Positions 1 to 64,000 of a stretch of DNA of 64,000 bases are shown here, piece after piece. The notes below the pieces were generated by a model that saw only the letters and a program-made list of their open reading frames with translations, searched no databases and was not told where the DNA came from. This stretch comes from Squalus acanthias. Taxonomy: Eukaryota. Each line of letters starts with the position of its first letter. Within the stretch, counting starts at the first letter, position 1. The stretch lies in contig CM059430.1 in the NCBI GenBank assembly GCA_030390025.1, positions 74,400,001 through 74,464,000 of the forward strand, read 5' to 3'. A program made the position numbers and the translations under genes.

Positions 1-547
1 CATCCCAAAGTAGGCAGTTTCACCAAGTAATAAATAAACTAAATTTAGTTGGAGGTAGAAAGATACAAAAGTCTAATTTAGCAAATGATATATATCAAAA
101 ATTGAAATTAAAAAATACTTGCCTTATGCATTGCGTTAATGTGCGTAGTTAATATAAAACTGCACTGTCACTTATTGTAAATAACTGACCTTTATAGTTA
201 AATGGTGTACCAGAAAATCATTTATTGAGCGCTTGTTTCAACTCATTCTCTTGGAATTACTGCAGAGTTTCCTGCCAACTCCCTACACAGCATAGGAGAA
301 GCATTAGTGGGAACCCCAGAGAAAGTCACAGCAAATATTTCAAATTCCTGATTAAAACCTCATCAGCTACGCTATGACGAGGTCACAAATTCTGAGAAAA
401 TAGTATATCAGCGATGGTTCCTGTCTGTTTTTTCACTTAATTCAACAAACCCGTGCTAATGGCTGAGCTGACCTTAGCATTGAATTAACTGCTTTATTTT
501 GTTATTGGCTGTAACGAGCGGTAGCGATTCTGCATTTGACCAATAAT

Positions 548-1289
548 GGCCCAAAAATTAGTGAGTGAGCCTTCGTGCGAGGGTAAGGCCTTCCCGCGAT
601 CTCTCACTGCGCGCTGGCTTTTTCAGTCCGAGCTCGCACGAACTTGATGTTCTGGACAGCATCTGTGCAGTGCTTTCGTTTCCCACAGGCGTAGTTAATT
701 CGTGCGAGCTGTGGGATCACGTGACTCAGTTAGAGCAAATGGCAGCACACCATCTTTCATTCATAACTTTCACAGCACGGCTGTGAAAGCTATGAATACT
801 ATACCCCCCCCAAAAGAACAGCTAAACCTCAATTAAATTGAAAAAAAACATCAGATTAATAAAATAAGTATAGTTAAATAAATTAACCATTTTAAACAAA
901 AAATTAAATTTTTGAAAAAAATTAAAATCTTTTAAAAAGTTATAAAAATAAACTTACCTGTCTTTAAAGTCTCTAAAAAAGATATACCTGTTAAATTTTT
1001 TTTTAACTAATACATAATTAAGTACTTACGTTTTTAAAAGAGGGTCTAACGCCTCCTTTCTTTATGTCTAAAATCTTCCATGCTTACCTGGGCGTCCAAA
1101 GCACTAAGTGCACTGCGTGCGCGCAGCCTGTAGCGCGCACGCGGTTCACCTAGGAACCGCCCCCTTTTGAATTCACCAAGTGCCGCTTGTCAGCGCATGC
1201 GCAGTGCATGCAGAAAACCGGCAATTGGAGACAGAATACGTGAGAGTACACAGTGAGTACTCTCGCGTAGCGGCACTAATTTTTGGGCC
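548..1289. mobile_element. Harbinger-like MITE, family 1
   Basis: TIRs GGCCCAAAAATT...AATTTTTGGGCC; 3-bp TSD AAT (545-547, 1290-1292); empty site with a single AAT at 45071-45073 in the paralog. Confidence 0.9.
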
Positions 1290-2445
1290 AATATCTACAA
1301 AGGCTGGAACTCTGAATATTTTTTAACGATTAGCTTGTCAAATAACAGCATCTACAATCGAGCAAATGTATGAAACTCCAAGTGGAAAAAGTTGCACGTA
1401 TTGACATGAGGTCAGCTCTATACCGTTTCTTTATAATTTAATGCTTGACTGCAAAGGACGTGTTGCACAACAAGCTGCTTTGAAGAGGGTTCATGCGGTT
1501 CAAGTTAGGTCCGTAGCATCACACAGCCATTGAGTGCTGTTCATTATTGCATTTTGTTTGTAAATACCAAACCGCAAGGTCAGGTTCTTTTTTTTGTGGA
1601 ATGATGTGAACTTGATGGCGTCTGAATGCAAGATTATGTGTTGTATTTATATTATTAGTAGTCTATCAACAGAATATATTTCAAAAACAAATTTGGGGTA
1701 ACTTTTTATCTTTCTGGTCTCGGGGCAGAGTTTCATGCAGCGGGGAACGTACCGTACATGTGTGCTTCCAGTCCTAGGCTACCATATATTACTGTGAACT
1801 ATAGATAGAGAAAAGGCCACACACACAGGCAAATACGATTCTGGGTTACATTCCTGCTAGAATTATAATAATAGAAACGAAGGGATTTTGAATTTGCACA
1901 AGGCAAAATTTGAGCGTCATTTGAAACATTTCATGCTGTTCTGTCCGTCCCATTACAGCAAATGTTTTGTTGCCATTAAAAGGGTACAGCGACGATTCAA
2001 TAGTGCTGTGAGTAATTAGGGACTGGCCCCACAAAGTGCAATTCAGGTGAGCCTTTATTCAGTGGAACAGAGAAGATTGACGAGGAGCTAAGAGAGTCTT
2101 TGATAATTCTGAAAGCTTCTGCTAGGGAGACAAGTTACAGATTGTTTCCTTTTGATTACAACGAGCGGGAACTCAGAATTATCACTAAAATAACATGTTT
2201 GTGGGATTTTGTTAGGGCTGTTTTAATACGGAAGTTTATCAGAATATAAATACGCCAACACAAGTGGTTATTCTGTTGGAGACTGTAATACTCTTCAATA
2301 AGGAATTGTAGAAGCATGAGGAAAAATATATTTTTAATTCGATCAGTTGAAAATCAATGCCTATCTTTAAGTTCTTTCCCACGCCACAGATCAATTCAGA
2401 ATGGTTACGGGCTCTCTGCTCTATTGTCTGTGTCACCCGAAGGCC

Positions 2446-2503
2446 CTATGATCGGCAATACACTGACTCGGTGCTGAACGGGTATAATGAATGGGAGCAG
2501 TAC
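2446..2503 (-). other. Candidate terminal coding exon, copy A (tail of a minus-strand gene)
   Basis: Good acceptor ttttttgtcaccag; conserved with 50126-50183, with the same TAG position; reading frame not established. Confidence 0.3.
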
Positions 2504-3143
2504 CTGGTGACAAAAAACTCAAAGTTGCTGGATATAATCGGCATAAAGCCTTACCATGCGGAATACCTTGCAGACGTGTGTGAATTGGTGACCGTAAGGC
2601 TCATTAAATTAAATATTCTTCCAAGCAATCGACCTGCTTTGTGGAAAGGAATTAATTTCAATTTGCAAACAACATAACAATAATAGCAAGGCAGGATTCC
2701 ATTAGTAACAGTTCCTCTTGGATTATCTCGAAATTGCTGCTGAAGTGGTGCTGCTTCGAAAGCTTGCCTTCTTGCTAAAACATATGGGGGTAGAAATTAG
2801 GTCGCGCCCCTTTTGGGGCGCAAATATCGTCCGAGCGCAAATATTAGCGCCTGGCGCTAATTATCAGCACTGACAGGAAACTTCACTTTTACCGCCCCGG
2901 GAGGTGAGTGGAGCGCTAAATTAGGCGCTGCACACCTCTCTTAAGGCGCAAAGGCCTAGGAGTGAGGCGCTACCTCAGCGCACGAGCGCAGCGCAGCTGC
3001 TGCCAGTTAGCGAGGGAACACAGACACACTGGCGCCGGACACTTCTTAAAGCGGGGGGGGCCACTTGCTCCCCAGCCACACCCTGCTCATTGCAGCCTTG
3101 AATCTCAGCCTGGAGAGACCTGTAATCCATTTTGCTGCCAAGC

Positions 3144-5143
3144 ATGGAGAGGGTGAGAGAACGCGCTCATCGCTTCACCGAGCGGGCCTTGGATGCTCTG
3201 GTTGGCGCAGTGGAGCGCAGACGATGCATGCTGTTCCCGGAGAGTGGCAGGAGGCCTTTGCCACGCGAGTTCAGAAGAGTGTGGAGGGAGGTGGCTCAGA
3301 GCGTCTCCTCCAGGAGCATGGTGCCCAGGACCCATGTTCAGTGCCACAAAAAATTCAACGACCTCACTCGGGTCGTCAGGGTGAGTGGCTTTTTCTCAAT
3401 ACCTCTCCATCCCTCCATCTCAACCTCACTATATGGCCAGAGGGTCTTAAAACCCCAATGCACAACACTCATGCAACACCTATGGCCCTTTCATCAAACA
3501 CACACACACATTCCACACTTTGCATACAGTAAGGGCTATTCACCTATGGGAGGCACATCAGGCAAGACCATGGCTGCATATTGTAAGGGCTATTCACCTA
3601 TGGGAGGCACATCAGGCAAGACCATGGCTGCATATTGTAAGAGCTATTCACCTATGGGAGGCACATCAGGCAAGACCATGGCTGCATATTGTAAGGGCTA
3701 TTCACCTATGGGAGGCACATCAGGCAAGACCATGGCTGTATATTTACTCAGATGCTGTCCTTTTTCTTGCAGGCTAAGCTGGCTCATAATCGGAGACAGC
3801 AGCAACGGACGGGTGGAGGGCGGCTTCAGCTGCAACCCCTCAGCGATCTGGAGGAGCGCGTCCACAGGATTGTGGCAAGCCGGGTGATCGGTCCCGTCGC
3901 CACTGGGGACGTCGACCCCGTTGTGGACAGCAATGGTAAGGTCATCACCTTTTTGTCCTCTGTCCTTCCACTTGTCCCTCACAATACCAGCCTTTGACAC
4001 TTTCAATCCAACTTGCTAACTCGCTGCACTTATTCCTCCCTTACTGCCACCCTGTCCTCACGCTAAAGCCACTCTTGTACCTCCCTGCTTTCAGATGGTG
4101 ATTCACCAGCTGAGGAGATGGTCCCTGAAGCTGCCACTGGGAGTGATGCTGCAGCTGAGGAGGAAGAGGAAGCCGGAGCATCAGTGCCACCCTCTCCCGA
4201 GGAAGCCCATGGCCACACTGGGAACACGCCTTCCCCGGAGGGGAGCAGGGGGGAAGGGGCTGATGATGGTGAAGCTCCAGGACCCAGCGGGCTGCAGCAA
4301 CGCCATGGGGGGGGGGGGAGGGAAGAACGGGAGCCTTCTCCCCAGAGGGAGAGTATGCCAGACACTCCTACTGCAATGGACGCAGAGGAGGAGCGGCTGA
4401 TTGCAGAAATGAACAGCCAGGCGGTGGGCATGCACACTGAGCTCATGGGTGCAGTGGGAAGGGTGCCCGAATGCATTGAGGCACTGGCAAGGAGTGTGGA
4501 GCACTTCGCTGTAGCACAGGCGGATGCCACACTAAAGCTTAGTGCTGCAATTCAGTCACTGGCTGCCAGGAACCCATCTGAGACTGCTCTCATGCAGACT
4601 CAGATTGAGGCCACGCGAGCACTGACTGCTGCCATCCTCGATGGTTCGTGCACATGTCCCCGGGGCTGTCACCGTGCCACAGCAGGCCAGCAATCTGTTC
4701 TCCGGCAAATTGCTCCGGATGCTGAAGTGCTGCCCCGTGGGAGTGCCAGTGTGTCGGGCGAGCAGGGAGTTGCTGTCCTCTCTCACGATGACAGCATTCC
4801 TGCTGCCAACACTGTCACTTCTCCACTGCACTTGCCACCGCCTGTAGGACAGACTGCTGCCGCCATGCAGAGTTGGTGCAGTCTGCAGCCGGGCCCTCCA
4901 GGCCCAGAAGTGGTCGAGGCCGTCCTTCAGGGGCATCTGCAGTGTCAGGGTCTGACGAGCAGCAGCCTTCCACCAGCCTTGCTGCAGCCACTGAGGTCCC
5001 ATTACGGAGGAGCAGTAGGGTTAGAAGGGGGGAAGTGCGCAAGGGAAGGAGATCACCCTCGAAGGGCAAAAAGTAGGAGGTGTGCCAAAATGCTGGTCAT
5101 TTTTTTATTAAAGGCCGAGGTTCATGGCCCAACTTTTGTTTAG
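3144..5143 (+). CDS. Harbinger Myb/SANT-like DNA-binding protein; spliced exons 3144-3380, 3773-3935, 4095-5143 (possible frameshift giving the basic C-terminus ending at 5076)
   Basis: Exon 1 MERVRERAHRFTERALDALV...WREVAQ...RTHVQCHKKFNDL is a Myb/SANT trihelix. GT-AG junctions with consistent phases (0, then 1) join it to AKLAHNRR...TGGG and to the acidic low-complexity ORF at 4118. Confidence 0.85.
3521..3742 (+). repeat. 54-bp tandem repeat, about 4 copies, in intron 1 of the Myb gene
   Basis: Unit gtaagggctattcacctatgggaggcacatcaggcaagaccatggctgcatatt starts at 3529, 3583, 3637 and 3691. Confidence 0.95.
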
Positions 5144-5370
5144 TGTTTTGGACATTATCTCCAGGTTGTGAGAACCAGTTATGTTATTGACTGTTTTTTT
5201 GTGTTTATTTCTATGAGTTTGTCATGAGGAATTGACACACACAGAGTTTGTACAATAAATAAGTTTCTGTGCTCAAATTATACATGGCTGGTGGTTGGAA
5301 TTATTGGTGCCTTGGCCGGCTTAGGGGTTGCGTGCTGGGTTGATTCGTGTTTGTAGCAATGGCAGGGGCC

Positions 5371-6531
5371 CTAGAAGCGGCTTGCTATTAGTCGTTGACG
5401 GACGGCCCTTGCAGTTTGACCATTGTGGGCCGCCCTCCTGCCTTGGTGCTGCTGATGATCATCGTCCTCGTCCTGTTCCTCCTCTTCCTCCTCCTCCTCT
5501 TGTGGTGCTGCAAGGCCTGGTGGCATTGGCTGCGTCCTGAGGATTGCCATGTTGTGCAACATGCAGCACACGACTACGAAGTTCGAAACTTGATCAGGCG
5601 AGTACTGCAGGGCTTCTCCGGAATGGTCCAGACAGCGGAATCGTTGTTTCAGCACGCCGATTGTGCGCTCAATAATGTTCCTGGTTGCTTGATGGCTTTC
5701 CTGGTACCGCAGCTCAGCAGGGGTGTTTGGCGCACGGAGTGGTGTCATCAGCCAGGTGCTCAATGCGTACCCCTTGTCCCCCAGAAGCCAACCAACTGGC
5801 TGATGCGGTGCCTCGAAAATTTCTGCCACAGTACTCTGGCGCAGGATGAAAGCATCGTGGCAGCTGCCCGGATAGTGGGCATTGACAGCGAGAATCACCT
5901 GTCTGTGGTCACAGACCAACTGCACATTCAAGGAATGGAACCCCTTTCTGTTCCTGAATTCCTCTGCATTCTCTCGCGGAGCACGCAAAGCCACATGCGT
6001 GCAGTCAATGGCGCCCTGCACCATGGGGAAGCCCGCTACCCTCGCAAAGCCCATAGCACGGTCATGCTGCTTGTCTGGGGTCATAGGGAAAGAGATGAAG
6101 TCTCGTCTCCTTCTGAAGAGGGCATTGGTGACCTGCCGGATGCAGTGATGCACCGCAAACTGGGAGATATTGGCGAGGTCCCCAACAGCAGCTTGGAATG
6201 AGCCAGTGGCGTAGAAGTTCAAAGCCACTGTGACCTTCACTGCCACCGACAGAGACGTCCTGGACCTCAGCTGAGGCTGCAGATCTGGCTGCAGCAGGTG
6301 GCAGAGCTCAGTGACCACCTCCTTGCTGAATCGCAGCCTTCGCAAACACAGCTCCTCGGACATATGGATGTAGGAGAGCTGTTCACGATATACCCTGGGA
6401 GGGTAAGCTCTCCTGTACATGCGCCTGATGGCCCTCCTCCGTCTGGCCATCATTGCCACTCTCTGTCTGCGTCTCACTATCCTCCGATTGAGCTGGAGCA
6501 GGACGACGCCCCCAATCATTGCAGCCCCCAT
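5371..6531 (-). CDS. Harbinger (HARBI1-like) DDE transposase, intact 386 aa
   Basis: Motifs GAIDCTHV, NRKGFHSLNVQLVCD, PGSCHDAFIL, LLGDKGY, IERTIGVLKQRFRCL; uninterrupted ORF. Confidence 0.95.
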   Translation of the reverse strand: MGAAMIGGVVLLQLNRRIVRRRQRVAMMARRRRAIRRMYRRAYPPRVYREQLSYIHMSEELCLRRLRFSKEVVTELCHLLQPDLQPQLRSRTSLSVAVKVTVALNFYATGSFQAAVGDLANISQFAVHHCIRQVTNALFRRRRDFISFPMTPDKQHDRAMGFARVAGFPMVQGAIDCTHVALRAPRENAEEFRNRKGFHSLNVQLVCDHRQVILAVNAHYPGSCHDAFILRQSTVAEIFEAPHQPVGWLLGDKGYALSTWLMTPLRAPNTPAELRYQESHQATRNIIERTIGVLKQRFRCLDHSGEALQYSPDQVSNFVVVCCMLHNMAILRTQPMPPGLAAPQEEEEEEEEQDEDDDHQQHQGRRAAHNGQTARAVRQRLIASRF

Positions 6532-7399
6532 ATTCTCTTTGCCAGAAAAGTAATGAGGTACAGCAACTAAAGTAGCAGCAAAGTTAGGATGAACTAGGCC
6601 AAACTACCTCACAAAGCGTTGAGTCAATGTAGAAGTCTCTCTCTCTCTCTCTCCGAATCTCTCTCTCTCTCTCAGAACGAGTGGTGCATAAATGTCGACC
6701 ACAGAAAAAGACAGGAAGAGGCCCCCTTTAAATAGCGCCCCCCCCAGCCCCACACCGATTGATAACGTTCCAGTCTTCCTGTCGTTGGAAGCGCCAGGCG
6801 GTAAGACAGGGGGCGCCACTCAATTTCCACTCCGGGGCGCCCCAAGGGCGTTGCACCATGGAATGACGTCACAATCTGCGCGCGCAGGTGGTCGCAGCGG
6901 TAAGTTTTAGCGCCGCCGCACAATCTCAAGTTAAGTTCTCGAGCGGCGCAAACAGCGCTGCGCCCGGGCGTTAGCGGCTTAACGCCCCATTAGCGCCCTC
7001 TTAAGGCGCTAACGGGAGGCGCAACCAACTGAATTTTCCCCCCATGGTGTCCCAGTCACACAGAACCGTCCATGTAGCTGACATTCTGATGCAAGGGCGT
7101 CTTCGGCAATGGTATTATCTACACAGATAAGTAATTGAAGGATCCCGATGTAATTGCTTTTTATCTACTTAAGACTATTATTCATGATACCGATACTGAC
7201 AGAGCCACATCAACAGTTTTTAACGTTGATAAGATACGTTAGTATAAGTATGACATGTCCAGGGAGTCAACTTTGCCCTGTATATTTGGATTACTTCGAA
7301 TCATGTGAATTGTTCCTCATATTTCAGAGAAAGATAGCCACAATAGATTAATGATAATGTGAGGCTTAAATTATCCTAATATTTACAGAAAAAAACAGT

Positions 7400-8943
7400 G
7401 TAAAAATCAAGGAAAGTGTTAGAGTTATTGGAAAGCATGCAGGAGAATTGATCAGTATATATACTGACCAACCAGGAAGGAAGCAGCGCTAGATCTAGTT
7501 TTGGGGAATGAAATGGGCAACTTTTAGTGCGAGAGCATCTAAGGAGCAAGTGATCACAATATCATTAAGTTTAGAGTATTTATGGAAAGGGACAAGGCAC
7601 AATCACAGGTGAAGACACTCAACTAAAGAGGGCTACCTTCAGTGAGTTGAAAAGGAGTTTGGTTCAAATGGATTGGAAACAAAGATTAGCAGGAAAAAAA
7701 GTACATGAGGGGCAGGCAAGGACGTGATAGTTCGAGTACAGACTAAATAAATTCAATTGAGGTAAAAAGGAGGGACATAGATGACTAAGGAAATTGAGAT
7801 TAAAACGTTTATAATTCAGTAAAGGATGAAGCAGAATATAGAAATTGCCGAGAAGAACTGAAAAATGAAATATGAGTGCAAAGCGAGTGAATGAAAAAAA
7901 GATAATTGGATAACATAAAAGGGAGCATTAATGTATTTTATAAACTTATAAAGATTAAATGATTTTCAAATGAATGGTTGGGGACGATTAGAGAGAAAAA
8001 TGCTATCTATTAAAAGTTTGACTGCGCTCAAAGTGCAACGCCAACCCGTTCGAATAAGATGCATCACATGTTGCTGAGGGAAGCTCTAGCCACACTATTT
8101 CAATCATCTTTGGATATGGGAGCGGTGCCAGAGAACTGGAGGATTGCAAACGTAATACACCTGGTCAAAAAGGGAAGAAGGATCAAACCAGTAACTAGAG
8201 ACCATAATCCGTGGCAAAATAATTTCACTGGGAAAGATATGTGTTAATAAATGAAAGTCAACATGGACTTGTTAAACCAAATCAGTCTGACTAATTTGCT
8301 TGAGCTCTAGGATTAAATAACTAACACGGTTAATTAAGCTAGTGAAATTGACGTTTTTCATATGAACTTTCAAAAAGCGTTTGATAAAGTGATATAGAAT
8401 AAACGACTTAGTAAAATTGAAGCCCATGGGATCAATTTGTCAGTGGTAACTTGGATACTAAATTGACGAAGAGACAGGATCGAAGAGTAATGGTGTGCAC
8501 TTGTTTTTCAGACTGTAGGGAATTATACAGTGGTACCCCCAGGTGTCACTGTTTGGACCACTTTTTTTTTGGTATATTTTAATGACCTTGACTTGGTGAA
8601 AGGGGGCATAATTTCAAAGACTTCCGATGATATAAAACTTCGAAATGTAGTAAACAATTACGATGATAAGATATAAAGTGGTCATAGAAAGCCTGGTGAA
8701 TTTAGCAGACACATTCAAGATGAAATTTCAGGCAGAGATGTATGAAGTCATGCATTTTCTGAAGAAGAATGAGGCGAGGCAATTTGAATGAAATGGTACA
8801 TTTTTTATGTGTATGCGGAAACAGAGAGACATGGAGGTTTACATACATAGAATTTTGAATTCGGCAGTGGATAAGGCTGTTAAGGGATCCTTGGCTTTAT
8901 AAATGGAGAAAGAGTTCAAAATCAAGGACTTTATGGTAAACCA
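7400..8943 (+). mobile_element. Old, decayed CR1 LINE fragment that predates the duplication
   Basis: RT remnants (SSLDMGAVPENWRIANV, FQKAFDKV); shared with ~50950-54780. Confidence 0.8.
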
Positions 8944-10210
8944 AGTCATCAATATAAATTATAAAGAGTTCAAACCCCAGCACTGATCACTGTGTCACCC
9001 CATTAGTTAAAGTTTGCTAACCGGAAAATGACCCAATTATCCCGACTCCTTGTTTTCTGTTATTCAGCCAATCCTCTATCCATGCTAATATATTACCCCA
9101 ACCGTGTGACCTCTTATCTTGTGCACTATCCTTTTATGTGGCACCTTATCGAATGTCTTCTGGAAATCCAAATACAGGACATCTACTGGTACCCCTTTCT
9201 CCATCCATCTCGTTACAACTTCAAAGAATTCTAGTAAATTTGTCAAACGCGATTTCCCTTTCATAAAACCATGTTGACTCTGCTTGATTCTATTATGATT
9301 ATTTAAATGTCCTGCTATTACTTGTTTAACAATGGATTCCAGCATTTTCCCAAAAACAGATATTAGGCTAACTGGCCTATAGTTTCCTGCTTTTTGCATT
9401 CCTCCTTTCTTGAATAGGGGCATTACATTTGCGGTTTTCCAATCCATGGCAACCGCTCCAGAATCCAGGGAATGTTGATAGATTACAACCAATGCATCCT
9501 CTATCTCTGCAGCCACTTCTTTTAAGACCCTAAGATGTAAGCAATCAGGTCCAGGAGACGTGTCAGCCTTTAGTCCCATTAGTTTGCCTAGTACTTTTTC
9601 TCTAGTGATATTCCTTGTTTTAATTCCTCCCTCCCTATAGCCATTTGATTATCAATTATTATTGTGATGCTTTTAATGTCTTCTACCATGAAGACCGATA
9701 CAAAATATTTGTTCAAAATCTGTGCCATTTCCCTTTTTTCCCATTATTAATTCCCCAGGACCATCCTCTAAGGGACCAACGTTTACTTTAGCTACTCTCT
9801 TCCCTTTATATACCTGTAGAAGCTCTTACGTTCTTTTGTTATCTTTTTTGCTAGTTTACATTGATAATCTATCTTCTCCCTCTGTTATTTTTTCAGTCAC
9901 CCTTTGCTGGTTTCAAAAATATCCCAGTCCTTTGTCCTACCATTAATTTTTACAACATTTTGTGCATTTTCTTTCAATTTGATACCATCCTTAACCAGCC
10001 ACGAATGGTTCATCGTTCTCGTATTGTCTTTCTTTCTCACTGGAATACAACATTGCTGAGAGTTATGAAATATCTCCTGAAATGTCTGCCACTGCTTATC
10101 TACCGTCTTACACTTTGATCTATTTTCCCAGTCTGCTTTAGCCAACTCTGATTTCATGCCTTTGTAATTGCCTTTATTTAAATTTAGGATACTAGTTTCA
10201 GACCCAAGGA
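8944..10210 (-). mobile_element. CR1 LINE ORF2 fragment
   Basis: ORF 9085-9579 with SPGPD, NYRPVSL, QHGFMKGKS, YLDFQKTFDKVPH. Confidence 0.9.
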
Positions 10211-10505
10211 CATGAGTCTCCGCCCTCTGAGGCCCTCTCCCGGAGATTGTGTATGATCTGTCAAGATGATTCCTGACAGATTGCAATTTCTGGGTTTTAG
10301 CGCAAATTACGGCCCCTTATGTTTAATGATAATTTTTCATTTCAGACTGACTCACTAGCTTCAGCTGCTGTGGGTGGGTTATCTGAAATAATGTTTGATT
10401 GTATAATTAAGGCCAGGACTCTGGATTTACCAGTCCAGTAACATAACGTCCATGCTACCGTCCCCTTATCACTCAGCAAGACACGCATGAACCACGGACC
10501 TTTAC

Positions 10506-10539
10506 CTCCACCTGCTGTATGTTGAATGTAACCGCATAT
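10506..10539 (-). other. Candidate 34-nt exon, copy A, with acceptor AG>AA
   Basis: Donor GAG|gtaaag; the paralog at 61819-61852 keeps an aacag acceptor. Confidence 0.3.
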
Positions 10540-10562
10540 TTGTTTATATAAACATTGAAACA

Positions 10563-10997
10563 TAGAAACTAGGAGCAGGAGTAGGCCATTCGGCCCGTCG
10601 AGCCTGCTCCACCATTCAATACGATCATGGCTGATCATCCAAATCCAGTAGCCTGTCCCTGCTTACTCACACAGAATCCCCATCGAGCCTGCACCGACAC
10701 ATATCCCACCCTATCCCCGTAACCCCAAGTATTTAATTCCCCCGAACATATCCCTTCCTATCCTATCCCCGTAACCCCACATATTTAATCCCCCCCTAAC
10801 ACTAAGGGTCAATTTATCATAGCCAAATCAACGTAGCCCGCACATTTTTGGACTGTGGGAGGAAACCGGAGCACCCGGAGAAAACCCACGCAGACACGGG
10901 GAGAATGTGCAAACTCCACACAGACAGTCATTCGAGGCCAGATTCGAAACCGGGTCCCTGGCGCTGTGAGGCACCAGTGCTAACCACTATGCCACCA
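10563..10997 (-). mobile_element. tRNA-derived V-SINE (HE1-like) with CR1-derived 3' tail
   Basis: A box TGGCATAGTGG and B box GTTTCGAATC at ~10940-10995; V-core (plus strand gggaggaaaccggagcacccgg...gcaaactccacacagac); CR1-type tail; TSD AAACA (10558-10562, 10998-11002); absent at ~61870. Confidence 0.85.
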
Positions 10998-11166
10998 AAA
11001 CAGAGCGAGTCTTAGTAAAGTACATTTCTAACTGGTTATGCTAGTTTATACAAAATGTCCACCGATGTGGCTTCCACCAACATCTAATGTCACGTTGCAT
11101 GATCAGGGACATGAAGTTGAGATTCAGAATAGCAAAGTACGCCTCCTTCAGACTTGAACTCAAGGT

Positions 11167-11907
11167 GGGCCGGATTTTCCGATCGGAGGCTTCCTTCGTG
11201 CGGATGGCTCCGATCAGGAATAATGTACGAATTTACCTGTTGGCTCCGTTGTTTCCGACATTTCCGACACTGGACCTCTCCTGGTCTGCGCGCGTTGAGG
11301 CCCAGGTATCACAGGCGCTCATGTGCTTTGCAAGCGTCCCTGGGATCACGTGGGCCATGGGGAACCAATCAAATAAGGGAATCCCCTTTCACACATTTCA
11401 CTGCTCTCTCCGCATAGACCTGTCAAAAGTAAGAATGGGGCTCACATTTAAAAACACACTAAAACATTAAATACATTAAAATCACATATTTAAACTAGTT
11501 AAAATTACATTAAATTAAATAGTTTAAATAAAAATTTAATCTTTTGAAAAAAGAATTAAAGCTTTTTACGAGGCTAAATATAAACTTACATTTTTTTAAA
11601 TATTTTTCAATTATGAATGAGTGAAAAAAATATTTTTTTACTTTTTAAAATCTTATGTTTGTAAAAGGAGGCCTCATGCCTGCATTTGCCAAGGGTAAGT
11701 TTTTTAAAGATTTTCAGCGGGCGGAGCAGCAATCTCTGCCCCCAGAGGCCCTTCTCCAGGACAGACGGAGGATCTGTCAAGAGAATTCTTGACAGATCGG
11801 AAGTGCCGGTTTTCAGCGCATGCGCTTCGCATGCCTGAAACTTGCACTTGCGAGGCTCCTACCGGTGTGTACACACCTCGTACACACCCGTGCGTTCGAC
11901 AATTCCG
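11167..11907. mobile_element. Harbinger-like MITE, family 2 (right end eroded)
   Basis: Starts GGGCCGGATTTTCCGATC; similar to 17464-18221 (inverted) and 37165-37906; absent in the paralog at ~62010. Confidence 0.8.
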
Positions 11908-14419
11908 TTTTTTCTTAATGTACATGCAGTAAAATGCAGTAGGAGAACACAGTGGCATGGGAAACTGGAGGACCTCACATTTTAATGCTGTAGTTGATGC
12001 GTCCACATTAAATGTTCACTCATCACCAACTGGTTAATCCAAGACTTCAGGAAGCATTTTTGCAAATAAATATTCCTGCCATGAAGTCCACTAAGGCACT
12101 CTAAGTGCATTTGCTTGCTCATTCCGTCCGGGTCCAATTTTTTGTTGCAACTCTGCTTCTTTTGTTGTTTCTAGATATCGGTACAGAATTTTAAGATCCA
12201 AGTTGATGAATACAAAATTCTTCGATTAGGGTCAGTGCCCGATTCCGGTCAGTCTTGATTTTCTGACCGGCATTTTAAGGATATTACTGAAGCACTGCAA
12301 GCTTCACCATTAAGAAAACCATACCATGCAAAGTGGAACATTGATGGAGTGTGTAGAGAGGACTGTAGCTGTACACATTGCTTAAATTGGTACGTCTCAG
12401 TTGGACTGGCAGTTATTAGTTTAGGTTTCCGCCATAGGTTCATGGGCCCCACAAGGAATACATGCAAATTTGAGGAGCATATTACAGGTTTTGGAGATAA
12501 TAGTAGTAAATGGCTAACATTAGGCATCATGTGTAAATTAATGAAGCCAAAATCAGTGCATGCTAGTGGGCACGTACATATAACGTGTTTCTGCTGACGC
12601 AGGAGGGGACATCCTTGAACAGTCCACTCAGGCAGGGCTGTGAGCATAGTTAACAGAATTCTGGATATTTGTGAAAGCTTATCGTTAACCACAATGCAAA
12701 CTAAACTAAAAACTAACAACGTACGATTTTAAGGTATCAACATGATTAACATAATGTAACGAAACTTTAGAGTATATTCATATTCAGAGTAGTAACATTG
12801 TTTAATAGCGGGCATAAACGTTAATGCGTCCTAATTGAATGTGGGCAGCTTTGTCTTAAGAAAACGGAGGTAAAGCGCAGGTCATATTAGATTCATCCAA
12901 CGGGCTGACTGCTTCCACGTATATAGACAATCTAACTTGCTTACTTACAATAACTGATTATTATTATTTTTTAATACATTTATAAAGAAGCTGGAATGTC
13001 GGGCTATTAAGTCAGGAGTTGATCTAGCGAAATCTTGCAGTGATGAGCCAGCCAGCAGTTTAAACCTTCTTATCAGTTTTTGTAGCGGCCAACCCTGATA
13101 GGCAGAAGCTCAGTCATATGTCATTAAAGTTGGGATAAACTGATAAGTTAAGTGGATATTTCTTGAGTCGACATGCGGATCGGTCTGCAGGTTGAACAAA
13201 ACTAGGGATCGAAAAACACGATCAATGCCATCGCTGGGTATCTGGAGTGTTTTCTCATTGATCGAAAGAAAAGTAAGAAACATGTTAAGTCAGCTATGAT
13301 TCTGGATCCAACCTTGGGTCTACAGCAATTGCACTGTCAGAAACACTGTTATTCGAACTGGAATTCAAAGATCAAGGACATAAAAATGTTAAACAGTTAC
13401 AGCAGCAATATGTGCAAGAACGTAAAGGTAAGAAATAGAACAATACCCCTCAGGAGTGGTCTGCACGCAAGCTCTGCTTAAGTTCTCTGTAGAAAGGGGC
13501 CGTCTACAAAAAGAAAATGAGGTAGGACAGAGTCAGAGAACAGAGGAATAAAATGAAGAATTGAAATATACAGTCGGTCAGACTGTACGATAAATGAAGG
13601 AATCTGATCCCATCACCAACCACGAGTCGCAGTCTTGTGGAAGCACAACAGCACACGAGGAACGAAAGTGGTACATCTATCACGCACTAACACAGAGTGG
13701 CGTCTGGTCTCTTAGCACCTCAACAATAACATTTTCATTGTCATTTTGAAATCTCTACACGGCTCACCACTCCCTAGCTCTGTAACCAGCTCCAACCATC
13801 TACAACCTCCTGAGAACTCTGTTCCTCCAACACAGGAATTACCTCCGAAAACCTTTCCACCCGCACTCCTACGTCTACTCCATTAAAAACATTTTAAAAC
13901 CAATGTCTTTGAACAAGATTTTAGTCACCTCTCCTAATGTTTCCTTTGCTTTATTGTCGATTATTTCCGGATACCTTTCGGAGAAGCGCCTGGGGACGTT
14001 TGCTCTATGATACAGGTGCAGTTCAACTAGGGATGGGCAATAAATTCTGGCCTTGAGAGCGAAGCCCAGATCCCATAAGCGAATAATTTAAAAAATGGCA
14101 ATTTGTTGTTCTGTAGCTAGCTTTGCATTGCCTTTCCTGGATATCCGGACATTTCCTCAAAATGTATGTGTCGAAGCTATGGGCAGATGATTGGAAGCGG
14201 CTTCTGTCGCAGCATTAGCTGCCTGACTTCCCTGCAGGGAACGTAGGCAATGTGTGTTTTCCATTGGGAGAGCTATTATCCATATATCGTGAAGGTACCA
14301 CAAATGGTATCGTCAAAATTATTGGCATAAATTCTCAACTTAAAATATGTTCTAGCAGAAAAGCGAACAAGAAACTAAATAAATCAGTTCGCAAATAGCC
14401 TTCAAAGTTGCTACAAAAA

Positions 14420-15200
14420 TTAATTTAGGAACAGAGGAATATAGGAACTTGAGTTGGCCACTTTGCTCCTCGAATGTGTTCCGCCAATCAAATCGATCAT
14501 GACTGAACTGAATCTCAGCTCAATTTACCCGCCTGAGTTTCGTATCCCTTAATATCTTTACCTAAGAAAAATGTATCAGTTTCAATATTGACATTTTTAA
14601 TTGACCTAGCCTGAACAGTTTTGTGAGGGAGTGAGTTCCGAATTTACACTAACTTGTGTGTGAGCAAGTGCTCCTGGCATCACTCCTGAACTTTTTAGCT
14701 CTAATTTTAGCTGAGGCCCCTTGTTTGAAAGCCTCCCATTAGAGGAAGTAGATTCTGCGAATCATTTTATTCTGCTCCTTTAGATCACCCCTAAAACTTC
14801 TGTACTCAAGGCAATATAAGCCTAGTTTCTGCAACCTGTTCCTATAATTAACACTTTTAGCCGGTATAATTCTGATGAATCTATGCTGCATCCCTTCCAA
14901 GGCCAGTACAGCCTTCCTGAGGTCCGGTGCCTAGAAGTGAATGTAGTACTCCAGATGCAATGTAACCAGAGGGTTATACAACTGCAGCAAACGTCCACCC
15001 CTTGTATTCCAGCTCCCTTCAGATGAATGTAAACAATATATCAGCCGTTTCAATTATTTTGTAGCTATCCAGTAGCTTCGAATGATCTCTCGACATGAAG
15101 CCGTAAATTTCTCTGCTCCTCCACAGTTCCTAGCTTTTCACCATTTATAAAATAACCTGATTTCTCTTTCTTACGGCCAAATTGGATGACCTTACAGCTT
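14420..15200 (-). mobile_element. Decayed CR1 3' fragment
   Basis: Similar to the 3' ends of the other CR1 copies (ggaatataggaacttgagttggcc tail, RT C-terminal remnants). Confidence 0.65.
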
Positions 15201-16725
15201 CAGTATAACACATTTAGCGTCACATCTGTAAACCGGAAACTTCAGTGGCCGTGGACTGTCATTTTCAAGAATAGTTCTGCACTGGCATTAATGCAATGAC
15301 ATTGAATGACTGTCTAATTTACTTCATATATAATTAACTTTAATAGAATTCAGTGAAAACTGGTGGATACTTCAGGTGTCTTTGCAAAATTTATTGGAAA
15401 ACTGGAACGTTCAACAAACAGTCCAGACATTTATTACAAGTTAACTACTACGTTTTTCGAATATCATCCAGTCACTTTGTGCTCAATCAATCATATGTAA
15501 ACCTTTGCAAAGTTAACCCTATTTGCAGCTATTTTACATACCTGGTTTAACATGCAATAATATAATGAAACACTAAATGGTTTTGAACCAGTTAATGAAA
15601 GTTTAGTATATTAATAACAATGAATCGAGTAATTAAATGGAGAAAAATTATTTGAACATTTTCTGTAAAATACTGAATAACTGGCTTAAAATTGATGTAG
15701 AATGGTGTATAAGTAACATAATTTTGTTGCATTACGCCGAAGATGGAAATCTACTGCTTCGTGCAAAGATGAGTAACTGGCTAACGTCTAATATATAAAA
15801 TTCTTATTGCGGGTTTAGCTATGCATGTTAATGATGGGATTTCATCACCAAAATTACAAATATAAGCAGCACTTTGGGATTTTGCAAACTTTCTTAGAAG
15901 GGTAGATCAATATATATTTGAGAAACTGTCCCTGATTATTCTTTAATTCAGTGCTAGCCGTTAAATATATATGGAAATGTTGGAATTCGCATCGTGTTAT
16001 TGTTTTTTCTCGCTCCTCAGGTCTTCTCTCCGAAACCAAGGTACTTCATTAAACAAATGACTGGCTTTCTGCAGTATATTCGAACTGAAGCACTCAATCA
16101 TATAATTGATTAATTCGTGATTCTACGTTTTTCTTCTGAGAACAAATGATTGTACACATTCTTGATCTAGGCAAGAGAGATACTGAACACAAAATAACCA
16201 GCACAGGATGAATATTAAACTCTTGATATAAGAACCTACACGTGCTTTCATACATTATGAGGCTATGTCAACCTTTTTACTAACATTCTGCAGGGACGGA
16301 GGAGTTTGGGAACTCTTGCCAGTGACTCGTCTATTATTCACTTTAGATTTCTACCTGCCTGGTTCATGTATATTGATTTATGTGGTCCCGAATGTGCAGC
16401 CATAAGAAGCATACCTCAAAATAATAATGGAGGGATATTACGCCTTAGTGTTTGTCAATTTTCAGAACACACAGTTGTCTCATATTAATCTCATTACAAA
16501 AAAATTAGTGCACGATTCAAAATGATAATGTTGCAGCAGGAAGTAAAGCTGATCCGGGACAGGAAATAAAAGTGTCAGATTTCTGGTGTTGAGCATTGCT
16601 GGAAGAATATATAGATGTATTTTTTATTTTGATGTTTATGTTTTCTTCATTTTGGTAGCAATATTTCTTCCCCTGCTCATCCTGATGGATACGCTATTAA
16701 TACGACACTTAGATGGGTGCACTTT

Positions 16726-16751
16726 CCGAGTACTTACGTGGCTCGGCCACG
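16726..16751 (-). ncRNA. R2 3' UTR H-type pseudoknot
   Basis: Minus strand CGTGG-CCGAG-CCACG-TAAGTA-CTCGG: two perfect 5-bp interlocked stems, followed by AAAG. Confidence 0.75.
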
Positions 16752-17463
16752 AGGTCACGTCCGGCGAAATGGCACAGCCAAGGGGGAGGCGAGGCGGGGG
16801 TAATTGGGTTTTAGGGTAGTATAGGCGGCTATGACTATATGTTTTTTCAAAAATGTTGGTCCTCAAAGTGTCACCAAGCTTTGGAATACACCTCCCTATT
16901 GGGAAATGCCGGGTCTATTGGCCGAACAGTTATTTGCAGTGTTTGCCTTATAGCCTGCCATCATTTGAAGCTTGCAATTCATTAACATTGCAGATGCGGC
17001 TAACACTTATTCTAACTTATACTATGCAGAATGAGACTATTGTATCTAAGTACTAATTCTAATATAATAACGACTTAAAGAAAATCCGTATTATGGTTTT
17101 AACTCCTTAGTTCCCGTTATAAGGCCATGCATTAAAGTGGCACTAATTAGGAGTCCATGAAAATTTGAAGCATTTTCCGTGTCAACAGTAATGTCAGTCT
17201 TGACGTTTCATTAGCGAAGGCTTTGTTTCGTTCAATTTTGAAGAACTTCTTCAGGGCGTTGCAAGTCTAAGTCTAGCCTTATATCTTCGATTACGAATGC
17301 AAAGAATTTTATATTGGATCCATTTGTCATCTCTTTAGTTACAAATTCCTGATGTTTATATGTGTCTTTCTTCTCGTCCCATGTCTTCTTCAGGGACATG
17401 TTATTATCCTCGTACCGTATCGTCACATCGACTACCGCGACATCATCACCATTCTGAAATATT

Positions 17464-18221
17464 GCCCGTATTTTCCGATCCCCACGGGTGTGTAGGAGGT
17501 GTGTACACACAGGTCGGGATCCCGGAAATGCAGGCTTCAGCCATGCGAAGCGCATGCGCTGAAAACCGGCATTTCCGATCTGTCAAGAATCCTCTTGACA
17601 GATCGGACGCCTGCCCTGGAGAAGGGATCTCTGCCCGTGGAAAGTTCCACTTTCTGCAGAACCTCCGCTCGCTGAAATCACTTAAAAATTTTACGCCTGT
17701 CAAAAGCAGGCGTACGGCCTGCTTTTAACAGCATAAGATTTTAAAAAAGGATAAAAAATATTTTTCCACTCATTTATAATTTTAAAATAGTTTAAAAAAG
17801 AGGTATGTTTATTTTTAGCCCCTAGAAAACTTTCATTACTTTTTTCAAAAGATTAAATATTTGTTTAAAATATTTAAATTAATGTAATTTTAACTCATTT
17901 TAAAAACGTCTTGGTTTTTTAATATTTATTTCAGGTTTTGCTTTATTTTTTTGTGATCCCCATTCATACTTTAAACAGGTCTATCTGTCAAAATTATGAC
18001 GAGGGATTTCCTTCTCCCATTGGCTCGCCTGGCCCACGTGTTCCCCGGGACGCTTGCGATCGGCATGCGGCCCTGGAATATATGGGCCCTGCGCATTTCG
18101 GCTGTGGAGAGGCCCAGGATTGGAAATGGCCGGTACTCGGGAATCTTCAGGTAAGGGCTTAGACTTTTCCCCGATAGGAGGCATCCGCACGCAGGAATCC
18201 TCCTGACGGAAATTACGGGCC
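17464..18221. mobile_element. Harbinger-like MITE, family 2, inserted in the R2 endonuclease
   Basis: Ends GCCCGTATTTTCC / GGAAATTACGGGCC; TSD ATT (17461-17463, 18222-18224); splits PDI|FQNGDD. Confidence 0.9.
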
Positions 18222-19741
18222 ATTATGTCGGGATTCCAAAGTTTGCCGTCTGAGAATTTGAGTGCGCGATCGATGTAGGCTGTCCAGTCAGATCTACTGA
18301 TCTTTTCCTTCAGCCTTTCGATAACCTTGTTGTGTCTCTTTATCTTTGCGTTCTTAACTGAGCGACAGCTTCCTGTTATATGGGATAGGTTTTCCTTGGC
18401 AGCACCGCAGTTCCTGCAGAGTTTTGTTGATGCGATCCTTCTGAGTGGAAGTGGCTATCTGGTGTGGTAGATATTGAATCTTAGTAGTAGAGCATTGATC
18501 AAGTTACATTGTTTCATTTTACTGTTTAAACTGAGCCAATTGTTTGAGATATTGTTGAGATATTGTTGTTAGGATAGCAAGCCAGTCCTGAGTCTTGGTA
18601 TTGGAGTTTTGCCCATTTTTCGAACTCCAAGCTTCTCCATTCTAAGTATTCGTTTATTTTGGTATTCCTTTTGCTTAGCCGGTCGTCGAGTACTATATGT
18701 TGTAGTAGTTCTGCTATGTCTGGTTCTAGATCTTCCGTTTCTGTACCGCTGTCCTCAGTGAATACTTTATTCGATTATCCTTCGTGCAGGTTTGCCTCTT
18801 TGAGTTCTTTAAGGTGTTTTCGTTTTTCGACGTTGCCTTTGTTGTTTGTTCCACAATACTTGAATGAGGCTCTTATGATAGGATCGTTTGACTTCTCCAA
18901 GACATCAAGTTTCCTTATTATCGACGATGGTATCTGCATTTCCAATTTGTGTAGGCTCAATCTCCCGTCTCTTGTTCTTCAGTAGAGTGTTCCGTCGGAG
19001 ATATCTTTGGTTAAGTGGAGAATTTCCTTGATAACATTTTTAATTATTCGGTCCAGAAAGTTAGTGTAATCTGTGATACCTCTGAGAGAATAAGATCGTA
19101 GTAGATTCTCGGTATCAGTTGTGTTTTTAAAATCACAATCATCTGAGTGGGTTTGAGTTCAATTTCTTTCAGATGGTGTACCGAATTTGAAAGTTTTTTC
19201 TGGCCACTTATCTTCAGTGACATCTGACCAGTGATCGATCTGAGCACGAAGATATTTTTCCATTGATCCTGGCGTTATGTAATCCAGTTATTTACTGTCT
19301 ATGGCCCCTTTCCTTCATTGGTTATATAGGAAAGTCTTGTTACTAGAATTCATTTCGAACCCAGCAGTGTTTTTACGTTAATTTCCAGTCCTGTTTTCTT
19401 GCAGAACGTCTCCAACATGGAAACGTTTTTGATGATCTCGGCGTGGGTGTCGCTAAATCGTGCGATGCAGTCAGCGATTGAAGTATTGTGCATTTCCTTG
19501 TACTGTTGTTATTTCCCATCCGTACGCCGGCACCATCCTTTGTAGTGAACATAGGAATGGGTCCAACGTTATGTTGAACAAAAGAGGAGAAAGAGAGTCG
19601 CCTTGTTTGATCCCTTTCTGATGATTATTGGACCTGTAATTTCCCTGTCTCCTTCGATAATCGTAGTTCCGGGGAACACGTTTTCAATCAGTTTAAAGAA
19701 CTGCTTGTTCAGCCCCATCCTGGCCAGACGTTCGATATCAA

Positions 19742-21100
19742 AATAAAAACAGAAAATGCTGGGGATATTCAGCAGGTAAGGCAGCATCTGTGAAGAGCGA
19801 AACAGTGTTAACGTTTCAGATCGATGACCTTTCGGCAGATCTGAAAAATAGCAGGAAATGGAACAGATTACTAGGCAAGTGAAGGAGCTGGGAAAGTGGG
19901 GAGGTGATGAAAGAACCAGAGGTATGGTCTGTGATAGGATATAAGGCCATGATGTGGAGATGCCGGCGTTGGACTAGGGTGGACAAAAATGAGAAGTCGC
20001 ACAACACCAGGTTATAGTCCAACAGATTTATTTAAAATGACTGCAGGATAAAATATAAGGTAGGAGAGGTTGAGAGACATTAAAATACATTAAGAGATAT
20101 TCAAGGCAAAAGGAGATGGTAAGGGGACAGGTTAAGAAACAAAAGATGGCTCTAGATGAAGACTGAATTGCGCTAGCAGACTGAAAGTTAGCTGCCATGT
20201 GGGAGAGAAGAAAATAAAACACAACCAAAAAAAGGTGTGGATAAAATCTATATATATAAGATAGGGGCCGAGGTTATGATCTAAAATTGTTGAACTCTAT
20301 TTGAATCCAGAAGGCTGTAAAGTGCCTAATCGAAAGATGAGTTGCTGTTCCTCGAGCTTACGTTGAGCTTCAGTGGAACAATGTAAGAGGCCAAGGATGG
20401 TGAGGTCTGAGTTGAGGTGGAGCGGACAATTGAAGTGACAGGCGAACGGAAGCTCAGGGTCCCCCTTACGAACAGCATGGAGGTGTTCCACAAAGTGGTC
20501 ACCCAATCTGCGTTTGCTCTCCCCAGTGTAGAGGAGTACGCATCGTGAGCAGCCTATACAGTATAATAAATTGCAAGAAGTACAAGTAAATCACTGTTTC
20601 ACCTAGAAAGGATGTTTGGGGCCCTGGACCGTGGGAAGGGGGGAGGTACAAGCGCATGTGTTGCATCTCCTTCTCATGCACGTGAAGATGCCGGGCGAAG
20701 GGGTAGGTGTGTTGGGGGTGATAGAGGAGTGGACCAGGGTGTCGCGGAGTGAGCGGTCCCTTCAGAATGCTGAAAGGGGAGGTGAGGGGAAGATGTGTTT
20801 GATGGTGAGATCACGCTGGACGTGGCAGAAATGGTGGAGAATGATCCGTTGAATGAGGAGGCTGGTGGGGTGAAAGATGAGGACAAGGGGAACCATATCG
20901 TGGTTCCGGGAGGGAGGGGCAGGTTGAGCACAGAATTTCGGGAGATAGAATGGACACGGTCAAGGGCCGTGTCAACCACAGTAGAGGGGAATCCTTGGTT
21001 GAGGAAAAAGGAAGACATGTCGGAACCACTGGTATGAAAGGTAACATCGTCAGAGCAGATACGGCGGAGACGGAGGAACTGGGATAATATCAATGTTAAT
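19742..21100 (-). mobile_element. Penelope-like element (GIY-YIG endonuclease region plus pLTR) inserted in the R2 RT
   Basis: ORF GDHFVEHLHAVRKGDPELPFACHFN...QRKLEEQQLIFRLGTLQPSG; SQFLRLRRICSDD; 11-bp TSD TTCGATATCAA (19731-19741, 21101-21111). Confidence 0.88.
19947..20052. mobile_element. Short Penelope pLTR-derived insertion nested in the Penelope element
   Basis: TSD ATATAAGG (19939-19946, 20053-20060); same sequence as part of 60548-60798. Confidence 0.7.
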
Positions 21101-22190
21101 TTCGATATCAATTTGTGAGCAACAGAGTCGAATGCCTTGGCCAGGTCCAGGAAAACCACAGCCAGTTATTTTCGGTTGGTCTCCGCTCTTTTTATAATGT
21201 TTTTGATTATGTCTATGTTCGACTGACCTCAAGTTGCTGCCGCTAAGAAGCCGTTGCGTCTGAGATTTAAGCTGATAGCTTAATCTTTATGTGATGATTT
21301 TGATAAACGTACGGAGCAGTATGTGGCCTATTGTTATTGTTCTCCAGTTATCTAAGCTTTTGAGGAGCTCTGGGTCTTCTGATTTATGGATAAGCAATGT
21401 GCCACGTTATTCACACTATCTGAAATGGTTTCTGGGGGAAGGCGTAATTAATTCTTTTCTCGTTCCTTTATTTAGCATTCTGTGCCATTCATGCTGGCTT
21501 AACCCACTGTGCGTGTTAAATGTCTTGTGACGAATTGTGCATTGATAATCTTCTGTTTGTTCGGACTCCGAACTCCTTTTATATTTCCTATAGTGGCAGG
21601 CGGTGGCATGGTAATCGCCTTTTTGTTACATTGAGGAAAATAGTTGATTAAGTTTGAAGAATTACATTCTATTTATTAAATGAACTAATTGCGTTAAACA
21701 TCGCTCTACAGGAAATGCTGAATCATATGTCTATTGGTGAGTGAATGTCAAGCTCGCTCTGATTCTTGTGATTATTTTTGGGTTCCATTCTAACCCTTTC
21801 GCAATAGGGAACATCTATTGTATTTATTAAATCCTCAATGTCGTGTATCTCACTATTGGTATTTCAATTCTGCTATACGGCGGAATTTTGAGGCCAGAAT
21901 TGTAAAACGTAACTCTAGGTCTGTAATTATCATTTTCTTCAGCTTTATTATCATTTCTATAACGACCGCAATTGGTATACTCTTGGGGACTAGAAATGGT
22001 CGTATAATGCGTTCCGCATTGGTGTATATATATGCGGATTTCAGTGCTTGTCTGGCAGGGGTAGAGCTCGCGAACTCGAAGCTTTTGCGCTTCATGTACA
22101 TTGTCGCTGGACGAATGGAGACAATGTCGGGGACAGTGTGCTCCCGGGCCTTGTTCCAATCGGAATGGTAACACTTGAGGGGTTGTCCGT

Positions 22191-22355
22191 GAGAGTTCAA
22201 AAGCAGTGGGAGCAGAGCGAGAGCGCCAAAACCCGGTAGAGTTCAAAAGCAGCGGGAGCAGAGCTGGAGCGCCAAAACCCGGGAGAGTTCAAAAGCAGCG
22301 GGAGCAGAGCGAGAGCGTCAAAACCCGGGAGAGTTGAAAAGCAGCCGGAGCAGGC
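22191..22355 (+). repeat. 46-bp tandem repeat, about 3.6 copies, in the CR1 5' UTR
   Basis: Unit gagagttcaaaagcagcgggagcagagcgagagcgccaaaacccgg at 22191, 22237, 22283 and 22329. Confidence 0.9.
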
Positions 22356-25300
22356 TGAGATGCAAAGGACCGGTGAATGTAAAGATGTAGAAAATAATCG
22401 TAGTGTGACGTCATGAGTAGTTCTCTATTTCTCGCTTTTTTTCCAAACTTGAGCGTCTAAATTTAAGTGCCTTGGTGTAGATTAAAAGGTATAAGTGTTC
22501 CAAATTTTAAAACTAATTACTTAATTGAGATGAGAGAACAGGCAATGTATTGTTGTTGTTGCATGTGGGAGCTCTTGGACAGAAGTGAGGGCCAGTAGTA
22601 CTACATCTGCAGCAAATGTTGGCTGCTCGAGGAACTTCGGCTCAGAATTATCGAGCTGGAGTCTGAGCTTCAGATCCTGCGACATATTAGGGAAGGGGTT
22701 CGTTACCTGGACACTACGTTCCAGGAGGCAGTCACACCCACTAGAATAATTACTTCCAAGTTGGCCCATGGTCTGGGACAGGAGGCTGTGACTACAAGCA
22801 AGGCACCTACCGGGATCCAGGAGGTAGTGGCAGAGGAGCCTCAGCCCTTGGCTTTGTCCAACATGTACGAAATTCTTGCTCCCTGTGTGGTCGAGGCCAG
22901 GGACTGCAGGGAGGATGAGCAAACTGACCACAGCACCGTGGTACAGGGAGCGATTCAAGTGGGGGTAGCAAAAAGAAATGTTGTAGTGATTGGGGACAGT
23001 ATAGTGAGGGGGATAGATACTGTTATCTGCAGCCGAGAGCGTAAGTCCCGAAGGCTGCGTTGCCTGATGGTGACAGAGTTAAGGAAATCTCCTCTGGGCT
23101 GGAGAGAAAATTGGAGTAGGAGGGGGAAGATCCAGTTTTCATGTTCCGTGTAGGTACCAATGACATAGGTAGGACAAAGAAAGAGATTCTGCTGAGAGAG
23201 TATGAGCAGCTAGGGCCGAAATTAAAAATCAGAACCACAAAGGTAATAACAGCTGGATTTCGACCTGTGCCACAAGCGAATTTGCATAGGTTAAATAAGA
23301 TCAGAGAAATGAACGAGTGGCTCACAGACTGATGTGGGAGAAATAGGTTTCGATTTGTGGGGGACTGGCACCAGTACTGGGATAAGAGGGAGTTGTACCA
23401 TTTGGACGGGCGTCACTTGAACCATGCTGGGGCTAGATTCCTGGCAAATCGAACAACTAGGGCTGTAGAGAGAGTCTTTAAACTAAATAGTGGGGGGGGG
23501 AGGATCCTGGTGAGCGGGAAAAGAAAAAGTCAATGTGAAATGAGAAAGCAACAGAGCAGGCTAGAGACGGGGGAAATAACAACCAGAGTGTGACAGGAAG
23601 GGACAGAATGTTTACAAATAAAGAGTGCAACAGAAACAAGACCAAAACAAGGAAAAATGGTAAAAAGACAAAGTTAAAAGCTCTATATCTGAATGCACGC
23701 AGCATTCGTAACAAGATAAATGAGTTGACGGCACAAATAGATACAAATGAGTTTGATCTTATCGCCATTACAAAGACGTGTTTGCAAGGTGACCAGGGCT
23801 GGGAACTGAATATTCCAGGTATATGATATTTCGGAAGAATAGAAAGAAAAGAAAGGGAGGTGGGGTGGCTTTGTTGGTATAAGATGGGAGCAGTGGTGAG
23901 AAGTCATATTGGCTCAGAAGATCAAGATGTAGAATCGGTTTGGGTGGAGCTAAAAAATAATAAAGGGAAAAAGTCTCTGGTGGGCGTAATCTACAGGCCC
24001 CCGAACAATAGCAATGCTGTTGGATAGAGTATACATCAACAAATAATGGAGGCCTGTAGAAGGTACGGTAATAATCATGGGTGATTTTAATCTGCATATT
24101 GATTGGACAAATCAAATTGGCCATTGTCGCCGAGAGGAGGAGTTTGTAACGGAATCAACCAGGAAGCAGGCTATCTTGGATCTGGTACTATGTAATGAGA
24201 GATAATTAATAAATAATCTCATAGCAAAGGATCCTCTACGAAAGAGTGATCATAGCATCGTTGAATTTCAAATTCAGTTGGAGGGTGAGAAAGTTGTATC
24301 CCAAACCAGTGTCCTGATCTTAAACAAAGGCAATTATAATATCATGAGGGCAGAACTGGCTAAAGTGAACTGGAAAACCAAATTAAAGGCTAAGAAAGTC
24401 GAAATGCAGTGGCAGACATTTAAGGAGATATTTCATAACTCTCAACAAAAATATAATGCACTGAGAAAGAAAGATTTTAAGAGAAGGGAGCACCATCCGT
24501 GGCTCACTAAGGAAGTTAACAATGGTATCAAATTGAAACCGAAGTCATGCAATGTTGCACAGATTGTTGGGAGTCCAGAGGATTGGGAAATGTTTAAAAT
24601 CCAGCAACGGATGACTAAAAAACTAATAAAGAGAGAGAAGTCGAATTATGAGAGTAAGCTGGCAAGAAACATTAAAACGGAGAGTAAGTTTTTCTACAGG
24701 TCTATAAAAAGGAAGAGGGTAGATAAAGTAAACGTTGGTCCCTTAGAGGATGAGACTGGGGAATTACTAATGGGGAACGGGGAAATGGCAGAGACTCTGA
24801 ACAAATATTTAGCATCTGTCTTCACTGCACAAGACACTAACAACATTCCAATAATGACTAATCAAGGGACCACAGGGAGAGGGGAACTAAAGACAATAAC
24901 TATCACTTTGGAAATAGTACTCGGTAAAATAATGGGACTAAAAGACGACAATCGCCTGGACCAGATGGCCTGCATCCCACGGTCTTAAAAGAAGTGGCTG
25001 CAGAGTTAGTCGATGCATTGTTTGCAATATACCAAAATTCCCTGGATTCTATGGAGTTCCCAGCGGATTGGAAGACCGCTAATGTAACACCTCTATTTAA
25101 GAAAGGAGGGAGACAGAAAGCAGAAAACTATCGACCAGTTAGCCTAACATCTCTCGTTGGGAAAATGCTGGAGTTCATCATTAATGAAGCAGTAGCAGGG
25201 CATTTAGAAAAACATACTGCAGTCAAACAGAATCAGCATGGTTTTAGGAAAGCGAAATCATGCTTGACAAATTTGCTGGATTTCTTTGAGGAGGTAACAC

Positions 25301-26520
25301 GCTGGGGTGGAAAAACACTGAGCCAGTGGCTGTGGTGTATTTGGATTTCCTGAAGGCATTCGATAAGGTGCCACGTCAAATTTTACTGCATAAGATAAGA
25401 GCTCACGGAGTTGTGGGCAATATATCAGCATGGATAGAGTATTGGCTCACTAAAATAATGCAGAGATTCGGGATAAATGAGTCATTTTCTGGTTGGCAAG
25501 CGGTAACTAGTCGGGTGCCGCAAGGCTCGATGCTGGGGCCCCAAATATTTGCAATCTACATTGATGACATGGATAAAGGGATCGAGGGTAATGTAGCCAA
25601 GTTTGCGGATGATACAAAGATCGGTGGGAAAGCAAGTTGTGCAGAGGACTCAAAGAGTATGCAAAGGGATATAGACAAGCTAGGTGAGTGGGCAAACATT
25701 TGGCAGATGGAGTATAATATGGGAAAGTGCGATGATATCCACTTTGGCAGGAAAAATAAAAAAGCCAACTATTTTATAAATGGAGAGAGATAACAACAAG
25801 CTACAATTCAGAGGGACCTGGGGGTCCTTGTGCATGAACTACAAACAGTTAGCATGCAGGCACAGCAATAATCAAAAAGGCAAATGAAATGTTGGCCTTT
25901 ATTTCAAGGGGGTTGGAATATAAAAACAGGGAAGTCCTGCTACAACTGTACAAGGTATTGGTGAGACCACTGCTGCGTACAGTTTTGGTCTCCTTATTTA
26001 AGGAAGGATATACTTGCATTGGAGGCAGTTCAGAGACAATTCACAAGGTTAATTCCAGAGATGAGGGGTTTGACTTATGAGGAAAGGTTGAGCAGGCTGG
26101 GCCTATACTATTTGGAATTTGGAAGAATGAGAGGTGATCTTAGCGAAACATATAAGATACTGAGGGGGCTTGACACGGTAGATGCAGAGAGGATGTTTCC
26201 CCTTATGGGGAAATCTAGATCTCGTTGGCTCAGTCTCAGGATAAAGGGTCGACCTTTTAGAACTGAGATGAGGAGGAACTTCTTCTCTCAGAGGATCGTA
26301 AATTTGTGTAATTCTCTGCCCAGAGAGCTGTGGAGGCTGAGTCATTAAATACATTTAAAGTGGAAATAGACAACTTTTTTCAAGATAAGAGAGTGAAGGG
26401 TTATGGGGAGAGGGCTAGGAAGTCGCTTTGAGCCCTAGATTAGCCATTTTCTTATTGAATGGCGGAGCAGGCTCGAGGGCCCAAAAGGCCCATTCCTGCT
26501 CTTATTTATTTTGCTCTTAT
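22191..26520 (+). mobile_element. Near full-length decayed CR1 LINE inserted in the R2 5' region
   Basis: ORF1 zinc finger/leucine zipper plus esterase (VVIGDSIVRG, VGTNDIG); ORF2 endonuclease (LYLNARSIRNK) and RT (VPQGSMLGP, KFADDTKIG); CR1 3' tail. Confidence 0.95.
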
Positions 26521-26579
26521 TTTCTAGAAAATGTGTTTCGCTCAGCCAGCAGGGAACTGGATCTCCACAGATCACCGTT

Positions 26580-26754
26580 ACTATTTTGATTTCTTTCAGC
26601 AGTCGTTTATCAAACACCGACGTATTGTTCCCAGTTGGACCGCGTGGCAATAGGACTCACTGTGATCGAGAAATCTGAAGGACCAAAGCTAATGTAACTA
26701 CCTTCCCAGGTACGGATTATTACCGCCCTTAAGTGAGTCATAGTTACTCCAGCC
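26580..26754 (-). ncRNA. Putative HDV-like self-cleaving ribozyme at the R2 5' end, including a 28-nt 28S rRNA-derived leader
   Basis: GGCTGGAGTAACTATGACTCACTTAAGG matches 26/28 to the 28S sequence upstream of the R2 site. Pairings GTAACTA/TAGTTAC, GCTGGA/TCCAAC and GACTCACT/AGTGAGTC; CTGGGAAC and GCTGA elements in HDV-like order. Confidence 0.65.
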
Positions 26755-27186
26755 ACTTCCTTCACTATACCCGCTGTGTGGCTCGAATTGGTCTATTTCC
26801 TTATGCGAAAACAGCATTGCCCTTCCTGATGTCATATCTGCCAGTAATAGACCCTTCTATGCGTCAAAGAAATTGGATGATCACGTTCGGTTGCAACGTA
26901 CTCTCAGCTCCTGGGCAATGACATAATTGCTGAAAATTCTTCTATAACCTGCGGTGGGTCATTCCCTCTTGTAGCAGCTGCCAATTCTCTGCCCCATCTA
27001 CTTGCGCCCAAAACACTATTTGTTTAAAGGCGGAAGACCGAACATTTTGGAGCAGATTAGCAGTCAGCGTTAGGGCCTACGCGCATGGTGAATGCACGTA
27101 CACTGCACTTCTCTTTATGTAATGTTGCACTGGAAATGCAAGTCACAATGGATCAACGAAGGCCTGGAGTCAGATGGAAAAATAAC

Positions 27187-27962
27187 GGCCCTGATTTTGT
27201 TGTGGTAATGACGGCGAAACTCTCAGCGTTCGCCGGCATTATTCCTCAGAAATTGACAGCAACTTCTGGAATCAGCGTATGCGCAATAAACGCTGAAATC
27301 GAGAAGTTGCTGTCAGTCATTACTTGCTCCTCGACAGTTTGCGCTGTGGAAATCCCAAGAGCGTGAAATCAATTCAACTCACAGTTCCTGGCGAAAACCT
27401 CCGCTATTACGCTGCAATATTGCTATTAACCATCCCCACCTTTACCCCACTACCCAAAAAATGTTAAGCCTTGATGAAAAAGTTGTAACTGGATTTTTAC
27501 CAGACTTTTGACTGCTGAACAACCGTTCCTTCCTGAAAAACTACATTTATACTTGTGGAATGCCTTTTTTTTCCATTAATATGATATGAATTACAAGAAT
27601 TTTCACTTACTATATTTTCAAAGTGTTTGTTAATGATATTTCAGCTATTACTTTCATCCTCGTTGCAGTTGACAATCTTCATTGTTCACTCTTTAAAATG
27701 TATATATAGTAAGTTAGAATCTGTGCATTTTACTTCCTGGTTTGGTGTCTGTGAGAATTCTTCAATCTGATTGGCTGCTAAGCCTGCTTGATGCCATCAC
27801 TGTTGCTGGACGCCGGAGATACGTTTGATTTGGCGCCAGATTCAAACAACAGTCTGGAAAACAGAAATTCACGCCACAAAGATCGGTAGAAATTTGTGGG
27901 CAGCTTTTTTCGAGGTCAGCGGTGAGTGCTGTCACTTCGGCGCTGACCGCAAATTCCAGGCC
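27187..27962. mobile_element. Older Harbinger-like MITE, family 3
   Basis: Ends GGCCCTGATTTT / AAATTCCAGGCC; GC-rich arms around an AT-rich core; TSD not clear. Confidence 0.6.
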
Positions 27963-28061
27963 GTATACATTTGATTTTGACTTTAGCACACATACGTATC
28001 CACATAATGTTCATTTTGATTGTTAAAAATAAATGGCATAAAGAAGGTATTCCAAAAACTA

Positions 28062-29510
28062 TAATAAGAACATAAGAACATAAGGAATATGAGCAGGAGA
28101 AGCCCATATGCCCCATCGAGCCAGTTCCACCATTCCATAAGAACATGGCTGAACATCTACATCAACTACACTTGCCCACGCTAACACCATATCACTTGAA
28201 TCCCTTAATAGCCAAAAATGTTCTATCTCAGTCTTGAATATACTCATCAACTTAGCATCCATAGCCCTTTGGGGTAGAGAATTTCAGAAGATTCACAATG
28301 CTCTGAATGAAGAAATGTCTGCTCATCTCAGTCCTTAATGACCGACCAATAATCCGGAAACTCTAATCCAAAGTTTTCGACGAAGGGTTTCGACCTGAAA
28401 CGTTAACTCTGTTTCTCTCTCCACGGATGTTGCCTGGCCTGCTGAGTTTTTCCAGCGTTTTCTGTTGTTTTTTTTCGAATCTCCAGGCTGGGTAACCAGC
28501 CTCTCAACATCTGCACTGTCAAGCCTTCCAAGAATTTTATAATTTTCGAAGAGATCACCTCTTATTCTTCAAACTCCAGAGAATGTAATCCCATTCCATG
28601 CAATCTCTCCTCGTAGCTCCCCCCTCTCTTCCCAGGAACCAATCTAGTGAGCCTTCGTTGCACCCACTCGAAGGCAAGTATATCCTTCCTAAGGAAAGGA
28701 GACCAAAACCATACACAGGTACTCCAGGTGTGGTCTCACCAAAGCCCTATATAATTTAAGCAAGACGTCTTTACTCAAATACGTCAACCCATTTGCAATT
28801 ATGGCTAAAGGTCCATTTTCCTTCCTAATTGCTTGTACCTGCTTGTTAACTTTCCGTGATACATACACAGGGACCCCCAAATCACTCTGAACACCAACAT
28901 TTAAATGTCTCTCACCTTTTAAAAAAAATTGCTTTTCCATTCTTCTACTCAATGTGGATAATTTCACACTTCCCATATTATACTTCATCTGCCACCTTCT
29001 TGCCCAATCACTTAACAAGTCTACCTTCCTTTGCAGCCACTTTGCGTCCTCCTCACAGCTTACCTTAATTTGTATTGTCAGCAAATTTGGATATATTAAA
29101 CTTGGAGCTCTCATGTAAGATATTGATATAGATTGTAAATAGCTGAGGCCTATGCACTAATATGTGTGGCACTCCAGTAGTTACACGATGCCATCCCATA
29201 AATGAACGTTTATTTCTACATTCTGCTTTTTGTCTGTTAACCAATTCTTACTCCATGCTAATATATTACCCCCAATTCCAAGAGTTCTAATCCTTGGTAA
29301 ACAACTTATTGTATTGCACCGTATCGAATGCTTTCTGAAAATCCAAATATACTACAACCACTGGTTCCCCCTTATCTGCCCTGCTAGTTAAACCCACAAA
29401 AACTATAATACATTTGGCAAACACGATTTCGCATTCATAAAACTATGTTGACTCTGCCTAATCATTTTGTGATTTTCCAAGAACCCTGTTACCAAGTCAT
29501 TATTAATCAT
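28062..29510 (-). mobile_element. CR1 3' fragment containing a Penelope pLTR (~28370-28475)
   Basis: (cataagaa)n tail; RT C-terminus LYRALVRPHLEY; pLTR gacgaagggtttcgacctgaaacgttaac. Confidence 0.85.
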
Positions 29511-30169
29511 TCACCTCAATTGTTTGCGTTCGAGCTCCTGAAATCAAAGTCAAAACATATCTACAAATAGAAGTTAGATTTATAAATAGAGAACATTGGT
29601 AGATTGGATTGGTGTCTTGTCCTGAACAACAATGTGTGGACAATTAAATTGCATTTCTCTGAATAATACGCGAGATTTCGTCATGTAAATTACATTTTAA
29701 TTTGAAGCCATTTTACACGGACACCATTTTGGCAAAATATTCATCACTATATGAATATAAGTTGCTGCTCAGACATATTTTAGCATATTTGCTACAAATC
29801 TAAACCGAATTATTTGAGAACTCTAAATTTTGTCCCCACTTCTCTCAAGAATAATTTACACATCCATTGTTAAGAAAATTCACGGGGCATGCAATTAATA
29901 TATTTTTTCAGGCATTGTGCTTATCGATCATATAAATGTCATCAGATGAAGCGTTGTTGAGGCTATGAAACGTTAAACAGTGTGATGTCTGAAACTGTAA
30001 TTCTTCGAAAGACAACAAATACATCTTTTCCAAAAAATTATACAAGTATAATTGCAGCGAAGATCGTTAAAAGAACAAATTGCATTAATGCAGGACGCTC
30101 AGGAATTTTTATCTAATTCAAGTAATGAAATGTTGGTTTAGCTGAATGAGAATAAAAACAGATAAGTTG

Positions 30170-30790
30170 AGGTCGGGCAAAAGTGCAGGCGAATGATACG
30201 GTTTTCGAATATTTTTGAGCACAGACGGCAAGAGTAAGCCAGGAAGATAGTGTATTCCGAAGGGAAGACACGCTTTGCTTAAAACTGCTATCCTCAGTTG
30301 TGGATCGGAGGAGGAGATAACAAGGAGAAACGAGATATCAGAGGAGTAGCGGCTGCTTGTGAGATGTATGGTTGGAGGAGTTCACTAAAGTAGAGTGGGC
30401 GCGACCAGGGAAGGATTTCTGGATGAGGATGTGGATTTTGGGACCCAGGGAACCTCTGGAACTCGAAAAGGATGGAATTCGGGAATAATAACATTTTGTG
30501 GGCGAGAGTACGGATTCCAATGTTCTGACCGATTTGAGTTTGATGGAGAGTGGAACCAGAGTTACGATTGGAGATGTTTTGCGATATCGAACTGAGTTAT
30601 TTGATAGACATGCGACAGGCGTGAGGTAGGGAGTGTATGAGGTAACAGTAGACAGGAGGATATCTCTTGCGGGAGTATATGAAGAGGGTGCTGAATGGAG
30701 GACGAAGATGTTGAGGGGATCCACGTAAGTCGTCTTGATATCACAATAGATGTGAATGATGAGGCTTAGCTTACTTCGCAGTTAAACTAT
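30170..30790 (-). mobile_element. Decayed LINE fragment (L2/CR1-like)
   Basis: Pyrimidine-rich minus-strand remnants such as TKCYYSRI and LLQP; not firmly assigned. Confidence 0.45.
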
Positions 30791-31617
30791 AAACTCAGGC
30801 ATTGCAGATGATGATTCATACTATGACAGAATCTGCTGCGGTTACTGGATTCAAGCGCTACAAGAGGAAATAATCTTTTTCTGACATTAAATGTAGAAAT
30901 GTCTCACGAGGGCCTGAATATTAGAAATGGGAAGATCTGTCTTTGGAGCAATATGCTCTGTGGCGAAGGAAGCTGGGTGTCGAGTGTGTATCTGATCCCG
31001 ATCCTGTCCTGCTGGATCTTTATGCAATGAGATCGCACATCAAAAATGTTCAGATGGGGAATTATGGATGGAACACTGCGCTAATCGCTAAATAATTGCA
31101 TGGGCAGAGGGCGAAAATGCCTTAGAATAGATTGACTAATAATATTTGCATAAAAACAGCCAGTTCTGAACACAAGCAAAAAAAAAATAATCAACAGGTA
31201 AGTCACGAATCAGTCAGCAACTGTGGAGAGAAGAGCTAGATTAACAATTGGGTCTTGGTTCATCTTGTGAATACAAGAATGGAATATAAACATTTTCATA
31301 TAACGCGGTAAAATGTGAGTGAGTGGGTGGGCGGGGACAAATAAACACAGGGAGGAACTAGTGTTGGAATGATATTAGGATGAAATTAAATTTCATCTGT
31401 CAGGAAATTTAATGAAATATTAAGAAATTAAAGACAATAAACAAAGAAATAACCCGTGATCATTTGGTGCAGTAAATGTCTTCCCAAGGAGAAAAACGCG
31501 AAAGCAGGAGAAAGGGAAATACAAATAAGGAGATTCTGCACTTAGTTAACGGCGGAAGTATATTCCCGAGAAACTATACGATGACATCGGACATTACACG
31601 AAAAACTAGAGAATAAT

Positions 31618-32362
31618 GGCCCAGAAATTGATCTCGCTCTGTTCCCGCGGGGGTAAGGCTTTCCCGCGATCTCTCACCTCGCTTGTGCTTTTTCAGATCC
31701 AGCTCGCACGAACTTGATGTTCTGGAGATCAGCTGGGCAGTGCTTGCGTATCCCAGCGGCGCAGTGAATTCGTGCGAGCTGTGGGATCACGTGACTCAGT
31801 TAGAGCCAATGGCAGCACACCATCTTCCATTCATAAGTTTCACTGCACAGAAGTGAAATCGATGAATCTTACACCCCCCCAAAATAACAGCTAAACCTCA
31901 ATTAAATTTTTTTAAAAAACCATCACATTAATAAAATAAGTATAGTTAATTAAATTAACCATTTTAAATAAAAAATTAAATTTTTGAAAAAATTTAAAAT
32001 CTTTTAAAAAGTTATAAAAATAAACTTACCTGTCTTTAAAGTCTCTAAAAAAGATATACCTGTTAAAAAAAATTCAAAAAAATACTTAATTCACTACTTA
32101 CCTTCTTAAAAGTGGGTCTTACTCCTCCTTTTTACATTTCCAAAATCTTCCGTACTTAACTGCGCGTCCAAAGCATGAAGTGCACAGCGTGCGCGCAGCC
32201 TGTAGCGCGCACGTGATTGCACCGAGGACCCGCCCCCTTTTCAGAAGAGCAATTGCCGGTTTTCAGCGCATGCGCAGGGCCTGCAGAAAACCGGCAATTG
32301 GAGTGGGAATACGCGAGAGTACACAGTGCGTACTCTCGCGTCCCGGTATCAATTTTCGGCCC
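31618..32362. mobile_element. Harbinger-like MITE, family 1 (second copy)
   Basis: Near-identical to 548-1289; ends GGCCCAGAAATT / AATTTTCGGCCC; TSD AAT (31615-31617, 32363-32365). Confidence 0.9.
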
Positions 32363-35300
32363 AATATAGTGCTTCACCGTGTCCAACTTGATGAAATGGT
32401 GAAAGGGGATGGGAGCAGTGTTGACAGTTGCAAAGAAGCCAGTTATTACTTTGGTTCACACACCTTGTGTGATTTGGAAGCCAGAATCAAGCGTTTCCAA
32501 TAAATAATGGTGGAAGACAGCAACTTTTTCAAAGAATTAGTTAAAGAAGGAAAGTCTGCAGAAAGCGCAGTAGCGGAGTATATTGGACAAGCAACGTAAA
32601 CGCATCTGTGACTGACAAATAGCTCGAATCTTTTCAGCGTATCACCGTTTGCCTAATTTAGATGCTGGTCTTCCCCGCTGCGTATAACCAGATAATCTAT
32701 GATGTTGCTGCTGCCTGATGGTCCAATGATAGCAGGAGCACCGCAATAATTCCCCTGCTGTTTTTAGAATCGTGCCCTGGGATCTTCTGTGTAACACTGA
32801 TCAACCAATGGGAGCCTTGGTTTCTCGTCTTATCTGAACCACCGCACCTGGGACAATGCAACATATCCTGAGCTCTGCACCTGGATATCAATCTACATTT
32901 TAGGATCCGGTCAAGCAGTGAGTCTTCAAGACATTACCGACTGACTTAACTTAAGAGTGCTACAGCGGAGTAAGGAAGTTAAAGATTGAAATGGCTGCAA
33001 GATTCGAGTAAACACCGTTTACTCAATTTCTTCTTGATTTCAGCCGAAGTTACAGGAAGGCCTTTAATTTGCTGTGCACTTGCGCGCAGAGACACGCGTA
33101 CTCAGGCCACAATCCAATTACACGGTTTAAAAGATTGATTAAGTTTGGGCTTTATTGAGTTATACGTGTAATTACAATATGCCCTAATCTCTACGATTTT
33201 TTAATGCTGTTTGTTTATCCCTCCACCGGATTGCATCTCCGCCCATATTAATAGCGCCACTACAAGCTACTGAGAATTATACACGAATTTCTTGAAATTG
33301 CGCTTGTTCAGAGGCTCTCTTACTATGTCGACCGGATTCTAAGGCGCACCAGGAAACAAAATCATTTTTCCGGAGCTTTAGTCCAAATTTTGAGGTTTTT
33401 TTAATTATCCACACTGAGACCTGCATTGTATTTTCCGGTTCTGTTATTATTACGGTATCAGAATAAATCTGTTTCAAAATGGAAAAGCTTGCCGGTGGCA
33501 GGTTCTTCAACTCGCTGCGTTTTGTGCACGAATGATGGTTGAAGCAGACGGAACTTTATTTGGACAAGCAGTATATAGCGTGAGTTCCGTGCTTTTCTTG
33601 TGCCTCGATACTTTACGCTGATTTAAGCCCATTTTACGATCTTGCATATTCTAATGACATTGGCAGTAAAGTTGAACGTGACAGCCTCGGCAGAATGGAA
33701 ACGGGAATGGGGCCATTTACAGGTCTAATTTCCGGGTTGAGCACGTAGAAGTATTTTTCAGGCCGTCGGCCGAAATCGTTGACAAAGTTTTTATAATAGG
33801 TTGATATTGTGCAATGCACACAATGAGCTTTATTGTTACGGGCCCCTGTTGACACTCTGCTATAATAAAATGATAAGTTGCATGTGGTAGGGGACGTGCT
33901 CTCCGCGTATAGGAGAGACCCTTGACGCAAAACTGAGGAAATATCTAGTGCTGACCTGATATTTGTACGAAAGGAAGGAAGGAATGTCACATTATTCCTA
34001 AAATGGTAAAACACATCTAATTCCAGAGATGTATTTTCTAGTTGTTTCAACCTATTAAGCGACCTGGATTCATAACCCTGAGCAGAAGAGTTCAAATAAA
34101 AGTTTGATAATTTAATTCAGTTTTAAAAGTTTGGAATTAAATCATCATTATCATTAACTGCGATCAGGAAGCAGTTGAATTGTTGTGAACATTCAACTGA
34201 TTCAATAATGTCCTTTAGTGAAGCAAACCTGCTGACACGACCCGTTCTGTCCTGTATGTGACGCAAGTCCCAGAACAAAATGATTCAATGTTAACTGTCC
34301 GCTGAATTGGGGTAGCAAGCCACTAATTTGTAGCTAACCGCTATCAGCTGTTCAAGAAGAAGGCCCACCAGCACATTCTCAGGACACCAGAGGTGAGCAA
34401 TTAATATTGGCCATGTCAACGACACCCACATCCCGACAATGAATAATAAATTAAATGTGTGCTCTAGAACCAAATCTACTTTTTCCAGCATCCACTTAGA
34501 CCGCAACTTGTTCGCTTAATATTGAGAAGCGCATGTAAATAAAACTTGTTCGAGGCAGATTGTGGAAGAGAACCAGACGAAGCCTGCACAGCATAAACAG
34601 TTTCGGTACGATGACTTGGGAGATGTCAGGTTACATCATCCGGCAAACAGAACGGGATGGGTTAATTTTTAACAGCGTAGAAAGGCAGGGTAACAATAAT
34701 GGACTTTATGGGCCGGTAGAAATCCATTGCGGCGTTCGGAGTTATCACCGGTATTGTTTAATGTAAAAGGGTCAATGTTGCAACTTTAATTCAACGTGCT
34801 TTCACCTGGTTAGCTCGAAGGAACTAAAAACCTTGTGTGACCTCCTGAATACAACAATTGGTCGTTGAAAATATTATGATTGTTTTATTAATAAAGTTTA
34901 AAGTGAACAATATATCCGACAATTTAAAATCGGTGCGAGAGTTTCTAAACGTTTCAGTCCTTATTCTATATTTCAATGCTGGCAGAATAAATTGTGTTTT
35001 CTACAGAACAGGGAAAAATCAAGACTAAATTAAAAATAGTTAAAACAAATTCATTAGAGTGCAAATTCTGAATGCTTTAGTTGACGTTTGGAACAAAAAT
35101 GCGGGAAAAATAAATGACCTCACCCGATCTTCATGCTGAAGAGTATTTACTGAATTTATCTTGCCGCCTGTTGGAAAATAAAATTAAAATGAATCGCAAG
35201 AAGGACGTGCTATTTCGGTTCATCATCAGGCCAATGAAATCAAATATAATTCGGTTAGCTGCAGGTTAAAATTGGGCCACATTTTCACGTTTTATCTCAA

Positions 35301-36599
35301 GAATTTTAATGTTACGTTCACGTTGATGACGTTGTGCAAACATAATTGCAGCCATTAAATTCAATGATAGAGATCTAGAACTCCACGAATAGGGTTTAGC
35401 AATCTGCAGCTACGAACCTTCTAAGTTTTAAGCACGATCTAATATTTGAGTTGACGCAAGATGTATGTTTGAAAATATTTTATCATCAACCCGTCAGTCA
35501 GATTGTGCCATTCAGCAGCTCCGCACGCAAAGATGTTATCAGTAATCAGTACTTTTAGCCTATACCTACGTGCAAGGTATTTGTTTCAGTATCAATAATA
35601 CCATTCACTTCTAATTTAGATAACGTGTTATAATGTACTGTCAGAAAGTCAATGATCAAGAAGGTGGTGAGTTCATACCTTTGGATGTAATGAATGGAAG
35701 TCCCTTCACAGTCATAATGGTCAACGGTATAATTATCACCGCACCCCCGCTACATCCTGCGATCAGATCAACACTGATTTGAGAGACAAACTCCATCAGA
35801 TTGTGATAAAATCAAAATTAGAAACTGTGGAATGTAAAACGGATATACAGAGGTTTAAATGTCTTAAATATATTTCCAAAGATACTCCTATAAGAATAAA
35901 ACAACGTGCATAAAGACTCACTAGATCGATTTCTTTATCTCTGTATTCAGGAGATATGTATGAAAACGTAAACAAATAGTTTGAAACACCCAGTAGTTTG
36001 GATAAATAGCAGCAATGCGAAATAAGAGGAAGAAAACCAAACCGAATGCTCGTGTTATACTTGACGAGATAAAGCGCATTGGATAAGAATTGATTACATG
36101 TCGCAAAATGGAGATTCGTTTTGGGTGTTTTCTCTGATCAGTATACAGCACAACCACTGAAAGACGAAATATTACAAATTCGTTCGAGATTCTCTTTGCA
36201 GCCAATCTTCAGCAAGGCTTTTTACAACTTTGCACAAAGGCGAACAAATTAATTATTATTCCATATTTTGTATAGTGTCGAGGGAGCCGCACTGTGCATC
36301 TGATGATGCCTGGACTGAAATTGGACTGCTTGGTGGCTGCAGAATGTGAAGGTCTTCAATTACCAACTCCACCCCTCCACTCCACACAAACTTTTCTGGT
36401 TTCTCGCATCAAAGCTCACCGTGCTCCCACTTCGTGAGCTTGCAATGTTATGACAGTTAGTCTGAATTATGTAAGCAATGCTCAGAACTGGTTTCCACTA
36501 TTAGCTAAATTGCTTACGTCCAACTTAATTCTCATCTGATTGAAATAACCAACATGCGATGGAATCTCGATTAAAGTACCATGTGAGTTATACTATTAC

Positions 36600-36905
36600 C
36601 TTCGTTAGCAACGGTGCAGCTGGCATTAGCTGGAATTGAGTTAGAAACGTGATGTACTTGACAGGTGTAAATTGTGCCGCGCACGATTGGCTGTGTGTCC
36701 TCTAAGGAGCTGATAACTTCATACAAAGCCTCTGTCTTTGCGTGTTGTTCATTTCTAAATCCAGTCAGGATTGTGGTACCATTTTTATGCCAGGTGAGGT
36801 TAAAGTTTTTCGGGTAAAAAGCAGCCGTTCTGCACTGGAGTCTCAGAGAAACGGATGAAGCCCCTTCGGATGGTACGGATACAATTATCAGGTGAGCGGG
36901 GGAAG
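36600..36905 (-). pseudogene. C1-set Ig domain exon of the receptor pseudogene
   Basis: CxxxxFYP, W and YTCQVHH motifs; 306 nt, phase 1-1; donor G|gtaata. Confidence 0.9.
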
Positions 36906-37164
36906 CAAAATGGTAAAGAACGTAATTCAGATAAAGCAAAACATCTGACCTGTATTCTATCAACTCTTTGATTTCATAAAATGACAAACTGCTCATTCGG
37001 GGCATCATAGTTGTATTGATAATCATTAAGCATCCTGGAGCACCATCTAAGCATTCGTTCACTGTAGCTAGATTTTCCTCCCACACGGAATTGACATATT
37101 AACGGTATATTAATAAAATTGATTTATAGCATTGGATCTTTTTTTGTTAATACTACTGTTGTTA

Positions 37165-37906
37165 ATATTAATATTTTCCAATCGGAGTCTTCCTGCGTGC
37201 GGAGGCCTCCGATCTGGAAACAATTTACGCCCTTACAAGAGGGCTCCAGAGAACGGCCATTTCCGCTCCTGGGCCTCAGCTCAACGAAATACGCAGGGTA
37301 CAGGTATCCCAGGGGCGCATGCGGTTCACAAGCGTCCCTGGGATCATGTGGGCAATGGGGAAGCAATGAAAGAAGGGAATCTCCCTTCATTCTTTTGACA
37401 GCTTTGACCTTTCAAAAGTATGAATGGAGATCAATCCAAAAATACATCAAAACATTAAATACATTTTCAAAAATCACTTTTTTAAATTATTTAAAATTTC
37501 ATTAAATTCAGTGTTTTAAACAGAAATTTAATTCTTTGAAAAATATATTAAATATTTTTACGGGTGTAGAAATAAAATTACTTTTTAAAAATTATATTTT
37601 AATTATAAATGAGTGAAGAATAAAAAAAAAATCTTCTGCTGGTGAAAGCATGCATTACCCCTGCTTTTACCAGGCTTAAGATTTTTAATTGATTTCAGCG
37701 AGCGGGGGTTCTGCAGAAAGCGGAATGCTCCACCCGCAGAGGCACTACTCCAGGGCAGGCGTGCGATCTGTCAGGAGGATTTTCGACTGATCCAAAATAC
37801 CGGTTTTGTGCGCAGGCTCTTGGAATGCCTGAAACCTGCACTTGGGAGGTCACTACGGCTGTGTACACAGATCGTACACACACGCAGGGATCGGAAAGTA
37901 CGTGCC
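37165..37906. mobile_element. Harbinger-like MITE, family 2 (decayed), in the receptor V-C1 intron
   Basis: Similar to 11167-11907; right end GATCGGAAAGTACGTGCC. Confidence 0.75.
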
Positions 37907-39255
37907 ATTCTGTTCCAATCGCAATGATGCGCTTAATTGTTGCCAGAGTACACTACAGGTTCTGTTGCTACACCGAGAAAATGTCCTCTTCTGGACAGCA
38001 ACGAACGAGTTCGGACATTGTTCTTGTGTACAACACTTTCTTTATCCTATGGTTTTCGCCAATTCCACCGTCCGGCCGTTCAGGAATTGTATCTGGAACG
38101 CAGAGTATGGAAGCGCCGTCTAAAAGACGGTAATAGGAATCGTGCTCTTATAATTAGATAAAGGACATTTCAAAGTGTTTAATATTGCGAATCAGCGCAA
38201 GATTGTTCATCCTGCCACTTAGTGCTTGAAGTTAAATCTTGTTTTATTTCACAGCATTGAATTAAATTTCCTCGACAAACAGAGAATCAAATAATAACTG
38301 CTGATATATGTCAATTTTCGCGTTTTGCAGAGACGCTGGAACTGTAATCTTTCCATATTGTTGAACACATGTCGTTATAATCAAATAGAAAGCTGTACTA
38401 TTTTATACAGAATGCATTTCTGTATTGAACGCCTTTGTTAAACGCAGTTTGAAAAGCGGCAGCAACTAAACACTTCACGTTTCAAATTGCAGTCACAATT
38501 ACCATATACAACAAGTTGTACACCAGTTCTAAATTGCAACTGTTTGAAGCTTATGTTTTGCTGTTGAGTAATACGTTCCGGCGTCCGGGATAGTTACATT
38601 CAGGAGGTGAAGGTAGGCGCCGCCTCTCTTTACACTGAACAATGTTCTGCTGTCTTCTTGCAGGAAAGTTATATTACCATCTCTCCACCAGTAAACATTT
38701 ACGCTTGAATGATCGAGATCATCGGGGAAATAACGTCAGAAAGTAACGTTTGTGCCTCTGAACGCCTTCCTTTGTCTAATATCAGGAGACAGCTTGCCCG
38801 AAGTGTGCATAGCAACTACCAACAAAATATGCACATTCTGGTTCAATCATTCATATATAAGGAAGCTGATTTGCACAACCAAAATAACATCGTGCGACCA
38901 GTCCTTTGATACATTAGTAATTCAATGAACCTAAATATCAGAATTATTTTCCAGTTATTGAATGTGTTTTCTCATGGAATTATCATAAATGACATTACCT
39001 TTCTCATCCAGATATGTCCTTCTGGCAAGGAACACATTACATTAAAACAATTCAGCAAATTAAAACAGTAAATACAATACCAGTTTGCACATCAACTATA
39101 AGATCGACTTCATGTGCTGTGTCAGGAACAGTTCATATATAACAAATAATAAAAGTGTACCTGGATACAAAATTCCCAGGAAACACATTCCCCAAAGTGA
39201 CCAATTCATAACCATATCGGCAAAGAAATAAGGGTAGATCATCCGTTGTGACTTA

Positions 39256-42200
39256 ACATAGAAACATAGAAACATAGAAAATAGGTGCAGGAGTAGACCA
39301 TTCGGTCCTTCGAGCCTGCACCGCCATTCAATGCGTTCATGGATGAACATGCTACCTCAGTACCCCATTCCTGCTTTTATCGCCATACCCCTTGATCCCC
39401 CAAGTTGTGAGTATTATATCTAACTCCCTTTTGAATATATTTAGCGAACTGGCCTGAACAACCTTCTGTGGTAGAGAATTCCACAGATTCACCACTCTCT
39501 GGGTGAAGAATTTCCTCCTCATCTCAGTCTTAAATGGCTTCCCCTTTATCCTTAGACTGTGACCCCAGGTTTCAGTTTTCCCTAACATTGGAAACATTCT
39601 GCCCGCGTCGAATTTGTCTAAACCAGTCAGGATTTTAAACGTCTCTATTAGATCCCCCCTCATTCTTCTGAACTCCAGAGGATACAAGTTCAGTTGATCC
39701 AGTCTTTCTTGACATGACAGTCTGGCCATCCCAGGAATGAATCTAGTGAACCTTCGTTGCACTCCCTCAAAAGCAATAATGTCCTTCCTCAAGTTAGAAG
39801 ACCAAAACTGCACACAATACTCCAGCTGTGGCCTCACCAAGGCCCTGTACAACTGTAGCATCACCTCCCTACTCCTGTACTCAAATGCCCTTGCTATGAA
39901 GGCCATCATGCCATTTGCTTTCTTGACTGCCTGCTGCACTTGCCTTCCCACCTTCAGTGACTGATGTATCATGAAGCCCAGGTCTCGTTGCACCTCCCCT
40001 TTCCCTAATCAGCCACCATTCAGGTAATAGTCTGCCTCCCTAGTTTTACCACCAAAGTGGATAACCTCACATTTAACCACATTGTACTTCATCTGCCATA
40101 CATTTGCCCATTCACCCAATCTGTCCAAGTCACTCTGTAGCCTCCTAGCATCCTCCTCATTGTTCACACTGCCTCCCAATTTAGTGTCATCCGCAAATTT
40201 GGAGATATTACAATTAATCCCTGCGTCCAAATCATTAATATATAATGTAAACAGCTGGGGACCCAGCACCGAACCCTGCGGTTACCTGCTGGTCACTGCC
40301 TGCCATTCTGAAAAGTACCCATTTACTCCTAATCTTTGTTTCCTGTGTGCCAACCAGTTCTCAATCCACGTCAACACATTACCCCCAATCCCATGTGCTT
40401 TAACTTTGCTCACCAATCTCTTGTGTGGGACCTTGTCGAAGGCCTTCTGAAAGTCCAAATACACCACATCTACTGGTCCCCCCCCGTCCACCCTATTGGG
40501 AACATCCTCAAAAAATTCCAGAAGATTTGTCAAGCATGATTTCCCTATCACAAATCCATGCTGACTTGGACCTATCATGTCGCCACTTTCCAAATGGTCT
40601 GTTATGACATCTTTAATAATTGATTCCATCATTTTACCCACCACCGATGTCAAGCTGACAGGTATTTAATTCCCTGCTTTCTCCCTCCCTCCTTTTTTAA
40701 AAATAGGGGTTACATTAGCCACCCTCCACTCCTTCGGAACTGATCCAGAGTCTAAGGAATGTTGGAAAATGATCGTCAATGCATCCACTATTTCCAAGGC
40801 CACCTCCTTAAGTACTCTGGGATGCAGACCATCAGGCCGTGGGGATTTATCAGCCTTCAGTCCCAACAATTTCCCCAACACATTTTCCCGACAGATAAGG
40901 ATTTCCCTCAGCTCCTCCCTCTTAGCAGATCCTTTGATCTCTTTTATTTCCGGAAGGTTGTTTGTGTCCGCCACAGTTAACACCGAACCAAACTACTTGT
41001 TCAATTGATCTGCCATTTCTTTGTTCCCCATTATGACTTCCCCTGTTTCTGACTGCAGGGGATCTACGTTTGTTTTTACAAACCTCTTTCTTTTTACATA
41101 TTTATAGAAGCTTTAGCAGTCCGTTTTAATGTTCTCCGCAAGCTTCCTTTCATATTTTATTTTCCCTGCCCTAATCAAACCCTTCGTCCTCATCTGCTGA
41201 GTTTTAAAGTTCTCCCAGTAGCCGGGTTTGCTGCTACTTCTGGCCAATTTGTATGCCACTTCCTTGCTTTTAATACTATCCCTGATTTCCCTTGTTAGCC
41301 ATGGTTGAGCCAACTTCCCTTTTTTTATTTTTACGCCAGACAGGGATGTACAATTGCTGTAGTTCATCCATGCGATCTCTAAAAGTCAACCATTGCCCTT
41401 CCACTGATAACCCCTTAAATATCGCTTGCCAATCTAACCTCGCCAATTCACGCCTCATACCCTCAAAGTTGCCCTTACTTAAGTTCTGGACCATGGTCTC
41501 TGAATTAACTGTTTCCTTCTCCATCCTAATGTAGAACTCCACCATATTATGGTCACTCTTCCCCAAGGGGCCTCGCACCACAAGATTGCTGATTAGTCCT
41601 TCCTCATTACACAACACCCAGTCCAGGATGGCCTCCCCTCTAGTTGGTTCCTCAACATATTGGTTTAGGAAACCATCCCTTAAACACTCTAGGAAATCCT
41701 CCTCGACCGTATTGCTTCCAGTTTGAGTAGCCCAATCTATATGCATATTAAAGTCACCCATGATAACGGCTGCGCCTTTTTTGCATGCACCTCTGATTTC
41801 CTGTTTCATACCCTCCCCCACCTCACTACTACTGTTTGGAGGTCTGTACACAACCCACACTAACGTTTTCTGCCATTTGGTGTTCTGTAGCTCAACCCAT
41901 ATTGATTCCACATCCTCCAAGCTATTGTCCTTCCTAGCTATTGCATTAATCTCCTTTTTAATCAGCAATGCTACCCCACCCCCTTTTCCTTTTATTCTAT
42001 CCTTCCTGAATGTTGAATACCCCTGGATATTCAGTTCCCTGCCTTGATTGTTCTGGAGCCACGTCTCTGTAATCCCAATCACATCATATCCGTTAACATC
42101 AATTTGCACAGTCAATTCATCCACCTTATAACGGATACTCCTTGCATTAAGACACAGAGCCTTTAGGCTTGTTTTATTAACACCCTTTGTCCTTTTAGAC

Positions 42201-43206
42201 TTATGATTTAGTATGGCCCTTTTGTTTCTTGCCTTTGATTTCTCGGATTTCCCACTCTTGTTTCTCACCCTTCTAACATTTGTTTCTGACTGCATATTAC
42301 TTTCCCCTGTTTCGCTACATAGCTTCCCATTCCCCTGCCATATTAGTTTAAATACTGCCGAACTGCCTTAGCAAATATTACCCCGAGGACATCGGTTCCA
42401 GTCCTGCCCAAGTGCAGACCGCCCCTTTTGTACAGGTCCCACTTCCCCCAGAACTGGTTCCAAAGCCTCAGGTATTTGAATCCCTCCCTCCTGCACCACT
42501 TCTCAAGCCACGTATTTAATCTCGCTATCCTGTTCATGCTACTCTGATTAGCACGTGGCACTGGTAGCAACCCAGAGATTACTACCTTTGAGGTCCTACT
42601 TTTCAATTTAGCTCCTAGCTCCCTAAATTCTGCTTGTAGGACCTCTTCCCGCTTTTTACCTATATCGTTGGTACCTACATGCACCACGACAGCTGGCTCT
42701 TCACCCTCCCTTTCCAGAATGTTCTGCAGCCAGTCCGAGACATCCTTGACCCTTGCACCAGGGAGGCAACATACCATCCTGGAATCTTGGTTGCGGCCAC
42801 AGAAACTCCTGTCTATTCCCGTTACAATTGAGTCCCCTATCACTATAGCTCTACCACTATTTTTCCCGCCCTGCTGTGCAGCAGAGCCAGCCATGGTGCA
42901 ATGAACCTGGCTGCTGGTGCCTTCCTCTGGTAGGTCATTTCCCCCAACAGTATCCAAAACGGTATATCTGTTTTGGAGGGAGACGACCGCAGGGGACTCC
43001 TGCACTACCTTCCTGATATTGCCCTGCCACTTGGCCACCCATTTACTGTCTGACCTAGCCTTTACCCGCGGTGTGTTCAACTCACAAAATGAGTAATCCA
43101 CAAAGTTCTCGGCATCGTGGATGCACCAGAGTGAGTCCATCCGCAGCTCCAGTGCCGCCATGCGGTCCGTCAGCAGCTGCAGCTGGACGCACTTCCTGCA
43201 AACATA
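39256..43206 (-). mobile_element. Relatively young CR1 LINE, 5'-truncated within ORF1
   Basis: Long ORF1 esterase (42343-43206) and endonuclease (41276-42295) segments, RT, (catagaaa)n tail; TSD GTTGT(G/C)ACTTA at 39245-39255 and 43207-43217. Confidence 0.95.
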
Positions 43207-45134
43207 GTTGTCACTTAGAGCGGAACGGATGAAAATTTGACGAATGGTTGGCTGTGTGCGTAATATAATCTCATACTGAACTGTGATGTCAGACAACACA
43301 TTACTGCTCAATTGCGTAGTCTTTTTTTATTCATGCACGGGATGTGGGCGTCGCTGGAACGTCCAGCATGTATTGCCCATCCCTAATTACCCTTGAGAAG
43401 TTTATTGGTGAGCTGCCTTCTTGAACAGCTTCAGTTTTTCGTAGCGCACAGCTGAGTGGCTTGGTATGCTATTTCAGAGAGCAGTTAACAGTCCACTGCA
43501 TTACTGTGGAAATGCATACCCTTTAGAGGTGATCTGCCAAGGTAGTTGTGAGCAGAAACGGCAGCAGGAACTAGGAGGCTGTAGTTATAGCAAAATAGAG
43601 AGCTTAAAAAAATTGTACATGAGCTCACAAGTGCATAAATCCTCTTTTTTTCACCCGCCAGGAAGGACGAATACTGCATATCTTCGCTGTACTTGAGGCT
43701 GCAGAATCTGCTACTTGGGCCCATTGTTGACCTAAAAGTTAGTTGGCCTGAGTACCAATGTCCATTTCTGTCGGGCAGCTTCGTTTAAGAAACAATATTG
43801 GAAGTAAGGAATGTCCATAGATTGTTGGAGCGAGCCACAATTACAAGGATTGATGGCACGATAATATTGTGGTGTTGGAGGTAATTGAATGGAATAATTG
43901 TGTCGACTTTCAAATTTTTCTACAAATTGTTTTTTTGAATTTCAGAGCATTATATGGACTACGTATAGTAGCTATTTTATTATAAACTCTGTGACTACAG
44001 TTGGATTCATCTCCCGAGTGGCAGTATAAAAAGCCAGTCAGGTTCCGAATTGAATCTGGAGCTCATTGGTGACAAGCAGTGACAATGTGAGTTGCTCTCC
44101 GCCTGGAAAATCAGTCCCTTATAACGTGTGGCTGGGTGTAAAAAGTAGCAGCTCCTGGACATTAAACAAGCTATTGGAATAAAATTGCGATGTGGTTTCA
44201 TGGCAGTTCAGTCACTTTAGCCCGTCTGTCAAATACTCTGTGTAGCGCTGCTTAAGAGAAGCGTCAACCCAACGCCATAAATTGAAATTACCTCTACAGT
44301 CGTAATCCCAACATGAAAATGTGGTATCAGTTCCACAGTATTTTCCATTATATCCCAGCGTAACTTCTGGGGAGTCTCTAAGGAAAGCGCGCGAAAATTC
44401 TATCCCTTAAAATTTAGCAGTTTCCCCAGCTCAATACCAAGTTTGGATACAATTCATTGAGAATTTCTATTTAAAATCGCAGTTAAATTTACATTCCAAT
44501 TTAGGTCGTTAAACCAAGTCGGTATTTTCTTTAAATAATCTAAATTTAGTTAGAGGTAGTAAGGCACAAAATATCAATTTAGCAAATGACATAAATCAAA
44601 ACATTAAATTAAAAATACTTGCCTTATGCTTTGCGTTGATGTGCGTAGACTTAAAATAAAACTGTTTTGTTACTTATTGTAAATAACTGACCTGTATAGT
44701 TAAATGGTGTCGCAGAAAGACAGTTATTGCGCGCTTGTTTCAATTCATTCTCTTGGAATTACCGCAGAGTTTCCTGCCAACTCCCGCCACAAAATGGGAG
44801 AAGCATTCGCGGGAACCCCAGAGAAAGCCACAGCAAATATTTCAAATTCCTCAGTAAAACCTCATTAGCTACGATATGACGAGGGTCACAAACTCCGAGT
44901 TAAGTTGTATGTCAGCGATGGTTCCTGTCTCTTGTTTCACTTTATTCACTAAACCGGTGCTAATGGCTGAGCTGACCTTAGTATTGAATTAACATGCTCC
45001 GTTTGAGAGAAGAACTGATTTATTTTCTTATTGGTTGTAAAGCGCGGTAGCGATTCTGCAGTTTACCCATAATATCTGCAAAGGCTGGAACAATGAATAT
45101 TTTTAACGATGAGCTTGTCAAATAACAGCATATA

Positions 45135-48100
45135 TAGAATCATATGATCACAGAAAGTTACAGCACGGAAGGAGTCCATTTCAGCCCATCGTGTCCGCGC
45201 TGCCCAACAAAGAGCTATCCAGCCTAAACGCACTTCACAGCTCTTGGTCCGTAGCCCTGCAGGTTAGAGCACCCCAAGTGGACATCCAAGTGCTTTTTAA
45301 ATTTGGATACGGTTCCTGCCTCGACCACCCTTTCAGGCAGTGAGTTCCAGACCCCCGCAACCCTCTGGGTGAAGACATTTTCCCTCATATCCCCTTTAAA
45401 GCTTCCCCCAATTACTCTAAATCTGTGCCCCCTGGTTTTTGACCACTCTGCTAAGGAAAATAGTTCCTTTCTATCAACATTATTTAAGCCCCTCATAATT
45501 TTATACACCTCAATAAGGTCTCCCCTCAGCCTCCTCTGTACCAAGGAAAACAGACACAGCCAATCCAGTCTTTCCTCACAGCTAAGATTCTCTTCTACAG
45601 ACAACATCCTTGTAAATCTCCTCTGTACCCTCTCTAGTGCAATCACATATTTCCTGTAATGTGGTGACCAGAACTGCACGCGGTAATCTAGCTGTGGCCT
45701 AACTAGTGTTTTATACAGTTGTAGCATAATCCCCTGCTCTTGTATTCTATGCCACGTCTAATATAGGCAAGCATTCCGTATGCCTTCTTAACCTACTTAT
45801 CTACATGGCCTGCTACCTTCAGGGATCTGTGGACATGCACTCCAACGTCTCTTTGTTCCTCTACGCTACTCAGTGTCCCACCATTTAATGTGTATTCCCT
45901 TTCCTTGTTTGCCCTCTCCAAATGCATTACCTCACAATTCTCCCGATTGAATTCCATTTGCCACTGTTCTGCCCACCTGACCAATTTATTGATATCTTCC
46001 TGCAGTCTACAGCTTCCTTCTTCAGTATCAAGCACAAAGCCAATGTTAGTAGCATCTGCAAACTTCTTAATCATATCCCCTATATTCAAGTAAAGATCGT
46101 TGATATATACCACAAAAAGCAAGGAACCTAGTACTGAGCCCTGCGGAACCACACTGGAAACAGCCTTGCAGTCACAAAACACCCATCAACCATTACGCTC
46201 TGCTTCCTGTTTCCAAGCCAGTTTTGAACCTAACTTGACAATTTGCCCTGGATCCAATGGGCTTTTATCTTCGTAACCAGTCTGCCATGTGGAACCTTAT
46301 CAAAACTCCATATACACTATTTCAAACGCACTACCCTCATCTACCCTCCTTGTTAGCTTCTCAAAAAATGCAATCAAGTTTGTCAGACACGACGTTCCCT
46401 TAACAAATCCGTGCTGACTATCCTTGATTTATCCATGTCTTTCTAAATGAAGATTTATCCTGCCTTCAGAATTCTTTCCAATAATTTTCCCACCAACGAG
46501 GTTAGGCTGACTGGCCTGTAATTACTCGGTCTATCCTTTTCTCCCTTTTTAAACAAGGGTACCACATTAGCAGCCCTCCAGTCCACCGGCAACACTGATG
46601 AGCACAGCGAGGACTGAAAAATGTTGGTCAGGGCCTCTGCTATTTCCTCTTTTGCTTCGCTTAACAGCCTGGGACACATTTCATCCGGGCCAGGGGATTT
46701 ACTCATTTTTAATGCTGCTAAACGCCTTAATACTTCCTCTCTCACTATGATTATTTCATCTAGTATTTCACACTCCTCCCCCCAATAGCAATGTGTGCTT
46801 CGCCCCTCTCATTTGTGAAAACAGACGCAAAGTATTCATTGAGAACCCAACCGACCTCTCCCGCCTCCACACTCATATTGCCCTCATGATCTATAATAGG
46901 CCCTACCCTTTCTTTAGTTATCCTCATACTCTTAATATATTTATAAAACATCTGTGGGTTTTCCTTGATTTTGCTTGCCAACAATTTTTCATGCTCTCTC
47001 TTTGATTTCCTAATATCATTTTTAATTGCACCCCTGCACTTTATGTACTTCTCTAAAGATTTTTGAGTATTTAGCCCTCGGTATCTGTCATAAGCCTCCT
47101 TTTTTTCTTTATTCTACCCTGCTTGTGTCTAATCATCCAAGGGGCTCGAGATTTGTTAGTCCCACCTTTTTTCTTTAAGGGCACATGTTTGGTCTGAACC
47201 CTCCGGATCTCGTCCTTGAATGCCTCCCACTGCTCTGACACTGATTTACCTTCAAGTAACTGTTTCAAATCCACTATGTCTAAATACCCTCTGAGCTTAG
47301 CAAAATTTGCTTTTCCCCAATTTAGTATTTTTATTCCTGGTTTATCCTTTTCCTTTTCCATAACTACCATAAATCTAACAGAATTATGGTCACCAGCACC
47401 AAAATGCTCCCCCACTGATACGTCTTCTACCTGCCCAGCTTCATTCCCTAAAACTAAGTCCAGAACCGCCCCCTCCCTTGTTGGGCTTGCTACATACTGG
47501 TTAAAAACGTTCTCCTGGATGCATTTTAGGAATTCCGCACCTTCTATACCCTTCACACTAATTTTAACCCGGTTAATATTGGGGTAGTTGAAATCCCCTA
47601 CTATTACTGCCGTATAGTTTTTGCACTTCTTGTAATAGCTATAAAATAATAGTCCCAAATATCTACCTGTGCCCTCAGCTTATCTGCCTTCCTCGCTATA
47701 CACCTTGAATTGAAGTATATACCATTTAGTACTGGTAAATCTGCTTGTTGGCTACTATCTAGCCCTTGATTCCTCTGTTATTCCAATTTACTTTCTACGT
47801 TTTTGTTTACCAATTCCAGTTTTTCTTCCCTCCCGATTGACTCTATACTTATGCTCCCATCCACATGCCAAGCTAGTTTCAACACTGCCCAATAGCACGA
47901 GCAAACTCTACCGCGAGGATATTGGTCCCGTTCCCGTTGAGATGCAACCCGCCTGGCTTGAAGAGGTCCAACCTCCCAAATAAACGGTAACAATTCCTCA
48001 GGATACTAAAGCCGTCTCTCCTACACAATTTCTCCTGCCATGCATTCATCTGCTCTATTCTCCTATTTCTGAACTCACTAGCACTTGGCACTGGTAATAA

Positions 48101-49030
48101 TCCAGAGATTACTAACTTTGAGGTCCTGCTTTTTAATCTCTTTCCTAGCTCCCTAAACTCTGCCTGAAGGACCTCATCCCTCTTCCTACCTATATCGTTG
48201 GTACCGATATGGAGCAGGAGCTCTGGCTGTTCACCCTCCCCCCTCAGAATGTCCTGCAGCGGTTCAGTGACATCCTTAACCCTGCAACCAGGGAGCCAAC
48301 ATACCATCCTGGAGTCACGTCTGCGGCCACAGAAACGCCTGTCTGCTCCCTTAACTATTGAATCCCCTATCACTATTGTTCTCCCTCTCCTCTTCCTCCC
48401 CGCCTGTGCAGCTGAGCCTTCCATGGTGCATTGGAAAGGATCTGGCTGCACTCCCCAGAGTAACCATCACCCTCACCAGTACTTAGCACCGAATGTTGGT
48501 GAGCAAGTTGCGCTCAGGGGACTCCTGCACTACCTGCCTGGTCCTCCTCTTCTGTCTGACGGTCACACATTCTCTCTCTGCCAGCTCACTCTTAAGCTGC
48601 GGGGTGACCACCTCCTGAAACTTGCTCTCCACGTACCTCTCAGCTTCGCAGATGCACAGCAGTGACGGCAGCAGCAGCTCAAGCTCCGTAACCCGGTGCT
48701 CGAGCTGCTGTAGCTGGCTACACTTCCTGCACATTTGGTCGTCCAGACAACGGGAGGTGTCCAGGACTTCCCACAAGGCACAGTATGTGCATTCCACTGG
48801 TGTGAGCTGCCCTAACATACATCTAATTAACCTCTAATTTACTAAACTAGCTGGAATAAACATAAAAATTTTAAGAAACCTAAGTGAAAACACTAACCAG
48901 ATACTCACCAATCAGTTCCCTCCCCTTGTAACGACGTCACTTTTGACTTCTGACCTCACTCTTAGAAAATTCTGCCGGTGCTGAGTTCGTCCCGCCGCTG
49001 TCGCTCCTCCCAGGTCTGCACTGACGCCGG
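45135..49030 (-). mobile_element. Near full-length CR1 LINE, specific to copy B
   Basis: ORF1 zinc finger CTYCALW...CRKC plus esterase; ORF2 EN/RT remnants; flanks join at ~1350-1368 in copy A. Confidence 0.92.
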
Positions 49031-50125
49031 AAAGGTATGAAACTCCGAGTGGAAAGAAGTTGCACGTGTTGACATGAGGTCAGCTCTATACATTTTCTAT
49101 ATAATTTAATGCTCGACTGCAAAGGGCATGTTCCTCAACAAGCTGCTGTGAAGATGGTTCATGTGGTTCAAGTTATGTCCGTAGCATCACACAGCCATTG
49201 AGTGCTGTCCATTATTGCATTCTGTGTGTAAATACCAAACCCCAAGTTCAAGTTTTTTAATGGAATTATGTTATTTTGATGGCGCCTGAATGCAAGGTTA
49301 TATGTTGTATTTATATTATTATTATTAATCTATCAACGGAATATATTTCAAAAACTATTTTGGGGTAACTTCTTTACTTTTGTGGTCGTGGGGCAGAGCT
49401 TCATGCAGCGGGGAACGTACCGTAAATTCTTGTGTGCATCCAGTTCTAGGCTCCCATATCATACTGAGAACTGCATTTAGAGAAAAGGCCACACACGCAG
49501 GCAAATCCGATTCTGGGTTATATTACTGCCAGAAGTATAATAATAGAAACGAAGGGATTTTGAATTTGCACAAGGCAATATTTGAGCGTCATTTGGAGCA
49601 TTGCATGCTATTCTGTCCATCCCATTATAGCAAATATTTTGGTGCCATTAAAAGGATAAAGTGAAGATTCAATAGTGTTGTGAGTAATTAGGAACTGGCC
49701 CCAAAAGAACAATTCAGGTGAAACTTTCTTCAGTGGAGCAGAGAAGATTTACGAGGAGCTAAGGGAGTATTTGATAATTCTGAAAGCATCTGATAGAGAG
49801 AATAGTTACAGATTGTTTTCTTTTTGTGACAACGAGCAGGAACTCAGAATTGTCACTAAAATAACATGATTCGGGGATTGGTTTAGGGCGGTTTTAATAC
49901 GGAAGTATATCAGAATATAAATACGCCAACACATGTGGTTATTCTGTTGGAGATTGTAATAATTTTTAATAACGAATTGGAGAAACTTATCGGAAAATAT
50001 ATTTTTAATTCCTTCAGTTGGAAATCAATGTTAAAGAAGACTATCTTTAAGTTCTTTCCCACGCCACAGATCAACTCAGGGTGGGTACGGTCTCTCTGCT
50101 CTATTGTCTGTGTCACCCGAAGGCC

Positions 50126-50183
50126 CTATGGTCTGGCATACACTGACTCGGTGCTGAATGGGTATAATACATCGGAGCAGTAC
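50126..50183 (-). other. Candidate terminal coding exon, copy B
   Basis: Acceptor tttttgtcaccag; one frame reads YCSDVLYPFSTESVYARP*. Confidence 0.3.
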
Positions 50184-50949
50184 CTGGTGACAAAAACTCA
50201 AATCTACTAGATACAATCGGCATGAAGCCTGACCATGCAGAATACCTTGCAGACGTGTGTTAATTGTTCACCGTCAGGCTCATTAAATTAAATTTTCTTC
50301 TAAGCAATCGACCTGCTTTGTGGAAAGGAATTAAGTTTAATCCAGTGCAAACAACATAACATCAATAGCTAGGCAGTATTCCATTAGTAACAGGTCCTCG
50401 TGGATTGTCTCGTCATTGCTGCTGAAGAGGTGTTGCTTCAGCAGCTTGCCTTCTTTGTAAAATATATTGTTTCCCAGTTCACACAGAACCGTCCATGTAG
50501 CTAACATTCTGATGCACGGACGTCTTCGCCAGTGGTATTACCTACTAAGCAAAATAATTGAAAGAAAGCGGTGTAATGGCTGCTTTTCTACCTAAGACTA
50601 ATATTCACGATAAGGATACCGACATAGACACATCAACACATTTTGATTCTTTGTCAAACACACAAGTTATATCTTTCACATTGACAATGATCTAGAGTGG
50701 GGCGTGGGGTTTCTGCTCCAGAATGGATCATTATTAAAAAAAAAATGTAATCTTCGCAGATCCATCAGTAAATTCCCACGTCATGTTAATAAACTACGCT
50801 AGAGTAAATGGGACATGTCCAGAGGATCAATTTTGCACTGTATATGTGGATTCCTTCGACTCATGTGAATTTTTCCCCATATTTCAGAGAAAGATAGCAA
50901 CAATAGTTTAGTGATAATGTGAGGCTTAACTTATCCTAATATTTACTGA

Positions 50950-53900
50950 AAAAACAGTATAAAAATCAATGCAAGTGTTAGAGTTACTGGAATGCATGCA
51001 GGAGAACTGATGCGTATATTTACATCCCAACCAGGAAGGAAGCAATGCTGGATCTAGTTCTGGGCAATGAAATGGGCAAAATTTAGTGCGAGAGCAGCTA
51101 AGGAGCAAGAGATCATAATATCATTAGGTTTAGTGTAGTTATGGAAAGGGACAAGGCACAATCACAGGTGAAGATATTCAACTGAAAGAGGGCTAACTTC
51201 AGTGAGTTGAAAAGGAATTTGGTTCATTTGGATTGGAAACAAAGATAAGCAGGAAAAATGAGTAAATGTGCAATGTGGGGCCGGCAAGGACGAGATAGTT
51301 CGGGTACAGACTAAAAATATTCAATTGAGCGAAAACGTAGGGGAATGGATGACTAAGGACTTGATATTTAAATGTTTATAATTCAGTAAAGGTTGAAGCA
51401 GAATTTAGCGATTGCCGGGAAGAACTGAAAAATTAAATATGAGGTTAAAGCGAGTGTATGAAAAAGAAAGTTGGATAAAATAACAGGGAGAATTTAAATA
51501 TTTTATAAACATATAAAGAGTAAAATGATTGTCAAATGAAAGGGGCTGGGGTGGATTAGAGACCAAAATTCAGATTTTTGTTGAGGCATTGCTGAGGTTT
51601 TGGATGAGTTATTTGCATTTGTCTTCAGAAAATAAACATGCTGTCAATATCAGTGAAGTTTGAAGGATCAGGGAAATTGGACAGGATAATAAGAGAAAAA
51701 AGCTATCTATTAAAAATTTGAAAAGCGCTCTAAGTGCAAAAGCCAACCCGTAATGCGAATAAGAGGCATCACATGTTGCTGAGTGAAGTTCTAGCCACAA
51801 TATTTCAATCCTTTTTGCATATGGGAGCAGTGCCAGTGAACTGTAGGTTTGCAAACGTTATATCCCTGGTCAAAAACTGAAGAAGGATAAATGCGATAAC
51901 TAGTAATCCGTGGCAAAATAATTTTCACTTCCAAATATATGGGTTAATAAATGAAAGTCAACCTGTAATTGTTGAACCAAATAAATCTGACTATTTTGCT
52001 TGAGTTCTAGGATTATATAGCTTAGATGCTTGTTTAAGCTAGTGAAAATGGCGTTTTGCTTATGAACTTTCGAAAAACGTTTGATAAAGTGACATAGAAT
52101 AAACGACTTAGCAAAATTGAAGCCCATGGGATTAATTTGGCAGTGATAACTTCGATGCTAAATTGACGAAGAGACAGGAACACAGAGTAGTGGTGTGCAC
52201 TTGTTTATAAGCCTGGAGAGAAGTATACATTGGTACATCCAGGGGTCACTTTTTGGACCACTGCTCTTTCTGGAATATTTTAGTGATATTGACTTGGTTA
52301 AAGGGGGAATAACATAGAAACATAGAAACATAGGAGCAGGAGTAGGCCATTCGGCCCTTCGAGCCTGCTCCGCCATTGAATATGATCATGGCTGATCATC
52401 TATCTCAATACCATATTCCTGCTCTCTCCTGATACCCCATGATGCCTTTTGTATCTAGAAATCTATGTATCTCCTTCTTAAATATATTCAGTGATTTGGC
52501 CTCCACAGCCTTCTGTGGTAGAGAATTCCACAGGTTCACCACCCTCGGAGTAAGACATTTCTCTTCATCTCAGTCCTAAATATCCTACCCCGTATACTGT
52601 GAATGTGACCCCTCGTTCTAGACCCCCCAGCCAGGGGAACCATCCTCCCTGAATCCAGTCTGTCTAGCTCTGTCAGAATTGTATACGTTTCACTGAGATC
52701 CCCTCTCATTCTTCTAAACTCTAGAGAAAACAGGACTAGTCGACCCAATCTTTCCTCATACGACAGTCCTGCCATTCCTGGAATCATTCTGGTGAACCTT
52801 CGCTTCACTGCCTCTATGGCAAGTATATCCTTTTTAAGGTAAGGAGACCAAACTGCCAATAGTACAACAGATGCGGCCCCATTAAGGCCCTGTATAACTG
52901 TAGTAAGACATCCTTACTCCTGTACTCAAATCCTCTTGCAATGAAGTCCAGCATACCACTTACCTTCCTAACTGCTTGCTGCACATGCATGTTTGCTTTC
53001 AGTGACTGGTGTACGAGCACACCCAGGTCCCTCTGTACATCAACATTTCCCGATCTATCACTATTTAAATAATACGCTGCCTTTCTGTTTTTCCTACCAA
53101 AGTGTATAACTTCACATTTATCCACGTTATACTGCATCTGCCATGCATTTGCCCACTCACTCAACTTGTCTAAATCGCCTTGAAGCCTCTTTGCATCCTC
53201 CTCACAACTCACAGTCCCACCAAGTTTCCTGTCGTCAGCAAACTTGGAAATATTACAGTTGGTTCACTCATCCAAATAATTCATATATATTGTGAATAGC
53301 TGGGGCCCAAGCACTGATCCCTGCGATACCCCACTAGTCACGCCTGCTACCCCGAAAAATACACATTTATTCCTGCTCTCTTTTTCCTGTCTATTAACCA
53401 ATTATCAATCCATGCCAGTATATTACCCCCAATCTCCTGTGCTTTAATTTTGCACACTAACCTCTTATGTCGGACTTTATCAAAGGTCTGCTGAAAAACC
53501 AAATACACCACATCCACTGGTTCTCCATTGCATATTCTACGGGTTACATCCTCAAAAAACTTCAGTAGGTTTGTCAAACACGATTTCCCTTTCATAAATT
53601 CATGTTGACTTTGTCTAATCCCATTGATATTTTCTAAGTGTCCTGTTATCACATGCTTTATAATAGACTCTAGCATTTTCCACACTACTGATGTTAGGCT
53701 AACCGGTCTGTAGTTCCACGTTTTATCTTTCCCTCCTTCTTTAAATGATGGGGTTACATTTGCCACCCTCCAGTCTGCAGGATCTGTTCCATAATCTGTG
53801 GAATTTTGGAAGATGACAATCAGTGCATCCACTATTTCCATGGCTACCTCTTTTAGTACTCTCGGATGCAGATTATGAGGCCCTGGGGATTTATCGGCTT

Positions 53901-54780
53901 TCTGTCCCATTAATTTTTCCAGCACCATTGTTTTACTGATACTAATTTCCTTTAATTTCTCCTGCACACTACACCCTTGGTTCCCTAGTATTTCTGGGAA
54001 GTTATTTGTGTCCTCTTCCTTGAAGACAGAGGCAAAGTATTTGGTTAAGTGCTCTACATTTTCCTTGTTCCCCATTATAAATTATCCTGTTTCCGACTTT
54101 CAGAGATCTGCATTTGTCTTCACTAATCTTTTTGTTTTTTTACATTCTTTCAAAGATTTCAGGTGATATAAAACTTCGAAATGTTGCAAACAATTATGAT
54201 GATAAGATGTAAAGTGGTCATGGAAATCCTGGTGAATTAAGCAGACACATGCCAGATGCAATTTAACGCAGAGATAAATGAAGTGATGTATTTTGTGAGG
54301 AAAAATGAGGCGAGGCAATGTAAATTAAATGGTACATTTTAAAAGATATGCGGGAACAGAGAGACTTTGAGGTTTACATACATACATCTTTGAAGTCGGC
54401 AGTTGATCAAGGTTTTAAGGAATCCTTGGCTTTATAAATAAGGCATAGAGTACAAAAACAAGGAATTTATGGTAAACCATTATAATTCACTGGTTAGGCC
54501 GCAGCTGGCGCATTGATCCCAGTTCTGGGGCTCACACTTTAAGGAAGATGTCAAGGCCTTGGCGAGGATGAAGACGAGTTTATCCAGAATTTTACAAGGG
54601 CTGAGGGAAATAAGTTATGTGGAGAGACTGGAGAAGCTGGTATTGTCCTCCGTAGAGCAGAGCAGTTTATTGGGAGGTTGAATTGAGGCATTCAGAAAGG
54701 GGGTTTGATAGAGAAATAAAGAGGAACTGTCTCTGGTGGCAGGAGGATCGTTAATCAGATTACTGATATTTCAGGTGATT
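50950..54780 (+). mobile_element. Old decayed CR1, paralog of 7400-8943, split by a younger CR1
   Basis: Colinear with copy A. Confidence 0.8.
52312..54147 (-). mobile_element. 5'-truncated CR1 LINE, specific to copy B
   Basis: RT ORFs 53347-54075 and 52814-53212; (catagaaa)n tail; flanks contiguous at ~8610 in copy A. Confidence 0.9.
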
Positions 54781-57700
54781 GGCAAATGAATCACCGGCGA
54801 GATAGGAGATTTATTTAGTAAGTGTGCCTAATTGCATGCCTCTTTCCAGAGCCTACACAGGGTCGATAGTCTGCATGTCCTCCATGTGTGCTGCATAATC
54901 ATATGATTCTAGATTGCGGAGATCCTAGTAAAGCTAAAGGAGCATTTTCCCTTTCGGGGCTCCATTTCTGTTCCTTCGTTGGAGAACCATGGTAATAACG
55001 ATCCAAACGTTGCCAGCACCACACCAACATGCATGCAATACCAGTCTGAACTTTTAGAAACGCGGGCAGTATCCCGGTATAAAAAGTAACGATTGATAGA
55101 CGTTCGATTCAGAGAGAACATTGTCGGATTTTGCCGTAAAACTAACAGCGAGGCTAAGAGCGCTCACAGTTATTAAAGTGTAATTTGAACAGCAAATTTC
55201 ATATGCGCAGTTAAATGCGTAAATCAGGAAGTTGCTATCGGAGATGAACTGCTCACCCAGAAGCTGCACAATAATAGTATCTCGCGGATCCATTCGCAAT
55301 TGTAGTATATGGAATAGTCTGATGTTTCTGTACTTAGCTCATGTATACGCAATATACTGTCCAGAAAGAGTTAGGGCTTGTACATTCCAGTGTAACACCC
55401 GTTAAACGGCGTGGTATATCTTAATTACTGGCAAAAGACGTCTAACACTGAAAAGTAGCTTTAAAAACATGGAATCCCATTCCTTTAGATAATTGCTGGA
55501 GAAGTAGAAAAAATGTAATTTTGTTTTTACTTTTTCTTTCAATCTCGTGTTTTGCTCTCTGTATCTCTTAATCTAATATCCACGGAAGAGTTCCGTAAAC
55601 CCTGGTAAAACAGCATAATTTAAATTGTTTCCGGATTTGCTGTAGCCATTCTTCCAAAGTTACTGCGGATCATCGGAAACACCCTCAGAAATTTACACGA
55701 TATAAAACTTGGTCTGCTTCGAAAGTTCTTAACAAACAGCATGAATGTTTTCTAGATTAGCAGTGATTCCGTCGGACACTCCATTCTCATTAAATTAATA
55801 CTTAAATAGCTTTTCGGAGTTCGAAGCAGAAATAATGCTTACGCATCATTCTCTATATTCTGAGAATGTGCCACATGATTCAGCAGTAGAATTTGCATAA
55901 GCTGCTCTTCCGCGAGCACAACTATGACTCCATTAAGTTTGAAAGAGAATAACTAGAATATTAACAGTTTCACATTTTGATATTTGACTTTGTTTCCTTA
56001 TTTGCGAGCTCTCCATTTGATAAGGTACCACTCAAAGGTTAACTCGCAAAACTGAAGCGCGCAAAATTGGACGAGCCCTCATGACATGGGCTAGGAATTT
56101 GTTCGGAGGTAGGCGACAGAGACTTGACATAAAATAAACGTTTGCTTATTTTTGGGACGTAACCTTTAGTATCTGTTTTGGTGGCTCAGCATTTCAACAT
56201 TTATATTAATGACTTGCATGAAGCAACAAAGGCAATAGAGCGTTTGAGCGGACCTGAGCGGTAGCAGGTGGAGGAGCGGTAGTATAAATACAGCGGCACA
56301 TAAGGACAAGGAGTGAGTGGGCCTGAGCGGCAGCAGTATGTTTACTGGGCGAATTCAAAATCAATAAAATTCAAGGAGGGACGACAGAGGACAGAAGCTA
56401 GCTGATTGTTTGGAGAGTATCAGTTTTGTCTTGCTCTCTAAGCTAGGGAAGTGCGTTAAAATAAGCTGGGAAACTATAACTTTCTATTACTTTATAAAAT
56501 TAACAATTTAAACTAGATAAGCTAAGTAATTAATAAAACGAAAATAATCGATTGAATAAAAACATAAACTATTTAGTAGATAAAACAAGGTGAAATAGAG
56601 CTGGCAGGGCAGGTGTTGTGTCGAAACTAAAGCATGTGCGAGTAGGTGGACACATGTGAGATCCTGAGCAACCACATTTGCAATAAGTGTCTGCAGCTCG
56701 AGGAAATTCGTCTTAGCGTTCTTGAGCAGGGATTCGAGTTGCATCAGTGAGGGGGTGAGCAATCTGGTCATTTAGTGCCAGGAGGTAGTCACAGCTCTTA
56801 GTTAAAGTAGTACTTTCGAGTTAGTCAGTGATCAGGGACAAGAGGGTGTGACTCCAATTCAGGCAGGTAAGGGGACCCACGTTGTAGTGAAGTAGGAGCT
56901 TCAGCCCTTGATCTTGTCCAACAGGTAGGTGGTACTTGCTAACAATACGGATGAGAAAAAGGACTGCAGGGCGCATCGACAAACTGACCACAGCACAGTG
57001 GATCATTGGGGCCATCAAAGTGGAGGAGAAAAAAGGAATGTGGTAGTAGTAGGGTCAATTTAGTCAGCGGGGGGATAGATACTGTTCTCTGCAGCCACAA
57101 ATGAGTATCCCAAAGGCTGTGTTGACTGCCCGGTGCCAGGATTAAGAATATCTGCTCGCGACTGGCAAAGAACCGAGAGCATGGGGGGAGGATCCAGTTA
57201 TCGTGGTCAACGTAGGAACCAACGACATAAGTAGATGAAAGAATGAGATACTGTTGAGGGATTTGGAGGAGCGAGGATTTAACTTAATAAGCAGTACCTC
57301 AAGGGTATTACCATCTGAACCACGCGGAAATTGGCATAGGGCCAAGCAGATCAGAGAGCTGAATACATGGATCAAAGAGTGGTGTGGGAGGGAAGGGGTT
57401 TTGTTTCACGGGACACTGGCACCAGTACTGGGGAAAGAGTGAGCTGTTCCATTGGGACGGGCTCCACTTAATCTGGGCTGGGACCAGCGTACTGGTGAAT
57501 TGAATAACTAGGGCTATAGCCGGGGCTTTAAACTAAAAAGTGGGCAAGGGTCATGTGAGGAGACATTGAGAAATCTGCATATAAAGGTGAATGCAATAAG
57601 GCAATATAGCGATTTAGTTAAATATAAGCAGAGTGCGACAGAAAGGAACACAGAGTTTAACTGTAATACTAAATCAGTGAATAAGTGCAAAGCAGGGATT

Positions 57701-59316
57701 AACGGTAAAACAATAAAAATAACGGCTATGTATCTTAATGCACAATGCATTGGTAACAATATTGATGAACTAATGACACCAATAGAGATAAATTAGTTTT
57801 AACCAATAGCCATTACAGAGACGTAGTTGCAAGGGGGCCAATGCTGGGAAATTAATATTCCAGGGTACTTGACGTTTCGAAAAGAGAGACAGAATGGAAA
57901 AAGGGGGCGGAGTAGCTCTGATAATAAAGGATGGCATAAGAACAGCAGTGAGTAACGAACCTGGCTCGGAATATCTGGAAGTAGACTCAGTATGAGTGAA
58001 GATAAGGAATAACAAGTGTTAGAAAACACTGTTGAGAACAGTTTATAAGCCCCCTAATATTAGCTGTATCGTTGGACAGTGCATTAATCTACACATAATA
58101 GGAGCTTGTAACAAAGATAATACCTTTGGTGGACTTTAATCTTTATACTGACTGGACAAATCAAATTTGCGAAGATCGTCTGGAGAATGAGTTTATGGAA
58201 TACATTCGAGACAGTTTCCTAGAAAAATACCTCATGGAGCAAACCTGGGAATAGGCGATTTTAGATCTTATATTGTGAAATGAGACAGGGCTAATTAGAA
58301 ATCACATGTTAAAGGATCCTCTGGGGTAGAGGGCTCATAATCTGATAGAATTTCACGTTAAGTTTGAGAGTGACTTACGTAAGCCTGAAACTAGAGTCTT
58401 AAACTTAAATCAAGCCAATTACATAGCTAGGAGAGGCGAGTTTGCTAAGGTAGATTGGGAAAATAGCTTAAAAACTATGTTGGTAGATAAGCAGTGGCAA
58501 ACATTTAAATACATATTTCAAAATTCTCAACGAATATTCATTCCAGTGTGAAACAAAAATTCCACGGGGACAGTAATCCTCGCGTGGCTAATTCAATAAT
58601 TTAAGGACAGTATTACATTAAAGGAAGAGGCTTATAATGTTGCGAAGAATAGTAATAAGCCTGAGGATTGGGAGAGTTTTAGAAACCAACCAACAATGAC
58701 TCAAAATTTATAAAAAGGGGATAAAGAATATGGGAGGATAGTAGTAGAAATATCAAAAACAGACTGTAAGAGCTTGTACAAGTATTCAAAAAGGAATAGA
58801 GTAGCAACCTTAAACATTGGTCCCTTAGAGTTTGAGGCAGGAGAAATTGCAATGGGGAAATTATAATATGGAATAAGGAAATGGCAGAGAGGTTAAACAA
58901 ATATTTTATATCTGCCTTCACAGTAGAAGACACAAAAAGCATACCATATCTAGTGGGAAGTAAAAGGGCTATTGAGAGTGAGGAAATTAACATATTAATA
59001 TCAGTAGAGATAAAGTATTGGAGAAACTCATAGGACTAAAAGCTGCCAATTCCCCTTGGCCTGATGGCCTCCATCCTAAGGATCTAAAAGAGGTGGCTGT
59101 AGAGATAGTGGATGCATTGGTTGTGATCTTCCAAAATTCGCTAGGTTCTAGAATGGTTCCAGCACTTTGGAAGTTTGCAAATGTAACATCGCTGTTCAAG
59201 ACAAGAGGGAGAGAGAAAGCAGGGAATTACAAGTCAGTTAAACTCACATCAATCATTGGCAAACTGCTGGAATCCATTATAAAGGATGGTGTAATGGACA
59301 CTTAGAAAATCATATT

Positions 59317-59455
59317 GGCCCATAATTTCCGATAGGAGGCTTTTGTGTGTGTTTTTCAGCGCATGCATTTCACATGCCTGAAACCGGCAATTCCGATGTA
59401 CCTACCGGTGTGTACTCACGTCATACATAACCGTAGAGATCGGAAAATACGGGCC
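59317..59455. mobile_element. Internally deleted 139-bp mini-MITE (family 2)
   Basis: Ends GGCCCATAATTTCC / GGAAAATACGGGCC; flanks ATT/AAT inside the CR1 RT. Confidence 0.8.
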
Positions 59456-60547
59456 AATATGATTAGGCAGAGTCAACTTCGTTTTCTGAAAGGGAAATCA
59501 CGTTTGACAAATATATGACATTTATTCAGGATGTAACTATTACGGTAGATAAAGGGAAACAAGTGGATGTAGTATATTTGGATTTCCAAAAAACATAAAA
59601 ATATAGTTACGCATTATAAGCGCTCATGGGATTGGGCGTAATACATTAGCATGGATAGAGGATTGGTTAATGGACAGAAACCAGAGAGTTGGGATAAACG
59701 GGTCATTTTCAGGTTGACTGGCTGTACCGAATGGAGTACCACAAGGATTAGTGCTGGGAGCTCAGCTATTAACAATGTATATAAATGACTTAGATTAAGG
59801 GACCGAGTGCAATGTATCCAGGTTTGTTGATGGTACAAAGCTAGGTGGGACAGTGAGCTGTGAGGAGTAGATAAATAATCTAAAAGGGATATAGACAGGT
59901 TAACTGATTGGGCAGTAAGATGGCAGATGGAGTATAATGTGGGGAGATGTGAGGTTATTCACTTTGGTAGGAAGAAATGAAAAACAGAATATTTAAAAAT
60001 TGTGTTCAGAGAGAATTGGGTGTCCTCATACAAGAAATAAAGGAAGTTAGCATGCAGGTACAGCAAGAAATTAGGAAGTTAAATGGCATGTTGGCCTTTA
60101 TTGCAAGGTGGTTGGAGTGCAAGCGTAAGGAACTCTTGCTATAATTGTATAGGGATTTGGTAAGGCCACACCTGACACAGATTTGGTCTCCTCATCTAAG
60201 GAAAATTCTACTTGACTTGGAGCTGTTGCAACGAATGTTCACTAGATTGATTCCTGGGATGAGAGGGTTGTCCTATGAAGGGAGATTGCGCAGAATGATT
60301 TATACTCTCGGGAGTTTAGAAGAATGAGAGGTGATGTCATTGGAACATATAAGATTCTGAGGGCGCTTGACATGGTAGTGTTAATTCCCCTGGCTTAGGT
60401 GTCTAGAACTAGCGGGCACAGTCTCAGGATAAGTGGGTCGGCCATTTAAAAATGAGATGAGGAGGAATTGAAACACTCAGAAGGTTGAGAGTCTTGTAAT
60501 TCTCTACCCCAGAGAGCTGTGTATGATCAGTCGTTGAGTATATTCAA

Positions 60548-60798
60548 AAATGAGAAGTCGCACAACACCAGGTTATAGTCCAACAGATTTATTTAATTTT
60601 ACAAGCTTTCGGAACAGTTCGCTCCTTCGTCAGGTAAGTTAGCAGTGAGAGAATCTCCCAGAATTCACAATTTAAACACAGACAAAATATATTCAAATCT
60701 TTCCTACATCAAAGAGCACAGCCAAGACAACTATAACCTGGTGTTGTGCGACTTCTCATTTTTGTCCACCCCAGTCCAACGCCGGCATCTCCACATCA
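60548..60798. mobile_element. Penelope-derived element with inverted pLTR halves and a hammerhead-like core
   Basis: 13-bp TSD TGAGTATATTCAA (60535-60547, 60799-60811); inverted repeat ~60547-60580 vs ~60729-60763; minus-strand CTGACGA..GAAA. Confidence 0.8.
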
Positions 60799-60964
60799 TG
60801 AGTATATTCAAGGCTGAGATAGGTCGATTTTTGACTCCAGGGGAAATCAAGGGATGTGGGGATCGGGTAGGAAAATGAAGTTGAGGTCGACGATCAGGCA
60901 TGACCTTACTGAATGTCAGAGAAGGCTCGAGGGGCCTTATGGCTAACTGCTGCACTTATTTATT

Positions 60965-61629
60965 GGGGCTGAATTTGCGATCGGAGGCTTCCCGCGAGCG
61001 CACAACTTCCGCTGGCGGATATCTCCGACCAGCAAAAAATCTACGAACGTTTCTTTTGCCTCGGGATCCAAGGACACTGGCGTTCCTGGGCCTCTACGCG
61101 TATGCCTGCGTAGAGATCCCTGGGGTGCTTGCGAACCGCATGTGCCACTGGGATACTTGGGCCAGCCCAACAAATCAAAGAAGAGAATACCCATCCATGC
61201 TTATAGAGATTTCATATGTACGGAACCTCCAGGAGCATGAATGGGGATGACATAAAAAAACATTTAACATTACAAATAAAAAGAAATTACGTACTTAAAA
61301 TTATTTAAAATACAATATATTTAAACATTTTAAATTAAATGCTAATGTTTTGAAAATTAAATTTAAAAGTTTTAAAGCGGCTAGAAATAACCTTACCTTA
61401 TAATACATGTGTTTTAATTTTTAAATGCAATTTACAAAATCGTTTTATGATTTTTAAAACTCTTACACTGGTAAAAGCAAGTCTTACGCCTGCTTTAATC
61501 AGGTGTAAGAATTTCACAGGCATGCACCGAATCTCTCCGCCCGCAAAGGCCCTTTACCGGAAAATGTGGCTTCGCATGCCTAAACCTGGAACTTGCGTGG
61601 CCCCGGAGGTTCCCTTAAGTAATGGCCCC
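60965..61629. mobile_element. Harbinger-like MITE predating the duplication
   Basis: Ends GGGGCTGAATTT / GGCCCC; its right end survives in copy A at ~10215-10316 with the same flank. Confidence 0.7.
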
Positions 61630-61818
61630 TTAAATTTAATTATACTAACTTTTTAATTTCAGATTTATTCAATAGCTTCAACTGATGTGGGGGGTTCTGA
61701 ACTCATGTTTGATTGGATCATTCGGCCAGGACACTGGATTTACTAGTCCAGTAGCATAACCACTAAGCAACCGTCCCCGTTGCTACTTGAAAAACACGCC
61801 TGAAACACGGACCTTTAC

Positions 61819-61852
61819 CTCCACCTGTTGCATTTTGAAGGTAACCGCATAT
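61819..61852 (-). other. Candidate 34-nt exon, copy B
   Basis: aacag acceptor and GAG|gtaaag donor; paralog of 10506-10539. Confidence 0.3.
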
Positions 61853-64000
61853 CTGTTTATATAAACATTGAAACAGAGCCCGTCTTAGTAAAGTAAATGT
61901 CTAACTAGTTATGCTGGATGATACAAAAATGCCCACTGACGTTGCATGGTCAGGGACTTGATGTTGTGATTGAGGATAACAATGCACGCCTCCTTCAGTG
62001 TTGAACACAGTGTTTTGCTTAATGTTCATGCAGTAACAGGCAACCCGTAGGAGGAAAGAGTGGAATGGGAAACTGGAGGACCTCAAATTTTAATGCTGCA
62101 GTTGATACTTCCACATAAAATGTTCACTCATCACCAACCTGTTAATCCAAGACTTCAGGAAGCATTTTTGAAAAGAAATATTCCTGCCATGAAGTCTACC
62201 AAGGTACTCTATGAAGATTTGCTTGCTCATTCCGTCCGGGTTGACTTTTCTTTTGCAACGCCGATTCCTATCTTTTCCTAGATTTCAGCACACAAATTTT
62301 AGAAGCGATTTGATGAATACAGCATTCTTCGATTAGGTTCAGTGCCCGCTTCCGGTCCGTCTTGATTTTCTGACCGCAATTTTAAGCTCATTACTGAAGC
62401 TCTGCAAGCTTCACAATCAGGAAAACCATTCCATGCAACGTGGCACATTGATAGAGTGTGTAGAGAGGACGGTAGCTGTACACATTGCTTCACTAGGTGC
62501 GTCTCAGTTGGACTGGCAGTTGTCAGTTTAGGTTTCCGCCATTTTTCATGTGGCCCACAAGAACTATATGCTAATCTGAGGAGCATATTGCAGATTTTGG
62601 AGATAATAGTAGTAAATGGTTAACATTAGGCATCTTGGGAAAAGTAATGCTGCCAAAATCAACACATGCTACTGGGTATGTAGATAATACGTATTTCTGC
62701 TACACAGGAGGGGACATCCTTGAAAAGTCCACCAGGATAGATAGCAGAAGTCTAGATAGCTGTGACACCTTATCGTTAACCACAATGCAAACTAAATTAA
62801 AAACTAACAAAGTACGATTTTAAGGTATCAAAATGATTAACAGAATATAAAGAAACTTTAGAATATATTCTTATTTAGAGTTGTAACATTGTTTAATAGT
62901 GGACATAAACGTTACTGAATACTTCTTGAATGTGGAGAGCATTATCTGAAGACAACGGAGGTAAAGCAAAAGGAATATTAGGTTCATCCAACGGGCTGAC
63001 TGCTTCTAAATATATAGATAAAGTAAGTGAACATGTGGATACTTATTTGTGTCGACATGGGGATCGGTCCTGCGGGTCGAACAACACTAGGAATCGAAAA
63101 CACGATCAATGCCATCGCTGGGTATCTGGAGGGCTTATCATTGATCGATAGAACAGTAAGAGGAATGTTAAGTCAGCCATGATTCTGGGGCAATCCTTGG
63201 GGCTACAGGAATTGTAGAAACACTGTTATTCAGGAAAATATCGGACTGGAAACCTAGTATAAAGGGCATAAAAAGGTTAAACAGTTTCAGCATCAGGATA
63301 GGCAGGAAAGTAAAGATAAGATAGTAGAACAATACGCATCCGGAGTGGTCTGCTCCGAAGCTCTACTTAATTTCTCTGTTGAAAGGGGCCGTCGACAAAA
63401 TGAAAATGAGGTACTGCAGATTCAGAGAACAGAGGAATGAAATGAAAAATTGATATATATACTCGTTCGGACTTTACGATAACTGAAGTAATCTAATCCC
63501 ATCACCAACCCCGAGTCGCAGTCTTGTGGAGGCCCATCAGAATACGAGGAACCGAAATGGTACTTCTATGACGCACTAACACACAGTGGCGTCTTGTCTC
63601 TTGTCAACTCAACGATAAGATTTCCATCCTCCTTTTCAAATCTCTACACGGCTTACCCCTCCCTATCTCTGTAACCTGCTCTAATCCTCTACAACCTTTT
63701 AAGAACTCTGTTCCTCCAATACAGGAATTACCTCCGAAAACCTTTCCAAAGGCCGCCTACGTCGACTCGTTTAAAACCATTTTAAAGCCAACGTCTTTTA
63801 CCAAGAATTTAATCACCTCTCCTAATATTTCATTTGCTTTATTGTCGTTTTTTTTCCTCGTTCCCCTTCGGTGAAGCGCCTGGTGACGTTTGCTCTACGT
63901 TACAGGTAATATACAACTGCAATTTTTTGTTGTGTAGCTAGTTTTGCATTGCCATTCCCAGATATCTGGACATTTCCTCAAAATGTGTGTGTGCACTCTA

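Follow-up and report, generated by a model that had tools for sequence, protein, structure and literature searches.

A dead R2 retrotransposon outside the ribosomal DNA of a shark, with a 28-nt 28S leader that likely marks a ribozyme cut

The window analysed here is a stretch of 64,000 nt from Squalus acanthias, whose genome assembly is 3.7 Gb. It holds an R2-clade retrotransposon (16697..26754, minus strand) which lies outside the ribosomal DNA (rDNA) and adjoins immune-type receptor genes. The parts of the element, the neighbouring gene and the paralogues of the insertion (RT, reverse transcriptase; RLE, restriction-like endonuclease) are:

26727..26754, minus strand: 28-nt leader, identical at 26 of 28 positions to −28 to −1 upstream of the R2 nick in 28S
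26601..26754, minus strand: decayed HDV-like ribozyme fold (P1 partner 26638-26633; P2 formed by 26657-26652 with 26606-26601)
26521..26600, minus strand: remainder of the R2 5′ region ahead of the CR1 insertion
22191..26520, plus strand: LINE which we take to be of CR1 type, in orientation opposite to R2 (Pfam match RVT_1, E 4e-19)
21435..22190, minus strand: N-terminal part of R2; zinc fingers decayed, with clear remnants of CCHC and CCHH and a degraded first finger
21427..21434, minus strand: junction of a deletion of about 890 nt (Myb, linker and start of RT lost), common to paralogue D but not to A or C
21112..21426, minus strand: first surviving motifs of the RT
19742..21111, strand not given: presumably Penelope-like insertion, with an 11-nt target duplication
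18225..19741, minus strand: RT (active-site motif broken), thumb, CCHC knuckle and start of the RLE
17464..18224, strand not given: MITE (terminal inverted repeats, 3-nt duplication), within the RLE active-site motif
17147..17463, minus strand: rest of the RLE up to the stop (TAA, ending at 17147)
16697..17146, minus strand: 3′ UTR, its 3′ end fixed within about 2 nt by other copies
35659..38828, minus strand: SIRP-like Ig gene next to the element (exons: V, 38828-38532, interrupted by an in-frame stop; C1, 36909-36601; transmembrane, 35793-35659)
contig positions 74376163-74386177: paralogue A
from contig position 74466815: paralogue C, 5′ end deleted
contig positions 74502476-74520736: paralogue D

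The limits given to the three insertions in the initial annotation are sound: their excision leaves 3597 nt and restores the sequence of the paralogues which lack them, and a public contig of 1426 nt joins 17460 to 18222, i.e., across the MITE. The CR1-type LINE is common to the window copy and paralogue D and is absent from A. The Penelope label is our assumption, based on a GIY-YIG-like frame; this frame has no Pfam match, and the broken R2 pieces are not recognized by Pfam either. A Rfam scan of the 64-kb window returned no match at E ≤ 1. All the domains listed initially are present (zinc-finger remnants, RT, CCHC knuckle and RLE pieces), as is the stop. The 3′ UTR, described as structured, does not fold better than expected: the z-score of the whole-UTR fold is −1.08, 16 of 100 shuffles fold equally well, and the conservation visible among copies is limited to the last 100 nt or so.

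The window copy is dead. It has about 9 frameshifts and 7 stops, its RT active-site motif is broken and the MITE lies in the RLE motif, so that it lacks the uninterrupted reading frame and the intact RT and RLE motifs of an active R2. It is a fossil and shows no sign of function. It had been called complete, but about 890 nt near 21430, including the Myb domain, have been lost through a later deletion. They are kept in paralogues A and C, which cover reference residues 2–1074, Myb included; the inserted RNA was thus probably full length. Through these two paralogues, the insertion as a whole has the R2 domain set (N-terminal zinc fingers, Myb, RT, CCHC knuckle and RLE). The window copy is not a non-autonomous R2 of the SIDE type, since the deletion arose after the insertion: it is confined to the window copy (hereafter B) and paralogue D, which are products of DNA duplication.

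The three further copies all fall within 150 kb. The four represent one old insertion which was duplicated along with a SIRP-like gene unit, and both flanks are common to all of them. The tandem units are mostly 83–87% alike, and the R2-bearing parts of B and D are 90–97% alike. The order of the damage can be read from B and D, which share the deletion and the three insertions. Each unit contains an Ig gene with V, C1 and transmembrane exons, whose relatives are named SIRP-like or NCR3LG1-like, and the closest named relatives of both the R2 and the Ig proteins of the window are from sharks and rays. The R2 is located 3′ of the Ig gene: in the window, 8.9 kb separate it from the transmembrane exon, and in C and D its distance from the last exon is about 5 kb. 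An insertion inside an immune-receptor cluster had been proposed; SIRP-like gene units do adjoin the element, but the element itself is intergenic. A hydrophobic frame that spans the flanks is interrupted in the paralogues; on the one side scanned, it has no Pfam match.

An empty paralogous site had been announced past the end of the window. The site, 2.8 kb beyond it, is occupied by the same R2 (copy C, 82–83% identity), and all four units are filled. A genome search with the upstream flank matches only these four units beyond a common repeat, and none of the 15 joints listed (out of 356 in public contigs over 15700-27400, an output swamped by repeats and hence uninformative) skips the whole element. 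In the absence of an empty site, the original target and any target duplication are unreadable; no duplication is visible at the window site. The flanks are indeed not rDNA, as first noted: 1.5 kb on each side have no likeness to 28S (best E 1.9). Downstream of its 3′ end the window copy has TAGC where the three other paralogues have CAGC, probably through a later change; the interpretation of this TAGC as a carried 28S remnant was rejected as unproven.

The fragments of the window copy match solved R2 proteins first (E 1.3e-10 and 1.7e-4, the third fragment reaching only E 1.3). The copy is 52% identical in amino acids over 710 positions to C86, a near-intact relative in the same genome (1075 aa), whose best solved match is the turtle R2 (E 4e-193). 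In an RT tree, a clade of cartilaginous-fish sequences (SH-aLRT 95–99) encloses the four copies together with C38, a 5′-truncated copy sitting exactly at the 28S site. The turtle R2 falls outside this clade, as do several relatives from fish and birds, and the stem of the window lineage is long (0.54). This tree is a quick IQ-TREE of 40 rows over reference residues 366–790, with SH-aLRT values only, CR1 as the sole outgroup and C75, an R2 copy outside 28S, left out. The restriction to these residues follows from alignments of C10, C6:71M and C75 that are spurious beyond their true matches. Judged from these matches and from its nesting, the element is an R2 by descent, in agreement with its first identification. 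It is not a canonical 28S-specific R2, which would have rDNA on both sides.

The 28-nt leader reported at the 5′ end is confirmed by comparison with the genome's own 28S: the minus strand from 26754 to 26727 matches −28 to −1 with E 6e-8. Sixteen aligned 5′ ends fit an HDV-like double pseudoknot, whose P1 begins at the first base of the element, and the leader is the first helix of the predicted fold. The helix names and the catalytic position are assigned from what we take to be the anatomy of the HDV ribozyme. In the alignment, 90.9% of 558 cells are paired, against 30–47% in slid controls, and both partners vary in 9 of the 36 pairs, a count that 4 of 500 shuffles reach; these controls are lenient, because the structure was drawn from the same 16 related sequences that serve to test it. 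The predicted catalytic C is an A in the window copy (26610) and a C in paralogues A and D, and the P1 of the window copy carries mismatches. For this reason cleavage is deduced from the relatives, and self-cleavage itself is a prediction which accompanies the 5′ HDV-like fold expected of the R2 clade.

The same boundary recurs across the genome. Among the off-rDNA events with a readable leader (n = 22; all loci read, with evident duplicates merged and copies truncated further at the 5′ end set aside), 17 start at −28, four at −26 to −24, and one, C27, which has three duplicates, carries 103 nt more of 28S. The leader pattern gives 37 genome matches, against none for the control; 18 of 30 loci read have 28S upstream, and the 12 others all start at −28, with a pattern that selects for −28. 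With a pattern starting at −21, which has no such selection, there are 35 matches, and the 13 rows outside 28S units comprise nine at −28, three that start later and one that is longer. Within 28S, these 28 nt are tandemly repeated in some copies. Given that the leader forms P1 and that 17 of 22 off-rDNA events start there, the −28 boundary likely marks the ribozyme cut. The initial reading of the 5′ boundary as a record of cleavage thus holds for the cut at −28, but not for a complete window copy, and the event is not a rare one, since similar off-rDNA copies recur across the genome.

We consider the following course of events very probable. An R2 RNA likely cut itself at −28, and target-primed reverse transcription outside rDNA, on a target that matched loosely, likely copied it to its end; the resulting copy, now dead, was then duplicated four times with the SIRP-like unit and suffered mutations, one deletion and three insertions. 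The HDV-like ribozyme carried by the R2 RNA would have severed that RNA 28 nt ahead of the customary 28S site, and the R2 protein would have nicked a loosely matching non-rDNA site. Copying of the RNA to its very end is supported by the full span of paralogues A and C. The 5′ end would then have been joined without homology, by end-joining; outside rDNA the leader has nothing to anneal to, and for this reason it stays visible. The paralogues attest that duplication with the SIRP-like unit and decay came afterwards.

The other R2 copies in the genome show several kinds of target. The endonuclease region gives 134 genome matches, several per locus. Of 30 coding loci read, six end in 28S, 14 at one fixed site of a CR1 repeat, and six elsewhere or are cut, while four have no 3′ end; six of the 14 loci at the CR1 site may be a single duplicated insertion. 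The empty CR1 site has at least 6835 exact copies in the genome. An upstream resemblance of this site to 28S was considered and rejected: in register, one empty copy agrees with 28S at 20 of 55 positions, most of them near the nick, and a 6-nt match obtained by shifting is post hoc.

A family of non-coding R2-derived sequences of 1.1–1.7 kb, with the R2 ribozyme and the R2 3′ end, gives 41 genome matches. Thirty of them were read: ten end in 28S, one has 28S only upstream, two have lost their end and 17 end outside rDNA. Fifteen of these 17 off-rDNA 3′ ends (some duplicates included) precede TAG, as in the 28S target. This preference agrees with the off-targets of engineered R2Tg, which match 4–5 nt downstream (PMC12222951).

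In a quick tree of 39 rows, the target tracks the lineage. One clade, a sister lineage of the window copies which does have the canonical 28S location, is mostly in 28S (5 of 7 rows), another is mostly at the CR1 site (14 of 18, with one 28S member), and in a third none of five copies is shown in 28S, three of the five rows being without a readable 3′ end. The window copies group with C75, outside 28S, and their own site is neither 28S nor the CR1 site. Tentatively, shark R2 lineages with the 28S leader as a built-in ribozyme arm may replicate outside rDNA, one of them having adopted the CR1-repeat site as its main target (a natural retargeting to another retrotransposon), and the window copy may be a fossil of an early rDNA-free lineage; we hold this broader picture to be possible rather than probable.

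The parent of the insertion could itself have belonged to an R2 lineage free of rDNA, in which the 28 nt were fixed in the ribozyme, transcription read through from host promoters and the RNA excised itself at the same base. We give this reading slightly less than an even chance. It agrees with the absence from 28S of the three independent insertions of the window lineage (the C6 cluster, C4 and C75), with a second lineage that has no copy shown in 28S (same five copies, same three unreadable 3′ ends) and has an open frame of 1075 aa outside rDNA, and with non-28S letters at −4 to −1 that are common to independent copies. However, the leader in the window retains all 28 positions, the last four included, and changes at −4 to −1 are also inherited by rDNA-resident R2s (PMC3774820). 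Moreover, old rDNA copies turn over and the assembly holds few rDNA units (five empty sites among 30 loci read), so that rDNA-resident parents are under-sampled. A parent free of rDNA refines the preferred explanation and does not oppose it: the boundary would mark the cut in both cases, without telling whether a 28S co-transcript was involved in this event, and an off-rDNA parent, instead of fresh rRNA, may be the source of the leader.

Movement of an R2-bearing piece of rDNA as DNA, followed by decay or loss of its rDNA flanks, is very improbable. The insertion is old, and dispersed, decayed 28S copies with R2-derived inserts do exist in the genome (92–97% identity to 28S). Yet the leader has kept 26 of 28 positions while the adjacent 1.5 kb on either side have no likeness to 28S, and DNA breaks would not hit the same base in 17 events; the recurring −28 boundary largely refutes this scenario. 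A candidate for an upstream 28S motif in the flank was rejected as well, the 7-nt match being weak (77 of 3000 random 40-mers equal it) and 10 nt out of register. Also very improbable is an element from another RLE clade (NeSL, HERO or R4) which acquired 28S sequence: these clades have no labelled members in the RT trees, but the identity to C86, whose best solved match is the turtle R2, and the nesting with a 28S-inserted copy, to the exclusion of named R2s of turtle and of several fish and bird relatives, argue against it.

Insertions outside rDNA expose the processed 5′ end of R2, which is invisible inside rDNA, and thereby locate the predicted ribozyme cut in the germ line of a living animal. 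The sequences that R2 tolerates away from its target can be read from them too; here, most have TAG immediately downstream of the nick. R2 proteins, prized for their 28S specificity, are under development as tools for gene insertion (PMC13580325 and PMC12222951). If confirmed, a vertebrate lineage whose preference has shifted to another target present in many copies would offer a useful natural point of comparison for what determines specificity. The value of the window copy is that of a natural record, and the CR1-site lineage is the lead to follow.

The literature already covers shark R2s, R2 families without target specificity and cleavage at −28. The commonest R2 cleavage site is reported to be −28, with tandem 28-nt repeats as its trace (PMC3774820); a −28 cut is predicted for a bird R2 (sparrow ZoAl) and 5′ junctions without annealing form by end-joining (PMC11331408); shark R2s include R2Sqj (PMC5035012) and those of Chondrichthyes (PMC13188248). 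Retargeting is cited via Fell et al. 2025 in the reviews PMC13580325 and PMC13586686. The part of PMC13343379 covered has nothing on R2 in CR1, and the literature searched shows no paper on shark R2s dispersed outside rDNA or targeting CR1, a point on which the supplements of PMC13188248 and Fell et al. 2025 may bear.

The window R2 resembles the vertebrate A-lineage R2s (turtle, PDB 9nl2; zebra finch R2Tg, PDB 9dou) and the shark R2s in domain order and in RT and RLE sequence, and its HDV-like 5′ fold is predicted to cut at −28, as is that of ZoAl (PMC11331408). Unlike them, the window copy is outside 28S, dead and internally deleted, and no 28S member was found in its own lineage. For the R2s whose ribozymes cut at −28 (earwig, jewel wasp, silkmoth and TriCasA; PMC3774820 and PMC11331408), P1 likewise runs from 28S −28 onwards, and tandem 28-nt repeats occur at the rDNA 5′ junctions of both these and the shark R2s; the shark cut site differs in being read from natural insertions in non-rDNA flanks, as a prediction only. 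Similarly, R2NS-1_SMed and R2NS-1_CSi, the non-specific families of two flatworms (PMC5035012), are R2-clade elements spread outside rDNA. In contrast to these, the shark elements retain the 28S leader and a preference for TAG at their 3′ ends, and one of their lineages inserts repeatedly at a fixed CR1 site. The shark non-coding family, with its R2 ribozyme and 3′ end, recalls the non-autonomous R2s (SIDEs) described for Drosophila (PMC3414825), but it is found both in 28S and outside.

In the Squalus acanthias genome, the closest independent relative of the window element by DNA (73%) is found on another contig (C4:80647966-80655348, L036-L037): the matches are limited to 286 nt at the 5' end and two pieces of the 3' region, with other insertions in between, and its 5' end is at -28, the first base of the 28-nt 28S leader that precedes the R2 nick. 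The copy on contig C86 (L085:4919-9115) is an end-to-end R2 outside rDNA which also starts at -28; it has a 1075-aa open frame whose single frameshift lies at the third and last zinc finger, and its relatives on C13, C6, C8 and C14 show 85–94% protein identity.

A longer 5' end is present on contig C27 (L091:6040-6290; also L087 and L089), where the ribozyme 5' end carries 103 nt of extra upstream 28S and is in inverted orientation with respect to the adjoining R2 body. This arrangement may have arisen when an uncut co-transcript was inserted with a 5' inversion. Near this ribozyme 5' end there are also retrovirus-like frames.

The window element is next to Ig genes of the SIRP-like V-C1-transmembrane type, which are repeated in tandem in units of about 40–50 kb. 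The window also contains the following features:

35659-38828: SIRP-like Ig gene (V-C1-transmembrane), with tandem counterparts in the neighbouring units
3126-6603: DNA transposon of the Harbinger type, whose 409-aa transposase frame is open (DDE_Tnp_4, E 1e-38)

The V exon of the window Ig gene is interrupted by a stop, and a tyrosine-motif tail exon, detected in three neighbouring units, was not found for this gene. A 188-nt contig from a second organism (run X7; low depth, single record) covers the 3' junction of the R2 element (window 16609-16796) with 8 differences; this single low-depth contig hints that the insertion is common to both organisms.

A SIDE-like, non-coding R2-derived family of 1.1–1.7 kb (L005-L013, L055-L083, L124-L153) has copies exactly at the 28S site as well as copies outside rDNA. 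Its 28S-resident form contains three tandem ribozyme-like units with old leaders inside. For off-rDNA non-coding copies on C2 (L103) and C13 (L168 and L169), the target duplications are long, at about 70 and 60 nt as judged by eye, and the insertion sites resemble the 28S nick site.

Nearly half of the coding R2 loci read for their 3' ends (14 of 30, within L175-L201) share a single fixed end point within the 3' part of a CR1 repeat, as do the non-coding copies L145, L146, L148-L150 and L153. Six of these 14 loci have common flank variants, and may represent one duplicated insertion. The coding copies at the CR1 site fall in one clade, which includes one 28S-flanked member. The empty site (L202) has at least 6835 exact copies in the genome, and the fixed CR1 site mimics the 28S nick site.
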